64,000 nucleotides of DNA from Spirochaetia bacterium (GTDB taxonomy: Bacteria; Spirochaetota; Spirochaetia; DSM-2461), in assembly GCA_963666985.2 (NCBI GenBank), contig CAXXIA010000003.1:96001-160000 (forward strand), read 5' to 3'. How positions within the stretch are numbered: position 1 is the stretch's first letter; every line of letters starts with the position of its first letter. Below are positions 1 through 64,000 of this stretch, in pieces. Position numbers and translations under genes: made by a program. A model generated the notes under the pieces. The model saw only the letters and a list, made by a program, of their open reading frames with translations, was not told where the DNA came from and made no database searches.

Positions 1-109
1 GTATCTTCTTAAAGCTTAATGCTTAAAACTTAGTGTTCCGATTCGCCGCTCTTTCGGCCCGGCGGTGAAATTCAATCTTCCGCATGATTTCCCTGCCGCT
101 TAGGCTATA

Positions 110-1724
110 ATGGGCCACATGGAAGCCGATCATCCCGAACTCCACGGTTTTTCCCTGCGTTACATGGACGGATGGGCCGTGCTCATCGTACCGCCGAAAT
201 CGGAACGTTCAAGACCTGTCTACGCCGACGACATCTCGGCGCGGATGAAAATACTGAATATTCCCTCCGTACCGGCCAAAATGATACGAAACATCATTGC
301 GGAGGGAACAGGCAAGCCCGTTCCTCTTGTGAAATGGGCCGCCGGAGCCTCCCTGAACGCCCGGATGACGGTTACCGTGGATGAAGACGGGATGAAAGCT
401 TATGCCGACGTAATTCCGGCAAAACCCGGCGGAGCTTCATTAAGTCCGAATACCGTTAAGGCCGCACTGGAGGACGCCGGAGTATCCAGAGGGCTGAAAA
501 GGGATTGCTATCGATAATATTCTCGCCTACCCCGTAGCCGCCGAGAATATTCTTATCGCCGAAGGGAAAGCCGCGAAGAACGGCCGGACGCGGCGGACAG
601 AATGCCGATTCGTAACCGAACGGGGTAAACCCTGGAAAGAAGCCCTCCGGCGGACGGATTGATTTGAAGGACCTTCATTTCATTCAGAACAGGAAAGCCG
701 GAGATCTTCTGGCCCGCATCGTACCCGCCGTTCCCTCCGAAGACGGATATAATGTCTTCGGAGAAGTGATTGAAGCCGAAGAACCCGTTCAGGAAATTCT
801 TTTGGAAGCCGGTGAGGGAGTTCGTGCGGACGAAGACGGATTGACGGCCGAAATCGACGGAAACGTCCTCATCATCGACGGAGCCGTATGCGTTGAGCCG
901 TCGGTAAACGTGAAAAACGTCGATTATTCAACGGGAAACATCGAATTCGACGGTTCGGTTTGCATCGAAGGGACCGTGGCCGACGGATTCACCGTCAAGG
1001 CCGAAGGAGAAATTCTTGTCGGGAAAACCGTCGGACGCGGACGTTTATCCGCCGGAAGAAACTTGGTGCTTCAGGCCGGAGTGGTGGGCGACGGTGAAGG
1101 ACACTGCGAGGCGGCGGCAGTCTGTACGCCAAATTCATTGAAAACGCAAAACCTCCGTCGCGGGAGACCTGATTGTAACCGAAGCCGTACTTCACTCCGA
1201 AAACGAAGTGGATGGAAACATGGTGCTCGACGAAGGCCGCGGAGAAATCGTCGGAGGCATCACCGTTCTCGGCGGAAACCTTACCTGTAAAAAAATCGGG
1301 GAATATTTACGCAGGACAAACCCGAATTTACATCGGCTGTCCGCCGGAAAAGCTCCGTTCGTATCATGAACTCGGCACGCGGCTTAAAGCGACCCGTGAA
1401 GAAACCGATGAACTGGAACGTCAGCTCGACTATCTCCGCTCGAAGAATGGAGCGAAAGAAGAAATCATGACTTTGGAGCGGGGAATCGGCGCGCGTTTGG
1501 AGGCATTGAAGGAACAAGCGGCGCGTCTGAAAGCGTTAAAGGAAAGTATTAAGGCGCCGGACGGAATCACCGTAACCGTTAAGGATCGAATCTATCCGGG
1601 AGCCGTTCTCTCATTCGGACTGGAAGAATACCCGTTGGGCGATAAGGGACTGGAACGGGCGGTTCTTCAGCGCAAAGGCGGACGAACCGTGATGCACGGA
1701 TATACGCCGGCAAAGGAAACATAA
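110..1724 (+). CDS. FapA/DUF342 family (flagellar assembly protein A-like) protein, split by several frameshifts
   Basis: Fragments 110-517, 664-1290 and 1212-1724 join into one DUF342-like protein (GRIDLKDLHFIQN..AGDLLARIVP, VDYSTGNIEFDGSV.IEGTVADGFTVKAEG, ITVKDRIYPG). Indels at about 506, 645, 1112, 1155 and 1300. Confidence 0.8.
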
Positions 1725-1823
1725 TAATCGAAACACATCAGAAGACAAAGGAGATTGGGCCCTACCACGATCGAAGAGATTCGATTCCAGGACGATTGTT
1801 CGAAATACAGCACCGCCGACAGC

Positions 1824-3972
1824 CTATTTTCGGTGCTTTATCTTCGTCGGTTCCCCAATGTACAAGAAGGTCCGTTTCGCAATGCTTGTTCCGTTCCAAA
1901 GTTTTTTCAAGAACGGCATAATCCAGTAATCCAGTCCGAAAGATTTGCCCGCGCCGCCCAGGAACGCTAAAGCCGCCGCCATATACCAGAAAATGGACGC
2001 ATCCGTCATCGCGCCGACAATGAGCATGATGCTGAAAACGAAGGATGCCGCCGCGGCCAGCCAGGTGAAAGCCCCGCCGATGAGCGCCAATCCGATAAGA
2101 ATCTCGAATACAACAATACCCGACTGAAAAAAGTGCGGAGCCAAGTTCACGGTATGCTGCGCCGCCCAGACATAAATGCCGAGGGGATTATCGAGGAGGG
2201 CACTCCCTCCGGAAACATGCCCGGCCGCTTCGACCGTCGCCGATGCCACCGCATCCGCGGCGTCCGCGACATGCGCGGCCGCAGAAGCAACCTGTGTTGC
2301 ACTTTCCGCGACGGCTTCGGATGCCGCGCTTACGGCATCGGCTCCACCATGGACGGCGCTCCGACGGCCTCCCAGCCACCCCCGACCACCGCATCCGCGG
2401 CGTCCGCGACATGCGCGGCCGCAGAAGCAACCTGTGTTGCACTTTCCGCGACGGCTTCGGATGCCGCGCTTACGGCATCGGCTCCACCATGGACGGCGGC
2501 TCCGACGGCCTGAGATGCCGCCGCGCTTCCCTCGGCGGCAACAGAAGCGCCGCTCACGGCATCGCCGCCCTGCGACCGGAACACTGACGAAATCATTCGC
2601 GCGATCCAGCCATCCGCCGAGCGCCTTCTTTATTCCTTGTATTAGCCACATCGTCCCGACATACATCCGCAGAGGCACAAGCCAATAGTTCGGAGTTTTC
2701 CAAGCGGCAAATCCCCCGATGAGGGACCGGTTGTTCCGGATATCAAGGATTTCATGCTTCAGATAGGCCCATACACCGTTCAGACCGACAACCCCGACTT
2801 GGTAGTAGAGATTAACCACGTGTTTCAGGGCCACGGCGAAGAATCCCGAGAGGGAGATGCCTCCGGTATGCGACACGGCGTATTTACTGCCGATGGAAAC
2901 CATGAAGCCGTGGTAGCGGCCCTTGTATTCGACTTCCCGGGCTTTTTTCCCGCGTCCCTCGGACTTTTCGAGAGCATCGATGATGTTGTGAGCGGCGGTT
3001 TCGGCGGTTTGCTCGGCCGCCTCAACAATCTGAGGATTCGGCCGTTCGTTCTCCAAAATCCAAACACCGTCTCCGGCAAGAAAGACGTTATCCCGTCCGG
3101 GGCTCCGCATGGTCCGATCCGCTTCCATGCGGCCGGCTTTGCCCGCCTTCAAATCCAGGCATCCCAGGAAAGAGCTGCCTTTCACTCCGCAAGTCCAAAC
3201 AAGAGTGGCCGCTTCCAGAGACGTTCCGTCTTTAAAATGGAACGCGCCTTCCTCGGCCTTGACGATCAGGGCATTCGTGCGGATCTCAACACCCTTTTTC
3301 TCCATATAGCGCGCGGCTTTCGCTCTCTGCTCCTCGGGAAGCATATCAAGGATATGTCCCAAAGCCTCGACGTTATAGATGGCCACCTCGTCTTCCGAAA
3401 GGTCGTATTTCCGGCATAAAGTCGGAAGGAACTCGATTAACTCACCCACCAGTTCCACACCGGTAAACCCGGCGCCTGCCACGGCAACGGTCATCAGTTT
3501 CCTGCGCTCGGCCGGATCGGGTTCCAATGAAGCCTCCTGAAATTTCGCTCAAGGGTCCCGCGAATCAAAGCGCGTCGTCAAGAGACCATAGGGATAACGT
3601 AAAATCCCGGATGCCCGGAATCCCGAAGTCGGCGGGTTCGCCGCCCGTCGATATAAGCACATAGTCGTAGGGATAGCGGCCGATGAATCCTTTAGCCTCG
3701 TTCGCCTCAAAATTCACACCGGTAATCTCGTCATGGATTACATTCACCCGAGTTCCTGAAAAAATTCGGTCATAGCTGATTTTCACCGAAGCCTGGGGCA
3801 CCCGGTCTCCGGCAATCTCATGAAGTTCGGTCATCAGAGTGTGGAACCGATTCTTGTCGACCAGCGTAATCTCCACATCCTTATCTTTCCGGTATTTTCG
3901 ATGGAGCGTTTTCGCCGCCTTGACGCCCGCATAACCTCCGCCAATAATCAGAATCCTTTTTCTCGGTGCCAT
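1824..3972 (-). CDS. ndh2: Type II NADH dehydrogenase with C-terminal membrane (DoxX-like) domain, Listeria EET Ndh2-like; frameshifted in this sequence
   Basis: N-terminal IIGGGYAG FAD motif (ORF 3565-4002, ATG at 3972) continues after indels near 3540-3565 into VAGAGFTGVELVGEL, LAGD and PQIVEAAEQ. It is followed by WLVPLRMYVGTMWLIQG and EILIGLALIGGAFTWLA..GAGKSFGLDYW membrane segments. Confidence 0.85.
2246..2511. repeat. Tandem duplication of about 125 bp (copies 2246-2370 and 2386-2511, period 140) inside ndh2
   Basis: The copies are identical except for one missing G (ggacggcgctcc vs ggacggcggctcc). They are separated by cccagccacccccga. Confidence 0.95.
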
Positions 3973-3998
3973 TGCTTTTTCCTTCGATTTTTTGTTTC

Positions 3999-4982
3999 TC
4001 ATCGATCACGATTTCCCAGTGTCGCCGCAAGATCCGCCAGAGCATCTTTCGCCGCACCATTCGGTAGCGCTTCGGTGCACATAATCGCGCGCCGTGTGTA
4101 ATCCTCGACATATGTCAGAGCCGCCGCCGCCCCGCCCACCTCAACAACGCGGCGGCGAATTTTCGCGGAACGCCTTTTCGACAAAGGTTTATCCAGAATC
4201 CCCTCGAATTTTTCAGGATTCCGCCGGACCGCCAAAATAAGCGGCAGGGTGGCGATGCCGTCACCCGAATCCTTGCCGACGGGTTTTCCCAAAGCCTCCG
4301 GACTCCCGCCGTAATCAAGGATGTCGTCGAGAATCTGAAATCCCATTCCCAGAGCGTAGCCGTAACTCCTCATCGCTCCGCAGACGGAGTCCGAACTTTC
4401 GCCGACCCGCGCCCCCGCATATGCGGCCATAAGAAAGAGCGACGCTGTTTTTCCGGCGGCCTTTCTCTTGTAGCTCCTTAATCCCGAACCTTTCGCGGGA
4501 ACGAGGATTAATTCGGATTCACAGAGTCTCCCGACGCCTGCAGAGAGAAGACGCGCCGATTCCGGAGAAGCAAAATCCGCGACAAGCCCAAAACAGCGTG
4601 TCAGTACGTAGTCTCCGGCCAATACCGCTTTCTTAACCCCGTGTGCCGTATGGAGAGTCGCAACACCTCGGCGCATGGGTGATGAATCGACGATATCATC
4701 GTGGATCAGGGAGGCCAAATGAAGAAGTTCAAGAGCGGAGGCCGCACGATAAGTCTTCTCGGCATCGAACTCGCCGAGCCTGGCTCCCAGTATAAGCAAG
4801 GTTGACCGAAGCATCTTTCCCGGGCTTTCCAGCAGAGAAGCCAGATCGCCGCCAAGTAGAGCCGGATCCGGGGATACGGTATTTTTAATCAGTCTGCGGA
4901 CCTCCGCGATATCATGTTCCAGATATGGATGCCGCAAGCGGAATTCGTCGATTGTATTGGAAGAAATCTTTTTAATAGTCAT
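3999..4982 (-). CDS. Polyprenyl (heptaprenyl) diphosphate synthase, DmkB/HepT-like
   Basis: GKMLR, LIHDDIVD..RRG, GKTASLF and FQILDDILD..GKPVGKD motifs. Confidence 0.92.
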   Translation of the reverse strand: MTIKKISSNTIDEFRLRHPYLEHDIAEVRRLIKNTVSPDPALLGGDLASLLESPGKMLRSTLLILGARLGEFDAEKTYRAASALELLHLASLIHDDIVDSSPMRRGVATLHTAHGVKKAVLAGDYVLTRCFGLVADFASPESARLLSAGVGRLCESELILVPAKGSGLRSYKRKAAGKTASLFLMAAYAGARVGESSDSVCGAMRSYGYALGMGFQILDDILDYGGSPEALGKPVGKDSGDGIATLPLILAVRRNPEKFEGILDKPLSKRRSAKIRRRVVEVGGAAAALTYVEDYTRRAIMCTEALPNGAAKDALADLAATLGNRDR

Positions 4983-5101
4983 CCGTTAATTCTCCGAATC
5001 GACCCCTCTTAATATTAGCGTTTTACTATTATTTTAACACATCGAAGGATGAAAATACCCAAAATATCGGCCGATTTCAAGAAATGTTTCGGTATCGAGG
5101 G

Positions 5102-6028
5102 TTAATCCGCAAAAAGCTGCCGGGTATAAACAATGCCGATAAGAAGCATTGAGGCCAGAGCGAGAGTGAATGCAAGGAAAATACGCGAAATCCCCTGCAT
5201 GGAAATCCCTTTGGTCTCATGAGAGAATCCATTGCGATGCATCACGGAAAATTCCCGAACCGCGAAGCCGAAGAACGGTATGATAACAGCGGGGCTCCAA
5301 ATCGGAACCGGACCGAAAAGACCCGGGATTAACGGAAAAAGGAACGCCACCGCCGCTTCGGAGGCCGCGATGGCTTCACCGATTCGGCGTCCGACCATCA
5401 CTGAAAGGGTTTTCCTTCCCGCGGCGCGATCGCCGACGATATCGCAGGTATTGTTCACCGTAAGAACGGACGCAATGGCGAATGAAGAAGGGAGTGAGGC
5501 CATGAACACCGCCGAGTCGGGCCGGCCCGCTTGAACGTACCAAATAATGAGGAAAAAGGCCGATCCCAAAGTACCGCCTGCGAAAAACTCGCCCAAGGGC
5601 GTTCCCGAAAGGGGATGCCGACCTCCGTTGTAGAAATAACCCACTGCCATACAGCCGGCGCCTGCCGCCGCAACGGGCCATCCCGACAGGAACGCAAGCG
5701 CCAAGCCCAAAGGCACGGCCATGGCGAAAAGGCCGATTGAAACGAGCAGGGCCCAACCCCAAGGAACCCCTTCATGGACAACGACCTTGGACGCTTCTCT
5801 GTTATATGCCGGATCGTCCACGCCTCTACGGAAATCGAAATACGTGTTGAACGCCGTTGTCCCCATATCCACCAGAAGGGCGGCGATCAGCAATAAAGCC
5901 GCACGAACCGGTTCAATTCCGCCGGTTCGAAGCACGACATACAGACTTCCCAGAACATACGTGGAAATCGAGACAATCTTCGTCCGAATCTCGACGACCG
6001 ATAGAAATTGTCTTAAAGTCATTGCCAA
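5102..6028 (-). CDS. menA: UbiA-family prenyltransferase, MenA/DmkA-like (DHNA polyprenyltransferase)
   Basis: VEIRTKIVS, NTYFDFRRGVD, PLSGTPLGE and NNTCDIVGDRAAGRKTL motifs; multiple TM helices. Confidence 0.85.
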   Translation of the reverse strand: MAMTLRQFLSVVEIRTKIVSISTYVLGSLYVVLRTGGIEPVRAALLLIAALLVDMGTTAFNTYFDFRRGVDDPAYNREASKVVVHEGVPWGWALLVSIGLFAMAVPLGLALAFLSGWPVAAAGAGCMAVGYFYNGGRHPLSGTPLGEFFAGGTLGSAFFLIIWYVQAGRPDSAVFMASLPSSFAIASVLTVNNTCDIVGDRAAGRKTLSVMVGRRIGEAIAASEAAVAFLFPLIPGLFGPVPIWSPAVIIPFFGFAVREFSVMHRNGFSHETKGISMQGISRIFLAFTLALASMLLIGIVYTRQLFAD

Positions 6029-6261
6029 AATCGCTTCACCTTTGCCCCTGCCGCTCTCCCATAAATTCCTTCCGGAAGCGGCGAGCGAAAAAAACGGCCA
6101 AATCGGAATAATCCTACTGAAATATGAAACACTTTCTCTTCTCTTGTAAAATGACCGGATTATCTATTACTATTTTAGTATTATTATATTTATGGTAATA
6201 TTTCAATCCGGCGTTGTTTCCCACAGAATTAGGAAGCGACGGACATAATGAGGAGATTACG

Positions 6262-7068
6262 ATGAAAAAACTGATTTTCGTTACACTGGTTCTGTTCGCG
6301 GCGGTTTCGGCATTCGCCGGAAATTGGACGGACGGATTATATTTCGCGCAAGACGACGCCTTCGGCCGAACCGGCTGGAAATCCAACGTTACATTGGAAG
6401 TCCGCAACGGACGCATCAGAAGCGCCGTCTGGAACGGAACGAAAATCAACGGCGGGATGGATAAAATATCGGCTTCCGAAGCCGGACGGTATCCGATGGT
6501 TCAGCAAGGCGGTGCCCGTGACGATTGGCACATCCAGGCGAAACGCGTACAGAACCACCTCCTGAAGACTCAGGATCCTACCCAGATTTCCTATTCCGAC
6601 GCAGAGGGTCATACCGACGCCATCTCGGGCGCCACCATCCACGTCAGAGAGTTCTTCATTCTGGCTCAGAAAGCCCTGGCCGCGGGACCTGTGGATCGCG
6701 GTCCATATCGGGACGGTTACTTCCAGGCGGAAGAGGCGGTTTTCTCGCAGCAGAGCGGCTGGAAATCCTTCGCCCAATTCACCGTGGTAAACGGCACCGT
6801 CGTCCAGGTAAACTGGAACGGTTTCCACAAAGACGGCGGAGAAAGCAAGAAAATCGTATCCCAAAACGGTGAATACGGGATGATGGCCAATGGCGGCGCT
6901 CAAGCCGAATGGCATGTCCAGGCAAACAATGTGGAAGAATATTATCTCCGTACCGGCGGCCGGCCGCCCAGATTCCCGGATAACTACCACACCGATGCGA
7001 TTTCCGGTGCCACGATTGGGGTTAAACCCCTTTACGCTCTGGCCGAACAAGCTCTTCGCCGGCGATAA
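6262..7068 (+). CDS. Secreted protein with two FMN-binding domains (PplA-like flavinylated protein)
   Basis: Signal peptide MKKLIF...AVSAFA-G. Two internal repeats, each with GWKS..NG....WNG..SK...G.Y.M...GA...WH.QA and ending in HTDAISGATI. RBS AGGAG lies before the ATG at 6262. Confidence 0.9.
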   Translation: MKKLIFVTLVLFAAVSAFAGNWTDGLYFAQDDAFGRTGWKSNVTLEVRNGRIRSAVWNGTKINGGMDKISASEAGRYPMVQQGGARDDWHIQAKRVQNHLLKTQDPTQISYSDAEGHTDAISGATIHVREFFILAQKALAAGPVDRGPYRDGYFQAEEAVFSQQSGWKSFAQFTVVNGTVVQVNWNGFHKDGGESKKIVSQNGEYGMMANGGAQAEWHVQANNVEEYYLRTGGRPPRFPDNYHTDAISGATIGVKPLYALAEQALRRR

Positions 7069-7100
7069 GGAGTACTATTCGATTCCAAGAATCTTCCATA

Positions 7101-8012
7101 TCAGCTCCGCGACGCATGTTCCCGCCCGATGAGCACTCCCGCGATAATAACCGCCAAGGCCGCAACGCTGACCGGCCGAATGGTTTCATGGAGCACCAGG
7201 GCTATCCATACCAGAGATAAAAAAGGCCCGATGTAAACCAAACCGGCAATCCTCGCGGGCCTCTCGGCGCGATGCAGGGCGGTGTTCCAAAGCAGAAACG
7301 TTATGCCCATCTCGAACAGGCCCACCCACACCGCGGCAATCCCGGAAATCGGTCCGGACGGAAACGGTGCGCCGCGCAGCAGCCAGAACGGCAGGAGTAC
7401 GACAGTCGCCGCGCTGAAACCGATGAAAAGCCTGAAAAGTCCGTCGATGGAGAGCCGAGTACCGGCAAGCCAATAAACGGCCCAAATCAGTCCGCTTCCC
7501 AGAGCCAAAAAAACGCCTGCCGAATCGAGTCCCTCAACGCCCTCCGGCCGATATGAAATCAGAACAATACCGGCCATTCCGAAAACCAGGGAAATCATCT
7601 CGCGAACCGTCGGCCTGCGCCCGGCCATCGGCGCCGCCAAAAGAGCCAGAAACACAGGCCATGTATAATTCAGCGGCTGGGCGGCCTGCGCCGGGAGACG
7701 ATCGTAAGCGGCAAAAAGAACCGCGTAATACAAAACGGGATTCAGCAGTCCGATCAGCGCGGAAAAAAGCACCGTTCGGGGTGCGGGGCGGGCCGCGGCA
7801 CCCGATGCTCCGGGGAGCCAAGATCCGGCCGTGAGTCTTCGGAGAACAAGAGCCGAACCGAGAGAGGCCCAGGAGACGAAACTCGCCAAGGCCACAAGAT
7901 CCATCGGCTCAAGTTCCCGCAGCGCCAGCTTGAACGCCGCGGCGACCGTGGACCACAAAGCCACGGCACCGGCCGCCGGAATCAAAGCGGACCTCTTATC
8001 CTCATCTCCCAT
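7101..8012 (-). CDS. DMT/EamA family transporter
   Basis: LWSTVAAAFKLAL, LNPVLYY..AYDRLPAQAAQPLNYTWP and GLFEMGITFLLW motifs; about 10 TM helices. Confidence 0.9.
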   Translation of the reverse strand: MGDEDKRSALIPAAGAVALWSTVAAAFKLALRELEPMDLVALASFVSWASLGSALVLRRLTAGSWLPGASGAAARPAPRTVLFSALIGLLNPVLYYAVLFAAYDRLPAQAAQPLNYTWPVFLALLAAPMAGRRPTVREMISLVFGMAGIVLISYRPEGVEGLDSAGVFLALGSGLIWAVYWLAGTRLSIDGLFRLFIGFSAATVVLLPFWLLRGAPFPSGPISGIAAVWVGLFEMGITFLLWNTALHRAERPARIAGLVYIGPFLSLVWIALVLHETIRPVSVAALAVIIAGVLIGREHASRS

Positions 8013-9015
8013 GCCGCGAATCGCCCTCTTCGCCATCCGGCTCCCCAAGCACAGCGGGCGCAGTGTCCTCACCCCCCGCAGACTTCACCGCCGGGCAGCC
8101 ATTATCGGCACCCGCGCCAAGAGCCTGTTCCACGGCACCCCCCGGCCCAATGGACAATCCACCCTCTTCGCCATCCGGCGCCGTTTCTTCCGCATCAGCC
8201 GGGCCAACGGAGAGGTCGACAGCCATTCGGTTCGGCACACCGACGGGCGGAAGATTTCCACCCAAAAAAGGTTCCGCCGCCGAAGCGCCCTCTTCCTCAT
8301 CCGGCGCCTTCAGATACTGAAGCTTTCGGAAAATCTTCTCCATGTGCCGCGCCTCGCGGACACTCAAGGATGCACGGGCCAGAATGTCCCGAAAATACCG
8401 GTCCGTGTGAAAACGGTCCGCACTTTTGAAATAATGCATCGCCTCAAGCGAGTCATGGATCACCGAAACCAAATGATCCACCTCTTCCCGTGCCACCGGT
8501 TCATATCCGCCGGTCTTCTCCCCCAGCGAACGGCGCCAAAAAGCGTAGGCCACCACCTGAACCGCATGGGAAAGATTCAGCGAAGGAAAATCGGGCGAAG
8601 AAGGAATATGACAAGCAACATTGCAGTGATTCAGCTCCTCATCGCTCAAACCCGTCCGCTCATTCCCGAACACCAGGGCAATCTCCCCCTCGGCAAGAGA
8701 AGCCGCCTTTTCGGCCAGCTCTTCGGGAAGCAGACTGAACCACTTGCGGCGCGCGCCCCGTCTCCGTGTAATCCCGGCCGAAAGCACCGTTCCCGCCAAA
8801 GCGTCTCCCAAACAATAGAACCGCTTGGCCCCGTCATAAATCTCACGGGCATGAATGGCCGCCTGATACACCTCGTCCTGATCGAACCACGTCGGCGAAA
8901 CCAGAACCAGCTGTGTCAGTCCCATGGACTTCATGGCCCGGCAGACCGCACCGACATTCCTCGCGCCCTCGGGCCGAGCCAGAACAACGCGAACCCGATC
9001 CAGCCGGCTATTCAT
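8002..9015 (-). CDS. trmJ: TrmJ/LasT family SPOUT RNA methyltransferase with acidic C-terminal tail
   Basis: RVVLARPEGARNVGAVCRAMKSMG, LVFGNERTGLSDEEL and SLNLSHAVQV motifs. Confidence 0.88.
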   Translation of the reverse strand: MNSRLDRVRVVLARPEGARNVGAVCRAMKSMGLTQLVLVSPTWFDQDEVYQAAIHAREIYDGAKRFYCLGDALAGTVLSAGITRRRGARRKWFSLLPEELAEKAASLAEGEIALVFGNERTGLSDEELNHCNVACHIPSSPDFPSLNLSHAVQVVAYAFWRRSLGEKTGGYEPVAREEVDHLVSVIHDSLEAMHYFKSADRFHTDRYFRDILARASLSVREARHMEKIFRKLQYLKAPDEEEGASAAEPFLGGNLPPVGVPNRMAVDLSVGPADAEETAPDGEEGGLSIGPGGAVEQALGAGADNGCPAVKSAGGEDTAPAVLGEPDGEEGDSRHGR

Positions 9016-9135
9016 TACGGCGTTTCTTCTTTACGGGTGATCCCCGAATCCGGCCCCGTACATCCCCATCCGGTTTTCGGAGTCTGCGTCTTCGGCCGAA
9101 TTCTCTTTTCCCGCGGCGCCTTCATCTTTCGCACC

Positions 9136-9975
9136 TTAACCCATCCCCGCATCGCCGAAATCGGGTTCCCGTCCCTCAAGCATGGCCTCCATCACTTGAG
9201 CGGCGCCGTCCTTATCGGCATGAGGCGCGATACGGTTCGCGGAGAAATGCGTTTTCAGAGCTTTGGGCGCACCCCCCATCACCCAGGCATCGCCCGCGGC
9301 TTTGAGCAGAGTCAAATCATTCCAGCCGTCGCCCATGGCAACCGCGGAAGACACGGGCAAACCGTGCAGGCGGCAAACTTCTTCGAGTCCCCTTCCCTTA
9401 TCCACGCCTCCGCCCATGAATTCCAGAAACGTGGTATCCGAATACGTGGCGCTGAGAAGATCCGAAGGAAATCGATCCACAAGAGCCTTTTCCACCGAAG
9501 CAAGATCCTCCGGTTCGGCCATGATAATCGTCTTGGTGAAGCCCAGCGTTTCCAGGGAATCGAAATCCACGATGGTTCCCCGCAAACCGGTCCGGATGTG
9601 GTATGCCTCAATCTTGGCTCCCACATGCTCATAGAGCAGTGCCGAATTCCGATAAGCCACCATTTCCAAACCCCGGGAGCGGGATTCCTCGATAACGGTT
9701 CTCGCGGCCGTTTCATCCATGTCTTTCTTAAAGAGAACACGACCCTCGGGCCCCTCGACAATGATGGCCCCGTTGTAGCAGACCGTCGGACCGTTAAGTC
9801 TCAATCTGTCGTAAAGGGGCTTTAAGGATTCCCAGCTTCGGCCGGTCGCCAAGCAAACCATGGTTCCGGCCGATTTCAGAGCGCCGATCGCGGAGGCAAC
9901 CCTGTCGGAAAGACTGTGATCGGAACGCAGAATAGTGCCGTCGATATCAAGAAACAAAGCATCGGGTCGATTCAT
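9136..9975 (-). CDS. Cof-type HAD-IIB hydrolase
   Basis: FLDIDGTIL, LATGR, VDKGRGL and MGDGWNDLTLL motifs. Confidence 0.92.
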   Translation of the reverse strand: MNRPDALFLDIDGTILRSDHSLSDRVASAIGALKSAGTMVCLATGRSWESLKPLYDRLRLNGPTVCYNGAIIVEGPEGRVLFKKDMDETAARTVIEESRSRGLEMVAYRNSALLYEHVGAKIEAYHIRTGLRGTIVDFDSLETLGFTKTIIMAEPEDLASVEKALVDRFPSDLLSATYSDTTFLEFMGGGVDKGRGLEEVCRLHGLPVSSAVAMGDGWNDLTLLKAAGDAWVMGGAPKALKTHFSANRIAPHADKDGAAQVMEAMLEGREPDFGDAGMG

Positions 9976-10076
9976 GAAACACAGTATAGAAAGGGACGCT
10001 CTCAGGGGGAAGCGGGCCCAAACCCGGCGTTTTTACAAATTATGAAATCGCCTTGCCTTAAAAAACTTACCGAGAA

Positions 10077-11327
10077 TCAATCCTCGTCGGGATAGCGCTC
10101 GCGAATACTCCGAAGAGTCGGAAGAACCTTAAAGAACGCATCGACAACCTCAGGATCGAATTTTTTTCCGGAGGCATTTTTTATTTCCAAAAGAACATCT
10201 TCTTCGTCCCAAGCTTCTTTATAAACGCGCTTTGAGCTTAAGGCATCGTAAACATCGGATATGGCGACAATACGCGCAAAAAGAGGGATTTCCTCGCCTT
10301 TCAGCCCCTGAGGACGTTCCTCTACATCGCGGATATATTTATCGGCTTCGAATAAATCATCAATTTTTCCCGGATATCCGCTGCCGTCCCAGTTTTCGTG
10401 ATGATAAAGAGCCACTTCCCGGGCGGTTTCGTTTAAGTCATCCTTATCAATAAACTGCCGGGCGCCCAGCCAGGTATGCGACTGCATAATCCGGTATTCA
10501 TCATCCTCAAACTTCCCGGGCTTTTTAAGAATAATATCGCTGATACCCACCTTCCCGACATCATGAAGCATGGCGGCCATACGGAGGTTGTCTTTATTCT
10601 TATCCATTTCTTCTTTTTCGATACCGTGCTTCATCGCCCAGGCTTCGTAGATTTCCATGGAGAAGGCGCCGACCCGGTTTACATGAGCTCCCGTCTCCTT
10701 CGGATCTCTTAAACCCGCGAACCGCGTGATGGTTTCCAACAAATTTCTCGTCATCTGAGCCCGCTGAATGGCTTTGGAACCGAACCGGGCGAAAATTTCA
10801 AAAAACGGTTCGTCTTCCTCGGCGAAAGGCACAAACCATTTTTTGCTTGAATTCTTATCTTGAGCGTTCAGCAGCTGCATCACGCCGAGGAGTTCTCCTT
10901 CGGAGGATATGATCGGGAACGTCAGACTGGAGACGGTCTTGTAGCCTGTTCTTTTATCGAAGGAGGGATCGAAATTATAAGGCGCCGATTGATCGATGGC
11001 GTACATATCGGGAATGTTCAGCACTTTCTCGTACTTCGCGACAAACCCCGAAATCGATTTCTCACTGATGGGGATGGAGAAATAAGAATAAATGAGCTTC
11101 TCGTCCGGTTTCAGTTTCGCCTGAAAGGTATCATTCTGCGTGTGTGTAAACGCAAGCTTATCCCCGTGACGGATATAGACAGTTCCGGCGTCGGCATTCG
11201 CCTCACGGCGTGCCAAAAGAAGGAGACGCTCCAGCAAGAGATCAAGGTCCCTGATACGGTCGAGTTCCCGATCAATTTCGAGAATCCGATTTAATCGTCC
11301 GTCGGAACCTCCGTGTTGGCCGATCAT
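10077..11327 (-). CDS. GAF + HD-GYP cyclic-di-GMP phosphodiesterase
   Basis: N-terminal GAF (SISGFVA..LNIPDMY..FDKRTGYKTVSSLTFPI); ETGAHVNRV, LHDVGKVGI, HHENWDGSGYP, DVYDAL..RVYK. Confidence 0.92.
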   Translation of the reverse strand: MIGQHGGSDGRLNRILEIDRELDRIRDLDLLLERLLLLARREANADAGTVYIRHGDKLAFTHTQNDTFQAKLKPDEKLIYSYFSIPISEKSISGFVAKYEKVLNIPDMYAIDQSAPYNFDPSFDKRTGYKTVSSLTFPIISSEGELLGVMQLLNAQDKNSSKKWFVPFAEEDEPFFEIFARFGSKAIQRAQMTRNLLETITRFAGLRDPKETGAHVNRVGAFSMEIYEAWAMKHGIEKEEMDKNKDNLRMAAMLHDVGKVGISDIILKKPGKFEDDEYRIMQSHTWLGARQFIDKDDLNETAREVALYHHENWDGSGYPGKIDDLFEADKYIRDVEERPQGLKGEEIPLFARIVAISDVYDALSSKRVYKEAWDEEDVLLEIKNASGKKFDPEVVDAFFKVLPTLRSIRERYPDED

Positions 11328-11562
11328 TATATATACAGTAAATCAAATCCGCATTAACGACCATCGTTTTTCTTCTCTTTGATCGAATCAAAGAAAAAAA
11401 GTCATATTCCCAAGTCGGATGCAATCATTCGTCATCGATTGGCGGAAGAAAAAGCCGGGCTCAAATCCGGCAGGATTCCGATTCCCGCGAGAAACCTCAT
11501 CGACGGACCGATTCGCCTGGAACCGAAAGCCATGAAGATCCGTTCGGGAATCTTCGTTATTC

Positions 11563-11591
11563 TTGACCAAGTCACCGCCCGTCAGTAAGAT
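11563..11591 (+). promoter_or_regulatory. Putative sigma70 promoter of rpsD
   Basis: TTGACC-17 bp-TAAGAT, about 80 bp upstream of the rpsD ATG. Confidence 0.7.
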
Positions 11592-11669
11592 ACTGCGACA
11601 TGCCCGTCGGGCATTCGGGAATTTCGTCTTCACGGCGAAGAGTCCCTAAACTCCTTAAAGGAGAGAGCA

Positions 11670-12287
11670 ATGGCGAGAAACACGAAAGCTCGTGGAAAAG
11701 TCGTCCGCCGTCTCGGTGTCAATATTTACGGCAACGGTAAATATGATAGATTGCTCAAGAAGAAACCTCAAAAACCGGGTCAGGAGAAAGGCTACCGGGG
11801 ACGCGGGAAAACCAGCGACTACGGCAGACAGCTCCTGGAGAAGCAGAAACTCCGCTTCTCCTACGGTCTGAGTGAGAAGCAGTTCTACAACACCTTTGTT
11901 AAAGCAAAGCGGTTGGGCGGCCTCACCGGCGACAACATGATGATTCTTCTCGAGCGGCGGCTGGATAACGTCGTTTATCGGCTTGGAATGGCAACAACCA
12001 GGGCACAGGCCCGTCAATTCGTCAGTCACGGACATATCCGGCTGAACGGAAAGCGGTCCAACGTCCCCTCCATGGTCGTTCGCGAAGGCGATACCATCGA
12101 AATCAAGGACACTGAAGGCAGCAAGAAAATCATTCGGGAAGGCCTGGCGCACAGCAATCAGGTTATGCCCGCATGGCTGTCCATGGACGGCGATGCCCTT
12201 AAGGGCAAGGTGGAACGGCTCCCTTACCGGACCGACATTCCGACGGCCGCCAACGAACAGATGGTGGTTGAGTTCTACTCCAAGTAG
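11670..12287 (+). CDS. rpsD: 30S ribosomal protein S4
   Basis: SDYGRQLLEKQKLRFSYGLSEKQF, LLERRLDNVVYRLG, ARQFVSHGHI and VVEFYSK motifs. Confidence 0.98.
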   Translation: MARNTKARGKVVRRLGVNIYGNGKYDRLLKKKPQKPGQEKGYRGRGKTSDYGRQLLEKQKLRFSYGLSEKQFYNTFVKAKRLGGLTGDNMMILLERRLDNVVYRLGMATTRAQARQFVSHGHIRLNGKRSNVPSMVVREGDTIEIKDTEGSKKIIREGLAHSNQVMPAWLSMDGDALKGKVERLPYRTDIPTAANEQMVVEFYSK

Positions 12288-12314
12288 AATTCATCACGGC
12301 GATTTATTCGCACG

Positions 12315-12344
12315 AAAAAGGCGGTCCGTTCGGATCGCCTTTTT
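12315..12344. terminator. Bidirectional intrinsic terminator between rpsD and the isomerase gene
   Basis: aaaaaggcggtccg-tt-cggatcgccttttt hairpin flanked by A and T tracts. Confidence 0.8.
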
Positions 12345-12386
12345 CATTGGAAAATACCGCTGATGGGAAAGCCGTACCGACGAGCA

Positions 12387-13802
12387 TCAATGACGGTAAA
12401 TGTCCCATCCCATGTATTTTGCCGCCGCTTCTTCAACGATTGAGGCGACATTTCCGCGAACCATCGCGACATGATGTTCAAATCCCCGGGCGCAGATATG
12501 CGCCATAAGCCGCCGAAGTTCGGGAACCTTCACAACGGCGATGCCTCCGTCCATCGGGAACTCACGATCAATCAGTTCTCCTTCGCCGAGATATCCCTTC
12601 ACGTTACCTTCAAGGTCGTCCGTTGAGATTCGGAAATAGGTCATCGGTCCTTCGGCGGCATGTCCCTTGACGGCTCCGAAACACCGTTCCCGTCCGAGAC
12701 TGGCGCCGAGAATATCGAGTTCCGAGATTTCCACATCCGAACCCATAAAGCTCTTCGGGTAATTGCTGCAATGGGTGCAGACGCAGACATCCGGTTCCCG
12801 CCCGAAGTTGTTGTTCCAATCCAGAAAGCCCGAAGGTTTTCCGGCGGCCAGGGTTAACGCATACATGGAGACCGCTCCGGCGATATCCATTTCACAGGCG
12901 CTCGGCTTTCCCCTCTCCCCCATCATGCTCATGGACAAACAGGACGCGCAGCCGTAATTCGCTTCAAGGCTGTCCCAGCACTGAACGGCGGAAGCCTGAC
13001 ATTCGTTTTGTTCCAGGAACTCTTCAACGGCGATGGAAAATCGCGCCTGCCGGGAGATTTGTTCGGAAGAAATCCGATCGGGGATTCTCCCATAGTTTTT
13101 TATCCCGGCAATCTTCGCCTTCACCGGTTCGGATTCGCCGTCCATGGAATTCGCCGCTGCGAGGATTTCCGATAAGTCGACGGGGATGATCGTGATTCCG
13201 CAGGCATCGAGGATTTTCTCGCTGAAACGAACGGTTCGGAAGGCCATGGGCCGGACTCCGACGGCGGCAATGCGGGCGTTCTTCAACCCTTTAACAACAC
13301 GGCAGATTCCAACGAATCGCTCCAAATCCCGAGCGAACTCCGGAGAATCCGGATCTTCGGTATGCAGGATGGTGTCGGTAAAAGGGATGCGCCGCTGATA
13401 AAGATTGTTGCAGACGGATATCTTGCCGCAAAACGAATCCCTTCTCTCGGAAACGGAGACTTTATCGGGCTGATCTTCCGAAGCCTGAACGAGTATCGGC
13501 ATGGCCTTGTCCGTATATTTCAGGGTTTCGACAACACCAATCTCGTTTCCGAAATTCGGGAGAACGATGAGCATGCCGTCCAGATCGTCTCGTCTCTCCC
13601 GGAACCAATTTCCGGCTTTAACGGCATCTTCATGATCCTCGATGCAGCCGGTCGGAGTCATATCGTCGGGAGGAAGAAGATAGGAAATTCCCGCTTTATC
13701 GAGAACCGTAATCAGTTTTTTCTTATCGGAGAGGGAGAGCTCGGGATTAAAGAAACCGCGCGTTCCGACAATCACGCCCAGTTTAATCTCCGGAATTTTC
13801 AT
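12387..13802 (-). CDS. L-fucose/L-arabinose isomerase family protein
   Basis: LPNFGNE, RRDSFCGKISVCNNL, AVQCW, ACEMD and GFEHHVAM motifs; RBS GGAGG before the ATG at 13802. Confidence 0.88.
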   Translation of the reverse strand: MKIPEIKLGVIVGTRGFFNPELSLSDKKKLITVLDKAGISYLLPPDDMTPTGCIEDHEDAVKAGNWFRERRDDLDGMLIVLPNFGNEIGVVETLKYTDKAMPILVQASEDQPDKVSVSERRDSFCGKISVCNNLYQRRIPFTDTILHTEDPDSPEFARDLERFVGICRVVKGLKNARIAAVGVRPMAFRTVRFSEKILDACGITIIPVDLSEILAAANSMDGESEPVKAKIAGIKNYGRIPDRISSEQISRQARFSIAVEEFLEQNECQASAVQCWDSLEANYGCASCLSMSMMGERGKPSACEMDIAGAVSMYALTLAAGKPSGFLDWNNNFGREPDVCVCTHCSNYPKSFMGSDVEISELDILGASLGRERCFGAVKGHAAEGPMTYFRISTDDLEGNVKGYLGEGELIDREFPMDGGIAVVKVPELRRLMAHICARGFEHHVAMVRGNVASIVEEAAAKYMGWDIYRH

Positions 13803-13963
13803 ACGAACCTCCACAGACAGCACTCAAAATGAGCGGTTTGTATTCGTTTTTGTTTTACCCTATTTAAAACCTCCCTTTTATTTTCTGTCAATTCTTTTTA
13901 TTTTCTTTTTGTTGCTTTTTATTTTCGTTTGGTCTATTGTCCTCATCAAATAGGTTGGTATTT

Positions 13964-14770
13964 ATGAATCTGCAGGAAAAAGCGGTTTCCATCAGGAAAC
14001 GAATCATCACAATGAATTCCAAAGCCGGCGCGGGGCATACCGGAGCCGATTTATCCGAAACGGATATTCTGACGGCTCTTTATTTCAACGTTTTGAATAT
14101 CACCCCCGACCGATGGAACGATCCGGAGAGAGACCGGTTCATACTCAGCAAGGGGCACGGTGTGGGCGGTTATTACTGCACATTGGCGGAAGCCGGCTTT
14201 ATCGACGAATCACTCCTTGAAACCTATCTTCAGGCGAACTCCTTTTGTCCCGGCCATCCGGTCAGGCAGAAAACAAAGGGAGTTGAAGTCAATACGGGAG
14301 GACTGGGCCACGGCTTGCCCATTGCCTGCGGCTTGGCCCTGGCCGCGAAGAAATCAGGGAGAACCTATCGCACGTTCTGCCTCTGCGGCGACGGGGAGCT
14401 CCAGGAGGGCTCCAATTGGGAAGCCGCGATGGCGGCCTCCCAATTTCGTCTCGACAATTTGATTCTCATCATCGACCGCAACAAGCTCCAGCTGGCGGAC
14501 CGAACCGAAAAGATCATGAACCTGGAACCCCTTGACGATAAACTCACCGCTTTCGGATTCCAAACATATGAGGCCGACGGAAACGATCCTGAAGCCATGG
14601 CCGCACTTCTTAACGGCTTGAAGCCGGGCGGGGAACGGCCTTATGCGGTTATCGCCAAGACGACCAAAGGAAAGGGCGTCTCGTTTATCGAGGACAATCC
14701 CGTGTGGCATCACAGAGTTCCCAAAGGAGATGAAATCATGAAGGCCATAGAAGAATTGGAGCAGCGGTAA
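13964..14770 (+). CDS. Transketolase N-terminal (TPP-binding) subunit
   Basis: GHTGADLS, RDRFILSKGH, GGLGHGLP and GDGELQEGSNWEA motifs. Confidence 0.93.
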   Translation: MNLQEKAVSIRKRIITMNSKAGAGHTGADLSETDILTALYFNVLNITPDRWNDPERDRFILSKGHGVGGYYCTLAEAGFIDESLLETYLQANSFCPGHPVRQKTKGVEVNTGGLGHGLPIACGLALAAKKSGRTYRTFCLCGDGELQEGSNWEAAMAASQFRLDNLILIIDRNKLQLADRTEKIMNLEPLDDKLTAFGFQTYEADGNDPEAMAALLNGLKPGGERPYAVIAKTTKGKGVSFIEDNPVWHHRVPKGDEIMKAIEELEQR

Positions 14771-14771
14771 A

Positions 14772-15710
14772 ATGAAAGATTCCAGAGACGCCATGATCGC
14801 ATCGTTTATTTCCGCCGTTGAAAACGGAGTGGAGCTCATGGTTGTTGTCAGCGACTCGACATCAACCTCAAAAATTCAGCCCTTCGCCGAACGATTCCCG
14901 GAGAGAATCGTTAATGTCGGCATCGCGGAGCAGAATCTTGTCGGCATGGCCGCGGGACTCGCCCTCGGCGGATATGTCGTCGCTACCGCCAACGCCTCGC
15001 CGTTCCTTGTAAACCGTTCGGCGGAGCAAGTTCGAAACGATGTGGCCTATACCGATACCAACGTGAAAATGATGGGGCTCAATCCGGGCTTTGCTTACGG
15101 ATCTCTGGGACCGACGCATCATTCCCTGGAAGATATCAGCATGATGAGGAGTCTCGGAGGCGTGAAAATATACACGCCGATCGATCCTGAAGGAACGGCC
15201 GAGGCGGTTACTCATGTTCTCAAATCGGAGGGCCCCGCCTACATCAGAATCGATTCGGGCCTTTTTCAGAACATTAGGAGGCCCGACGGAGTTCTCCGGG
15301 TAACCGCACCCGTTCGCCTCTCCGAAGGAAATGATGTTACGATTCTCGGTATGGGAACATCATCTCATGCTGTTAAAGAAGCCGCCGAGATTCTTTCCCG
15401 CGCTGGAGTACATGCCGATGCCTGGGGCATCCCTTCGATACGCCCCCTTCGGAACGAAGAACTCCTTGAATCAATCGGTAATACGGGTAAGGTTATGAGC
15501 GTCGAAGCCCATTCGGTCCACGGCGGCTTGGGTTCACTCGTTTCCGAATGGATAGCGGATAAGGGGATTCGGGCCCGTTTGGTCCGTTTAGGCGTTCCCG
15601 AAGGACTCTTCGCCCCGGCCTCTCCCCGCCCCGCGATAGAAGCCGCCTTTAATTTGGATACCGACGGAATAGTAAAAAAGGTTCATGAATTCTTAGGAGC
15701 ATCGTATTAA
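14772..15710 (+). CDS. Transketolase C-terminal subunit
   Basis: NVGIAEQNLVGMAAGLA, GPTHHSLED and VEAHSVHGGLGS motifs. Confidence 0.93.
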   Translation: MKDSRDAMIASFISAVENGVELMVVVSDSTSTSKIQPFAERFPERIVNVGIAEQNLVGMAAGLALGGYVVATANASPFLVNRSAEQVRNDVAYTDTNVKMMGLNPGFAYGSLGPTHHSLEDISMMRSLGGVKIYTPIDPEGTAEAVTHVLKSEGPAYIRIDSGLFQNIRRPDGVLRVTAPVRLSEGNDVTILGMGTSSHAVKEAAEILSRAGVHADAWGIPSIRPLRNEELLESIGNTGKVMSVEAHSVHGGLGSLVSEWIADKGIRARLVRLGVPEGLFAPASPRPAIEAAFNLDTDGIVKKVHEFLGASY

Positions 15711-17199
15711 TGGAAAAAACGGCGATTCTCGTTATCGATCAGGGAACAAGCGGTTCCAAAGCCGTTGTTTTTTCCAGAGAAGGTGAATTGCTTGCATCAT
15801 GTACAAAGGATTATAAAATCGACTACCCGAAACCCGGATACGTTGAAATTGATCCGAATGCGCTCCTAAAAAGTGTTTATGAAGCCGCAAAAGGAGCTCT
15901 TGCCCGTCTGGAAGAAGCCGGGATTTCCCGTGAAAACATAAAAACCATTGGCATCTCGAACCAAAGGGAATCGTTTCTTCTCTGGGATAAACAAGGGAAT
16001 CCCGTCGCTCCCATCGTGGTTTGGCAATGCAAGCGGTCGGCGGAATACTGCAAAAGTCTTTCCAAAGACGCCTCTTTTTCCTCCCTGATTTCCGAACGGA
16101 CGGGACTGATTATCGATCCGTATTTCTCCGGCACAAAAATCGCGGTTCTCGCCGATGAAGAAAATCTCCGCTCAGCCATCTCCAAAAAAGATGTGTATTT
16201 CGGAACCGTCGATACATGGCTTATTCGATCGCTCACGAATGCTACGGTTTATGCCACGGATCGTACGAATGCCGGCAGAACCATGCTTTTCGATATTTCA
16301 AGGTTTGAGTGGGACCGCGAAATCATCGATTTTCTCGGACTCAAAGGGCTGAATCTGCCGGAGGTCAGAGCCTCCGATGCGGGTTTCGGCACCACCACCC
16401 TGAACGGATTATTCAAGCGGCCGCTCCCAATCGGAGCCGCTATAGGAGATTCCCATGCCGCGGCCTTCGGCCAAGGTTTATTCCGAAAAGGCGATGCGAA
16501 AATAACCCTGGGCACCGGCTCGTCCATACTGATGAACGTCGGGGATAAACGGATTACATCTTCCAACGGGATGGTCTCAACCCTCTGCTGGAGCAGCGGC
16601 GAGCGCACGGATTATGCCCTGGAAGGGATTATCGTCAGCTGCGGTTCCACTCTCGGCTGGCTGAAGGAGAAGCTGGGAATCGTCGAAGATTTTCGTGAAA
16701 TCGATGCGCTCGCCGAATCTTTAGAAAGCGCCGAAAGCGTCTACCTTATCCCGGGATTCAGCGGAATCGGCGCGCCGTGGTGGAAGCTTGACGCGAAAGC
16801 CTCCATTGTCGGACTTGATTTCGGACATGATAAACGGCATATAGCCCGCGCGGCCCTGGAATCCATTCCGTTCCAAGTTACCGATGTTCTTTCGGCCATG
16901 ACTGAAGATGCATGCGGAACGTTGGCGAATATCAGCGCGGATGGAGGAATTACGGTCAGCCGTTTGTAACGGATACCCTTTCAGCGCTTATCGGCCGTCC
17001 CGTTTACATACCGGCAATGAAGGAATCCACATCCTGGGGAGCCGCTCTCTTGGCGGGACTGAACGAAGGCCTTTATAAAAATATTGATGAGATTGACAGA
17101 ATCATGCTCTCTCGGGAGACTGGAACGGTCAGTACGAAATCAAGTCCCGAATTAATTCGCCGATACAGAGGCTGGCAGTCTATTCTTCAGGATTATTAG
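15710..17199 (+). CDS. FGGY-family carbohydrate kinase (glycerol kinase-like), one frameshift near 16960
   Basis: IDQGTSGSK, ISNQRES, DPYFSGTK, GDSHAA and YALEG motifs. ADGGIT continues in another frame as FVTDTLS..ESTSWGAALLAGL. Confidence 0.88.
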
Positions 17200-17961
17200 A
17201 TGTTTCCCGATCAGCGCCGACAGAAGATTCTCGAACTGCTTCAGGAAAACGGCAGTGCCCGCGTGAGGGATTTAAGCGCGGCGTTCGAAGTTACCGAGCC
17301 GACGATCCGCCAGGATCTTGAAAAGCTGGAAGCCGGCGGACTCATCGTTAAAGAGCACGGCGGCGCTTATATTAAGGACTTTACCGGTCAGGTGGACAGC
17401 CTGATGCTTTACCACACCGAAAACTTGGCTCGAAAAAAGAAAATCGGAGAAAAGGCCGCTTCTTTCGTTCACAGCGGCGATACCCTGATTGTGGATTCCG
17501 GATCGACGACGACCGAATTCGCGAAATCCTTGAGAAACCTTCACGAACTGACCATCGTTACGAATGCCCTCAACATCGCCCTTATTCTCGGCGCGGAACC
17601 CACGAACGAAGTCATGATGACCGGAGGACGATTCAAGGCTCCGACTCTTTCGCTGACGGGAGAAACGGCAGCGGAACTCTTTCCCCGCATCAATGCGGAT
17701 AAACTCTTCCTGGCGACACGCGGTTTTTCCATCGAATCGGGTCTGACCTATCCGGGATTCAGCGACCTTCCGGTAAAAAAGGCCATGCTGGATTCCGCGA
17801 AAACCGTCTATCTTCTGGCCGATTCGACGAAAATCGGCGTTAATGCCTTTGCCGCGCTGGGCGAACTGCAGCGTGTCGATATTCTCATCACCGACGATGG
17901 CATCACCCGAAATCAAATCAAGGAACTTGAAGATTACGGGATGCAAATTGTAATCGCATAA
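17200..17961 (+). CDS. DeoR/GlpR family transcriptional regulator
   Basis: RRQKILELL..VTEPTIRQDLEKLE..HGGA HTH; DSGSTT, VTNAL and LADSTK motifs. Confidence 0.95.
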   Translation: MFPDQRRQKILELLQENGSARVRDLSAAFEVTEPTIRQDLEKLEAGGLIVKEHGGAYIKDFTGQVDSLMLYHTENLARKKKIGEKAASFVHSGDTLIVDSGSTTTEFAKSLRNLHELTIVTNALNIALILGAEPTNEVMMTGGRFKAPTLSLTGETAAELFPRINADKLFLATRGFSIESGLTYPGFSDLPVKKAMLDSAKTVYLLADSTKIGVNAFAALGELQRVDILITDDGITRNQIKELEDYGMQIVIA

Positions 17962-18017
17962 TTTTTTTTAAGCCATAAGCTTCTCCAGACATTACACTTT
18001 AAATTGGAGGACTCTTC

Positions 18018-19184
18018 ATGAGCAAAAAAAAATGCAGTCCCGAAACCAATATTATGAAAGCGCTCATGCTGGAAAACGATCTTCGAAGCCAGGAAATTGA
18101 AGCGAAACAAATCTTCGATGTTATTATGATGTTCCAGAAGCAATACGCAAAATTCACGTCCAAAATACAGCAGCAGATTGATACGGCCTTCAACGATCTG
18201 AAAATTATCAGTGGCGGAGCTTCCGATGTAACCGGTTTGGCGAACATCTCTTCCAAGAAAATCAAAGAGGCCATTGAAGGCCTTTCATCCCAAGCCGAAA
18301 CACCAAATCGGGATACGGACGACATCAGTAAAATTCTTCAATCGGTTCATGATGACATTAACGGCATCTCGGAAAAAGTCGGCAGGCAGGCCATGGAAAT
18401 TTCATCGCTCCTCAGTTTCCTGGATATTATCCACATAACCGGTGAAAAAGCCGTGGGCCGTCTTCCTTATGTGGAATCCTCCGTTCGTAAATACAATGAG
18501 ATCAATAAACAAACCCTCAGAAATCTCACGGCTCTCGCGAATTTTCTTTCACAGGAGAAGAATATAAAAACAGTCGGCGACAAGGCCTTACTTATGGGGC
18601 ATGATATCGCGTATCCGCCATGGGCGCACATCGAAAAAGGAGTTTCGGCGGGAATAGGCATTGAACACGCTCATCAAATGGGGAAATCCTTGGAAAGAAA
18701 GCAAATCTTCATCGCCGACCAATGGTCCAAAGTCTATCCCAAGCTTATCGGCGGAGAAGTCGACGTACTGATCAGCGTCGGCTGGCCGAACCGCATTTTC
18801 AATAAAGAACCTGTTATCGCTTCCAAACCCTACGATCAATTCCGCGCCCGATTGTTTACCATAGACGGCGTTCCGACCACGCCCAAAGATCTCAGAGGGA
18901 AAAAAGTCGGCGTTCAGAAAGGATCGTTTTCCGAAAGTCTATCCGTATACTTCGGGTTGGAGCGTGTGGTATTCGAAAATGATATCTGCGGCATGGTCCA
19001 GCTTCTTTGGGGAAACCTCGGCGCGGTACTGGTGGAAGAAAAGGTCGGCACGTATCTCTCGGAAGCCTTTTTCATGGGGAAAATTAAATCGGCTTCGGAC
19101 GTGCTCGAATCCCTGGATGTCGTCTATCTCTTCAGGGAAGACTCCGCCGAACTCATGGAACATTTCAACAGCTTCATCGAATAA
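18018..19184 (+). CDS. Helical/coiled-coil N-terminus fused to a family-3 solute-binding domain, no signal peptide
   Basis: The C-terminal half has YPPW..GIGIE..W..L..GEVDV..SKPY..DLRGKKVGVQKGS, typical of PBP type 2 / SBP_bac_3. The N-terminal half is heptad-rich and MCP-like. Confidence 0.7.
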   Translation: MSKKKCSPETNIMKALMLENDLRSQEIEAKQIFDVIMMFQKQYAKFTSKIQQQIDTAFNDLKIISGGASDVTGLANISSKKIKEAIEGLSSQAETPNRDTDDISKILQSVHDDINGISEKVGRQAMEISSLLSFLDIIHITGEKAVGRLPYVESSVRKYNEINKQTLRNLTALANFLSQEKNIKTVGDKALLMGHDIAYPPWAHIEKGVSAGIGIEHAHQMGKSLERKQIFIADQWSKVYPKLIGGEVDVLISVGWPNRIFNKEPVIASKPYDQFRARLFTIDGVPTTPKDLRGKKVGVQKGSFSESLSVYFGLERVVFENDICGMVQLLWGNLGAVLVEEKVGTYLSEAFFMGKIKSASDVLESLDVVYLFREDSAELMEHFNSFIE

Positions 19185-19214
19185 AAAACGAATCAGGAAA
19201 TCCGGATGCCGATG

Positions 19215-19664
19215 CTACTCTTCGGGAAGAATCTTCTCCATGGCGTGCCAGGCCAAGGCGGCGCATTTAATCCTCAAAGGGAATTGAGACACACCGCCGA
19301 GCAGGGCCAAATCCCCCCATTTTTCCAGACATTCAGGGTCTTTTTCTCCCCGTAGAACCGAAAGAAACACGGAGATAAAACTCCGGGCTTCCCGTACCGT
19401 CATGCCGACAAGGCGTTCACTCATCATCGAAGCCGATGCCGTGCTGACGGCGCATCCGTAGCCGTCGAAACGAACCTCGGCGATCAGGCCGTCATCGTCC
19501 ATGCAAACCTCAAGTTTTACGGTATCGCCGCAGGAAGGATTTTCAAATACGGCATCATCGGCAAGATGCGACAGATCGGCTTTATTTCGAGGATGTTTGT
19601 AATGATCGAGGATAATCTCCCGGTAGAGTTCATCAAAGGGGTTTGCCGTATCGGTGCCGTCCAT
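19215..19664 (-). CDS. sufU: SufU / NifU-N family Fe-S assembly protein
   Basis: LYREIILDHYKHPRN, NPSCGD, GCAVSTASASMM and RIKCAALAW motifs. Confidence 0.95.
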   Translation of the reverse strand: MDGTDTANPFDELYREIILDHYKHPRNKADLSHLADDAVFENPSCGDTVKLEVCMDDDGLIAEVRFDGYGCAVSTASASMMSERLVGMTVREARSFISVFLSVLRGEKDPECLEKWGDLALLGGVSQFPLRIKCAALAWHAMEKILPEE

Positions 19665-19673
19665 CGTATGTTC

Positions 19674-21110
19674 CTAAAATCCTCCGAAGTATTTTCGAGC
19701 GCCGATAACGGCATCAATCAGCCTGTCGATATCGCCGAGGGTGTTGTACGGCGCCAGAGAGGCCCGGGCCGTCGAGGGAATACCCATCAGACGCATGGCC
19801 GGCTGGGCGCAATGATGTCCGGAACGAACGGCGACATTTTCCCGACTCAGATACTGTGCCGCATCATGACTGTGAATACCTTCCAAGTTGAAGGAATAAA
19901 CCGCGCGGCGTTCGTCGGGATGTTCCGGGCCGTAGAGAGTCAGTCCGTCCACGGCTTCCAGTTTCTTTTGCATGGAAAGTTCAAGATAACGTTCCCGCTT
20001 TTCCAGAGCCTCAATGCCTTTGCCCATCATCCACTCAAGAGCGGCCGCCAATCCCACGGCCGCTTCGACATTCGGGGTACCGGCTTCGAATTTATAGGGA
20101 AGTTCGTTCCATGTGGTTTTCTCCGGCTTCACAACGGAAATCATTTCCCCGCCGCTCTGCCAGGGCGGCATTTTCTCCAGCCACTCTTCCCGTCCCCAAA
20201 GGGCGCCGGAACCCATGGGACCATAGACCTTATGACCGCTGAAAACCACAAAATCCGCACCGATCTTCCTCACGTCGATGGGCAAATGAGGTACGGATTG
20301 GGCCGCATCCAGAACCAGCGGTATGTTTCTCTCCCGGCACCATTGGGAAAGAATACGCACCGGATTAACCGTTCCGAAGGCATTCGAGACATGGGCCAAA
20401 GCGGCGATTTTCACGCGATCGGCCCGGCCGTCCGAAGCGATCGCTTCAAGAAAATTCATATCAAGTGTTCCGTCGGACAGGCCGGGAAGAAGCAAAAGCT
20501 CGGCGCCCTTTCGAAGGGCCGCCTGCTGCCAGGGAACGAAGTTGGAATGATGTTCCAGTGAACCGATCAGAACGATATCACCTTCTCCAAGGAGAAGCTC
20601 CGAAAGAGACCATGCCAGAAAATTCAGTCCCTCGGTGGCTCCCCTCGTAAAAATAATCTCCCGGGGCGAGGAGGCGCCGAGAAACGTCTCCACGGTTCGC
20701 CTTGCGTTTTCATACGCCAGGGTGGAACGTTCGGCCAAAGCGTATAGAGAACGGTGGACGTTGGCATTGCTTTCCCGGTAATAGCGTTCGACGGCATCCA
20801 GAACGGCCGCGGGTTTCTGAGTGGTGGCGGCGTTGTCCAAATAGACCAGATTCGGATTCGCCGCAAGAAGCGGAAATTCATCTTTGAGAGAATCGTTGAG
20901 GCGGATGGAACGCCCTTCGGCCGACTCGTCGGTTTCGACCGCTGAAACGCCGATTCCGCCGGGAACGGACGCACCCTGGCGAACGGACGCGGCGCGGCCG
21001 GCTTGGATAGGCGGCGAGGATTTGTCTTTGCCGAACCTTCCCAAAAAAGCATCGCCGATTCGCTCGTCCGGAATCATTCCATCTTTTGTATTACTGCCGT
21101 TCATCGTCAC
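19674..21110 (-). CDS. sufS: SufS cysteine desulfurase with an N-terminal extension of about 70 aa
   Basis: YLDNAATTQKP, EHHSNFVPWQ, SGHKVYGP, FEAGTP and VRSGHHCAQP motifs. Confidence 0.95.
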   Translation of the reverse strand: MTMNGSNTKDGMIPDERIGDAFLGRFGKDKSSPPIQAGRAASVRQGASVPGGIGVSAVETDESAEGRSIRLNDSLKDEFPLLAANPNLVYLDNAATTQKPAAVLDAVERYYRESNANVHRSLYALAERSTLAYENARRTVETFLGASSPREIIFTRGATEGLNFLAWSLSELLLGEGDIVLIGSLEHHSNFVPWQQAALRKGAELLLLPGLSDGTLDMNFLEAIASDGRADRVKIAALAHVSNAFGTVNPVRILSQWCRERNIPLVLDAAQSVPHLPIDVRKIGADFVVFSGHKVYGPMGSGALWGREEWLEKMPPWQSGGEMISVVKPEKTTWNELPYKFEAGTPNVEAAVGLAAALEWMMGKGIEALEKRERYLELSMQKKLEAVDGLTLYGPEHPDERRAVYSFNLEGIHSHDAAQYLSRENVAVRSGHHCAQPAMRLMGIPSTARASLAPYNTLGDIDRLIDAVIGARKYFGGF

Positions 21111-21119
21111 AATTCATTT

Positions 21120-22478
21120 TCACCCAACCGCAAGCGCCGCGTCCAGGTCTCCCGAGAGAATCTCCGCAACCTCTTCGGGAAGACCTTCAAGAGCTCCGCA
21201 AAGAAATCCCCGAATCAGTTCCCCGCGGGCCTCCTCGGGCGAGAACCCGCGGCTCTGCAGATAGAAGGTTTGGAGCGGATCGATTTTTCCGGAAGTGGAA
21301 CCGTGACTGCACTTCACATCGTCGGTAAGAATATCCAATTGCGGCAGAGAATCAGCGCGAGCTCCGTCGCCCAATAACAAGTTGTTGTTCGTCAGATACG
21401 CATCGGTTCCGGACGCATTGGGATCGACAACGATCAATCCCTGAAACACGCTTCTTGCGCCGGGGCTGACCGCGCCTTTGTAAAGCGCATTGGAAAAAGC
21501 TTTGGGAGCTCTATGCTCCTGGCGGGTTCCGATGTCCATATGCCGCCCAAAAGAGGCGACAAGGAGTCCGTTGAGAAGGGCCTCGGAACCCGGACCGTTC
21601 AAAACGGTCCGAACGCGGCTTTTCACCAGAGCTCCGCCGAAATGGGCTTCGTGAAAACGAAGGCGGGCATCACGAGCGGCCGAGAGCCTGTCATGAAGAA
21701 AGAAAACAACCCGATTACTCAATATCTGCCTGAGGATGATATTCACCGAAGAATCGGCGGCCGCTTCGGCGCTTAAGGCCGCGTTGATAATTGGAGTAAC
21801 GCTCTCGGGGAAATCCGGAGATCCTTCGAAAGACCAAAGCACCGAAAGAGAAGCGCTTTCTTCCGCTTCGATATGAAGATGAGGTAAGGAAATCAGAGGC
21901 TTGTTCTCATCCGGGAGAATAAGATGTTCTTCCACCAGTACGGGTTCGGTGATTTGAGAACCGCGGGAAACGCGGAGTACAAGAGATCCGGAAAGATCGC
22001 GCCAATGCCAAGCCGTAATCCTTTCCCGGGAGGAACGAAGTTCATCGGCTCCCATCCGTATAAGGCTCTCCGGGAAGTCCCCGGAATCGGCCCATTCAAC
22101 GGCCAGACCGGCCTCCGCGGCCTTCGGCGAAAGTGTAATGGAAACAGGCCGTCCGGCTTCGGTTACGATATGAGCCGCATAGTTCTCAAGCGATAAGCGG
22201 CCCTCCGAGCTTCCGCCGGCCGATGCTGAAACGTGTTCGTCGGTTTCCGGTCCGCCGGATTCAGAATCGGAACAGTCATACAGCGAATTCCGCTGGACGC
22301 GGGAGATTTCGGCGGCGGCACGATCGGCCCAGGTGGCTTCGGCGCCTCTTTCCAGAATGCCGTGAGGAAGAAGCCGGGAGAGATCCGTCCGCCGCCACTC
22401 TTCATCATCGGGCCTTGGCCAGTTTAAATTTTCAAACAACACCGAAGCTTCGGCCGTGAGGAGATTGTTAATTGCCAT
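21120..22478 (-). CDS. sufD: SufD Fe-S assembly protein
   Basis: DEEWRRTDL, SVFQGLIVV, PQLDILTDDVKCSHG and FYLQSRG motifs. Confidence 0.92.
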   Translation of the reverse strand: MAINNLLTAEASVLFENLNWPRPDDEEWRRTDLSRLLPHGILERGAEATWADRAAAEISRVQRNSLYDCSDSESGGPETDEHVSASAGGSSEGRLSLENYAAHIVTEAGRPVSITLSPKAAEAGLAVEWADSGDFPESLIRMGADELRSSRERITAWHWRDLSGSLVLRVSRGSQITEPVLVEEHLILPDENKPLISLPHLHIEAEESASLSVLWSFEGSPDFPESVTPIINAALSAEAAADSSVNIILRQILSNRVVFFLHDRLSAARDARLRFHEAHFGGALVKSRVRTVLNGPGSEALLNGLLVASFGRHMDIGTRQEHRAPKAFSNALYKGAVSPGARSVFQGLIVVDPNASGTDAYLTNNNLLLGDGARADSLPQLDILTDDVKCSHGSTSGKIDPLQTFYLQSRGFSPEEARGELIRGFLCGALEGLPEEVAEILSGDLDAALAVG

Positions 22479-23885
22479 TTATCCCACACTTCCTTCCATT
22501 TCAAGTTCAATGAGCCTATTGAGTTCCACGGCATATTCCATGGGCAGCTGCTTGACCAAAGGTTCGAGAAAACCATTGACGATCATCATCGATGCCTCTT
22601 CTTCACTGAGGCCCCGGGCCATCAGATAGAACAGCTGATCCTCGCTGATTCTGCTCACGAGAGCCTCATGCTCCATGGAGACATCTTCCGATTCTATTTC
22701 CATATAGGGAAATGTTCTGGTTATTGAAGTCTCATCCAAAAGCAGGGCATCGCAGATAACATGGCTCTTTACGTTCTTTAATCCCTCCGCCACTTTAACA
22801 AGACCTCGATAGGAGGCGATCCCGCCGTCCTTGCTGATGGATTTGCTGGTAATGACGCTGGACGTGTTCGAAGCTTTATGAACGGCTTTTCCTCCGGTAT
22901 CCTGTTCCTGCCCTCTTCCGCCGAACGCGATGGAAAGAATTTCGCCGTGAGCTCCTTCGCCCGTTAAATAGACCGCCGGGTACTTCATCGTCCGTTTGGA
23001 CCCGATGTTGCCGTCCACCCATTCCACCGCGGCGTTTTTTTTCACAAGGGCCCGCTGGGTTACCAAGTTGTACACATTCCCGGACCAATTTTGTATGGTC
23101 GTATAGCGAACCCGCGCGCCTTCTTCCGCGATGATTTCAACAACGGCGCTGTGCAGTAAATCGGTGGTATAGATTGGAGCGGTGCAGCCTTCAATGTAAT
23201 GAACGAAGCTGTTTTTATCGGCGATTATCAGGGTTCTCTCGAACTGGCCGAGATTCTCCGAATTGATGCGGAAATAGGATTGAAGAGGAATCTCGACTTT
23301 CACATTCGGCGGTATATAAAGAAACGTTCCGCCGGACCATGCCGCCGAGTTCAATGCGGAAAATTTGTTGTCGTTATAGGGAACGACTTTGCCGAAATAC
23401 TTTCGAACAAGATCCGGATGCCTGGCCACGGCCTCTTCCGGAGGCAGAAAGATAACGCCTTGTTCTTCCAAACCCGCCTTAATGGAATGGTACACCACTT
23501 CCGAATCGTATTGAGCTCCCATCCCCGCCAGAAATTTCCGTTCGGCTTCGGGAAGTCCCAGCTTGTCGTAAGTGTTCAGGATGTCTTCGGGAAGATCTTC
23601 CCAATTCGCCACTCCCTCATCAATCGGCTTGATATAGTAATACACATCATCGAAATCGAAATCTCCAATCTCGGCGCCCCAATTCGGCATGGGCTTTCGC
23701 CGAAAGGCACGCAAAGCCCGAAGACGGTATTCCAGCATCCATTCCGGTTCGTTTTTATGGGCGCTGATGGTCCGAATGATTTTTTCATTCAAGCCTTTCT
23801 CCGGTTTAAACACGGAAATTTCCGGATCGGAGAATCCGAATTGATAATCCGAGAGTCCGGAAACCGGCGCTTGAGTATCGATCAT
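22479..23885 (-). CDS. sufB: SufB Fe-S assembly protein
   Basis: GQFERTLII, YIEGCTAP, LHSAVVEI, CDALL and HEA..EDQLFYLMARG motifs. Confidence 0.97.
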   Translation of the reverse strand: MIDTQAPVSGLSDYQFGFSDPEISVFKPEKGLNEKIIRTISAHKNEPEWMLEYRLRALRAFRRKPMPNWGAEIGDFDFDDVYYYIKPIDEGVANWEDLPEDILNTYDKLGLPEAERKFLAGMGAQYDSEVVYHSIKAGLEEQGVIFLPPEEAVARHPDLVRKYFGKVVPYNDNKFSALNSAAWSGGTFLYIPPNVKVEIPLQSYFRINSENLGQFERTLIIADKNSFVHYIEGCTAPIYTTDLLHSAVVEIIAEEGARVRYTTIQNWSGNVYNLVTQRALVKKNAAVEWVDGNIGSKRTMKYPAVYLTGEGAHGEILSIAFGGRGQEQDTGGKAVHKASNTSSVITSKSISKDGGIASYRGLVKVAEGLKNVKSHVICDALLLDETSITRTFPYMEIESEDVSMEHEALVSRISEDQLFYLMARGLSEEEASMMIVNGFLEPLVKQLPMEYAVELNRLIELEMEGSVG

Positions 23886-24724
23886 GATGCGGCCTCCCGA
23901 TGATTCGATGCGGAGCTCCTTTTTTCCGCGCCCGCTCCGCTCGTGTCCGAACCGAAACCGCCGGCCTCATCATCGTCCGGCAGCAAGGTTTCCTTCACCC
24001 AGTCGTATCCTTTGGCTTCCAGTTCACGGGCCACGTCGCTTCCTCCCGAAAGAACAATGCGGCCGTTCACCATAACATGGACTTTATCGGGCTTAACATA
24101 ATTAAGAATGCGCTGATAATGCGTAATCACCAATCCGGCGAATCCCCTGCCGCGCAGTTTGTTTATTCCATTGGAAACCACCTGGAGGGCATCGATATCC
24201 AATCCGGAGTCGGTTTCATCCAGCACGGCAAAATCCGGTTTAAGCATCATCATCTGCAGGATTTCCATGCGCTTCTTCTCGCCTCCGGAAAAACCTTCGT
24301 TTAAATATCGATTAATGAATTTCCTATCGATATGCATGAAATCCATGGCGGAACCAAGCTCTTTGACATAGGAGCTCAGATTAAAGATTTCCTCTTCGCC
24401 GCGGCGAAGCTCCACGGCCCGTTTAAGGAATTTGCTTATCGTAATCCCCGGAACCTCCACGGGATATTGGAATGCCAGAAACAGCCCGGTTCGAGCACGT
24501 TCATGCGCCTCCAATTCCAAAAGATCCGTATCGCCCAGAAAAGCCGATCCGCCTGTTACTTCATACTGCGGGTATCCGGCCAGAACATTGGCCAGGGTAC
24601 TCTTGCCCGAGCCGTTCGGCCCCATCAGGGCATGGATTTCGCCATCGGGTATTTCCAAAGAAACACCCTTTAATATCTGCCGATCCGGCAATCCGGCTCT
24701 CAAATCTTTAATCGTAAGATTCAT
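23882..24724 (-). CDS. sufC: SufC Fe-S assembly ATPase
   Basis: MGPNGSGKSTL, FLAFQYPVEVPG, NEGFSGGEKKRMEILQ, LDETDSGLDIDAL and ITHYQRIL motifs. Confidence 0.97.
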   Translation of the reverse strand: MNLTIKDLRAGLPDRQILKGVSLEIPDGEIHALMGPNGSGKSTLANVLAGYPQYEVTGGSAFLGDTDLLELEAHERARTGLFLAFQYPVEVPGITISKFLKRAVELRRGEEEIFNLSSYVKELGSAMDFMHIDRKFINRYLNEGFSGGEKKRMEILQMMMLKPDFAVLDETDSGLDIDALQVVSNGINKLRGRGFAGLVITHYQRILNYVKPDKVHVMVNGRIVLSGGSDVARELEAKGYDWVKETLLPDDDEAGGFGSDTSGAGAEKRSSASNHREAAS

Positions 24725-24810
24725 TATCTTGATTCTCCTTCCCGTTCTTCACAGGCTCCCTCGGCAGCGTGTAATTCAAGATATCCACGAAAGCCCGTCA
24801 TCTTGACTTA

Positions 24811-25293
24811 TCACCGTTTCATTCCGCCGCGTACTTGAGGATGGAGTTCACTCGAACGGCGGTCCTTTTCGTCCATACCTTCCGGGTCGGTACGGAAGAA
24901 CTCATCCAAAGTCGTCTTCTCAACGAAACACATCCATTGTGCCTGAAACATGCGAACGGCCGGTTTGATAATGCAGCCGGACTCTTCCCGGACACAGATG
25001 CCTTCCTCGGAGAGGCAGTCGGCAATGCATTCTTTCCCCCGAACGGCTCTGAGAACGGTTCCCAACGAAATCTCTTCGGGAGTCCGGGCCAGTTTGTAGC
25101 CGCCTTTGGGGCCCATCACCGCATGCACCACTCCGCCGGAACTGAGCTGTTGAAGGATGCGGGCCAGCAGTTTATACGGAAGGGAATAACGGTCCGACAG
25201 CTCCCTGGCCGAAATCAGGCTCTCTTGAGAAAAACGTCCCATGCCGACCAGGGCGATCAGCGCGTATTCCATGTCTTTGCCGAATCGAAACAT
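24811..25293 (-). CDS. Rrf2 family transcriptional regulator (IscR/SufR-like, Cys-containing)
   Basis: YALIAL..LARILQQL..GPKGGYKLAR..ISLG wHTH; Cys cluster CIADC..C..C; first gene of the suf operon. Confidence 0.92.
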   Translation of the reverse strand: MFRFGKDMEYALIALVGMGRFSQESLISARELSDRYSLPYKLLARILQQLSSGGVVHAVMGPKGGYKLARTPEEISLGTVLRAVRGKECIADCLSEEGICVREESGCIIKPAVRMFQAQWMCFVEKTTLDEFFRTDPEGMDEKDRRSSELHPQVRGGMKR

Positions 25294-25300
25294 CGAACCT

Positions 25301-25331
25301 GCCTAGTACTACTCATTTTGTAGTACTAGGC
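25301..25331. promoter_or_regulatory. Perfect 12-7-12 palindrome, putative Rrf2 operator
   Basis: GCCTAGTACTAC-tcatttt-GTAGTACTAGGC directly upstream of the rrf2 start, overlapping the -10 element and start-site region. Confidence 0.75.
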
Positions 25332-25356
25332 TATCTATTAGGATAAACTAAGTCAA
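25328..25356 (-). promoter_or_regulatory. Putative sigma70 promoter of rrf2-suf operon
   Basis: On the minus strand, TTGACT-17 bp-TAGCCT. Confidence 0.55.
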
Positions 25357-25444
25357 TATTTATTTACTATTTTGTAATATTTATGTGTCGAGAAAACCGT
25401 CCGCATCGAATGGAACTCGGAGAAATCCCGAAACAGGCCTGGAA

Positions 25445-27268
25445 TCAAGTTTTAAAGAGTTCGACTCGCCGATTCAGCTTAACGGCGACATCCGAAAGCT
25501 TGGCCGTACAAAGACTGAGACGCTCCTGCGAATTGACGGCATCTTCGGTTTTTCCGGTGATATCCGCGCCGGCTTCAGTGGCCATGTTCGATGCGGTTTC
25601 CAGCCGGCCTATAACGTCTCCGACACCTTCGGTTTCCTTTTTCATGAGTCCCGCGTCTTCGCGAAGACCCAAGGAATGAGTTCTGAGTTCATTCATGGAA
25701 GACATCACCTGACCGGCGCCGGCGCCGAGTTCCGCGACTCCGGTTTCGATTTCCTTCAGCGAATCGACGAGTTTGCGCACCTCGAGATTCATGGAGTCGA
25801 AAATCTCGGCCGTATCGCCGCCGAGTTCCGACGAATTCTCTATGGAATCGACAATTCCGGATACGGCATCGTTGATGCGTCGGGAATTCTCGCTCGTATT
25901 CTCGGCGAGTTTTTTGATTTCATCGGCCACGACGGCAAATCCGCGTCCGGCCTCTCCTGCATGCGCCGCTTCGATGGCGGCGTTCATCGCAAGAAGATTG
26001 GTCTGTCCGGCAATGGCTTTTATCAACTCCGTAATCTCCATGATTAAGTTGATTCCCTTGTGAATGCGCTCCACGGCTGTGAGCGTCAGATTCAGATTTT
26101 CACTTCCCCGAACAGCGTAATCCGCGAGATGCTCGGCGGCGGCCAATCGCTGTTTCGCTACGGTATTGATGGTACCCACGGACGCTGTGATCTGGTTCAG
26201 AGCCGCCGTAGACTGTTCCGACATCACCGCCTGTTCGTCGATATGCGACACGACCGATCCGATGTTCTCCGTCAGCGCCTCCAACAGACTTCGAGCCTGT
26301 TCGACTTCCCGCCCCATGGTCATCATGCTCGCATCAACGTCTTTCGCTCCCCCGCTGATTCCGCTGATGACGCGCCGGGTATCCAGGGAGGCCGTCGAAA
26401 GCATTTCACCCGCCTCTCGGGCTTCGTCCACGGTGGACTTGAGCCCCTCGGCCAGATTGAACAGGTAGGAACGAGTTTTATTGCAGCTGTCGATGAGTTC
26501 GCCGAATTCATCCCGGCTCATCGTGGGAAGACGATTTCCCGTTAAATCCCCTTCGGCCAGTGCTCCGGTAAAATCCCTCACCGCCGACAAGCGGCCGTTG
26601 ATGCCCTTGGCAAGGAGAAAATTATCCATGAGAACGAAGAACAGAACAAAAACCGATCCCGCGGCGATAAGCCCGGCTCGAATTCCTTCGGTATGGGCGA
26701 AGGCGCCCATGATGACGATAACGAGAAGACCGATGGAACCGAGAGTCGTGAAGCCGGCGATAAGCAGGGCACGGGTTAGATACGGCATCGATCGATGAAC
26801 ATGGGAAAACGGAAGATCCCAAGAATACTGCTCGATTCTCTGCAAAAAATGGATATAGAAAAAAAGCGACGTTAGAAACGTGAACGACAGACAGAGAATC
26901 GCGAATCCCGGAGGAAGCCCCGGCTCCAAAAAGGAGGACACCCTCGGAAGAACAAGTCCGACGGCCAAGGAGAGCATGTTGGGTAAATAGATACTGATTT
27001 TTTGGTAAACGATAATGGCTTTCTGGGCGGGTTCCATATCCTCATCGGATCGAGTTTCAAGCCACCGATCGACTTTCCTGAGAAAAAGGAAAACCATAAC
27101 GAGGGTAGAAAGAACGCAGATTGCCGCAAAAACAAGAAAAACAGGATTCCCATAAAGATACAGAACCTCTCTCATGGAAGATCCCTTAAGAAAAACAACC
27201 GTCGGTACGGCAAGGAGAGGACCTATAATCGCCGTTAGAAAATTAAACACAATAATCTTGGATCGCAC
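25445..27268 (-). CDS. Methyl-accepting chemotaxis protein with multi-TM N-terminus and HAMP
   Basis: About 6 TM helices, HAMP (SRDEFGEL) and the signalling tip [38 protein letters not shown]. Confidence 0.95.
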
Positions 27269-27653
27269 GGGAAGTACCTCCGAAGATGCTTGAAAATGGA
27301 ATAACTCATCTTATCTTTTTCCTGTGGATTATCTTCGGAACTTCGGATAAAAGCCAGAAAAATCGACTTTGATGAGCGCGAGATTCTTCGGAATCGGTTC
27401 TTGCGGCCGACCAAAGGAGAAAAGCGGTTCGCCTTTTGGCCGGCATCGAAAGACGGCCGGGCACCTGATTGTGCCAGGGGCCTGTCTCCACTTAATTGTG
27501 TACTCACCCGCGATGGGGCGGCGGTTTTACCGAAACGTTTCCGTTCCGCTTCTTCCGCAATAAAAAGGCTCCGCCGTTTTTTATTCAAAACCGCGGTCTT
27601 TTTCCCTCCAGGGATCCGATTCGGTGTATTCTTGAGCACACGACTGATTTTTT

Positions 27654-28295
27654 ATGGAGGAACGAATCGTGCTGGATCATCCGGAATTAACCGATCAGGC
27701 CATGGCCATGCTGCGCAAAGGGGACAACTTCAATTGGATACTCATCCCCATGCTTGCCGCCGTGATGTACATTTATTTTACCGCCGTGGAACAGAAAAAA
27801 TGGAATCAGATCGCCGCCGGTCTGTCTCTGTACATGACCCACTGGTTCTTTGAAATACTGAATGCCCTTATTCAAAAATTCTCCGGTCATGCCTTGTGGA
27901 CCGTCCCCGCCGGAACGTCCTTTTTACTTCTGGTGGGCGTCGGAGCCGAGCTTTCCCTGATGTTCTCGGTTGCGGGCCTCCTTTTCAGCAAGATTCTTCC
28001 CGAAGATCCCAAGAAAAAGATTCTCGGTCTGCCCAACCGCCTGGTTATCGCGGTGGGAAACGCGGCCTTCTTTTCCGTTTTTGAGATTTTCCTGGCCCGC
28101 ACCCCGGCTTTTCATTGGGTTTATCCCTGGTGGGGAAGCCTGCCCGTGTTCATAACGGTCTACATTCCCTTCTTCGTTATTTCCATGTACTGCCATGATT
28201 GGCCGAGAAAGGTACAGAAACGATTCATCGGCACTTTGGCGGGAATCAACGCCTTAATGCTGATTGTTTTCGCCGGCATTCTGCACTGGATCTGA
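27654..28295 (+). CDS. Hypothetical integral membrane protein
   Basis: 213-aa ORF with about 6 hydrophobic helices and coding-like codon use. Confidence 0.75.
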   Translation: MEERIVLDHPELTDQAMAMLRKGDNFNWILIPMLAAVMYIYFTAVEQKKWNQIAAGLSLYMTHWFFEILNALIQKFSGHALWTVPAGTSFLLLVGVGAELSLMFSVAGLLFSKILPEDPKKKILGLPNRLVIAVGNAAFFSVFEIFLARTPAFHWVYPWWGSLPVFITVYIPFFVISMYCHDWPRKVQKRFIGTLAGINALMLIVFAGILHWI

Positions 28296-28400
28296 TTGTT
28301 CCCGCTCTGAAGAAGCTTCGGCGCTTGGAAAAAAGCGCGGCCGAGTTATCCGGTCTGCGGTAAGCGAATGGTTCGCAGTAATCTGTTTCCCGGCGAATCT

Positions 28401-28426
28401 AAAAAAGCGGAGCCTGACGGCTCCGC
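28401..28426 (-). terminator. Intrinsic terminator downstream of hydA
   Basis: gcggagcc-tgac-ggctccgc hairpin with a T6 tract on the minus strand. Confidence 0.65.
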
Positions 28427-28550
28427 CGATATCGAGAATCCCCAACCGGGAGTTATCCCGGAAGAGTCATCTTTTAAAGTTCCCCGAATCCGTGAACCGG
28501 AGTATCCGACCGGCTTCGGGGATCAACCCAAAGACGGCCCGAAAGAATGA

Positions 28551-29957
28551 CTACAGGATGGCTCCTCCCGCTTCGCGGGGAACAAACCGGCCCGCGCCCT
28601 GCTCGCCGAGCCATTTATCACCGTCAACGATAAGGTTGCCTCGTGAGAACACCTTCACGGGCCAGCCCGTGACTTCGGTTCCTTCATAGCAGTTGTAATC
28701 CACGTTCATATGGTGCGTAGAGGCGCTGATGGTTCTTTTCATATCCGGATCGAAAAGAACGATGTCCGCGTCGGCGCCGACGGCGATGGTGCCTTTCTTG
28801 GGATACATGCCGAATATCTTCGCGGCGTTGGCCGACGAGAGGGCCACGAATTTTTCAGGGCTAATCAATCCGCTGTTCACGCCCAAATGCCACAGCATGA
28901 TGTAGCGATCCTCAATTCCGGGAACGCCGTTGGGCACCTTGGACCAATTCCCCTTACCCAATTCCTTTCCGGGGATTCGACCGTTTTTTCCTCCTTCGAA
29001 CCAGAACGGACAATGATCGGTCGCTACCGTTTGAATGGTGCCGTCGCCGATGCATTCATAAACAATGCTTTTGTCCCATTCGGTTTTCGGCGGCGGTGAG
29101 CAGATGTATTTGGCGCCTTCGAAGTCGGGGGTATCAATGCACTTATCGGTCAGCACCAGATATTGGATACATGTTTCAGCCATAACCGGCAGACCTTTTC
29201 TCCGGCCGCGCCTGATGGCCTGCAGTCCTTGACCGGCCGCGGTATGGACGATGTAAAGCGGTGCGCCGGTCATTTCCACAAAGTCAACGGCCCGGCTGGT
29301 GGCCTCGGCCTCGATAATGGCCGAGTGGGCCGCGTTATGATATCCCATGCCGGTTTTGCCTTCGGCCAAAAGTCTCTCGGTTTCCATGGCGATGGCGTCG
29401 CCGTTCTCGGCATGGACCATGGTGAGCATCTGTGCTTTCTCGGCGGCGGTGAGTATTTTCAGGAAAGCGGTATCGTCCACCTGAAAAACGCCTTTATAGG
29501 CCAGAAAAACCTTCAGGCTGGTAACACCCTCATCGATAAGGGAAGGAATCTCGGCGATGGTCGCGTCATTGGGATCGGTAACGGCCACGTGAAAGGCATA
29601 ATCCACGGCCGCTTTTCCCTCGGCTCTTTTTTTCCAGGCCTTAACTCCGTCCTTCAAACTCTCGCCCTTGGTCTGCAGGGCGAAATCGATATGGCAGGTG
29701 GTACCGCCGAAAGCCGCGGCGCGATGTCCGGTAAAAAAATCGTCCGAAGAGGTTGTGCCGCCGAAGGGCATATCCAAATGCGTATGAGGATCGATGCCGC
29801 CGGGCATTACAAGAAGCCCCTTTGCATCGATAACTTCGGCTCCTTCGGCATCCAGTCCGGTTCCGACGGCCGTTACAACGCCGTCCTGAATCAGAACATC
29901 GGCTTCCAAGGTGTCGCCGGCCGTGACGACGGTTCCGCCTTTGATGATTTTTTTCAT
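28551..29957 (-). CDS. hydA: Dihydropyrimidinase (D-hydantoinase)
   Basis: PGGIDPHTHL, AAAFGGTT, SLKVFLAY, VHAENG, YICSPP, TDHCPF and VPNGVPGIEDR motifs. Confidence 0.95.
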   Translation of the reverse strand: MKKIIKGGTVVTAGDTLEADVLIQDGVVTAVGTGLDAEGAEVIDAKGLLVMPGGIDPHTHLDMPFGGTTSSDDFFTGHRAAAFGGTTCHIDFALQTKGESLKDGVKAWKKRAEGKAAVDYAFHVAVTDPNDATIAEIPSLIDEGVTSLKVFLAYKGVFQVDDTAFLKILTAAEKAQMLTMVHAENGDAIAMETERLLAEGKTGMGYHNAAHSAIIEAEATSRAVDFVEMTGAPLYIVHTAAGQGLQAIRRGRRKGLPVMAETCIQYLVLTDKCIDTPDFEGAKYICSPPPKTEWDKSIVYECIGDGTIQTVATDHCPFWFEGGKNGRIPGKELGKGNWSKVPNGVPGIEDRYIMLWHLGVNSGLISPEKFVALSSANAAKIFGMYPKKGTIAVGADADIVLFDPDMKRTISASTHHMNVDYNCYEGTEVTGWPVKVFSRGNLIVDGDKWLGEQGAGRFVPREAGGAIL

Positions 29958-30135
29958 ATTCATACTCCTTATCTTGAGAAACAAGATACGTTTCTTCGGG
30001 AAAGAAGGCCGCCCCGAAAGTCGTATATATGCGATAGGCCGATTCCTTGAAACGGAAACAGTCTATTTTTTCCTATTATACTCCCATCCTTGACGAATGG
30101 GGTTTATGATTTCGATTTTTTCCGTCCACAGGCGT

Positions 30136-30588
30136 TCAACCGGCCTTCACATGAGACTTCAAAGCCGTAACCCACCTGGCAGGATGAGGGATTCTGTACG
30201 CGGCCCGTTCGGCGCTGTTCTCTTTTCCGTGAAATCCCACGGAAACAACCGTTTGATACAAATTCTTTCCGCAGAATTGATCCGTCGTCCCGATGGAGGT
30301 AATGGATTCCAGCGGTAAATCAAAACCTTTCCCGCCGAATCGGGATTGAAAGGCCAGAAGGCTGTCGGTTAGGATCAAAGCCCCCTGCATCTTCAGAGGT
30401 TTTTTGTTTTCACTCTCCACGCCGTAGAAAGTAACCGCAAAGGCGACATGCTTTGTTTCTTCTCGGGGAAATCGTTTCGCAATGGCATTTATTTCTCTCT
30501 GACGGATTACGGCCATTGCGATGACAACGAGGAAAATGACGGCTCCCATGAAGTAAGCCGGATTCAGGGTGGCTTCGAGTACGGGCAC
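30136..30588 (-). CDS. Hypothetical protein, N-terminal TM anchor + possible PH/GRAM-like domain
   Basis: One TM helix, then a GALILTD..LAF....FDLPLESITSI pattern and a C-terminal 'WVTAL' helix typical of PH-like folds. Confidence 0.6.
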   Translation of the reverse strand: MPVLEATLNPAYFMGAVIFLVVIAMAVIRQREINAIAKRFPREETKHVAFAVTFYGVESENKKPLKMQGALILTDSLLAFQSRFGGKGFDLPLESITSIGTTDQFCGKNLYQTVVSVGFHGKENSAERAAYRIPHPARWVTALKSHVKAG

Positions 30589-30969
30589 TTACGACTCCAT
30601 TTCTTTCAGTGTGTTTAATACGATCCGGCGCGTTCTTCCGCGAACCTTGCCGATTTTCTCCATTTCGAGTAGAAAAGAATCGGCGATTTCTTCATTGCTT
30701 TTTCCCTCGAGGCGCAATTCATCAATATGTTTTCTATTTTCCAGCAGCATCCTTACCACCGGATCATCGCTTTTATTGCGAAAAACGAAAAACGAGAGAA
30801 AGGCGATGGCCAGAGAAACGCCCAAAGTTACCAGCATGTCATAATCGGGAGAAGGGATGAGCGGCCGAATCAGGGATTTCGGATTGCCCACATTAAAGAT
30901 TAAGTAAAAATCGATAAGCATCAGCGCCGCCAGGAGAATATAGAGCGCCATGGCCGTCTTTTTTTTCAT
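30589..30969 (-). CDS. Hypothetical membrane protein (2 TM)
   Basis: 126-aa ORF with two hydrophobic helices and RBS GAGG; abuts the next gene. Confidence 0.65.
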   Translation of the reverse strand: MKKKTAMALYILLAALMLIDFYLIFNVGNPKSLIRPLIPSPDYDMLVTLGVSLAIAFLSFFVFRNKSDDPVVRMLLENRKHIDELRLEGKSNEEIADSFLLEMEKIGKVRGRTRRIVLNTLKEMES

Positions 30970-30993
30970 CAGCTTTACACCTCGAATACGGCA

Positions 30994-31018
30994 AGGGGCC
31001 GTCTGTTCGACGGCCCCT
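30994..31018 (-). terminator. Hairpin / probable terminator after the NCS2 permease
   Basis: aggggccgtc-tgttc-gacggcccct, a perfect 10-bp stem. Confidence 0.6.
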
Positions 31019-31045
31019 ATAATAATCGATTAGAACCGGAATGTG

Positions 31046-32560
31046 TTACTCAACAACGCCGGTTGCCTGACCGACGGCCATGGCGGCCCATTCGGCTTCG
31101 GCTTTTTCCCAAGCTTCATCGCTGGCCTCTTCTTCCCAGTAGGTCAGGCCGCGTTCCGCACGTGTGGCTCCGGGGAGGATATTGTCCAGGAGCATGGTGA
31201 TGAAAGCGGTCATGGCCATACCTGTGGTCAGGATGGTCTGGATGATGTTGGTGATGATGTAGCCAAAAGAACCGGGGGCGCCGGTAACCATCGAATTGGC
31301 GCCGAAGTGAGCGGGGAACGTCAAACCGGCGAAAAGTCCGATACCGACGATGAACAGGTTTCGAGCGTTATTCATGTTGGTGAACTGCAGGTTCGACAAA
31401 CCGGTGGCGGCGATAAGACCGAACATGGCCATGAACAAAGCACCGACGATGGGCTGCGGGAGAGTCGCGAGAACCATGCCGAACTTCCCGAAGAAGGGAA
31501 TAATCAGCAGGATGACGCCCGCGAAGCGGAGAACGCGGCGGCTGGCCACACGGGTTAAGCCGATGGAACCGATATTCTCCGAATAAGAAGTGGTACCGTT
31601 ACAGGTTTGGAACAGGGAGGCTATCAGACATCCGATACCTTCGGCGCCGATACCCCTGCTGATCATCTTTTCGGTGGGAACCGGAGCTTCGGCGATTCTG
31701 GCGCAGGAGTAGTAATCGCCCACGGACTCAATCATCGAAGAAATATATCCGGCGATCATACCGAAGGCACCGGCCACGGTGATGGCGCTCATGGTGGGGA
31801 ATCCCCACTTAAAGGGAACGGCGGGCTTAATCCAGAACCAGGGAGCCGCCTGAATGAAGGCCAGTCCGGAGTACAGGTTGGCGGGATTATCTTCGGGAAT
31901 CCAGCCGGCGATTGTTCCGATGAAACAAACGCCCCAGGCGATGATAATGGCCAAAAGGAGCGGGAAGAGGGCGAAAACCTTGTGATGCCGTCCGAGAATC
32001 TGAGAAAAGATGATGATCATCAGAAGGGTGAACAGGGAAAGCCACCAGTTACCGGCCATCCAGGGAGCACCGACACCATAAAGAGCCAGTCCGATCATGG
32101 CGATGGTGGGACCGATAACGATGGGGCTGAAGGCCCGCTTGATCAAACCCATGAGACCCGAATAACCGATGATGATTTCAAACACGGAGGCGAACATAAC
32201 GGCCGCACAGACCTGCTGAATCATCACTTCATACCCGAATCCCTCCGCGGCACACATACCGACGATGGCGAACATGGGTCCCAGGAAGGAGAAGGTTCCG
32301 CCCTGGAGAATCGGCAGCTGGTTTCCGATGGGAGACTGCTGGATCAGCGTGGTGATACCGGCGCAGAAAAACATGGTGGAAATTAAAAGCGCCGTCTCTT
32401 CGACGGGCATTCCCATGGCACCGGAAATGATGATCGGAATGATTACGGTGGAACCGAATTGGGTTAATACCTGCTGGAATCCCAGAAGCAGGGCCGCTCC
32501 GAACTTGGGTTTCGATCCTATCGGATACAAAATCCAACCTTTTGATGTTGCGTCGTTCAT
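31046..32560 (-). CDS. NCS2/NAT family nucleobase (uracil/xanthine) permease
   Basis: GFQQVL, LPILQGGTFSF, ESVGDY, RGIGAEG and the NAT signature TTSYSENIGSIGLTRVASR. Confidence 0.93.
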   Translation of the reverse strand: MNDATSKGWILYPIGSKPKFGAALLLGFQQVLTQFGSTVIIPIIISGAMGMPVEETALLISTMFFCAGITTLIQQSPIGNQLPILQGGTFSFLGPMFAIVGMCAAEGFGYEVMIQQVCAAVMFASVFEIIIGYSGLMGLIKRAFSPIVIGPTIAMIGLALYGVGAPWMAGNWWLSLFTLLMIIIFSQILGRHHKVFALFPLLLAIIIAWGVCFIGTIAGWIPEDNPANLYSGLAFIQAAPWFWIKPAVPFKWGFPTMSAITVAGAFGMIAGYISSMIESVGDYYSCARIAEAPVPTEKMISRGIGAEGIGCLIASLFQTCNGTTSYSENIGSIGLTRVASRRVLRFAGVILLIIPFFGKFGMVLATLPQPIVGALFMAMFGLIAATGLSNLQFTNMNNARNLFIVGIGLFAGLTFPAHFGANSMVTGAPGSFGYIITNIIQTILTTGMAMTAFITMLLDNILPGATRAERGLTYWEEEASDEAWEKAEAEWAAMAVGQATGVVE

Positions 32561-32607
32561 TGTCCCTCCAAAGTGATTGATATTATCAATTTAGCATAAT
32601 CTTGACA

Positions 32608-32623
32608 TGCATAAATTATGCCA
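32608..32623 (-). promoter_or_regulatory. Sigma54 (-24/-12) promoter of the NCS2 permease
   Basis: Minus strand TGGCATAATTTATGCA (GG-N10-GC), about 50 bp upstream of the ATG. Confidence 0.75.
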
Positions 32624-32929
32624 ATTAATTATTTCAAGGAACCGGCAGAGTATTTCAGAGAGTATAACCCGGCTCCCGACAAAGATGTAGCTTTTTTTCA
32701 GCATATCATACATCTGTGTAGAAAATAACAGCTAAAAATATTCGCCGGGATATCATTCCCGCTGAGCTCTCATATTCTGCGGCGACTTCTTGAGAGCGGG
32801 AAGTTAATTCTTTTATTACGTTCTTCTTAAGTCCGGCATTTCATGCCATAATACGGTTCAATTCTTTATTTAACGGCCGTCTTCTGAAAGACGGTTTCTC
32901 ATAACGGCCGGTCCGAAAACAGGAGTTTC

Positions 32930-34246
32930 ATGAACGCAAGGCGGATTCCATTCTGGAGATCCTTCCTCACTCTTCTCATCGCCGCCTATGCCGTATCGAT
33001 GATTCTGCTTGTCGGGATTTTCACCATCCTCGTTTTTGAAAACCAGACCGACTTAATCGCCGAGAACGCTCTTTACGCAAGCCTGGCAACGGGCGAATCC
33101 ATACACAAGACGCTTGAGGAATTCAACTGCGCGAACGGAAATGATTGGCCCGAATGCGCGGTTCAGATCAGGCGGCATTATTTTTACGATCCTGAAACCC
33201 TTTTGTTATTGAAGTTCTTTAATGAGAACGGAGAACTCCTTTACTCCGAGGATGACGAAGAACCCTCTCTCAAAGACATCAGAGACGTTAATGCGGCCAT
33301 CGCGAAGCGGGAATTCGAAAACAAACTGTTTCATCACCGCGTGAATGTCGCCGACCGGTCCGTTGTTCTTTTCATCCCGTTTGTCTCAAACGATGATAAG
33401 GCTTATGTCGCGCAGGCGAATATGAAAATCGCCCAAATCGACGCCCGCATTACATACATGAACAGGCAGGCTCTGATAATTACGATAACCGTTATCCTCG
33501 TGCACGGAGCCTTCGCGGTATTCGCCTTCCGGACATTCATCAGGCCGCTGAGAATCCTGATGAAATCCATCGATAGAATCGCCGGCGGAGAATACGACGT
33601 CCTCATTCCCGAATTCGGCGCGATGGAATTCAATCTTCTCTCGGAAAAAATCCGCCAAATGGGATCGGCGGTGAGAGATATGCAGGATGCCGCCAGATCG
33701 GCGAATCCTCTGACCGGACTTCCCGGAAATGTCGAGATTCAGAAAAGAATCGGAAAAAGAATCGAATCGGAAGAACCGTTCTGCGTTCTCTACGCGGATT
33801 TGGATAACTTCAAGGCTTATAACGATTCATACGGATTCCACAAAGGTGACGATGTGATTCTTTTTACCCGAGATATCCTGATACGCGCCGTGGAGGAATC
33901 CTACGCCGAAGATGCATTCATCGGTCATGAAGGAGGCGACGATTTCGTCGTTATCAGCCGTATGGACGATTGGGAATCGATCGCAAACCGATGCGTTCGT
34001 CTTTTCGACGAAGGAATCAAGGATTTCTATTCGAAAGAAGACCGGGAAAAGAACGGCATTGAAACGATTGGAAGGGACGGAAACAAAACGTGGTATCCCA
34101 TCGGGAGTTTGTCCGTTGCGGTCGTCTCCAATGAAAATCGAAAATTCGGAAACATCGGTGAGGTGGCGAAAGTCGCCGCGGAAGTTAAAAAATTCGTTAA
34201 AGGAATAAAGGGATCGGCCTTCGCCATCGACCGGAGAATCGACTGA
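32930..34246 (+). CDS. Membrane-bound HAMP-GGDEF diguanylate cyclase
   Basis: 2 TM helices, HAMP, ANPLTGLPGN, DLDNFKAYNDSYGFHKGD and GHEGGDDF motifs. Confidence 0.92.
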   Translation: MNARRIPFWRSFLTLLIAAYAVSMILLVGIFTILVFENQTDLIAENALYASLATGESIHKTLEEFNCANGNDWPECAVQIRRHYFYDPETLLLLKFFNENGELLYSEDDEEPSLKDIRDVNAAIAKREFENKLFHHRVNVADRSVVLFIPFVSNDDKAYVAQANMKIAQIDARITYMNRQALIITITVILVHGAFAVFAFRTFIRPLRILMKSIDRIAGGEYDVLIPEFGAMEFNLLSEKIRQMGSAVRDMQDAARSANPLTGLPGNVEIQKRIGKRIESEEPFCVLYADLDNFKAYNDSYGFHKGDDVILFTRDILIRAVEESYAEDAFIGHEGGDDFVVISRMDDWESIANRCVRLFDEGIKDFYSKEDREKNGIETIGRDGNKTWYPIGSLSVAVVSNENRKFGNIGEVAKVAAEVKKFVKGIKGSAFAIDRRID

Positions 34247-34247
34247 C

Positions 34248-35777
34248 ATGGGAAGGATCGTTACAAATACGTTCCTGACACTCATCTTTATCGCCGCGGT
34301 CGTCGGCAGCATCAATTTCATTGCCGATCGGCGGATGGCGCGGATCGATCAGTCCCTGGAATCGGCATCGTTCGGCATCCGCGGTGAAGCGACTTTCAAT
34401 ATCAATGCGCGGCTGGATCTTTTAAGACGCCGATTATCCCATGGTGACTTCCCCGCGGAAGACTTTGAGACCGAAGCGAGGATGCAATCGCTGGTTTCGG
34501 GCATGCGTCTGTACGGCGGCGATGAGATGGAACAGTCCGAAAAAGACGGCGCGGAAGGACGCTCTTCGAACGTGTTCACCCGCGTATTCAATCGCCGATC
34601 GGATCATTCGGAGTTCGTTTTGGAACGGAAACGGCTTGTTGAAGAAGCTTTTTTCTGGGAACGAAACCGTGTTTATGCCAGAGCGATAGAACTGTACGGC
34701 AAGGCGCTGGGGCTTGCGAACCCCGCGGACCCCATATCCGATATCCTGCGCCTCCACGTCGCTTTCTGTCATTTAATGATCGCGGATTACGACGGCGCGG
34801 AAGAACGATGCCTGGAACTTGCGGGAACAAGCTTTAATACGGATGTCCGGAACTCCGCGCGGCTCATTCTCAATTTCATCGGCGAAGTAAGAACCACGGA
34901 CTTCACATTAACGAATTCGGAGAAGCGAAGCCTTGAACTCGGGAAAAATTTGTTCTTCGACGTAAACTATTCCGAAGCCCTCACGGAACTCGATTCTTTT
35001 TTGGATGGAGAAGAAAGCCATACGGGACAAAGCGAAGCCCGATACTATAAAGGCCGCTGTTACGAGGAATTGGGCCGGATTTCCGAAGCCGTTGAGGAAT
35101 ACAGGCGCATCATTCTTTTAAGCGAAAACAGTCAATGGTACCGCGAAGCGGGCAATCGTCTTTTGATTCTGGAAGCGTTTTACGGTGTTGAGATTGACGA
35201 CGACGACGCTCTTGCGGCCATGGGAATGGCATCGGCCGACGCCGGCATCAATGAATTGATCAGCACCCTCTCACCCCTGCTTACGGAAAGCCGTGATAAG
35301 AACGCGGAGTCACCTCAGATATCGGTATCCCCGGAAACATCGGAACAGGAAGAAGAAACCGGAGAGATTCTCGTAAAATCATCCCCTCCGGGTGCCCGGA
35401 TCAGCGTTGAAGGAAACGATGTCGGTACAAGCCCGCTTTTCGTTTCCGATCTTGCCTGCAAAGAGACGTCCGTTACGGCGGAATATGATGGGGAGGTCCG
35501 TTCCCTCAGCATCCTTGTAGAAGCCGGGGATATTGTTCCCGTGGAGTTCGATTTCCAACCTTCAACCGGTATTCTGGTTGTTGGGAGTTATTGGACCGAT
35601 TCCGAATTTTATCTCGATGATGAACGGATTTATCCGATTGACGGAGTCTTGAGGAATCAAACGCCGGGGCGCCATAAGCTTCGCGTAACGGGAAAATCCC
35701 TGGCGGGAACGGATGTTGCCTGGGAAGGCATGGTTACCGTGATTGCGGGAGATGTCGTCTCTCTCGCCGTACCCTAA
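34248..35777 (+). CDS. Membrane-anchored TPR + PEGA domain protein
   Basis: N-terminal TM, TPR motifs (ARYYKGRCYEELGRISEAVEEY) and PEGA (VKSSPPGARISVEG..VGTSPL). Confidence 0.8.
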   Translation: MGRIVTNTFLTLIFIAAVVGSINFIADRRMARIDQSLESASFGIRGEATFNINARLDLLRRRLSHGDFPAEDFETEARMQSLVSGMRLYGGDEMEQSEKDGAEGRSSNVFTRVFNRRSDHSEFVLERKRLVEEAFFWERNRVYARAIELYGKALGLANPADPISDILRLHVAFCHLMIADYDGAEERCLELAGTSFNTDVRNSARLILNFIGEVRTTDFTLTNSEKRSLELGKNLFFDVNYSEALTELDSFLDGEESHTGQSEARYYKGRCYEELGRISEAVEEYRRIILLSENSQWYREAGNRLLILEAFYGVEIDDDDALAAMGMASADAGINELISTLSPLLTESRDKNAESPQISVSPETSEQEEETGEILVKSSPPGARISVEGNDVGTSPLFVSDLACKETSVTAEYDGEVRSLSILVEAGDIVPVEFDFQPSTGILVVGSYWTDSEFYLDDERIYPIDGVLRNQTPGRHKLRVTGKSLAGTDVAWEGMVTVIAGDVVSLAVP

Positions 35778-35787
35778 CAGCCTGTTG

Positions 35788-35825
35788 AAAAAAGGGGCCG
35801 CTGCAATCCTATTTGCAGCAGCCCC
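35788..35825 (-). terminator. Intrinsic terminator after preA (convergent genes)
   Basis: ggggccgctgcaa...ttgcagcagcccc stem with an A6 tract on its left. Confidence 0.65.
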
Positions 35826-35851
35826 CGGTTCTCACGATAATCTGAAAAAAA

Positions 35852-37171
35852 TCAGCAGGTGAATCCGTCCTTGCCGCCAATACCGGCATAAGGCTCCCAC
35901 TTCAGTTCATTCTCCAAATCCTTGCCGAACACAGCGGTTTTCTGCCTTTGCCATGCGGCAGGCATCTCCTTGTACGAGATAAGACCGCTCACGGGACAAA
36001 CAAAAGAGCACAGCATACAGCTCAGGCACTTCTCTTCAATGAGTTTCGGACGACGAGCAGCAGTATCCCATTCCAGAGCCTGTCCGCCTGATTCCGTGCA
36101 GACCGTGTAGCACTGTCCGCAGCCGACGCAGCGGGAAAGGTCGTACTCGGCCACTCCCTGACGGTCCAAATCGAATAAATCGGTCCGGCCCAAGGTCGGC
36201 AGAGCCTTGCCGACCAGATCCTGGAGCCGGTCATAACCTTTGGAGGCCATCCAGTCCTGAAGCCCTTCAACCATATCCTGCACAATGACATAGCCGTAAT
36301 GCATAATGCCGGTCGTTACCTGAAGAGTGGAAGCGCCGACGAGAATGTATTCCAGGGCGTCCACCCAGGTTTCAATACCGCCCATTCCGGAAAGAGGCAA
36401 TTTCAGATTTTCATCTTTGGCCATATCGGCGATGAAGCGCAAACCGATGGGGCGCATGCCGGGTCCTGATGTACCGCTGATGGCGGCGTGTCCGTGGATG
36501 TTCGGTTTGGCGATAAACGTATCAAAATCAATGTCGCTGATGCCCGAAACCGTGTTGATGGCGGAAATCGCGTCGGCGCCGCCTTCCTTGGCCGCCATGG
36601 CCACGGGCACCACATCGGTAATGTTCGGCGTCATTTTGGCGATAATGGGAATCCCGACGGCCTTTTTCACCGCCTCGGTGTATTTCTCCACCGCCGCGAA
36701 ATCCTTCCCCGCGTCATGGCCCGATCCTTCAATAGTCATGTGAGGACAGGAGAAGTTGAGCTCCAGCATATCGGCTCCGTTGTCTTCGGAGATTTTCGCC
36801 AGATAGGTCCACTCATCTTCTTCAAAGCCCATGATGGAATAGATCAGTTTTCGATCGGGATATTTTTTCTTCAGATACAAGAGATCCAGCAGGTTGTCCT
36901 TGAGCGGACGATCGGAAATCTGCTCCACGTTCTGGACGGTCATCAATTTCCGGCTGCCGTAATTCCGTGAGTTCATTCTGGGAGAAGGATGATCGATGTT
37001 GATGCGATCGGAATTCAGTGTTTTATAGACCACGCCGGCCCAGCCGTAATCGAAAGCCATTTCCACCATTTCGGCGCTGTTGGAGACAGGCGAGGAAGAA
37101 AGCAGGAAGGGATTGATGAATTTTTGTCCGCAGAATTCGATGCCGACGTCGGGTTTCTTCTTTTTATCCAT
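35852..37171 (-). CDS. preA: NAD-dependent dihydropyrimidine dehydrogenase subunit PreA
   Basis: NPFLLSSSP, NVEQIS, LELNFSCPH, AKMTPNITD and AINT motifs; C-terminal 2x[4Fe-4S] (CVGCGQC, CLSCMLCSFVCP). Confidence 0.95.
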   Translation of the reverse strand: MDKKKKPDVGIEFCGQKFINPFLLSSSPVSNSAEMVEMAFDYGWAGVVYKTLNSDRINIDHPSPRMNSRNYGSRKLMTVQNVEQISDRPLKDNLLDLLYLKKKYPDRKLIYSIMGFEEDEWTYLAKISEDNGADMLELNFSCPHMTIEGSGHDAGKDFAAVEKYTEAVKKAVGIPIIAKMTPNITDVVPVAMAAKEGGADAISAINTVSGISDIDFDTFIAKPNIHGHAAISGTSGPGMRPIGLRFIADMAKDENLKLPLSGMGGIETWVDALEYILVGASTLQVTTGIMHYGYVIVQDMVEGLQDWMASKGYDRLQDLVGKALPTLGRTDLFDLDRQGVAEYDLSRCVGCGQCYTVCTESGGQALEWDTAARRPKLIEEKCLSCMLCSFVCPVSGLISYKEMPAAWQRQKTAVFGKDLENELKWEPYAGIGGKDGFTC

Positions 37172-37181
37172 GGATAACTCC

Positions 37182-38549
37182 TTATTTTCCTCTGCGAATA
37201 TACGCGTCGATGGCTTTCGCCGCCTTCTTGCCGTCGGCGACCGCTTCCACAACCAGAGCCGGTCCTCGGACGATGTCGCCTCCCGCGAAAATCCCCGGGA
37301 CCGATGTGGCTCCTGTTTCCTCATCGGCGCCCACCAAGCCTTTATCGTCCGTCTTTACGCTCGGATACGCGGAGGCCAAGCCGGAGGGCGCTTTATTTCC
37401 AACAGCTTCGATAACGATGTCGGCGCTCATAATCCACTCGGAACCTTCAACTTCCACGGGCCGTCTTCGACCGGAAGCATCGGGCGCGCCCAAAACCGTT
37501 CTGACGAGTTTCAGACCGGTGAGCTTTCCGGAGGCATCGGTAACGTATTCCACCGGCTGATTGAGAATATGAAAATTGACCCCGCAGCGGAGAGCGGCGA
37601 TGCGTTCTTCCTCTTCGGCGGGCATCTGGGTATAGGAGCGCCGATAAACCAGGTTCACCGATTCCGGATCGAGACGGATCGCGCCTTCAACGCTGTCCAT
37701 CGCCACCGAACCGCCGCCGACGACGGCCACTTTTTTGCCTTTAAATGTTTTTATAAGATCATCCAGCCTGCTGTCCCGGATGGCCGCAAGAAAGTCCACG
37801 GACGACCATCGGCCCTCGATGTCGCCGGCGTTGTCCACCACCGAAAACGAGTCCCAGAGACCGGGTCCCAGAAAAACGGCATCGAAGCCTTCAGTCAAAA
37901 GTTTTTCGGCCGCGCCGGAATTCTTTACGGGTGTATTGCACCGGATGGTTACGCCCAAGGATTTTACGTCCTCAATCTCTTTCGCCACAAAGTCCGAATC
38001 ACAGCGGAACGGCACCACACCGTAACGCAAGACGCCGCCGGGTTCCGGCAAAGCCTCGAAAATCGTTACCTCGTATCCCATCTTGGCCAATTCACCCGCA
38101 CAGCTCAAACCGGAAGGTCCCGAGCCCACAACGGCAATCTTGCCGGCGGCATCTCCTTCCACTTCCAGCGGCTGAAATCCGACGGATCTGCCGTATTCAA
38201 CGATGAATCTCTGCAAATCGCCGATTCTCACAGGACGATCGGAACCTCCGGGTCTGCCTTCGGATTTCATCACGGCGCTGCATTCCTTCTCGCAGAGCCT
38301 CTCGGTCGGGCAGAGGACTCCGCAGGCGCCGCCGAGGATATTATTCGTTTTTATGGTTCTCATGGCCCCGGTGTAATTCCGGAACTGAAATTTTCTAATA
38401 AACTCGCCCGGTTTCGTATCGGCCGGACAGGCTTTGGAACAGGGAGCATCATGACACAAGAGGCATCGCTCCGCTTCCACGACGGCCAAATCCATAGTCA
38501 TGCCTTCGGGCATACACCGGAATCGATCCTTCACGGTTTCCACGCTCAT
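37182..38549 (-). CDS. preT: Dihydropyrimidine dehydrogenase subunit PreT (GltD-like)
   Basis: EAERCLLCHDAPCSKACP, CGVLCPTERLCEKEC, GSGPSGL and FAGGDIVRG motifs; directly upstream of preA. Confidence 0.92.
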   Translation of the reverse strand: MSVETVKDRFRCMPEGMTMDLAVVEAERCLLCHDAPCSKACPADTKPGEFIRKFQFRNYTGAMRTIKTNNILGGACGVLCPTERLCEKECSAVMKSEGRPGGSDRPVRIGDLQRFIVEYGRSVGFQPLEVEGDAAGKIAVVGSGPSGLSCAGELAKMGYEVTIFEALPEPGGVLRYGVVPFRCDSDFVAKEIEDVKSLGVTIRCNTPVKNSGAAEKLLTEGFDAVFLGPGLWDSFSVVDNAGDIEGRWSSVDFLAAIRDSRLDDLIKTFKGKKVAVVGGGSVAMDSVEGAIRLDPESVNLVYRRSYTQMPAEEEERIAALRCGVNFHILNQPVEYVTDASGKLTGLKLVRTVLGAPDASGRRRPVEVEGSEWIMSADIVIEAVGNKAPSGLASAYPSVKTDDKGLVGADEETGATSVPGIFAGGDIVRGPALVVEAVADGKKAAKAIDAYIRRGK

Positions 38550-38708
38550 CAATCGTCCTCCTAAAAAATGAAAAACCCGGGGAAAGAACCGTTTACAAAG
38601 CGGCACTTCCACCTGGGCATCTAATACATGATAACATAAATCCGAGTGCTTATGTCATTTCTTCTTTATTGCGCGTGAAATTTCGTTCTGCCGGCTGTAT
38701 TCATAAAA

Positions 38709-38808
38709 TCCCCGCACCGAGGGGCGCGGGGACCGGTTCTGAGCACACACCGTAGAAATTACCGGCCTGCGCCCGCACCCTAAAAGACTCAGGTGCGGGG
38801 ACCGGTTC
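38709..38808. repeat. Pair of related hairpins (cccgcacc...gcggggaccggttc), the left one terminator-like for the TRAP operon
   Basis: gcggggaccggttc at 38726-38739 and 38795-38808, each closing a cccgcacc stem. Confidence 0.65.
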
Positions 38809-38845
38809 AAAGGACTTCTTGAAAATCCGTGTACATCCGGAACGG

Positions 38846-40111
38846 CTATCGCATCAAACCCGGTAAAAACAGCACCAGTTGGGGAATGAAAATCAGAAGC
38901 AGAAGAACGCAGAACAAAGGAATGATGAAAGGGATAATGGATTTCGCCAGTAAGGGAAACGGGATATCCCCCACCTTCGCGACGACAAAGAGCGACACTC
39001 CCATAGGCGGAGTAAGGATTCCGATCATCATGTTGAAAACAACAACCACGCCGAAATGAACCGGATCAATCCCCAGCTGAACGGCAATCGGCACCAGAAT
39101 GGGCACAACCAGCAGAATTATGGCCATGGTTTCGATAACGGTTCCCAGAACCAGAAGCAAAAGATTCACGGCCAAGAGAAAAACAATCGGATTCCCGATA
39201 TGCGTAATGAAAAAGGCCGCTATTTTCTGGGGGATTTGTTCCCTGGCCAAAACATATCCCATTACGGATATGGCGGCGGTGAGAAATCCGATAACCACGG
39301 TACTGCTCAATGTATCCTTAAGAACCTGCCGAAGTTTCTTAAAAGTGAAAGTCTTGTAATAAAAAATCCCGAGCAGAAGCGCATAAAGCGAGGTAACGGC
39401 CGCCGCTTCGGTGGGAGTGAAGATTCCGGAAAAGATTCCGGCGATGATGATGATGGGCGTTAAAAGAGCCGGAAAAGCATCGATAAAGGATACGGCTTTT
39501 TCTTTAAGAGAGGTTCTGGGATAGGTTTTATAATTCCGCTTTTTCGCGATGATATAAACCAGAATCATCAAAGAGAAGGAACATAAGATGGCGGGGATGA
39601 TACCGCCGATGAACAGACGTCCGACCGAAACGCTGGCGATGGCTCCGTAGATAACCAGCGGGATGCTCGGCGGCATGAGGGGGCCTACAACGCTGGAAGA
39701 CGCGGTAATGGCTCCGCTGAATCCGTCGTCATACCCTTCCTCCCGCATCGCCTGAATTTCAATTTTCCCCAAACCTCCGGCATCGGCGTGAGCGGAACCG
39801 GACATACCGGAAAAAAGAAGACTGGCGAAAATATTCACATGTCCCAATCCGCCGGGAATATGCCCCACCATCGCTTTGGCGAACCTGAAAATTCGATCGG
39901 TGATTCCGGTGGCGTTCATTAAATTTCCGCTGAAAATAAAAAAAGGAACAGCCAGAAGAGTATAGGAATTGACGCCGGCGACAATCCGCTGACTCGCCAG
40001 CATAATTCCTCCGTGAGTCAAGAGATATACAATGCTGACAATAAGAACCGTAAAGGTTATCGGCATTGATGAAATCAGCATTACGATCCAGCTAAAGAAG
40101 AAAGACCACAT
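38846..40111 (-). CDS. TRAP transporter large permease (DctM/SiaM)
   Basis: LLAVPFFIFSG.LM, GGLGHVNI, PPSIPLVIYG, FTPTEAAAV and GIDPVHFG..TPPMG motifs. Confidence 0.95.
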   Translation of the reverse strand: MWSFFFSWIVMLISSMPITFTVLIVSIVYLLTHGGIMLASQRIVAGVNSYTLLAVPFFIFSGNLMNATGITDRIFRFAKAMVGHIPGGLGHVNIFASLLFSGMSGSAHADAGGLGKIEIQAMREEGYDDGFSGAITASSSVVGPLMPPSIPLVIYGAIASVSVGRLFIGGIIPAILCSFSLMILVYIIAKKRNYKTYPRTSLKEKAVSFIDAFPALLTPIIIIAGIFSGIFTPTEAAAVTSLYALLLGIFYYKTFTFKKLRQVLKDTLSSTVVIGFLTAAISVMGYVLAREQIPQKIAAFFITHIGNPIVFLLAVNLLLLVLGTVIETMAIILLVVPILVPIAVQLGIDPVHFGVVVVFNMMIGILTPPMGVSLFVVAKVGDIPFPLLAKSIIPFIIPLFCVLLLLIFIPQLVLFLPGLMR

Positions 40112-40113
40112 AA

Positions 40114-40623
40114 CTATTCGTTTCCCTCACTTGTTTTCGACTCGGGGAGAAATTTCATTATGAAAATAAACAGCAGACGAATCAGCATCAGAAAGAAACC
40201 GATCGGAACAACGACATACAGATAAGCATTGCTGAACGGCAGAGTCATGGGATACTGCCTGGCCGCAAAAACCATGTTCTTTAAACCGTATATTATAAAA
40301 ACCACACAACACGCCATCATGATGATATCCACGAGGGACAATACGATCTTTTTCAGTTTATACGGCAGTTTTTCAACAAAAATATCGATACCGATATGTT
40401 CTCCGTTATGAATGCAGAGACTCGAACCGAAAAACACGATGTAGACATAAAGCCAGCGGGAGAGCTCTTCGGTCCAAACAGGAGCGTAATCGATATTCAT
40501 CGCTATGGGTTTTAAACGGAAAAAAATCTGAATAAGAACGGTTAAAAACAGCAAAATAAAACATGCGATTTCAACCGCTTCTTCCAGAATAAGTGTTTTC
40601 TTATAGAAACGTACAAACTTCAT
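40114..40623 (-). CDS. TRAP transporter small permease (DctQ)
   Basis: WTEELSRWL..HIGID; 4 TM helices. Confidence 0.93.
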   Translation of the reverse strand: MKFVRFYKKTLILEEAVEIACFILLFLTVLIQIFFRLKPIAMNIDYAPVWTEELSRWLYVYIVFFGSSLCIHNGEHIGIDIFVEKLPYKLKKIVLSLVDIIMMACCVVFIIYGLKNMVFAARQYPMTLPFSNAYLYVVVPIGFFLMLIRLLFIFIMKFLPESKTSEGNE

Positions 40624-40637
40624 TTAACAGACCTACT

Positions 40638-40670
40638 AAAAACGCCCGCCTTGCCTAAGCCGGGCGGGCG
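40638..40670 (-). terminator. Intercistronic hairpin after the TRAP binding-protein gene
   Basis: cgcccgcc...ggcgggcg stem with a T tract on the minus strand. Confidence 0.55.
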
Positions 40671-40693
40671 AATTAAGGATTCGCTAAGGAATC

Positions 40694-41683
40694 CTACATC
40701 TCTCCGATCTGAGCAATCAGGCCGACAATATTCAATTCTTTCTCAATTTTAGCATAATACGGAGCCATGGCTTTTCTCATGGGTTCCGCGTCCGGATAGG
40801 TAATTTCCAAACCGTTGTCCTGGAAAAATTGAATCAATTCGTTCGACTGTTCGGTAATCAGACGAACGCTTTCCTGTTTCGCGGCATCCGCGGCTTCTTT
40901 CATCCAGCCCTGCTGTTTGGAAGAAAGGGATTCCCAGCGCTTGTTGGAAAGAAGAATCGATTTGTCCTGAACAACATGATTATCGATGGCGATCGCCGAT
41001 TGGGCTTCATAGAACTTCATGGCGTTGATCGTCGGAAGCGGATTTTCCTGAGCGTCCACGCTGTTGGTTTTAAGAGCCAGATAAACTTCCGCGAACGCGA
41101 TGGACGTGGGACGGCCTCCCATGGCTTCGGCCCAGTCTTTCAGTCCTCTGGAATTGGGTGTTCGGATTCTCAGTCCTTTATAGTCATCAATGCTGTAAAG
41201 CGGCTTGTTGGATGATGTCTGACGTGTTCCGAAGAGAGTCTGTCCCAAAACATAAATATTAAAATTCTCTGCCAGTTTCTTTTGGATGCCCTTGCCCCAA
41301 TCGCTTTCCAGGATTCGGCCGATATGATCCAAATCCTTAACGACATAGGCCATTTCCAAAACGGAAAGTTCCGGAATCAGCGTGCTGACGCCGCCTATGG
41401 GCTCCATGTACAAATCAAGCTCATTCATGGAAATTTGATTAATCATTTCCTTAGCGTCACCGAGCTGACCGTTGGGGAAAATGTCACAGGTCATGGAGTC
41501 GTCGGAAACGGAAGCCAAGGTTTCCGCGAACTTTACAGCAGCGGCGTATTCGACACTTTCCGTGTTTCCATTCACACCGAATTTGAGCACGATCGATTCG
41601 GCGGAGTCGCCCTCACCCGCACCTGTTGCAAAAACGGATGCGGCCGCCACGAAACACATTAATACGATAAAAAGACGCTTCAT
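40694..41683 (-). CDS. TRAP solute-binding protein, SiaP-like
   Basis: Signal peptide; PNGQLG, GTRQTSSNKP, GLRIRTP and AFAEVYLALKTNSVDAQENPL..KFYE, similar to SiaP. Confidence 0.88.
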   Translation of the reverse strand: MKRLFIVLMCFVAAASVFATGAGEGDSAESIVLKFGVNGNTESVEYAAAVKFAETLASVSDDSMTCDIFPNGQLGDAKEMINQISMNELDLYMEPIGGVSTLIPELSVLEMAYVVKDLDHIGRILESDWGKGIQKKLAENFNIYVLGQTLFGTRQTSSNKPLYSIDDYKGLRIRTPNSRGLKDWAEAMGGRPTSIAFAEVYLALKTNSVDAQENPLPTINAMKFYEAQSAIAIDNHVVQDKSILLSNKRWESLSSKQQGWMKEAADAAKQESVRLITEQSNELIQFFQDNGLEITYPDAEPMRKAMAPYYAKIEKELNIVGLIAQIGEM

Positions 41684-41754
41684 AAATACTGCCTCCTTGG
41701 GAAATGGATCTTTTTGAATAGAATCCGATCCATAAAAAACGAATAACATAGCCC

Positions 41755-41794
41755 AACTGGCATGTCAACAGAAATATTAGTTGATATTTCAGTT
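41755..41794. promoter_or_regulatory. Imperfect inverted repeat, putative GntR operator between divergent genes
   Basis: aactggcatgtcaac-N10-gttgatatttcagtt, overlapping TTGACA (minus) and TTGATA (plus) -35-like hexamers. Confidence 0.5.
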
Positions 41795-41815
41795 TATTCA
41801 CTATAATATGACCCC

Positions 41816-42472
41816 ATGTTTCAACATGATCTTTTCTGCTTGGATACGGAAAACGACTCTCAAGATACATTGACGAATGAGGTCTATAAGGATCTTCTGA
41901 AAAAATTTCTCAACAACGAGATTCTCCCCGGGACCATCCTGGATCGGAAAAATCTTGCCAAAGAAATGGACGTCAGCATCGCCCCTTTAAGAGAAGCATT
42001 GGCCCGATTAACCATGGAAGGCTTTATTGAAACATTACCCCGCCGCGGCACCATCGCGAAAACCTTCAGCCGCAAAGACATTTATGGGAGTTTGATCCTC
42101 CGGGAAGCGATCGAGGTTCAAGCCGTCCGAATGTACTGCGGCAAACCCATCAGGGATCATCTGGAGGCATTAACCGCCGCGGCCAAAGAGGTCGACGCGC
42201 AGGATTATGATATGGCCGATCATTGGAAATGGGACGTTCATCTGCATCTCCAGCTCATCAATCTGACGGACTGCGACGCTCTTGTTTCCGAGTTCAGAAG
42301 AATCATGAAAATCGCGATTTTCTACCACGTCAATACGTTCCTTCCCGTTGACGATCTGAAGGAACGGCTGAGTCATGTCGAACTGATCAATACGTTGAGC
42401 GAAGAAAATCCGGATCAAGCGGAAAGCATTATCCGGGATCATTTAAGAAGCGGAAAAAGACATTTTTTCTAG
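41816..42472 (+). CDS. GntR (FCD) family transcriptional regulator
   Basis: LAKEMDVSIAPLREALARL..EGFIETLPRRGT HTH; FCD-like C-terminus. Confidence 0.92.
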   Translation: MFQHDLFCLDTENDSQDTLTNEVYKDLLKKFLNNEILPGTILDRKNLAKEMDVSIAPLREALARLTMEGFIETLPRRGTIAKTFSRKDIYGSLILREAIEVQAVRMYCGKPIRDHLEALTAAAKEVDAQDYDMADHWKWDVHLHLQLINLTDCDALVSEFRRIMKIAIFYHVNTFLPVDDLKERLSHVELINTLSEENPDQAESIIRDHLRSGKRHFF

Positions 42473-42473
42473 T

Positions 42474-43361
42474 ATGAGGACTTCCATGAAGAAAGCAATT
42501 ATTCCGGCGCTGCTGACGCCGTTCAAAAACCGAAAAATCGATGAAGATGCCTTAAGGGCCTTGGTGGAGTACAGCATCCGAAAAGGCGTTTCCGGGTTTT
42601 ACGTTTGCGGAAGCACCGGCGAAGCGTTCATGCTGAGGGCGGACGACCGCAAGCATATTGTGGAAATCGTCGCGGATCAGGTCAAAAAACGCGTCGACAT
42701 CATCGTTCAGATCGGTTCCATCGGGACCGATCTGGCCGTCGATTTGGGCAGACACGCCCTTGGGGTGGAAGGAGTGAGCGGCCTTTCGTCCATCCCTCCT
42801 TATTATTACAAATTCACCGGAGAGGAGATTCTCCACTATTACCTGGATTTGGCCGAGGAACTGGGAACACCGATGATTCCCTACAATTTCCCCCGCCTCT
42901 CGGGGGTTACGCTCACGCCGGATTTCATCAGCAAGCTGATTGAAGAAAAGGCCATTGCGGGACTGAAGTTCACCTCGGAAAATTTCTATGATTTGGAAAA
43001 AATCAAACTCAGCTACCCGGATCTGACGGTTTATAACGGACTCGATGAAATGTATATTTCGGGACTGGCCATGGGCGCGGACGGCGCCATCGGAAGCACG
43101 TTCAATTTCATGGCGGATAAATTCATCCGGATATCGGATTTCTTTGAAGAAGGCCGCATTGAAGAAGCCCGCCGGCTTCAGAGCGAAGCGAACCAGGTTA
43201 TCGAAGCTTTATTCGGGGTTCGCTGTTTCATGGCGGCGCAGAAATACATGCTGGATCTTATCGGTATTCCCTTCGGAGATCCGCAAAGGCCTTTTATGCC
43301 GCTGAACGGCGAAGAAAAATCCTTCCTGAAGAAACGATGCGAATCATTATTGGCACGGTAA
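42474..43361 (+). CDS. nanA: N-acetylneuraminate lyase-like DHDPS-family aldolase
   Basis: YVCGSTGEAF, IPPYYYKF, YNFP, GLKFTS and GADGAIGSTFNFM motifs. Confidence 0.8.
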   Translation: MRTSMKKAIIPALLTPFKNRKIDEDALRALVEYSIRKGVSGFYVCGSTGEAFMLRADDRKHIVEIVADQVKKRVDIIVQIGSIGTDLAVDLGRHALGVEGVSGLSSIPPYYYKFTGEEILHYYLDLAEELGTPMIPYNFPRLSGVTLTPDFISKLIEEKAIAGLKFTSENFYDLEKIKLSYPDLTVYNGLDEMYISGLAMGADGAIGSTFNFMADKFIRISDFFEEGRIEEARRLQSEANQVIEALFGVRCFMAAQKYMLDLIGIPFGDPQRPFMPLNGEEKSFLKKRCESLLAR

Positions 43362-43368
43362 TCGGCTC

Positions 43369-44178
43369 ATGAAACGCATCATCGATCGATTTTCCCTCGA
43401 CGGAAAAACAGCCTTTGTTACCGGAGCGGCGGCCTGGCTGGGATGGGATGCCGCCTGCGTCCTGGCCGAAGCGGGATGTGATGTTGCACTTTCATCCAGA
43501 AACCTTGAAAAAGCCCAAGAGGCGAGTGTTCGTCTTCAAAAACTCTTTCCTAAGATTCGAACCCTCGGAGTGGAGCTGGATCATGGAAGCGCCGATTCGG
43601 TGGAACGGGCGTTCGGCCGGGTGATGGATTGGAACGGCCGGCTCGACATACTCGTGAACAATGCCGGCGGAGGTTCGGGCGGCAGTCCCGGCGACATCGG
43701 GAAGCGATCGACCCAAGACGTGGATGCGATGATTCAGTCGAATCTTACAGGCGTTCTTTACTGCTGCCGCAGCGCGGCGAACCTTATGGTTCCCCGGGAA
43801 ACCGGCGTTATCATCAGCATCGCTTCCATGGCGGGCCTCATCGGACGTGACAGACGGATGTATCGGCGAAGCGGTATGAACGCTCAGCCCGTGGATTACG
43901 CGGCCGCGAAAGCGGGCATCATCGGCATGACGAGAGATCTCGCGGCGTCTTTGGGGGCCTATGGAATTCGCGTAAATTCCATATCTCCGGGAGGATTCGA
44001 CAAAGGAGTTCTGCCGCAGCGATTTGTCGACGAATACGCCGATTCTTCGATGCTCGGACGATGGGGAAAGTTCGAAAGCGATATCGGCGGACCGATACTC
44101 TTTCTCGCTTCGGATGCCTCATCCTATGTCACCGGACATAACTTGGTCGTCGACGGCGGATTTTCTCTCTTTAAATAG
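43369..44178 (+). CDS. SDR family oxidoreductase (PtmA-like insert)
   Basis: TGAAAWLG, NNAG, SMAGLIGRDRRMY....PVDYAAAKAG and NLVVDGG motifs. Confidence 0.9.
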   Translation: MKRIIDRFSLDGKTAFVTGAAAWLGWDAACVLAEAGCDVALSSRNLEKAQEASVRLQKLFPKIRTLGVELDHGSADSVERAFGRVMDWNGRLDILVNNAGGGSGGSPGDIGKRSTQDVDAMIQSNLTGVLYCCRSAANLMVPRETGVIISIASMAGLIGRDRRMYRRSGMNAQPVDYAAAKAGIIGMTRDLAASLGAYGIRVNSISPGGFDKGVLPQRFVDEYADSSMLGRWGKFESDIGGPILFLASDASSYVTGHNLVVDGGFSLFK

Positions 44179-44231
44179 GAATGGCCCATTGAGAGCATTC
44201 TCGATAAATGCCGGCAAAGGGGAAACAAGTT

Positions 44232-45161
44232 ATGAAGCCGCTGAAAGCATCGGAAATCAAAGGTAATTGGGCGACACTGATCACGTCTTGGAATCCTGAT
44301 AACTCCCTGGATCTTACACGTCTGGGGAAAGAAATCGACATTCTCATCGGAATGAACGTGGACGGAATCTATTCCAACGGAACCACCGGTGAATTCCATA
44401 CACAGACAGAATCGGAATTTGATGCCATCTCGGCTCTTCTGGCCGATAAATGCAATGCGGCCTCCATGCCGTTCCAAATCGGCGTGAGCCATATGTCGGC
44501 GCAAATTTCCCTTGATCGACTGCGGCGAATCCTGCCCCTCTCCCCGAGCGCCGTTCAGGTGATTCTTCCGGATTGGTTTCCCGTAACCGATGAAGAGGCT
44601 CTTGTCTTTCTTCAGAAAATGGAAGAAACGGCCGAAGGAATCGGACTGGTTCTCTACAATCCTCCTCATGCCAAACGCGTGCTTTGCCCTCAAACCATAG
44701 GCCGATTGGCCGATAAAGTCCCAACTCTGGTAGGACTCAAAACCGCCGGAGGAGATGAAGATTGGTTTAAAGAAATGAGAACGTTCATACCCAATCTCAG
44801 CGTTTTCGTGCCGGGTCATCTTTTGGCATCGGGAATCGGACAGGGCGCTTCGGGGGCCTACTCCAATGTTGCCTGCCTCCACCCGAAGGCCGCTCAGGAA
44901 TGGACCGATCTCATGGCCGATGATATGGAGAAGGCCTTGGAACAGGAAAAGCGGCTGCGGTATTTCATGGATACATACATCGTTCCATTCATAACCGAGC
45001 ACAAGTACTGCAATTCCGCCTGCGACAGGCTGCTTGCCATGATTGGAGGATGGGCGGATGTCGGCGAAAACATGCGCTGGCCCTATCGTTCCATACCGGC
45101 ATCCGAAGCATCCCGGCTGCGGCCCGTCGCGCGAGAAATTTTACCGGAATTTATTCTATAG
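44232..45161 (+). CDS. Second DHDPS/NAL-family aldolase or dehydratase
   Basis: YSNGTTGEF, LYNPPH and GLKTAGG motifs. Confidence 0.85.
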   Translation: MKPLKASEIKGNWATLITSWNPDNSLDLTRLGKEIDILIGMNVDGIYSNGTTGEFHTQTESEFDAISALLADKCNAASMPFQIGVSHMSAQISLDRLRRILPLSPSAVQVILPDWFPVTDEEALVFLQKMEETAEGIGLVLYNPPHAKRVLCPQTIGRLADKVPTLVGLKTAGGDEDWFKEMRTFIPNLSVFVPGHLLASGIGQGASGAYSNVACLHPKAAQEWTDLMADDMEKALEQEKRLRYFMDTYIVPFITEHKYCNSACDRLLAMIGGWADVGENMRWPYRSIPASEASRLRPVAREILPEFIL

Positions 45162-46245
45162 GAAGCATCAGAACACACACAGGCGATCCGGTTTCCAATC
45201 GGGCTTCCCACCCGTCTGAAGGAAGTCCGGTTGCAGGATCGAAACGTCTGCAGGTGATTTCATGGGAATCCTGATTCGCGATGAATAAAAGGCTCCCGTC
45301 GGGTGAAAACTCGATGTCGCGGGGCGTTTTGCCGCGGCAGGAAAAGCGCTCGGCAAGGGAGAGATTGACCGGAGAAACAGTGCCGCCGCCGGCCTTCGTG
45401 CCGCTTCTCTCGATAGAAAACACGGCGATTGTATCGCTGAAGCGGTTGGAAACGGCGACGGTTTTCCCGGAAGGATGAACCTTCACCGCCGCCGGTGCCG
45501 CCCTATCCGCGGTATCGGCGGCTTCCGTGTTTTCTTCCCGGACGACGGCAAGATTTCCGGTTTCGGGATCGATAAGTGCGGCCAGAAGCTTCGGCTGAAG
45601 CTCACACAGCAGATAAACAACCGGAAGAAAAGGATCAAAGGCCAGATGACGCGGACCGTATCCTCCGGGAACGTTCAGGGCGATTTCCGGATCACTCCGA
45701 TCGTCACCGGGACGATGGCGCCATACGATATCGCTTCCGAGATCAACAACATACAAGACATCGCCGTAGGGGCTTTTAAGGACTTGGTGTGCATGAGGCG
45801 CGCCTTGACGTTCGGTATTCGGGCCGCTTCCCTCATAAAGCCGATCCATTCTGACGCGTCCGAGCCGTCCTTCATCCAGTCCGTAACCGGTGAGCCGTCC
45901 GTCGGAATAGGAAGCCGCGTATAACCGTCTGGCCTCCGGAACAGCCGTCAGATGACAGCCGGAGCGTCCGGGACCTTTTCGGCGGCAGCGCCGTCTGAGA
46001 TGCCAGTCTTCACCTACGGTAAACTCCACTACGGCACCATGCCTGTTTTCCATTTCGGAAACGGCATACAGTCTCCGCCGATCAGGCAGCCATTCAAGAT
46101 AAGACGGATTACGGATGTCGGAGTATGTATTCAGAACGGTAAAGCGTCCTGATTGATCTCTTTCGACAATAAGGATGCCCGCCCCTTGGGCATCGATATC
46201 CGGAGATTTGTGATGGGTGTATGTCCCGACGGCGAAACGAAGCAT
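45151..46245 (-). CDS. Lactonase family beta-propeller (6-phosphogluconolactonase-like)
   Basis: VGTYT, NPSYL, RQGAPHAHQ, DLGSD, GPRHLAF, SNR and GKTPRD..ANQDS motifs. Confidence 0.9.
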   Translation of the reverse strand: MLRFAVGTYTHHKSPDIDAQGAGILIVERDQSGRFTVLNTYSDIRNPSYLEWLPDRRRLYAVSEMENRHGAVVEFTVGEDWHLRRRCRRKGPGRSGCHLTAVPEARRLYAASYSDGRLTGYGLDEGRLGRVRMDRLYEGSGPNTERQGAPHAHQVLKSPYGDVLYVVDLGSDIVWRHRPGDDRSDPEIALNVPGGYGPRHLAFDPFLPVVYLLCELQPKLLAALIDPETGNLAVVREENTEAADTADRAAPAAVKVHPSGKTVAVSNRFSDTIAVFSIERSGTKAGGGTVSPVNLSLAERFSCRGKTPRDIEFSPDGSLLFIANQDSHEITCRRFDPATGLPSDGWEARLETGSPVCVLMLPIE

Positions 46246-46358
46246 AATCGGAGGGTACCATGCATCCGAAGAGGACTGTAAGGAGGCCGGATGTGATGCC
46301 GACTCCTTTTCGCCGCCATATCTCACCTCACCTCTTCGGTACGGAAGTTCCGCGTGAA

Positions 46359-47672
46359 TCAGTCCAGAATGAGAATTTCAACGCGGCGATCTTTCGCATC
46401 GGTTCCCGTCGGGATTTCGGACCCCACCCCGCGGATATAAAGCTTTCCGGAACCCGATCGTCCGGCGGGGAACAAAGCTTCGGCGGCGGCGGCGGCCCGC
46501 CGGCGGGACAGATCCCTTCGGCCTTCGGCGCTCCCGTAATGGGCGGTATGACCCGTGATGAGAATATCGCGGTCGGCATAATCGGCCAGACGATTGCCGA
46601 GAATTTCAAGATACGCCCGGGCGGATTTTGAGATTTCCGCCGATTCCGGATCGAAATAGATGTTTTGCGCATCATCAAGAATGAGGCGCACACCTTCGCC
46701 GATCACCTCCACGTCCATACCCGGGATTTCTGCGAATTCCTTCCGAAAATCATCGGCAACACGCTCCCTCTCCAGAACAGGGATTCTCCGGTATTCGATT
46801 TCCTGACGCCCTCGGAATTCCCGGCTGTATCCGTCGCTCAAGAGCAGAAAGAACTCGAAATCCTCAACTCTTGAAACGGGAATGCCGTTTTCGATGTCCC
46901 AAAGCAGATGATGAACGGATCGCCCCGAAAGCATTCGAATCGGCTCACCGGGCTCCCGAACGGGTAAATGGATGTCGTACTCAATGCGGATTCGAGCCAG
47001 ATCCCTGCCCTCCGACTCGATCCGTTCCAGATAGGTATACACGGCGTTAAAATCCGCGCGATACGGTCCGGCAAGAACATCGCCGAAGCGGAAAAGATGA
47101 ACTTCAGCGGCTTTTTGATTCCATGAATCGCCGGGGGCCACAGGATCATCCGGAAAAACAGGGATATCACGGAACACCGGCCGCGCCGCGTTTTCAGGGA
47201 TTTCCAAACGGCCCCGTACATCACGGGTTATCAAAACCTTCTCTTCACTCACCCACTCCACATACCACGGTGCTCCGGCTATACGCTCCTCGGTTCGGAA
47301 GACGCTTTCCAGGCTCGCCGTTCCATCTTCGTCCACGAATTTCGTAACGCTCACCGACGATTCGGTTATTTCCGCGTCATGATAATAAAGGCCGTCGGCA
47401 TAAACCGACTCCATCACCCGTGCATCGGCATGAAGAACTTCTCCGGGACGGTGGATGAATCGTAACAGCGCGGCATCGGAGGAATGAACGGTTCCGGAGG
47501 AGGAACCGGAGGCCGTTTCGTTCTTGATTTCCGTACCGACATCCGCGGAAAGGCCCTCTTCTGTAAATACAGGAGGGCAAACGGCTGAGAATACCACGAT
47601 GAAGAAGATGGCCGGGAAGACATTGGCGGCCGATAAACGGTATTCGGGGATATCGAAGAAAAAACGTCTCAT
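46359..47672 (-). CDS. OmpA-family C-terminal domain protein (start uncertain)
   Basis: C-terminal IYFDPESAEI..ILITGHTA..LSRRRA..DRRVEILIL; hydrophobic leader. Confidence 0.85.
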   Translation of the reverse strand: MRRFFFDIPEYRLSAANVFPAIFFIVVFSAVCPPVFTEEGLSADVGTEIKNETASGSSSGTVHSSDAALLRFIHRPGEVLHADARVMESVYADGLYYHDAEITESSVSVTKFVDEDGTASLESVFRTEERIAGAPWYVEWVSEEKVLITRDVRGRLEIPENAARPVFRDIPVFPDDPVAPGDSWNQKAAEVHLFRFGDVLAGPYRADFNAVYTYLERIESEGRDLARIRIEYDIHLPVREPGEPIRMLSGRSVHHLLWDIENGIPVSRVEDFEFFLLLSDGYSREFRGRQEIEYRRIPVLERERVADDFRKEFAEIPGMDVEVIGEGVRLILDDAQNIYFDPESAEISKSARAYLEILGNRLADYADRDILITGHTAHYGSAEGRRDLSRRRAAAAAEALFPAGRSGSGKLYIRGVGSEIPTGTDAKDRRVEILILD

Positions 47673-47868
47673 GCCCGTATCATCGGCGTAAATGTGTTTC
47701 CGGAGTAGACGGAATATCGAGAAACTCGTGAGGTTCCCGAATCTCACAAAGCCTCCCCGCCTCCGCCCCGGTGTATTTCCTCCGATGAAAAAGACTTAAA
47801 ATATTCGCTCCGCATCTCTCATGAAGAGACTCTGGCGCCCGGCCGCGTCCGCCGTTACTCTAAAGGCT

Positions 47869-50800
47869 ATGAATCTTCCGCTCTCCGAACCGACAAAGGA
47901 CTGGTTTCTCCGCCGCTACGGCAGACCGACGGCCGTTCAAATCGGTGCGTGGAAAGCATCTTCGGCCCAAGATCATCTTCTCGCCGTGGCTCCTACCGGA
48001 AGCGGAAAAACCTTTGCCGCGTTTCTGACGGCCCTGGACGGTTTTTATTCGGGAAAAATCGCTCCCGGCGCACTCCGTGTTCTCTACATCTCGCCGCTAA
48101 AAGCATTGGGAACCGACATCAAGGAAAACCTGACCGGCCCCTTAAGGGAATTAAGGAAAGTGCACGATGAGAAGGGTACCAAGGCACCTGAAATCCGTAT
48201 CGGCATCCGAAACGGCGACACGACTCCCTCCGAAAGACGGCGTCAAATCGCAGAGCCGCCCGAGATACTCATCACCACGCCCGAAAGCCTGAACATCCTT
48301 CTTCTCTCGGACGGCGGCCGCAGGATTCTCTCCACCGTTGAAATCTGCATCCTTGATGAAATCCATGCCGTGGCTCCCACCGGACGCGGAACGCTTTTGG
48401 CCTGCGCCTTGGAGCGATTGGCCGATCTCGCGGGGGAATTCCAGCGCATCGGACTCACCGCCACGGTCCGGCCCTTGGAAAGAGCGGCTGAATTTCTGGG
48501 CGGATTCATGCCTTCGGATTCCGCCGGATCCACCCTCATCCCGCGCCCGGTCACCATCGTGGCCCCTCCTTCCGAGAAAAAAATCCTTATCTCCGTGGAA
48601 CCCCTCCCCGCGCCGCCCCCCGACGCCGATCATCCGGACCCCGAAGGATTCTGGAAAGACATCGCCCGGCGGGTACGCCAATCGGTCAAAGAACACCGCT
48701 CCACCCTGGCCTTTCTGGACAGCCGCAAATGGGCCGAAAAAACGGCCTGCCTCATCAACGAAGGCGAAGAAGAAATTCTTGCCTGGGCCCATCACGGCTC
48801 CCTTTCCAAAGACATGAGGCGGCTGGTGGAAACCCGTCTTAAAAAAGGCGAACTGAAAGCCGTCGTGGCCACCGGCTCTCTGGAACTGGGCATCGACATC
48901 GGTCCTTTGGATGAAGTCCTGATGCTCGGATCACCCGCATCTCCATCGGCCGCTCTGCAGAGGGCCGGCCGAGCCGGACACAGGCCGGAATCTCCCAGCA
49001 GAGCCCGCATTTTTCCGGTAACCCCATCGGATCTTCTGGCTTCGGCCGTACTTTCCAAAATGTCGGAAAACGGAGAAATCGAAGCACTCCGCATCCCGGA
49101 AAATCCTCTGGACCTTTTGGCGCAGGTTCTCCTTACCCTCTGCGCCGAAAAAGGCCGCACCGCCGAAGAACTTTGGAATCTGATCCGCCGCTCTTGGCCC
49201 TTCCGAAATCTCCCGCGAAAATCCTTCGACTCGGTCCTGACCATGATCATGGGCCGCTACGCGGAAACACGAATCGCAACCCTCAGACCGCAAATCTACA
49301 AAGACGGAGAACTGCTTGTCGCCCGTCCCGGAACGCGCATGCGCCTTTATTCGGGCGGCGGCGCCATTCCCGATTTGGGTCTGTTCGCGGTAAAAGCCCG
49401 CGGCATCGAAGGAACCATAGGATCGCTGGATGAAAAATTCGTCTGGGAATCCCGAACCGGCATGGTCTTCCACATGGGAAACCGCCGATGGCGCATCGTC
49501 GAAATCAACGACAGGGAAGTTCAGGTGATCCCTACGGACGAAGCAATAAGCACCGATCCGTTCTGGAGGGCCGAAGCACGCGATCGCGACGAGGACTATT
49601 CCCGCCGCGTCGCCGAACTTCTCGAAACCGCCGAAGAGCTCCTCGCCGCAGAAGGGCAGTCAGAACCGGATGTCTCCTCCTCGGATCCTTTGACAGCCTT
49701 GCTGCAAACCGACTGGAACCTCAGCGACAAGGCGGCCTTTCAGCTCGCGGACTACCTGGAAAATCAAAGACGCAAAAGTGGAGTCCCCCTCCCCCACCGG
49801 CGCCACATCGTCGCCGAGTCCGCGGCCGCCCCGGAAACCGGAGCCGATCCGGAAGCCAGGATTCTCTTTCTCCACACATTCCTCGGCGGCCGCGTCAACA
49901 GGCCTCTTTCCCTGGCCCTGCAGGCCGCCTGGGAGAAACAATCACCCATCCCCGTTTATCCGATCGTCACAGACGAAGTTATCGCGTTCAGCCTGACAGA
50001 CCGTGACATCGAGTCCTTCGTCTCCCTGTTTTACGGCCTTTCCGATCCGGAAACGCTTATCCGGCGCGTACTGGAAGCCACCCCCTTTTTCGGCGGCCGT
50101 TTCCGGGAAGCGGCCGGCCGGGCCATGCTTCTGCCCGCCTCAACGCCCAGTCGGCGCCGGCCCCTGTGGATAACCCGCCAGAGATCCCGCATGCTCATGG
50201 AAGCCGTCCTGCCGTATCCTGATTTTCCCATCCTTGCCGAAGCTTGGCGATGCACATTGAACGACATGTTCGCCATGGATGCTCTTGAGGATGTCCTTGA
50301 AGGAATCCGAAGCGGCGACATTCGCATCAGCATTATAAGAACCGCCGCACCTTCACCGTTCGCACGGAACGCCGTCCGCCGACGGGAAGCGGTTCGCATG
50401 ACTTCGAACATGCAGGATCAATCCGACGCCCGCCTCATCAGCCGCCTGGACGACGGAGAAATCCGCCGACTAAAGAAAGCGGGGATCCTGAAGCCGAACA
50501 TTCCGGAGAATCTCATCCGCCGGCTCGACGGACGAAGACGCCGTCTGGAAGAAGGATTGGCGCCCGGATCGGTTGAAGCGCTGAAGGCATGGATCGCCGA
50601 ACGGGAGGCTTTCGACGCGGCCGACTGGGAACAAACCGTCGCGGCGGCGTCTCGGGATTCGGGGCTGAACGCGGCGGATTTGGAAAAAGCCGTGAAGAAG
50701 GCCGTTGTAAAAACACGGCTGGGCCCCGGCAAAAAGCCTTGGGTTATCGCCGCGGACCGCGCGGAAGAATGGGAAGCGGCCTTCGCCGAACGATCGGCGG

Positions 50801-52515
50801 ATGCGGGCGATTTTCCGGCCGCCGCACCGGCGGGAACGCAAATCGCCGAGGACGACCGCTCAGCAGTTCCCGATGGGATTGACGCCGCCGAGAAACCGGC
50901 CTCTCCGGCCCGCCTCGATAATCCGGAAACGGCCGCCGCTCTTTCGGCTTTCTGGATTTCCGGCCGGGGACCCCTTCCCGTCGAGAAGATTCTTGAATCG
51001 TTCGGGATTTCCCCGAACTCGGCGGCGGCCGGCGAGATCATCCGTAACTGGGAAGAACAAGAGAACCTTATCTTCGACACCGTGAGTCAAGATTCCGCGG
51101 ATGAAGAGATGTGCGATTCGGAGGGTCTTGAGATTCTTCTCCGCTGGAAACGGCGGCAAAACAGAAATGCGGATGCGCCTCTTCCGATCGATCGTCTGCC
51201 CGCGTTCTTGGCGTATCATCAGGGATTCGATGCCGCACCGGCGGGCGAAGAACATCTGGCAAAGATATTGGCGAATCTTGACGGACTTCCCGCTTCGGCC
51301 GCGCTCTGGGAAACGGCGATTTTTCCGACTCGGACTCCATTTTATCGTCCGAAGGAACTGGACGATCTCGTACGCCGGGAAGAGGTGATGTGGGTGGGAG
51401 CCGGCAGGAATCAAATCTCTTTTCTGACGTCCTCAGGCGGCTGGCGCTTTCCTTCGCCCCAGGCTGATGAAGCGGCTGAACACAGCCTGCGGTACGATGA
51501 GGCATTCCCGCTTCCCGGTTCCGCGCGCAAGGGATTCTGGGAAATCGCGGACGCTCTGGAATTAGACAGCGCGCAGGCCGTCCGGGCCATCTGGGATCGT
51601 GTCTGGTCCGGCCGGCTCACCGCGGATGACGCGGGGGTTCTCCGAAGAGCCGTCGCGTCCGGATTCAAGGCGCCTTCCGCCGCCGGCAGCTCCAATCGGG
51701 GGGGAGCAAGAACTCCGCCGCAAGGTCTCGGCCCCGGTTCAATCCCGCCGCTCTCCGGTTCGCCGCTCTCCGGATCGGCGGCTTCGGGCTCGAACGCCGG
51801 GAAAGGAGGTTTCCGCGGCTGGATGGCGGGACGGCCTCTGGAGGGACGGTGGTATGCTCCCGCTTACGCCGAAGAGCCTTCCGACCCCATGGAATCGGAC
51901 CAGCTTCTTCGGGAACGGATCAGGATGCTTCTGAAGCGCTATGGGGTGATTTCACGGCCTCTGCTCGAACGGGAAATCCCGCCTCTGCGATGGCCGGCTC
52001 TGGCCGGAACGCTGGCCTTAATGGAACTGAGCGATGAGGTGATCGGCGGGATGTGGTTTGACGGACTGCCGATGCCCCAGTTCCTTGCGCCCGAATCCCT
52101 TCCGGCATGGCGCGCCGACGCATCGCCTCGGGGCGGATGGTTCCTCGACGCCTCCGATCCCGCCTCTCCCTGCGGCCTTGCCGATATCGCCTCTCTCCCG
52201 CCGAGGAGAGAGGGTACCTGGATCGTCTGGAATAAGACGGGGCAACTCGATTTTATCTTAAGTCCCGGACGCAAACGGCTGGAGCGCCCGCATTCGGCCG
52301 CGAGAAGCGAAGACAAGGGAACGGCTGAAGCTCTGGGCCGCACGGCGGCATTGCTCACCGAAAGGGAAATCGCTCCTCTTCCGCGCTTAAGCATACGCGA
52401 CTGGAACGGAAAGGAACCCGACGGTGCGGATTTGAAAATATTGGAAGCCGCCGGTTTTCGTCCGGGAGGTTCCGGAGATTGGATTTACAGACCGCGCCCC
52501 ATCGGGATGCGCTGA
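47869..52515 (+). CDS. lhr: Lhr-family ATP-dependent SF2 helicase
   Basis: APTGSGKT, YISPLKAL, ITTPESL, DEIH, HHGSLS, SLELGIDIG, QRAGRAGH and C-terminal LLKRYGVISR..DPASP motifs. Confidence 0.93.
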   Translation: MNLPLSEPTKDWFLRRYGRPTAVQIGAWKASSAQDHLLAVAPTGSGKTFAAFLTALDGFYSGKIAPGALRVLYISPLKALGTDIKENLTGPLRELRKVHDEKGTKAPEIRIGIRNGDTTPSERRRQIAEPPEILITTPESLNILLLSDGGRRILSTVEICILDEIHAVAPTGRGTLLACALERLADLAGEFQRIGLTATVRPLERAAEFLGGFMPSDSAGSTLIPRPVTIVAPPSEKKILISVEPLPAPPPDADHPDPEGFWKDIARRVRQSVKEHRSTLAFLDSRKWAEKTACLINEGEEEILAWAHHGSLSKDMRRLVETRLKKGELKAVVATGSLELGIDIGPLDEVLMLGSPASPSAALQRAGRAGHRPESPSRARIFPVTPSDLLASAVLSKMSENGEIEALRIPENPLDLLAQVLLTLCAEKGRTAEELWNLIRRSWPFRNLPRKSFDSVLTMIMGRYAETRIATLRPQIYKDGELLVARPGTRMRLYSGGGAIPDLGLFAVKARGIEGTIGSLDEKFVWESRTGMVFHMGNRRWRIVEINDREVQVIPTDEAISTDPFWRAEARDRDEDYSRRVAELLETAEELLAAEGQSEPDVSSSDPLTALLQTDWNLSDKAAFQLADYLENQRRKSGVPLPHRRHIVAESAAAPETGADPEARILFLHTFLGGRVNRPLSLALQAAWEKQSPIPVYPIVTDEVIAFSLTDRDIESFVSLFYGLSDPETLIRRVLEATPFFGGRFREAAGRAMLLPASTPSRRRPLWITRQRSRMLMEAVLPYPDFPILAEAWRCTLNDMFAMDALEDVLEGIRSGDIRISIIRTAAPSPFARNAVRRREAVRMTSNMQDQSDARLISRLDDGEIRRLKKAGILKPNIPENLIRRLDGRRRRLEEGLAPGSVEALKAWIAEREAFDAADWEQTVAAASRDSGLNAADLEKAVKKAVVKTRLGPGKKPWVIAADRAEEWEAAFAERSADAGDFPAAAPAGTQIAEDDRSAVPDGIDAAEKPASPARLDNPETAAALSAFWISGRGPLPVEKILESFGISPNSAAAGEIIRNWEEQENLIFDTVSQDSADEEMCDSEGLEILLRWKRRQNRNADAPLPIDRLPAFLAYHQGFDAAPAGEEHLAKILANLDGLPASAALWETAIFPTRTPFYRPKELDDLVRREEVMWVGAGRNQISFLTSSGGWRFPSPQADEAAEHSLRYDEAFPLPGSARKGFWEIADALELDSAQAVRAIWDRVWSGRLTADDAGVLRRAVASGFKAPSAAGSSNRGGARTPPQGLGPGSIPPLSGSPLSGSAASGSNAGKGGFRGWMAGRPLEGRWYAPAYAEEPSDPMESDQLLRERIRMLLKRYGVISRPLLEREIPPLRWPALAGTLALMELSDEVIGGMWFDGLPMPQFLAPESLPAWRADASPRGGWFLDASDPASPCGLADIASLPPRREGTWIVWNKTGQLDFILSPGRKRLERPHSAARSEDKGTAEALGRTAALLTEREIAPLPRLSIRDWNGKEPDGADLKILEAAGFRPGGSGDWIYRPRPIGMR

Positions 52516-52731
52516 AGCAAAGCCGAGATTCCTCAGAACCCGCTTCGGCAGGGCTTTGTTTCAAAAAACGCTGATTGTTGACATCACCTCAAAAAGAAAA
52601 AACTCGGCATTCGGCCTATGAAGCACCCCTAACAGGCTGTTGAAAGCTCCCGAGAAAATCCCGCAAAGATTCCGCGACGATTTTTTTCTCCCGACGGGCA
52701 ACTTCTTTATCCGGCACTTCGCGGCGAGTTA

Positions 52732-54150
52732 TTACCCGTCTTTGGCAATCCGGCGGCTCAGCGTGGATTGGTTCACCCCGAGAAGCCGGGAAGCCAGCGA
52801 CTGATTCCCGTCGGCCTTTTCCAGAGCCGCCTCAAAAACAATATCGTTGATTTCCTTGACCGTGGGAAAATGTCCGAAAATGCGAACCAAGCCGTTATAA
52901 TCCAGATCCGCGAATTCCGGAACACTCTCGGTGATATCCGGAACATCGGCGTTCCCAATAAGATCGCGAAACGGCTTCAGATTCAATACGGTTCCGGAGG
53001 TTCGGCTTAACGCATCGAACACAAGAGAATGAAGTTCTCTGACGTTGCCGGCAAAACCGTAAAGACTGAGAAGAGGTTCCAGTTCCGGAGGGATTCGAGG
53101 CGGTTTCCGACCGAGTTCTTTCGCGGCTTCGCCCACGAAAGCATGAACAAGAGGCATCAAATCTTCCTTTCTCTCCCTTAAAGGCGGAAGCGTCACATGA
53201 TGGGCAATCAATCTGAAATAAAGATCCCGGCGGAAGGCTCCTTCTTCAATGCGGTTCGGAAGATCGGCGCAGGTGGCCGCGACAATGCGGGCATCGGTGG
53301 TTTCGGGAGTGTCCGAGCCCAGAGGATAATATTCTTTTTCCTGAAGGAGTCTGAGCAGTTTCACCTGTGATGCCGGAGCCAAATCGCCGATTTCATCAAG
53401 AAACAGAGTGCCGCCGGCCGCGCGCTCCACCAATCCGGAGCGCTCATCGCCGGCATCGGTGAACGCGCCCTTCTTATGGCCGAAAAGCGTGTCGGAAAAA
53501 AGGGCATCATCCAGACCGGCGGCGTTCACCGTTACAATCCGGCCGGTTCTGCCGCTCGCCTTATGAATGGCGCGGGCCAAGAGTTCCTTGCCCGTACCGC
53601 TTTCTCCGGTAATCAGAACCGGCCGCGCCGTGGTAGCGACAGCCTCTATGTACTGAAAAACGGAAATCATGGAATCCGATTCGGTAACGAAAGAAGCGAA
53701 GGTATCGGGATTTTCAAGCGAATCCCTGTTCAGCACCCGGCTGCCCATGGCGGACAGTTCGCTGTTGAGTTCTCGCCAATCCAGCGCATGACGCACGGCC
53801 GTAATCAGACGAGTTCGATCCGGAGGCTTGTTTAAATAATCATAAGCTCCAATCTTCATGCATTTCACGGCGGTCTGCAAATCCTCATCGCCGGTAATCA
53901 TGATGACCGGAAGACCGGGATGGACTTCGGTAATCTCTTCAAGAACCTCAATTCCACTCTTGCCCGGCATCCCGATGTCCAAAAGGACGAGGCAGACACT
54001 ATTGTCGCGAAGACGGTCCCGAACCTCTCTGCCGTCGCTGGAAATAATGACATCCTCATATCCTTCGGAGCGGAGAATGGTTTCATAAAGAGCCAGTACG
54101 GCGATATCGTCATCAACAACGAGAATAAATTCCCGCTCTTTTTTACTCAT
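52732..54150 (-). CDS. Sigma54-dependent response regulator (NtrC family)
   Basis: REC (VVDDD, LLDIGMP), AAA+ (GESGTGKE, GAFTDA, LFLDEIG) and Fis HTH. Confidence 0.95.
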   Translation of the reverse strand: MSKKEREFILVVDDDIAVLALYETILRSEGYEDVIISSDGREVRDRLRDNSVCLVLLDIGMPGKSGIEVLEEITEVHPGLPVIMITGDEDLQTAVKCMKIGAYDYLNKPPDRTRLITAVRHALDWRELNSELSAMGSRVLNRDSLENPDTFASFVTESDSMISVFQYIEAVATTARPVLITGESGTGKELLARAIHKASGRTGRIVTVNAAGLDDALFSDTLFGHKKGAFTDAGDERSGLVERAAGGTLFLDEIGDLAPASQVKLLRLLQEKEYYPLGSDTPETTDARIVAATCADLPNRIEEGAFRRDLYFRLIAHHVTLPPLRERKEDLMPLVHAFVGEAAKELGRKPPRIPPELEPLLSLYGFAGNVRELHSLVFDALSRTSGTVLNLKPFRDLIGNADVPDITESVPEFADLDYNGLVRIFGHFPTVKEINDIVFEAALEKADGNQSLASRLLGVNQSTLSRRIAKDG

Positions 54151-54502
54151 AAGCAAATGCCTCTGTATCATTATCGTCCGTTTTTCTTTTACGGATGACT
54201 TTCCAAACCCGGAACACGAACGGAACGGAGACTGATCCCGCTTTTTTACCACCGGCCGGCACGAAACTCAGGCGGCCGGATCAAAAAAAATGACTTCGCC
54301 GGCTCTGATTAAAGTACGCCGAAATCGGCTGAGGAGCCCGAATAAAGCGGCGAAAGAAGCGGTCTTCGCCGAACAGCATGGAAAAAATCGCGAGAAAAAC
54401 CACCGAGTATGGATCAATCTCCGAAGGATGGGTTCATTCGGATTCGCCGAACCGTTTCTTCTTTGGTAGCCGCTCCGGGCGAGTCGTTTTATACTGCCTC
54501 GC

Positions 54503-55588
54503 ATGACAGATATGAGATCCGATACCGTTACCCGGCCAACCGAAGCGATGAGGAAAGCCATGGCCGCCGCCGAAGTGGGCGATGACGTCCTTGGGGAAGA
54601 TCCCACTATTAAGGCCTTACAGGAAAAGGCCGCGGAACTCACCGGCAAGGAAGCCGCACTCTTCGTTCCCTCCGGTACCTTCGCCAATCAGCTCGCCCTC
54701 TTCACTTGGGCACCTCGGGGCGGAGAGGTTTATCTGAACGAGAACACACACATCGTGCAGCACGAGGCGGGAGCTTCCTCCTACCTCAGTTCCGTCTTTC
54801 TCCGGCCGTTCCCTCCGGCCTCAAGCCCGTGGGCCGAATGGTCCGATTTCGCTCCGAGAATCCGTCCCGGAATCGACCAGCATTTTCCCATACCGGCCCT
54901 TATATGCCTGGAGAACGCCCTCTCCGACGGAACGGTCCAGCCGCTTGAAAGCATGGCCGCGGTAAAAAAGGGCGCCGAATCGAGGGGACTGCCGGTCCAT
55001 CTGGACGGAGCCAGAATTTTCAACGCGGCCCTGACTTTAGGAGTGGATGCAAAAGACATCGCGGCCCAAGCGGATTCGGTGATGTTCTGCATATCCAAAG
55101 GACTCGGGGCTCCGGTGGGAAGTCTGCTCTGCGGCCCAAAAGATTTCATCGATAAGGCATTTTTTAAAAGAAAAATTATGGGGGGCGGCATGCGCCAGGC
55201 AGGCATATTGGCCGCCGCCGGCCTCGTGGCGTTTGAGGAAGAACTCCCGAGGCTCGGAGAGGATCATGAAGCCGCGAAAAAACTGGCCCGCAGTTTCTCC
55301 GAATATAGTGAGATTTTCGAAGTGCTTACTCCGGAGCCGGATATCAACATGGTGTTTCTGAAACTGAAAGAAGGGGGAGCGGAACGGGAGAGCCTCTTCA
55401 TGAACCTCCTTTCGGAAGCCGGGATTCTTATCTACGGTTCCGATGTCTACGGCTCCGAGAGCGGTGTGTTCCGATTTGTTACCCATCGGGATTTAAAGCC
55501 GGACAATCTCCAACACATTTTTGATGTTCTTCCGGGGATCGCGGATAAATTGGCCGCGCCGAACAGAGGAAAATCCGCTAACCAATGA
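54503..55588 (+). CDS. ltaE: Low-specificity L-threonine aldolase
   Basis: DMRSDTVTRPT, VGDDVLGEDPT, HLDGARIFNA, CISKGLGAPVGS and GGGMRQAG motifs. Confidence 0.95.
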   Translation: MTDMRSDTVTRPTEAMRKAMAAAEVGDDVLGEDPTIKALQEKAAELTGKEAALFVPSGTFANQLALFTWAPRGGEVYLNENTHIVQHEAGASSYLSSVFLRPFPPASSPWAEWSDFAPRIRPGIDQHFPIPALICLENALSDGTVQPLESMAAVKKGAESRGLPVHLDGARIFNAALTLGVDAKDIAAQADSVMFCISKGLGAPVGSLLCGPKDFIDKAFFKRKIMGGGMRQAGILAAAGLVAFEEELPRLGEDHEAAKKLARSFSEYSEIFEVLTPEPDINMVFLKLKEGGAERESLFMNLLSEAGILIYGSDVYGSESGVFRFVTHRDLKPDNLQHIFDVLPGIADKLAAPNRGKSANQ

Positions 55589-56091
55589 ATCACGAAGATT
55601 TTCAGCTTTTTGTCGATCTCGATGGTGTTCTCGTTGATTTTGATGCGGGCGTACGCCGAGCGACGGGGAAAGACCCCGCTGAGCTCCATCCGAAATCCAT
55701 GTGGCCCGTTCTTGCAAAAACACCTGGATTCTACGACGCTCTGGAGTGGACGCCGGACGGCCGAAAGCTCTGGAACGCCGTTAAACCTTTCGGACCGGCG
55801 ATTCTGACGGGGCTGCCGCTTGGCAAATGGGCGGAACGGCAGAAACGTTCCTGGTGTTTGCGCGAATTGGGGCAAAACGTGCCGGTGGTTACCGGTTTGG
55901 CCCGCCATAAAGCGGAACTCGCGGCCGAATGGCTCGAAGTGAACGGCCTCGCGGACAAGGTGCCCGTTCTCATTGACGACCGGCTGAAAATCAGGGAAGA
56001 CTGGGAATCTGCGGGCGGGCGGTTCATTCTGCATCTGAACACGGAAAGTTCTCTCGAAGCTCTCGGAAACCTGGGATTTCCCATAGATTGA
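55585..56091 (+). CDS. HAD-superfamily 5'(3')-nucleotidase-like protein
   Basis: FVDLDGVLVDF, ILTG and LIDDR....W...GG motifs. Confidence 0.8.
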   Translation: MNHEDFQLFVDLDGVLVDFDAGVRRATGKDPAELHPKSMWPVLAKTPGFYDALEWTPDGRKLWNAVKPFGPAILTGLPLGKWAERQKRSWCLRELGQNVPVVTGLARHKAELAAEWLEVNGLADKVPVLIDDRLKIREDWESAGGRFILHLNTESSLEALGNLGFPID

Positions 56092-56175
56092 TTTCTCCGT
56101 GAAGACGCGCCGCGGCCATAACCGATATCATCGGTTCGAACGAAAGGCCGCCGCGGCCTGAGAACTCTTTCGGGA

Positions 56176-56883
56176 TTACGCCCTTAGAATGGCGAAGAGA
56201 TCCTCCCATCGGGATATTTCGTATGTCGGTCGGTTCGGGCCGTTGTTCGCAGAGCGTGAAGGATTGAACCAGCAGGTATCAAGTCCGTATCCGATACCGC
56301 CCGCGATATCGGAACTCAAGGAATCACCGATAACGAGAATCGACTCCCGGGGAACATCACCGAGCCGTTCCATCACGTAATCAAAGAAAACGGAAGACGG
56401 TTTGGCGGCTCCCGCGGTTTCGGAAACCACGATATGGGAGAAATCATCCAAAATACCGGCCTGTTTCAGCCGTCCGAATTGGGTGTCTCTGATGCCGTTG
56501 GTGATAATGGCTTTGGAGATTTGTTTCGGAAGATCTTCAAGCATCTCGCGGGCGCCTTCGATCATGAAACCCGACCGGGCCAGTTCTTCCAAGTACACGC
56601 CGCTGAAACGCTCGGCGTCGAGTTTTACGCCCAAATATTCGGCAAGCCGTTCAAATCGAAGAACGCGAAGCCTCTCCGATGAGATTTCGCCCTTCTCCAA
56701 TTCCCTCCAGAGCGCCGCGTTGATTTCCCGATAGGCTTCCCGAATCTCAGACGTGGTTTCCAGGCCGAACGAAGCGGCGGCCGTTCGAAGGGCGGAGTCT
56801 TCCGAGGCGTCATAATCCAAAAGTGTTCCGTCGGCATCAAAAAGGAGCCACGTATAGCGGCGGGTGTGTTCGGGTGTGTTCAT
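56176..56883 (-). CDS. YjjG-family HAD pyrimidine nucleotidase
   Basis: LFDADGTLLDY, INAALW, ITNG, KPS and IGDSLSSDIAGG motifs. Confidence 0.9.
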   Translation of the reverse strand: MNTPEHTRRYTWLLFDADGTLLDYDASEDSALRTAAASFGLETTSEIREAYREINAALWRELEKGEISSERLRVLRFERLAEYLGVKLDAERFSGVYLEELARSGFMIEGAREMLEDLPKQISKAIITNGIRDTQFGRLKQAGILDDFSHIVVSETAGAAKPSSVFFDYVMERLGDVPRESILVIGDSLSSDIAGGIGYGLDTCWFNPSRSANNGPNRPTYEISRWEDLFAILRA

Positions 56884-57156
56884 ATGGGATAATGGACGGA
56901 TTCTTCTCTTTGGTTCAACCGGGGCCCGTTCTCTTCACACGATTCGCGGACGATGGTTCCGAAGCGCCGATTTTCCGCAGGCTGCCGAGGCGGCCGGCGG
57001 ATGAACCGCAGCCCGGATCGAAGCGGTTACGGCCCCGACCGGCCCCGGCGGAGCGGACGAGCGAAGCCGGAGAAAGCCGGGCGGAATAGGCCGTTTGAGC
57101 GGAGAGCCGGATAAGCCGCCCTAAAAACAACTTCCCTCCGGACCGAACCTAAGATT

Positions 57157-58518
57157 CTACTTCAAATACGAAAGCCATTTGCTTTGAGCCTGAAGCATAC
57201 CGTCCACCATGTTCTTCATGCCGTGAAATTTATCCACCATGGGACAGGCGAGAACGGCCTGAAGAACCAAATCCCGGCTCCCCGTAAGAACGGCTTCGGC
57301 GGTAAGGTCGTAAACACCGACGTAATTTCGAAGCAGCGCGGCGAATCCCTTGGGGTACGTGTCGAACCGAACGGCCGAAACACCCTTACGGTCGATAATC
57401 CCGGGCACTTCCACGGCGATGTCGTCGGGCAGGGAAGGAATCGCGCCTTTATTCATAACATTCACGGCGGCTTCTTCATAACCGGAATCGGAAACAATTC
57501 CGTCCATAATCGGTACAACCCGTTCATGCAGTTCCAATGTAATCTCCGAGCGGTCCGTTTCCGTCAGGGCATGGCGGTAGAAGGCGTAAAAATCCAAAAT
57601 TCCCTGATGATCGGCGGCATCCCGAGCCCAGGCGATATACTCTCCCAGATGGCTGTCCACGGTAATCGGCAGCAGTCCGTAGGTATCGAGAATCGCTTTA
57701 AAGAGCGTCCGATCCGACCAGGGCCGGGAAGAGGTTTCTCTGTCGATCTTCCATTTCTCGGCCGCGCCTTCGGTTTCCGGAGTAAGGCCGGTACGCTGAG
57801 TATATTCCCAGGCGTCCGAGTATCCGGGCTCGACTTCAAAAAAAGAGGGTGCTTTCTCCATGATGTCCGGATAGGCATCGTTCCCGGAATCCGCATACCG
57901 CGCCTCAAGAAGCACGCTGAAGTGATTCAATCCGGCGGCCCGCATTCTCAAGTTTTCCGCCGGAGTATCGAGAATGGTCGGCAGGTAGCGCTTGAGGGAG
58001 GCGATTTCATGGCACATGCCGACGAATTTCATTTCCGGATATTTACGGAGAACGGCGGTGGTAACGGCCGTCATGGGATTCGAATAATTGAAGACGACGG
58101 CATCCGGACAGATTTTTGCGACATCGTCGCAGATTTCCAGAATAACCGGGGTAATCCGGAGCGCATGGAAGATTCCGCCGGGACCGCCGTTCTCACCGTA
58201 AACCTGGGCGATGCCGTACTGCATGGGGATTTTCCAATCCATGTCCCACAGCTGGAACCGATTGCCGACCTCGATGGAGATAAGAACGAAATCCGCCCCT
58301 TGGAGAGCTTTCCGCCGGTCCGTTGTCGCGCTCAGGGTAAAATCAAGTCCTTTCGCTTTAATAAAATCGGAGGCCGTACGATAAACGCTATCCAATGTTT
58401 TACTGTTGATATCAACCAGCGAAACTTCGGCACCTTTTAAAACGGAACTCTGAAAGATATCTCCCAGGGTTCCGTATCCGAACTGAGCACTGCCTGCCCC
58501 GAATAAGACAATTTTCAT
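57157..58518 (-). CDS. GH4 NAD-dependent alpha-glycosidase
   Basis: GAGSAQFG, GENGGPGG, NYSNP, GMCHE and AGLNHF motifs. Confidence 0.92.
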   Translation of the reverse strand: MKIVLFGAGSAQFGYGTLGDIFQSSVLKGAEVSLVDINSKTLDSVYRTASDFIKAKGLDFTLSATTDRRKALQGADFVLISIEVGNRFQLWDMDWKIPMQYGIAQVYGENGGPGGIFHALRITPVILEICDDVAKICPDAVVFNYSNPMTAVTTAVLRKYPEMKFVGMCHEIASLKRYLPTILDTPAENLRMRAAGLNHFSVLLEARYADSGNDAYPDIMEKAPSFFEVEPGYSDAWEYTQRTGLTPETEGAAEKWKIDRETSSRPWSDRTLFKAILDTYGLLPITVDSHLGEYIAWARDAADHQGILDFYAFYRHALTETDRSEITLELHERVVPIMDGIVSDSGYEEAAVNVMNKGAIPSLPDDIAVEVPGIIDRKGVSAVRFDTYPKGFAALLRNYVGVYDLTAEAVLTGSRDLVLQAVLACPMVDKFHGMKNMVDGMLQAQSKWLSYLK

Positions 58519-58590
58519 TTTCTTATCTCACTTTCCTTGAAATGTATCGTCGGAGAGACTCTCCGCGATTCTCTTTATGTTCTCGCTTCT

Positions 58591-60882
58591 TTACGTCCCG
58601 GATGAAGGAACACTGATTTTATCCTCAAGATTATAAACCGTTCCGTAAATCTCAACATCCGTCGACGGTCCGTCAACCAGATGAAGCGTGACTCCTTTTC
58701 GATCGGCGCGAACATCCATTGCCGATTGTCCGTAGCGGATTCGAAATCCCAGACTTTCCCAATTCCGCGGAAGGATCGGTGAAAAGGAAGGCATCGTGCC
58801 TTGGGGCCGGAAACCGCCGAACCCCCATACGACGGCCAGCCAAGTACCGCCCATGTTCGCGGCATGAATGCCGTCTTTCGTATTTCCGTGAGTATCGTCC
58901 AAATCCAGAGTCGCGGTTTTGGAAAAATACTCATAGGCTTTTTCGGCATCTCCGAGCCGGGCGGCCATGATGGAAAAAGCCGCATAGGAAAGCGAGGAGT
59001 CATGCGTTGTGACCTTCTCGTAATACTCGAAGCTGTTCCTGACTGTGGGATTCTTTCCATCGTCTCCCAGAAGAACATAAGCCAGGACGGTATCGGCCTG
59101 TTTGCAAACCTGATGCCGGGAGAGGGTCATATGATGATAATGGAGAAGAAGAGGATAATGATCTTCGGGCGTCGCCGCGAAATCCCAAACCGGCTTGCTG
59201 AGAAAAGAGGAATCCTGAGGATTCACATCCCGTTCCCGGTCGTAGAGAATAACCATGGCTTCGGAGGCGGCCTTCCAGGAAGCGGGTTCGTCATCTTCCA
59301 AATTTATACGCCGTTTAAGATTACTTAAGGCATCGCCGTATTGGGATTCCAAAAGAGTGTAGGCCGAAAGAGCCGTTGTGAGATTCTTTTGCGCCATGCG
59401 GTTGGTAAAATAGTTATCATTTATCAGGCATGTGTATTCATCCGGTCCGGTAACCGTGTGGATATGAAACTCATCTCCTGTAAAATTTCCCACTTCCATC
59501 CAGATTCTTGCCGTTTCAAAGAGAATCTCGGCGCCGTATTCGACAATAAAATCATCATCTTCCGTTGCTTCCCAATAACGCCACACGGCATAGGCGATAT
59601 CCGCGTTTATATGATATTGAGCGCTTCCCGACGGATAATACGCGGAACACTCCCTCCCGGTGATGGTTCTCCAGGGGAAAGCGGCGCCGCGCGCGTGCCC
59701 CATTTCCTTCGCGTGTTCTCTCGCCCCGGGCAGCGTGGCGTAGCGAAACTCCAGAAGACTTCTGGCGATTTGAGGTCTGGTATAAAGGAACAAGGGGAGC
59801 ATATAGGTCTCGGTGTCCCAAAAATAATGCCCCTCGTATCCCTCGCCGCTCAATCCTTTGGCCGGGATGCTTGCGGATGAATCGCGTGATGAGGACTGAA
59901 GAAGACAGAAAAGATTGAAACGCAGGGCTTCAAGCGTATGGTCGTCTCCTTCGATGGTGATACCCGCTTCCTCCCAGAATCTTCTGAGAAAAATCTCCTG
60001 TTCATCAACAAGACTCGCGAAACCTTCTTCAAGAAGTTCCCTCGCTTCAAAAAACTGAAAGGGGCAATCGTCATGCATTCTGGAATCCGCGTAACGGGCA
60101 ATCTTTGTAAGGGTCAGCGATTCACCGGCGGACATTTCCAAAGACCATTCGAATACCGTTTCATCATTATCCTCGAAAATCCCGTCGGGAAGTCTGCCGT
60201 ATCCCGTATTTCCGATACCGAGGCGATGATTAACGCATGTCCAGAGACGAAGCCCGAAATTTTTCGCTCTGGATTCCAGAATAACGCCGGATTGATCCGT
60301 TTCTTTGGAAACGACTTCCAACGGGGCGAAAGGCTCTCCCGAGACTCTGGGATCCGCGGCATCGAAGTAATTGCTCACGCGTGCGCGGACTGTCGATCGA
60401 ATGGTGAGAACGGCGGAATCAAGAGCCGTAATTTTATATTCGATTGCAAAGACTTCCCTTCGGACAAACGAGACAATTCGGCTTATGTCCGCACGGATTC
60501 TCTTCCCGTTCTCCCCTTTCCATGTGAAGCCGCGACCGGTTACGCCGCGCTTCATGTCGAGAAAACGCCGATAATCGCCGTGGTTTTTTTCACCGAGAAT
60601 CATCGATTCTCCATCGACGCCGACGGAAACGCCCTGAGCATCGGTGACATTCAGAATCTTTTCTCCGACCGTAGAAAAACCGTAGAGTTTTTCCGGATGG
60701 TGAATGGGATGTGTATCGAAGAATCCGTTGACATAGGAGCCGCGGATCTCTTTCACCCCTTTTGAATATCCCTCTTCGAAATTCCCTCGGACACCCAGAT
60801 AACCGTTTGCGGTATGAAAGAGCGTCTCCTCCAAGGGAAGTTTTTCGGGATTGAACGTATGGGTTTCCAGGATATAAGACAT
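58591..60882 (-). CDS. GH65 glycoside phosphorylase/hydrolase
   Basis: ANGYLGVRG, AKGLSGEGYEGHYFWDTE, GPDEY, KQAD and HDSSLS motifs. Confidence 0.95.
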   Translation of the reverse strand: MSYILETHTFNPEKLPLEETLFHTANGYLGVRGNFEEGYSKGVKEIRGSYVNGFFDTHPIHHPEKLYGFSTVGEKILNVTDAQGVSVGVDGESMILGEKNHGDYRRFLDMKRGVTGRGFTWKGENGKRIRADISRIVSFVRREVFAIEYKITALDSAVLTIRSTVRARVSNYFDAADPRVSGEPFAPLEVVSKETDQSGVILESRAKNFGLRLWTCVNHRLGIGNTGYGRLPDGIFEDNDETVFEWSLEMSAGESLTLTKIARYADSRMHDDCPFQFFEARELLEEGFASLVDEQEIFLRRFWEEAGITIEGDDHTLEALRFNLFCLLQSSSRDSSASIPAKGLSGEGYEGHYFWDTETYMLPLFLYTRPQIARSLLEFRYATLPGAREHAKEMGHARGAAFPWRTITGRECSAYYPSGSAQYHINADIAYAVWRYWEATEDDDFIVEYGAEILFETARIWMEVGNFTGDEFHIHTVTGPDEYTCLINDNYFTNRMAQKNLTTALSAYTLLESQYGDALSNLKRRINLEDDEPASWKAASEAMVILYDRERDVNPQDSSFLSKPVWDFAATPEDHYPLLLHYHHMTLSRHQVCKQADTVLAYVLLGDDGKNPTVRNSFEYYEKVTTHDSSLSYAAFSIMAARLGDAEKAYEYFSKTATLDLDDTHGNTKDGIHAANMGGTWLAVVWGFGGFRPQGTMPSFSPILPRNWESLGFRIRYGQSAMDVRADRKGVTLHLVDGPSTDVEIYGTVYNLEDKISVPSSGT

Positions 60883-60900
60883 GCAATCTCCAAAATTACA

Positions 60901-60914
60901 TGAAAGAACTTTCA
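60901..60914. promoter_or_regulatory. LacI-type operator 1
   Basis: TGAAAG-aa-CTTTCA palindrome just downstream of the GH65 promoter. Confidence 0.75.
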
Positions 60915-60915
60915 A

Positions 60916-60944
60916 ATAGTATGATCATACGGCGGATACGTCAA
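60916..60944 (-). promoter_or_regulatory. Putative sigma70 promoter of GH65-GH4
   Basis: On the minus strand, TTGACG-17 bp-TACTAT. Confidence 0.7.
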
Positions 60945-61038
60945 GTTTAACCATTTCGGGCGATTCAACAAGTTATTCGTTATTTTTTCCGAAAGTTTTT
61001 TATTGACGATCCCAAAAGCGGTGGTTTACCATAAGAAA

Positions 61039-61058
61039 TTATGAAAGCTCTTTCATAA
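61039..61058. promoter_or_regulatory. LacI-type operator 2
   Basis: TTATGAAAG-ct-CTTTCATAA palindrome downstream of TTGACG(61003)-18-TACCAT. Confidence 0.75.
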
Positions 61059-61079
61059 ATATTTTCAGTAGGCGGGGTT

Positions 61080-62093
61080 TTGATTACGAAAAGTCCGAAG
61101 CGTGCAACCATTTACGACGTCGCTTCCGAAGCGGGAGTCAGCATTACCACCGTTTCGCGCTTTCTGAACAATACAAAGGAAGTAAAAGCCGAGACCGGAC
61201 TTCGTATCGCGGAGGCCATGGAAGTTCTCGATTACGTTCCCCATGGAAATACCGGAAGCCGGGCCGTCAGATCCGTCGGCCGCATCGGCGTCTTAACTCC
61301 GTTTTTTCCGGCGCCTTCTTTTTCACAAAGACTCGAGGGCATCATCCCCGTATTTCGAAATGAGAATTACGAAACGGTTATTTATACCATCGAGAGTACG
61401 GAACAGCTTAATGAATATTTAACATCCGTACCGTTCACTAGGCGCATAGACGGTTTGGTCCTGATGTCCGTTCGGCTCGGCAAAGAACACCATCGCATCC
61501 TGGCCGACTCAGGGCTCCAAGTGGTGATGGTGGAAAACGATGATGAACATTACTCGCGTGTTCTGGCCGACGACTATCAGGGCGGCCGAATCGCCGCGGA
61601 ACTCTTTATACGAAAGAACTATTTCCCCTGCGCCTACATGGGAGACAACAATAAAGGCGTGGCCTACAGTCTTCATCCTTCCGAAGTCCGTTTGAACGGC
61701 TTTCGCGAAACCTTGGAAACGCAAGGAATCTGTCTGGATAAATCACTTATACTGAAATCGGATACTTCCGTGGAAAACGCCGAATCGGTTTTCGGCGCCC
61801 ATATGGACAAGAACGGAGCTCCAAGGGCGATATTTGCCATGTCGGATATTCAAGCGATAGGGATTCTCAAAGCCGCTCGAGCGAGGAATCTGCGCGTTCC
61901 CGAGGATTTGGCGGTTATGGGATTCGACGACATAGAGGCCGCAGGATGGATGGAGCTTTCTTCCATCACTCAGCATCTTTATGATTCCGGCCGTATTGCC
62001 GCCGGATTGCTTCTGGAGAGAATCGCGGGGCGGGGAACGGCGCTGCAGAAAGTGAATCTCCAGGTGGAATTGGTGGAACGATCCACCACTTAA
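61080..62093 (+). CDS. LacI family transcriptional regulator
   Basis: TIYDVASEAGVSITTVSRFLN and VPEDLAVMGFDD motifs. Confidence 0.96.
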   Translation: MITKSPKRATIYDVASEAGVSITTVSRFLNNTKEVKAETGLRIAEAMEVLDYVPHGNTGSRAVRSVGRIGVLTPFFPAPSFSQRLEGIIPVFRNENYETVIYTIESTEQLNEYLTSVPFTRRIDGLVLMSVRLGKEHHRILADSGLQVVMVENDDEHYSRVLADDYQGGRIAAELFIRKNYFPCAYMGDNNKGVAYSLHPSEVRLNGFRETLETQGICLDKSLILKSDTSVENAESVFGAHMDKNGAPRAIFAMSDIQAIGILKAARARNLRVPEDLAVMGFDDIEAAGWMELSSITQHLYDSGRIAAGLLLERIAGRGTALQKVNLQVELVERSTT

Positions 62094-62140
62094 TAAAGGA
62101 ATCCATCGGCTCAAGGGCCGATTAGGAAAGGAGTTTTTCA

Positions 62141-63445
62141 ATGAAGAGAGTACTGTTAACGGTATTAACGATCCTGCTGCTTGCTTCGCTGGTCTTTGTC
62201 GGCTGCAAAAAAGAAGAAACGGCAAAAGCACCCGCGGAGAAAGCGGAGCCCAAGGTCGTTACCATGGCCGGTCCCTTCGTGGACAGCGATGCCGTGAAAT
62301 TCGAAGCTTCCATCAAAGCTTACGAAGAAGAAACAGGCATCGACATCCAATACGACGGTTCCAAGGAATTCGAGGCGTCCATCCGCATCCGCGTTGAGGG
62401 CGGCGATGCTCCCGATATCGCCGACTTCCCGCAGCCGGGCCTGCTCGATGCCTTTGTCGGAGGCGGATACGTCGTCGACCTGAACAAGGTTCTGGACATG
62501 GGTAAGGTTAAGTCCAACTACATCCAAAGCTGGCTCGACATGGCCACCATGGAATCCCCCGAGGGACCCATCATGGCCGGTATCTGGGGCCGTGTTAACG
62601 GCAAGTCCCTGGTTTGGTATAACAAGGCCGCATTCGATGCCGCCGGTTATAAAGTTCCGAATACCTGGGACGAACTGATGGCTCTCCAGAAACAGATTGT
62701 CGCCGACGGCGATACTCCCTGGGCCGTTGGTATCGAATCGGGCGCAGCCACAGGCTGGCCGATGACCGACTGGGTTGAAGAGATGATGCTCCGCACCACC
62801 AGTCTTTCGAATTACGACAAGTGGGTTTCCGGTGAACTGAAGTTCAACTCTCCGGAAGTTCGCGCGGCCATTGAGAGCATCAATGAGCTCTGGCTGAAAG
62901 ACGGACTGGCTTACGGCGGACGTGAAGCCATCGCCACCACCAGTTTCGGTGATTCTCCCAAGGTGATGTTCGAAGATCCTCCCAAGGCTTGGCTGCACAA
63001 GCAGGGAAACTTCATCACCAGCTTCTTCCCCGAAAACCTGAAAGCCGGTGTTGATTACGATTTCTTCTACCTGCCTTGTAAGGATCCTTCCCTCGGACGT
63101 CCCGTTCTGGTTGCCGGCGACATCTACGCCATGTTCAACGACAGACCGGAAGTCCGCGAAACCATGCAGTATTTCGCCACAGGCGCTTCGGTTGAAGGCT
63201 GGGTACGGGCCGGCGGAGCCATTTCCCCGCATAAAGACTCGGATCTGAGCTGGTACAGCAACGAAGTCGACCGAAAAGTGGCTGAAGTCATTCAGAACGC
63301 CACCAGTGTCCGTTTCGACGGTTCGGACCTGATGCCCGGTGCCGTCGGCGCCGGTTCCTTCTGGAAGGAAATGACCGCCTACGTCTCCGGTGCCAAGAGT
63401 CTTGACGCGGCCTTGAAAGCCATCGACGCGTCCTGGCCCAAGTAA
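62141..63445 (+). CDS. ABC sugar-binding lipoprotein (AglE-like, alpha-glucosides)
   Basis: Lipobox FVGC; PDIADFPQPG, KSLVWYNK, ESGAATGWP.TDWVE and FDGSDLMPGAVG motifs. Confidence 0.9.
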   Translation: MKRVLLTVLTILLLASLVFVGCKKEETAKAPAEKAEPKVVTMAGPFVDSDAVKFEASIKAYEEETGIDIQYDGSKEFEASIRIRVEGGDAPDIADFPQPGLLDAFVGGGYVVDLNKVLDMGKVKSNYIQSWLDMATMESPEGPIMAGIWGRVNGKSLVWYNKAAFDAAGYKVPNTWDELMALQKQIVADGDTPWAVGIESGAATGWPMTDWVEEMMLRTTSLSNYDKWVSGELKFNSPEVRAAIESINELWLKDGLAYGGREAIATTSFGDSPKVMFEDPPKAWLHKQGNFITSFFPENLKAGVDYDFFYLPCKDPSLGRPVLVAGDIYAMFNDRPEVRETMQYFATGASVEGWVRAGGAISPHKDSDLSWYSNEVDRKVAEVIQNATSVRFDGSDLMPGAVGAGSFWKEMTAYVSGAKSLDAALKAIDASWPK

Positions 63446-63695
63446 TCGGTTTTTCCGACGATTGGATTTTTCGGATTATCAGGCGGACCTCCGGAGATGC
63501 CTGAAAAAATAAGTCCGCGGAATTCAAAAGATGCGTATCTGCGCCCACGGCGGATTTCGGATCCGCCGTGGGTTTACCCTTGGCTTCCGGAAACATTCCG
63601 AAGATTTTATTACGGAATCCGGGAGCAAGGGCCCTTTCCCCGATCCGCCGTCCGCTTTCGGACGACGGATCGGGGAAGCGGAAAAGGAGGACCGA

Positions 63696-64000
63696 ATGCT
63701 GCAAGATCTTAAACCCGGTATTCGCATACCGGCGCTAATTCTACTGTTGGTGCTGACGCTTGCATTCCTGATTGGAGGCTTCTCTCTCCTTCAGGGACAA
63801 GCCATTCAAAAACAAAAAGTCGTTTTAACTCTTACGGCTATTATCTGGGGATTGGTTTCGGTGGCGCTTTTATTCTTTGTGATGAATGAAATCGCTTCAT
63901 CCATGCCGCGCCGTATCCGTTCCTCCGCGGTAGCGGTTGTTTTTGCCGGACCGGCGGTGGCCCTTCTGGTCTGGGCTCTCGTCCTCCCGACGCTCAGATC
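63696..64000 (+). CDS. ABC sugar permease, 5' part (runs off window)
   Basis: RBS AGGAGG, then an open hydrophobic frame MLQDLKPG...FAGPAVALLVWALVLPTLR. Confidence 0.8.
   Translation, partial: MLQDLKPGIRIPALILLLVLTLAFLIGGFSLLQGQAIQKQKVVLTLTAIIWGLVSVALLFFVMNEIASSMPRRIRSSAVAVVFAGPAVALLVWALVLPTLR

Follow-up and report, generated by a model that had tools for sequence, protein, structure and literature searches.

The window, a 64,000-nucleotide stretch of one contig from a Spirochaetia bacterium, carries a four-gene locus (Table 1) in which an EET-type NADH dehydrogenase gene and two prenyl-metabolism genes lie on one strand and a gene for a secreted FMN-binding protein on the other. Profile matches, coordinates and strands confirmed all four genes described in an earlier note. 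The Listeria monocytogenes FLEET/EET locus comprises fmnA, dmkA, fmnB, pplA, ndh2, eetA, eetB, and dmkB; like it, the spirochaete locus combines an Ndh2 that has the Listeria-type membrane domain with DmkB, a MenA-type enzyme, and a two-site FMN protein, although as four genes rather than a single cluster of eight. With Listeria Ndh2, DmkB, and PplA as queries, the top genome match of each fell at this locus. The gene order is above chance level, because a dmkB-like gene neighbors ndh2 in 62/69 spirochaete and 27/30 Firmicutes Ndh2 loci, and synteny, on which the earlier note had let its reading depend, is conserved in relatives. The locus also agrees with the operational EET definition of PMC8238504 (an NADH dehydrogenase with a transmembrane helix in a cluster with FMN_bind or apbE nearby): its dehydrogenase has such a helix and sits in a flavinylation-associated cluster, with the FMN_bind gene three genes away. 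Judged by gene identities and orthology, the locus encodes the central components of a chain for flavin-based electron export like that of Listeria.

Table 1. Genes and Ndh2 loop features of the locus (positions within the window)
Feature	Position	Strand	Details
Ndh2 gene	1824..4002	-	EET-type type II NADH dehydrogenase; PF07992
Tandem duplication in Ndh2 loop	2246..2498		two identical 113-nt copies (2246-2358, 2386-2498), 140 nt apart
Gly-to-Ala variant DAVSAAS, second copy	2319..2339	-	in duplicated unit of Ndh2 loop
Gly-to-Ala variant DAVSAAS, first copy	2459..2479	-	Ndh2 loop
Canonical ApbE motif DAVSGAS	2543..2563	-	Ndh2 loop; consensus per PMC12052999
DmkB-like trans-polyprenyl diphosphate synthase	3999..4982	-	PF00348, 179 bits; TIGR02748 (HepT) best
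MenA/DmkA-like DHNA prenyltransferase (MenA/UbiA)	5102..6028	-	PF01040, 83 bits; top-scoring NCBIfam model NF009926, 163.7 bits
Secreted two-domain FMN-binding protein	6262..7068	+	PF04205, 32.9 bits

Listeria Ndh2 found this ndh2 as its best match in the genome (36-42% over three pieces), and a same-genus ortholog shares 37% identity with the Listeria protein over 624 columns, membrane domain included. In a quick IQ-TREE phylogeny of 40 EET-type and 9 outgroup rows, from which we disregarded one mis-extracted outgroup ORF (OUT_ownC2), Ndh2 grouped with the Listeria/Enterococcus EET proteins and away from the outgroup (SH-aLRT 94, unstarred), not with generic Ndh as the earlier note had allowed it might. 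The AF2 model of the same-genus ortholog (pLDDT 90) has the catalytic fold of generic NDH-2 enzymes such as Caldalkalibacillus 4nwz and S. aureus 5na1 (TM-score 0.93 to target, rmsd 2.1). Ndh2 ends in a DoxX-like four-helix membrane domain; among the matches listed, ∼400 residues were covered and none spanned the membrane domain or its loop. A weak second “Ndh” match on contig C2 resembles a different flavoprotein of 687 aa.

Frame-aware alignment showed that ndh2 is assembled in several pieces and not as a single ORF, with one-base indels at ∼3569, ∼3534, 2568, and ∼2359. We checked these sites against contigs from short-read runs that may derive from the source sample. Positions 5123-16000 of the window matched with zero differences, whereas below 5123 cover was patchy, with matching pieces at a depth of ∼2 at most; in this thin-cover stretch the neighboring fapA is likewise in three pieces. 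One contig of depth 2 omits the base at 2568, and the contigs gave no cover over the other three indels or the repeat junction. The four indels are probably assembly or sequencing errors, and the loop duplication either arose in assembly or reflects a 141-nt (47-codon) unit in which one base is wrong. The number of indels within one gene, the lack of cover over three of them, and the patchiness of Ndh2 within the genus (3/13 relatives) could instead indicate a true recent pseudogene in a decaying locus. We regard this as very improbable given the absence of in-frame stops, 77% identity to a relative over the middle part, the short-read contig at 2568, and the concentration of broken genes on the thin-cover side.

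The loop that follows the first membrane helix of Ndh2 contains three ApbE-type [D/E]xx[S/T][G/A]A[S/T] motifs, which the earlier note had overlooked: one strict D-x-x-[S/T]-G-A-[S/T] copy and two Gly-to-Ala copies. In the AF2 model, the motif lies in a low-confidence loop (residues 462-484) after a helix (429-455) and before three hydrophobic helices. The loop is predicted to be periplasmic from the single membrane helix after the cytoplasmic domain and the Lys/Arg-rich C-terminus, a topology taken from secondary structure and charge and not from coordinates. Across the Ndh2 family, 172/211 members carry the relaxed motif in this loop, in 247 copies versus ∼2 expected from loop shuffles, which rules out an artefact of low complexity or composition. 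Carriers included 40/60 spirochaete, 22/31 Firmicutes-locus, and 110/120 database homologs, with 80, 27, and 140 loop copies, respectively, versus 1.3, 0.1, and 0.3 after shuffling and 1, 0, and 0 outside the loop. The strict motif was found in 15/31 Firmicutes-locus and 38/120 database loops and in just 4/60 spirochaete loops, 20 of which lack even the relaxed form. The motif is conserved at one loop position in EET-type Ndh2, and short Firmicutes loops retain one near-perfect site (core in 27/31; TSGAS in Listeria). The Ndh2 of this locus differs from the single-core Listeria protein in having several motifs, and in spirochaetes the motifs are expanded into arrays in which Ala mostly replaces Gly (117/154 scored sites).

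Seven residues matching the ApbE consensus are enough for flavinylation, including when inserted in loops; a Gly-to-Ala change keeps ∼50% of flavinylation, and the effect of Asp-to-Ala is minor (PMC12052999). Because the loop motifs are conserved and of this type, Ndh2 is likely itself flavinylated by ApbE. Known ApbE sites occur in FMN_bind, NqrB/RnfD, DUF2271, Flavodoxin_4, and FMN_red proteins, and the portions of PMC8238504 and PMC11334425 consulted do not include Ndh2 among the substrates; the literature searched also made no mention of flavinylation of this loop. The loop shares the heptapeptide consensus of these proteins and resembles FMN_red, whose sites are likewise found in an unstructured extension, but it departs from known substrates in presenting tandem peptides in a flexible membrane-dehydrogenase loop with no folded FMN-binding domain. 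As a control for tolerance of Ala in place of Gly, we examined the NqrB-like protein of this genome: its DAATAAT falls in the loop that carries the Vibrio site, though shifted from it by ∼13 alignment columns. Alternatively, Ndh2 may only reduce quinone in a standard FLEET-like chain, with a separate FMN protein taking the electrons and the motifs persisting as an unflavinylated vestigial or structural Ala/Ser-rich spacer. The prevalence of Ala for Gly in spirochaetes, loop lengths varying from 53 to 181 residues, and the FmnB substrates named in the EET literature examined (PplA and FrdA) fit such a spacer. Composition cannot explain the excess of motif copies over shuffles, however, and a near-perfect site is retained in short Firmicutes loops; we consider a spacer unlikely.

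The polyprenyl synthase was the best genome match of Listeria DmkB (33%), and the MenA-like gene was the only match of the menA genes from Enterococcus FLEET loci (30%). Its score of 163.7 bits on NF009926, the DmkA clade model, is below the cut-off of 316 and compares with 156.3 bits for PRK06080, and the Enterococcus FLEET MenA copies reach 347-390 bits on NF009926. A profile search of the 93%-complete genome returned nothing over cut-off for menB, menD, mqnC, or menG; the best menB match proved to be an enoyl-CoA hydratase and the best menD match an acetolactate synthase, and we rejected de novo quinone synthesis. Since DHNA synthesis, unlike in Listeria, was not found, DHNA is likely scavenged. 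The earlier note had proposed that scavenged or synthesized DHNA feeds a dedicated demethylmenaquinone: the absence of DHNA synthesis and MenG above cut-off fits scavenging and demethylmenaquinone, but “dedicated” is doubtful because a single MenA-like gene was found and the genome encodes an Nqr-type complex. Rnf genes are also present. Cytochrome bd (cydA) and heme-copper oxidase (COX1) had no genome match, no ORF of at least 150 aa contained two CxxCH motifs expected of a multiheme cytochrome, and no flavinylated terminal reductase was identified in the genome, in which two fumarate-reductase-like genes scored below cut-off without an obvious signal peptide or flavinylation motif. Six molybdopterin enzymes were found.

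The FMN-binding protein has two strict ApbE motifs (DAISGAT at 6616-6636 and 6994-7014) and matches PDB 2kzx (E 6e-38), and its two repeated FMN domains resemble those of FMN-bind2 proteins (PMC11334425), a subtype to which its size and pairing suggest it may belong. The pplA assignment made earlier holds as far as a two-site FMN protein at the locus; PplA proper it is not, with 24% identity to the Listeria protein, a score of 33 bits on NF041941, whose cut-off is 325, and a signal peptide without the lipobox Cys, as judged also from the N-termini of homologs. It is likely a soluble periplasmic carrier distantly related to PplA.

The suggestion of a reduced variant without eetA, eetB, or apbE is contradicted by the rest of the genome, as is a lack of ApbE, which the earlier note had counted against its own reading. 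As in Listeria, FmnB/ApbE, EetA, and EetB orthologs are encoded, with apbE on contig C1 (C1:206945) and eetA and eetB on C2 (C2:1607470-1608280; EetB is PF07456 per PMC9973259), but the set is split over three contigs and the host is diderm. The neighbors of apbE, yihY/brkB and dtxR, flank ndh2 plus apbE in same-genus relative G006, and dtxR and apbE flank ndh2 in G008. For FmnA (a dedicated ECF-T), the genome has three ECF-T-like matches (24-32%); the fmnA query had 0 matches even in Firmicutes loci, so its zero count is uninformative. Among 40 relatives, kin not being independent, the FMN protein occurs in 10, all within the 22 with this Ndh2 (12 of which had no match), and of the 17 that have the MenA-like gene, 16 are Ndh2 positive. 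ApbE does not discriminate, because it is present in 16/18 Ndh2-negative as well as 21/22 Ndh2-positive relatives; the exception, G035 (94% complete), had no match. These distributions bear on whether Ndh2 simply balances redox, regenerating NAD+ via free DHNA-type shuttles or a quinone pool shared with Nqr, with no dedicated periplasmic export. The lone MenA-like gene, the Nqr-type and Rnf genes, the unmatched oxidases, and the ability of Listeria Ndh2 to use DHNA when the remaining EET genes are absent (bioRxiv 2023.01.13.524026) would suit this possibility, which is nonetheless improbable in view of the confinement of the FMN protein to Ndh2-positive relatives, the presence of apbE inside 27/69 spirochaete ndh2 loci, and the conserved loop motif.

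We favor, with somewhat better than even confidence, a route in which Ndh2 would oxidize NADH and reduce a quinone predicted to derive from scavenged DHNA, and ApbE would attach covalent FMN to the putatively periplasmic Ndh2 loop. Quinol could then pass electrons to the loop flavin, which may hand them to periplasmic flavoproteins, including the two-site FMN protein; in a diderm, the endpoint is most likely the periplasm, not external minerals. Against this scheme stand the known FmnB substrates, the scarcity of the strict motif in spirochaetes, the occurrence of ApbE in most Ndh2-negative relatives, the Ndh2-positive relatives without a matching FMN protein, the broken ndh2 assembly, the failure to find a flavinylated terminal reductase or multiheme cytochrome, and the DHNA use by Listeria Ndh2 noted above. 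Evenly balanced, in our estimate, is the broader proposal that in both Firmicutes and Spirochaetota EET-type Ndh2 is itself modified by ApbE, the outer-loop flavin serving as the quinol-to-outside step. The spirochaete arrays would then form a variable string of up to ∼5 flavins along an unfolded tether in the periplasm, a multi-flavin wire that lacks folded domains.

That a spirochaete has the locus is not new and matters less, because a Spirochaetota Ndh2 already carries an “EET” tag in Data Set S1 of PMC9973259; what the literature searched did not contain is the likely flavinylation of the Ndh2 loop. E. faecalis depends on EetB, an FAD exporter, for EET yet can do without PplA, and the quinol-to-outside route of flavin-based EET is stated to be unknown (PMC9864754); the E. 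faecalis requirement implies another flavinylated protein. The conserved Ndh2 loop site is a specific candidate for that protein, and a flavin there would fill the missing step of electron exit from the membrane. The spirochaete motif arrays, if flavinylated, would represent a new type of multi-flavinylated protein.

We found all four genes that an earlier note had claimed for this locus: ndh2, a polyprenyl synthase, a MenA-like gene, and an FMN protein with two DAISGAT sites. Searching the genome with the annotated Listeria EET locus placed the top matches of Ndh2, DmkB, and PplA within the window. FmnB matched C1:206855-207787 and EetA/EetB matched C2:1607401-1608088, on two other contigs, and Pfam searches confirmed ApbE, PF07456 (the definition of EetB in the consulted part of PMC9973259), and PF07009 at these sites. 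The window itself lacks apbE, eetA, and eetB, as previously stated, but the proposed reduced variant fell away with ApbE on C1 and EetA/EetB on C2. Because dmkA is broken in the Listeria record, Enterococcus FLEET-locus menA genes served as queries; their sole genome match was the window MenA-type gene (30%), which could not be assigned to DmkA or MenA by family scores. The claimed pplA match stood as a relationship, but a distant one under the PplA cut-off (24%; 33 bits versus 325), and the window FMN protein lacks the lipobox that most of its homologs carry.

Genes of the locus (window positions)
Feature	Position	Strand
NDH-2 with membrane tail (ndh2)	1824-4002	minus
HepT-type polyprenyl synthase	3999-4982	minus
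MenA-type prenyltransferase	5102-6028	minus
Secreted FMN_bind protein, two DAISGAT sites	6262-7068	plus, divergent from the other three

Ndh2 grouped with the EET proteins rather than a generic clade, in agreement with the earlier note: in a quick catalytic-domain tree with 9 outgroup rows (one mis-extracted), one side (SH-aLRT 94) held 40 EET-type rows, among them the proteins of the window, Listeria, and Enterococcus. The window protein lay within a starred clade alongside Spirochaetota proteins, and the closest named relatives of its family are Spirochaetota, which points to a spirochaete host. At least one Spirochaetota Ndh2 is tagged EET among the rows listed from Data Set S1 of PMC9973259, and the locus falls under the operational EET definition in the consulted part of PMC8238504, whose supplement may list more. 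We conclude that the genes belong, in dispersed form, to a system already known.

Synteny across Spirochaetota was conserved: among 69 ndh2 loci, many of them short, dmkB occurred in 62, apbE in 27, an FMN protein in 24, eetA in 17, eetB in 16, and dmkA in 11. Within the genus, ndh2 lies together with apbE, an FMN gene, yihY/brkB, and dtxR in G006, and with apbE and dtxR in G008. Here, apbE on C1 is still between yihY and dtxR; thus, the cluster was likely split through rearrangement. Window-type Ndh2 is carried by 22 of 40 relatives, which include all 10 with a detected FMN protein, 16 of the 17 with a MenA-like gene, and 21 of the 37 with ApbE. In the remaining Ndh2-positive relative, G035 (locus L045), ApbE had no match and the loop motif is degenerate, so that this genome may serve as a natural test of loss. 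In G017, UbiD/UbiX/UbiA-like genes adjoin ndh2-dmkB in place of the MenA-like gene (L038:4908-8830), and the quinone may be made via another route.

The ndh2 gene is fragmented in the assembly. Frame-aware alignment against two same-genus orthologs indicated one-base losses near 3569 and 3534, and the loop region, which contains an exact 113-nt duplication, required additional frame shifts at 2568 and near 2359. The base at 2568 is absent from a depth-2 short-read contig (from runs that may be the source sample), and the other three breaks have no short-read contig coverage; 5123-16000 showed zero differences from short-read contigs, with patchy coverage below 5123. When 28 orthologs taken from three relatives were used as queries, seven matched in more than one frame, three being ndh2 and four apparently reflecting two adjacent paralogs matching one another. 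The ndh2 breaks are very likely assembly errors. The flagellar assembly gene fapA (110-1724), in the same poorly covered region, is also split, into three ORFs, probably through assembly errors.

In this 93% complete genome, menB, menD, mqnC, and menG had no match above cut-off, and cytochrome bd and heme-copper oxidase had no match. The genome encodes Rnf, Nqr-type, and NapH-like flavinylation systems, including an Nqr-type cluster with an NqrF-like subunit and an Rnf cluster (L135:6320-10594 and L136:4106-9118); the motif of the NqrB-like protein, DAATAAT, lacks Gly. A second candidate for quinol-to-flavin transfer lies ∼10 kb from eetAB, where an FMN_bind gene follows the gene of a NapH-like Fer4_5 membrane protein (L133:6470-7579; C2:1596469-1597578). 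DGVTGAS and DGVSGAT occur in two weak DUF2271-like secreted proteins (L134:9393-10112 and L138:6480-7244), which are likely further ApbE substrates, and a possibly flavinylated periplasmic binding protein from a TonB/ABC uptake cluster (L139:5944-6885) has DAISGAS directly after its signal peptide. Two molybdopterin oxidoreductase genes with the same scores and lengths (C2:1253332 and C2:2845462) are perhaps a duplicated segment.

After its first membrane helix, the window Ndh2 carries DAVSGAS, DAVSAAS, and DAVSAAS. We scored 211 family members: Listeria, Enterococcus, 120 database homologs, and the 89 loci left from an initial 100 once a duplicate and ten partial loci had been removed. The relaxed motif, [D/E]xx[S/T][G/A]A[S/T], occurred in the loops of 40/60 spirochaete, 22/31 Firmicutes-locus, and 110/120 database proteins, and once across all remaining sequence. 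Copies numbered 80, 27, and 140, versus 1.3, 0.1, and 0.3 expected from same-loop shuffles, counts that are not independent events because the sequences are related. The strict, Gly-containing motif was found in 4/60, 15/31, and 38/120 loops; the Listeria loop has a TSGAS core without the Asp. Spirochaete loops hold up to 5 copies, usually spaced 14 to 22 residues apart. An AF2 model of the same-genus ortholog L031 (pLDDT 90; 89 sequences) shows helix 429-455, then a low-confidence segment that contains the motif, and then three further hydrophobic helices. Based on the cytoplasmic catalytic domain and Lys/Arg-rich tail, we infer that the loop faces outward. PDB matches, among those listed, span the catalytic domain only. 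Some spirochaete Ndh2 proteins have a 30-residue, possibly metal-binding, Cys-containing insertion in this domain (L043:1773-3809, L046:8982-11213, and L049:9345-11570).

Gene identities, helper genes, and motif conservation form the established part of the mechanism. In the proposed route, DHNA would be scavenged and prenylated, and the resulting quinone would be reduced by Ndh2. EetB would provide FAD to ApbE, which would attach FMN to the Ndh2 loop and the two-site FMN protein, and electrons would move from the quinol onto the loop flavin and from there to a periplasmic carrier, the loop flavin being a step predicted from sequence. For flavinylation, seven residues are enough, loop insertions are functional, and a Gly-to-Ala change halves the yield (consulted part of PMC12052999). 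In E. faecalis, EetB is required and PplA dispensable, with the electron route stated as unknown, in the sections consulted of PMC9864754. Against an electron route through the loop flavin, the relaxed motif is missing from one third of spirochaete loops, ApbE had no match in one Ndh2-positive relative, and other EET genes are not needed for Listeria Ndh2 to use DHNA (bioRxiv 2023.01.13.524026, in part). No statement of Ndh2 flavinylation was found in the literature searched, mostly titles and listings, or in the available portions of PMC11334425, PMC9094743, PMC9888254, PMC8837199, and bioRxiv 2023.03.13.532228; the 2018 and 2019 Light papers may mention it. The less ordinary and directly testable part of this system is the Ndh2 loop motifs and their expansion in spirochaetes.

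Follow-up and report, generated by a model that had tools for sequence, protein, structure and literature searches.

A spirochaete type II NADH dehydrogenase with four putative flavinylation motifs on a predicted periplasmic loop

The type II NADH dehydrogenase (Ndh2) encoded in a 64,000-nucleotide stretch of spirochaete DNA (hereafter the window) carries four conserved motifs on a loop predicted to face outward. These motifs are probably loaded with FMN by ApbE, which would give the enzyme a flavin relay on its own chain. To judge from its homologues, the motif-bearing loop is a real feature of the whole family, and in every sequence test applied the window loop behaved as an ApbE substrate, so that we predict it to be one. 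The window holds no unique biology beyond that of the family, the exact duplication in its loop being itself putative.

The gene and the parts of its membrane tail were located as follows.
1824 to 3972, minus strand: ndh2-like gene, NDH-2 domain plus DoxX/DoxD-like membrane tail (Pfam, tblastn, model, atlas)
2625 to 2687, minus strand: TM1 of the membrane tail, with an R...G..W...G..K pattern (helix 432-455 of the P0013 model; alignment A1)
2133 to 2624, minus strand: predicted periplasmic loop, 164 aa, Ala-rich and acidic, joining TM1 to TM2 (charge bias)
1950 to 2132, minus strand: TM2 to TM4 of the DoxX/DoxD-like tail (P0013 model, alignment A1)

Both annotated pieces of the gene matched Pyr_redox_2 in Pfam, and the tail gave a weak DoxX/DoxD match below the cut-off; the atlas likewise assigned it to DoxX/DoxD. 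The closest intact homologue, P0013, has 696 aa and is 88% identical over the dehydrogenase part. A tblastn search with this protein matched the window gene in three frames. The AlphaFold model of P0013 resembled the NDH-2 structures 5kmq, 4nwz and 5na1 over about 403 columns, with target TM scores of 0.92 to 0.94. The Pfam matches and the model support two Rossmann folds, for FAD and NADH, and the NDH-2 fold, together with the C-terminal transmembrane DoxX/DoxD-like domain that marks FLEET-type Ndh2, albeit with the weak Pfam match for the latter. On sequence and model, the minus-strand protein is a membrane-tailed type II NADH dehydrogenase, for which NADH:quinone activity is predicted. Those relatives that carry an organism name came mostly from spirochaetes, and some from Clostridia.

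The model of P0013 places helix 432-455 first, then the loop and then three hydrophobic helices. Only one Lys or Arg was counted in the 164-aa window loop versus 17 Asp or Glu, while the flanks held four Lys/Arg in the 25 aa before TM1 and nine in the 41-aa C-tail. Across 160 homologues the Lys/Arg fractions were 0.03 for the loop, 0.16 for the segment before TM1 and 0.21 for the C-tail. Since the loop is poor and its flanks are rich in Lys/Arg, and the NADH domain is cytoplasmic, the loop is predicted to lie outside. This prediction takes the two helices ahead of TM1 to run in the plane of the membrane, as they do in other NDH-2 enzymes. The charge bias and the P0013 model thus agree with the preliminary description of a periplasmic loop between two TM segments, and we consider it very probable that the TM1-TM2 loop faces the periplasm. 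The R, G, W and G of TM1 were invariant in alignment A1; the hydrophobicity of this helix is weak, which is a point against a flavinylated loop. No His was invariant or near-invariant in TM1 to TM4 of alignment A1, and a haem cytochrome reading of the tail (MsrQ-, PepSY- or DUF4405-like) was ruled out on the grounds that its TM helices have no conserved His. Profile searches matched the tail to no solved structure at E up to 1.

Within the loop and its repeat, the following elements were distinguished.
2543 to 2563, minus strand: motif 1, DAVSGAS, full ApbE consensus (translation; covered by a contig of public run X1)
2459 to 2479, minus strand: motif 2, DAVSAAS, Gly replaced by Ala (translation)
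2319 to 2339, minus strand: motif 3, DAVSAAS, identical to motif 2 (translation, repeat comparison)
2235 to 2255, minus strand: motif 4, DAVASAT, most divergent, identical in P0013 (translation; covered by X1 contig 2168-2318)
2375 to 2395, minus strand: repeat junction, DAVVGGG, at the position of a fifth motif, garbled (translation; uncovered by the organism's contigs)
2246 to 2511, no strand: tandem duplication with a unit of 141 nt (47 codons), copies identical bar one base (repeat search of the assembly)

ApbE recognizes the consensus D-x-x-[ST]-G-A-[ST] (PMC12052999). Minus-strand translation gave all four motifs at the positions previously described and confirmed DAVSGAS as the sole full match; two motifs depart from the consensus at Gly and one at positions 4-5. 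The spacings of 28, 47 and 28 residues contain Gly-Gly breaks and do not all keep phase. In the 4.86-Mb genome, where D-x-x-[ST]-x-A-[ST] matched 150 times in 3.84 million six-frame residues, the window loop was the only place with at least three such motifs within 330 nt.

As assembled, the gene contains four single-base frame switches, near 3567, 3541, 2568 and 2358, the first two of which had not been listed before. Motifs 1 and 2 lie one frame off the upstream ORF and off motifs 3 and 4, as expected if one base was gained near 2568 (+1 indel) and one lost near 2358 (−1 indel). A 151-nt contig from X1 spanning 2459-2606 showed zero substitutions and lacked one base at 2568, so the frameshift there is an assembly error, and the +1 indel previously set near 2570 can be placed at 2568. 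The −1 indel suggested near 2358 fits the frame of the motifs and is visible solely from the comparison of the repeat copies (spacing 140 versus 141). Frame switches occurred in 4 of the 42 gene groups tested, window ndh2 among them. A FapA-like flagellar assembly gene (PF20250, PF03961; 110-1724, plus strand) is also split, into three pieces in different frames, and is probably broken by further single-base assembly errors. Given the X1 contig, this fragmented neighbour and the 4 of 42 groups, we treated window ndh2 as intact; it probably is so, which for three of the four breaks we infer.

The repeat as assembled (2246-2511) has a period of 140, 1.9 copies and a 99% match, and its net gain, the junction being garbled, is one motif. 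The identical stretch of about 42 aa exceeds the longest exact repeat in the 160 homologous loops (22 aa), so the duplication is either very recent or an artefact; it may be real in the organism or may stem from the assembly. When checked against runs X1-X4, loop pieces were recovered in X1 only, two of 151 nt (2168-2318 and 2459-2606). These abut exactly under a single-copy model and are compatible with one copy or two, and none of the contigs in the four runs crossed the junction. Small shares in the wastewater runs X2-X4 give no evidence of habitat or expression. P0013 shows the identical series, DAVSGAS, DAVSAAS, DAVSAAS and DAVASAT, and contains no exact repeat, so the four-motif design is independent of the duplication. 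The repeat that was said to have amplified the motifs is thus present in the assembly, but it adds a single motif to a set of four that P0013 possesses without it.

The conservation of the motifs was examined in 160 distinct loops of 54-182 aa. Left out of this set were the window's own ORFs, P0020 (frameshifted), an ORF that had no start anchor, all duplicates, and five unparsed sequences, the near loop-less L095 among them. D-x-x-[ST]-x-A-[ST] occurred 172 times in 107 of the 160 loops, versus a mean of 5.5 (maximum 13) when the loop cores were shuffled 300 times with their composition preserved, and the strict form 12 times in 11 loops versus 0.4. In 37 representatives (70% identity clusters), 40 motifs in 26 loops compared with 0.9 in shuffles. 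Control patterns remained at chance, both with a wrong last residue (22 versus 25.1) and reversed (4 versus 4.9). Under the widest pattern, copy number ranged from 0 to 6 per loop and tracked loop length (rho 0.77). Most relatives had one or two motifs, 65 of the 160 loops had a single one, and 13 had no acidic-led motif at all. Exact internal repeats of at least 12 aa were present in 15 loops, and in diverged repeats D, S/T, A and S/T were kept while the spacers had changed. Both motif conservation and copy-number variation, as anticipated by the preliminary description, were thus found in homologues, with up to seven copies in the Bacillota protein L200 (G550:C10), whose DAVTAAT units at 14-residue spacing form the longest array among the loops examined. 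These comparisons suggest that the number of motifs is altered by internal duplication, and that no particular number is required.

In a Bacillota sample of which 32 of 41 members were parsed, 16 of the 32 loops were short, with AGAS or SGSS, and fell outside the pattern. Minimal Bacillota loops of 39-42 aa keep a Gly-containing variant (VSGAS, VAGAS or VSGSS), the Asp often standing one residue further upstream; such minimal-loop Ndh2 proteins (L167, L173, L175, L177-L181, L183-L187, L189, L190, L192, L195, L197 and L198) offer a natural test of ApbE tolerance. Among Lactobacillales, [ST]GA[ST] was present in 30 of 37 loops read and a close variant in all 37. In the complete fmnA-dmkA-fmnB-pplA-ndh2-eetA-eetB-dmkB locus L231, the 628-aa Ndh2 carries TSGAS at the same loop position. 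The spirochaete L095 (CAZHNE010000055.1) is a near loop-less Ndh2::DoxX paralogue from a genome that also encodes the looped L074 (same assembly prefix).

The spacing between motifs follows the pitch of a helix. Taken at 100 degrees per residue, the 134 spacings that measure 7-40 residues gave a mean cosine of 0.49, versus 0.04 for jittered spacings; for the 32 spacings of the representatives it was 0.54, with a best scanned period of 3.60. AlphaFold draws helices in the loop of P0013, with pLDDT mostly below 60. In view of the 3.6-residue period and these low-confidence helices, a helical loop is likelier than a disordered one, which weakens the disordered tether envisaged earlier, and both features point to motif sites on one face of a helix.

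Whether such motifs can serve ApbE was judged from known sites. Seven residues suffice as a flavinylation tag, also in a surface loop although with lower yield; a Gly-to-Ala exchange leaves about 50% flavinylation, and Ser is used less well than Thr as acceptor (review, PMC12052999). The genome encodes an ApbE (PF02424, E 4.9e-91) in a 358-aa ORF without internal stop at C1:206945; its position away from window ndh2 is a point against a flavinylated loop. In 30 spirochaete NqrB/RnfD-family proteins, the aligned column, which we take to be the FMN site, had no Gly in five cases, and the variants included one DAVSAAT, from a genome of the same genus, and one DTVSSAS. The three remaining window motifs are degenerate, as had been stated, in being off the consensus, but in view of the DAVSAAT they need not be inactive. 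The same 30 sites show G-P-[TS] in place of G-A-T in 12 proteins, for instance DAVSGPT at C1:593571-595063 of G000 (others L131-L153). Gly at position 5 was rare in Ndh2 loops (6 of 64 motif instances in the 37 representatives versus 25 of 30 NqrB/RnfD-family sites), and this counts against flavinylation, as do the 16 of 32 Bacillota loops that fail the pattern and the 13 of 160 without an acidic-led motif. Published proteomic work names PplA and FrdA, not Ndh2, as FmnB substrates (PMC9973259), a further point against. A modified Ndh2 loop may, however, have escaped notice because it offers trypsin hardly any Lys or Arg to cut at. FMN_bind (PF04205) had no match in the window Ndh2 pieces or among the domains precomputed for 62 homologues. 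Elsewhere in G000, strict D-x-x-[ST]-G-A-[ST] motifs outside PF04205 matches occur at C2:205339, 1619716, 2030800, 2148893 and 2906637; these proteins, some with the motif near N-terminal lipoprotein-like stretches, are candidate ApbE substrates and electron acceptors.

Co-occurrence with ApbE was followed in 301 genomes of one order, judged to be Lactobacillales from their Ndh2 proteins and FLEET locus. Ndh2 was present in 173, of which 164 were looped, seven loop-less by sequence, and two, being fragments, set aside; 37 of the looped proteins were read and the remainder classed by match length. Loop-less Ndh2::DoxX proteins (532-559 aa, profile search) came from Leuconostoc, Weissella, Secundilactobacillus and Lactobacillus where named. 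ApbE was found in 163 of the 164 looped versus 2 of the 7 loop-less genomes, one of these two with weak pieces only, and with G933 scored negative because it was missing from the match list. The five ApbE-negative loop-less genomes also had no EetB. Three of them were placed on a quick tree that did not include L218, L222, L225 and L214; all three belong to one clade, and loop and ApbE may therefore have been lost together just once. The tree requires the loop label to change three times or more. Counter-examples exist. G782 has a looped Ndh2 (L251) with DTTSGAS beside eetA, eetB, dmkA and dmkB, and neither ApbE/FmnB nor PplA was found in its genome, an absence that either a gap in the assembly or a recent loss would explain; the Ndh2 of G035 (94% complete) is also looped, with no match to ApbE in that genome, and the loop-less G891 keeps ApbE. 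ApbE is common in general (274 of the 301 Lactobacillales genomes; 38 of 41 in the spirochaete survey), which weakens the co-occurrence argument, and among spirochaetes the 22 of 23 carriers with ApbE versus these 38 of 41 overall are uninformative as evidence. All 41 members of the Bacillota sample had ApbE, a figure that stands without a background rate. In 80 further loci, many of them on short contigs, the locus itself encoded ApbE in 36 cases, PplA in 34 and DmkB in 67. Taken together, the joint loss of loop and ApbE lends moderate support to an ApbE site.

Upstream of ndh2 lie genes for a polyprenyl synthase and a MenA-like prenyltransferase, with a PplA-like gene divergent from them.
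3999 to 4982, minus strand: DmkB/HepT-like polyprenyl diphosphate synthase (PF00348; TIGR02748 below cut-off; best genome match to L231 DmkB)
5102 to 6028, minus strand: DmkA/MenA-like DHNA prenyltransferase (PF01040; PRK13387 and PRK06080 below cut-offs; best genome match to L231 DmkA)
6262 to 7068, plus strand: PplA-like two-site flavoprotein (PF04205; NF041941 E 2.8e-8, below cut-off; L231 PplA best match)

The PplA-like protein carries DAISGAT at 6616 and 6994, and its N-terminus looks signal-like, without a lipoprotein Cys. The clustering with pplA, dmkA and dmkB known from FLEET-type ndh2 is thus represented by homologues, their NCBIfam scores being below the curated cut-offs; fmnB, eetA, eetB and fmnA are not part of the locus. 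An intact eetA/eetB pair stands alone at C2:1607470-1608280, away from apbE, rnf and ndh2, and for fmnA no clear orthologue was found in the genome, ECF-T-like matches reaching 24-33% only. EetB is a subunit that binds FAD for export, and in Listeria EET was unaffected when eetA was cleanly deleted (PMC9973259). The idea that Ndh2 replaces EetA/B was rejected on these grounds: both genes are intact elsewhere in the genome, EetB exports FAD, and Listeria keeps its EET without eetA. Neither MenB nor MqnA/D scored over cut-off in G000 (93% complete), so the quinone head group is probably scavenged.

Two other readings of the motifs have to be weighed. Flavinylation could be confined to the canonical DAVSGAS; the Ala-for-Gly copies would then be by-products left as repeats expanded within an Ala-rich helix, and the protein would be a single-FMN enzyme. 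The 65 of 160 loops with one motif, the dependence of motif number on loop length, the 15 loops with exact internal repeats and the rarity of Gly among the extra copies would all agree with this. We nevertheless consider it unlikely: in many spirochaete loops the sole motif is the Ala form (DAVSAAS, DAVTAAT), which must then be functional if any is, and the retention of D, S/T, A and S/T amid changing spacers, like that of helical phase, is hard to reconcile with mere by-products. Slightly less likely still, the motif would not be an ApbE site at all, serving as a structural helix motif or for another modification such as O-glycosylation of Ser/Thr, which is known from Ala-rich exported linkers of other bacteria. 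An Ala/Ser/Thr low-complexity exported linker with strong 3.6 periodicity would suit such a role, as would the replacement of most Gly in spirochaetes and the persistence of the motif in G782 and G035, where no ApbE was found. Against it stand the exact matches to the seven-residue ApbE consensus in many relatives, the identically worded NqrB/RnfD-family site, the loss of ApbE and EetB together with the loop, and the frequent presence of ApbE in the same locus.

We therefore retain loading of the outward loop with FMN by ApbE as the preferred reading. In the mechanism we propose, the FAD of the cytoplasmic NDH-2 domain would, with little doubt, oxidise NADH and reduce (demethyl)menaquinone, as is usual in the family, the quinone being made with DmkA/DmkB from a head group that is probably scavenged. 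As the tail has no conserved His, electrons likely cross the membrane by quinone and not by haem. EetB would supply FAD to ApbE, which likely attaches FMN to the loop: we are fairly confident of this for the last Ser/Thr of at least DAVSGAS, and lean slightly towards it for the Ala-for-Gly copies, which would be flavinylated less fully. Finally, the haem-free DoxX tail might bring a quinol or enzyme electron to the nearest FMN, from where the FMNs of the helix would relay it onward to free flavin, to Fe(III) or to flavinylated proteins of the periplasm, PplA-like or other; on this step our judgement is evenly divided. Given the potentials of menaquinones, electron transfer from quinol to FMN is likely uphill, which argues against a flavin relay and makes the exit of electrons the weakest step. 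A potential of −184 mV has been given for one multi-FMN protein (PMC12052999). The same energetic objection would favour a flavinylated loop that serves storage, sensing or local repair, with electrons leaving on free flavin or on a quinone that diffuses. In L. plantarum a diffusible shuttle is provided by DHNA (PMC9888254), and loop-less Ndh2::DoxX persists in Leuconostoc, Weissella and Secundilactobacillus, both in line with such a role. We regard it as improbable, because Fe(III) reduction can dispense with PplA in cases where it depends on EetB, which provides FAD for FmnB, and this speaks for another flavinylated carrier in the locus (PMC9864754, PMC9888254). Fe(III) reduction in E. faecalis requires Ndh3 and EetB and not PplA (PMC9864754), which fits a second FmnB substrate; the same source calls the exit route beyond quinone unknown. 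Flavin-dependent iron reduction in L. plantarum requires ndh2 and eetA/B and not pplA, dmkA or dmkB (PMC9888254), so the path does not always run through the product of DmkA/DmkB.

A flavin site on the outer loop of Ndh2 would explain the requirement for an Ndh and EetB but not for PplA, and would supply the missing step in passing electrons out of the cell. More broadly, and only tentatively, FLEET-type Ndh2 proteins may be ApbE substrates whose loop forms the membrane exit, drawn out in spirochaetes and clostridia into a duplicated, helix-phased, domain-free multi-FMN wire. If true, this would add a class of ApbE substrate, with bare motifs on the loop of a membrane protein, that FMN_bind-based surveys miss; it would also extend the pathway to diderm spirochaetes, and the wire, built on the dehydrogenase, would be to covalent flavin what a multihaem chain is to haem. 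No report of Ndh2 flavinylation was found in the main texts searched, which cover the primary papers in part (including PMC8837199, PMC7074142 and bioRxiv 2023.01.13.524026). Multi-flavinylated proteins were defined by their FMN_bind domains in Meheust 2021, the main text of which mentions neither 'Ndh2' nor 'DoxD' (PMC8238504). The substrates in the text of Huang 2024 are FMN_bind, NqrB/RnfD, DUF2271, Flavodoxin_4 and FMN_red proteins, Ndh2 not being among them; for FMN_red proteins, one or two sites on an unstructured tail were shown experimentally (PMC11334425).

With the FLEET Ndh2 of Listeria monocytogenes and Lactiplantibacillus plantarum, and Ndh3 of Enterococcus faecalis, the window protein shares the NDH-2 domain and membrane tail, and its gene likewise neighbours DmkA-, DmkB- and PplA-like genes. 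It differs in its host, a diderm spirochaete, and in carrying four motifs on a 164-aa loop where the FLEET Ndh2 of L231 has one TSGAS. Unlike in the FLEET locus, apbE and eetA/eetB lie elsewhere, FmnA has no clear counterpart, and the PplA-like protein has no lipoprotein Cys. The NqrB, RnfD and FMN_red substrates resemble window Ndh2 in having a seven-residue D-x-x-[ST]-G-A-[ST]-like site outside an FMN_bind domain. Compared with them, the window protein has a DoxX/DoxD-like fold in which no flavin-binding pocket was identified, and its predicted sites stand in tandem on one loop with helical phasing. With the multi-flavinylated proteins (PMC8238504, PMC11334425) it has in common several predicted FMN sites, variable in number, on one extracytosolic chain. 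It lies outside their definition by more than one FMN_bind domain (PF04205; Meheust 2021): in place of such domains, window Ndh2 presents bare motifs 7-40 residues apart, fused to a dehydrogenase.
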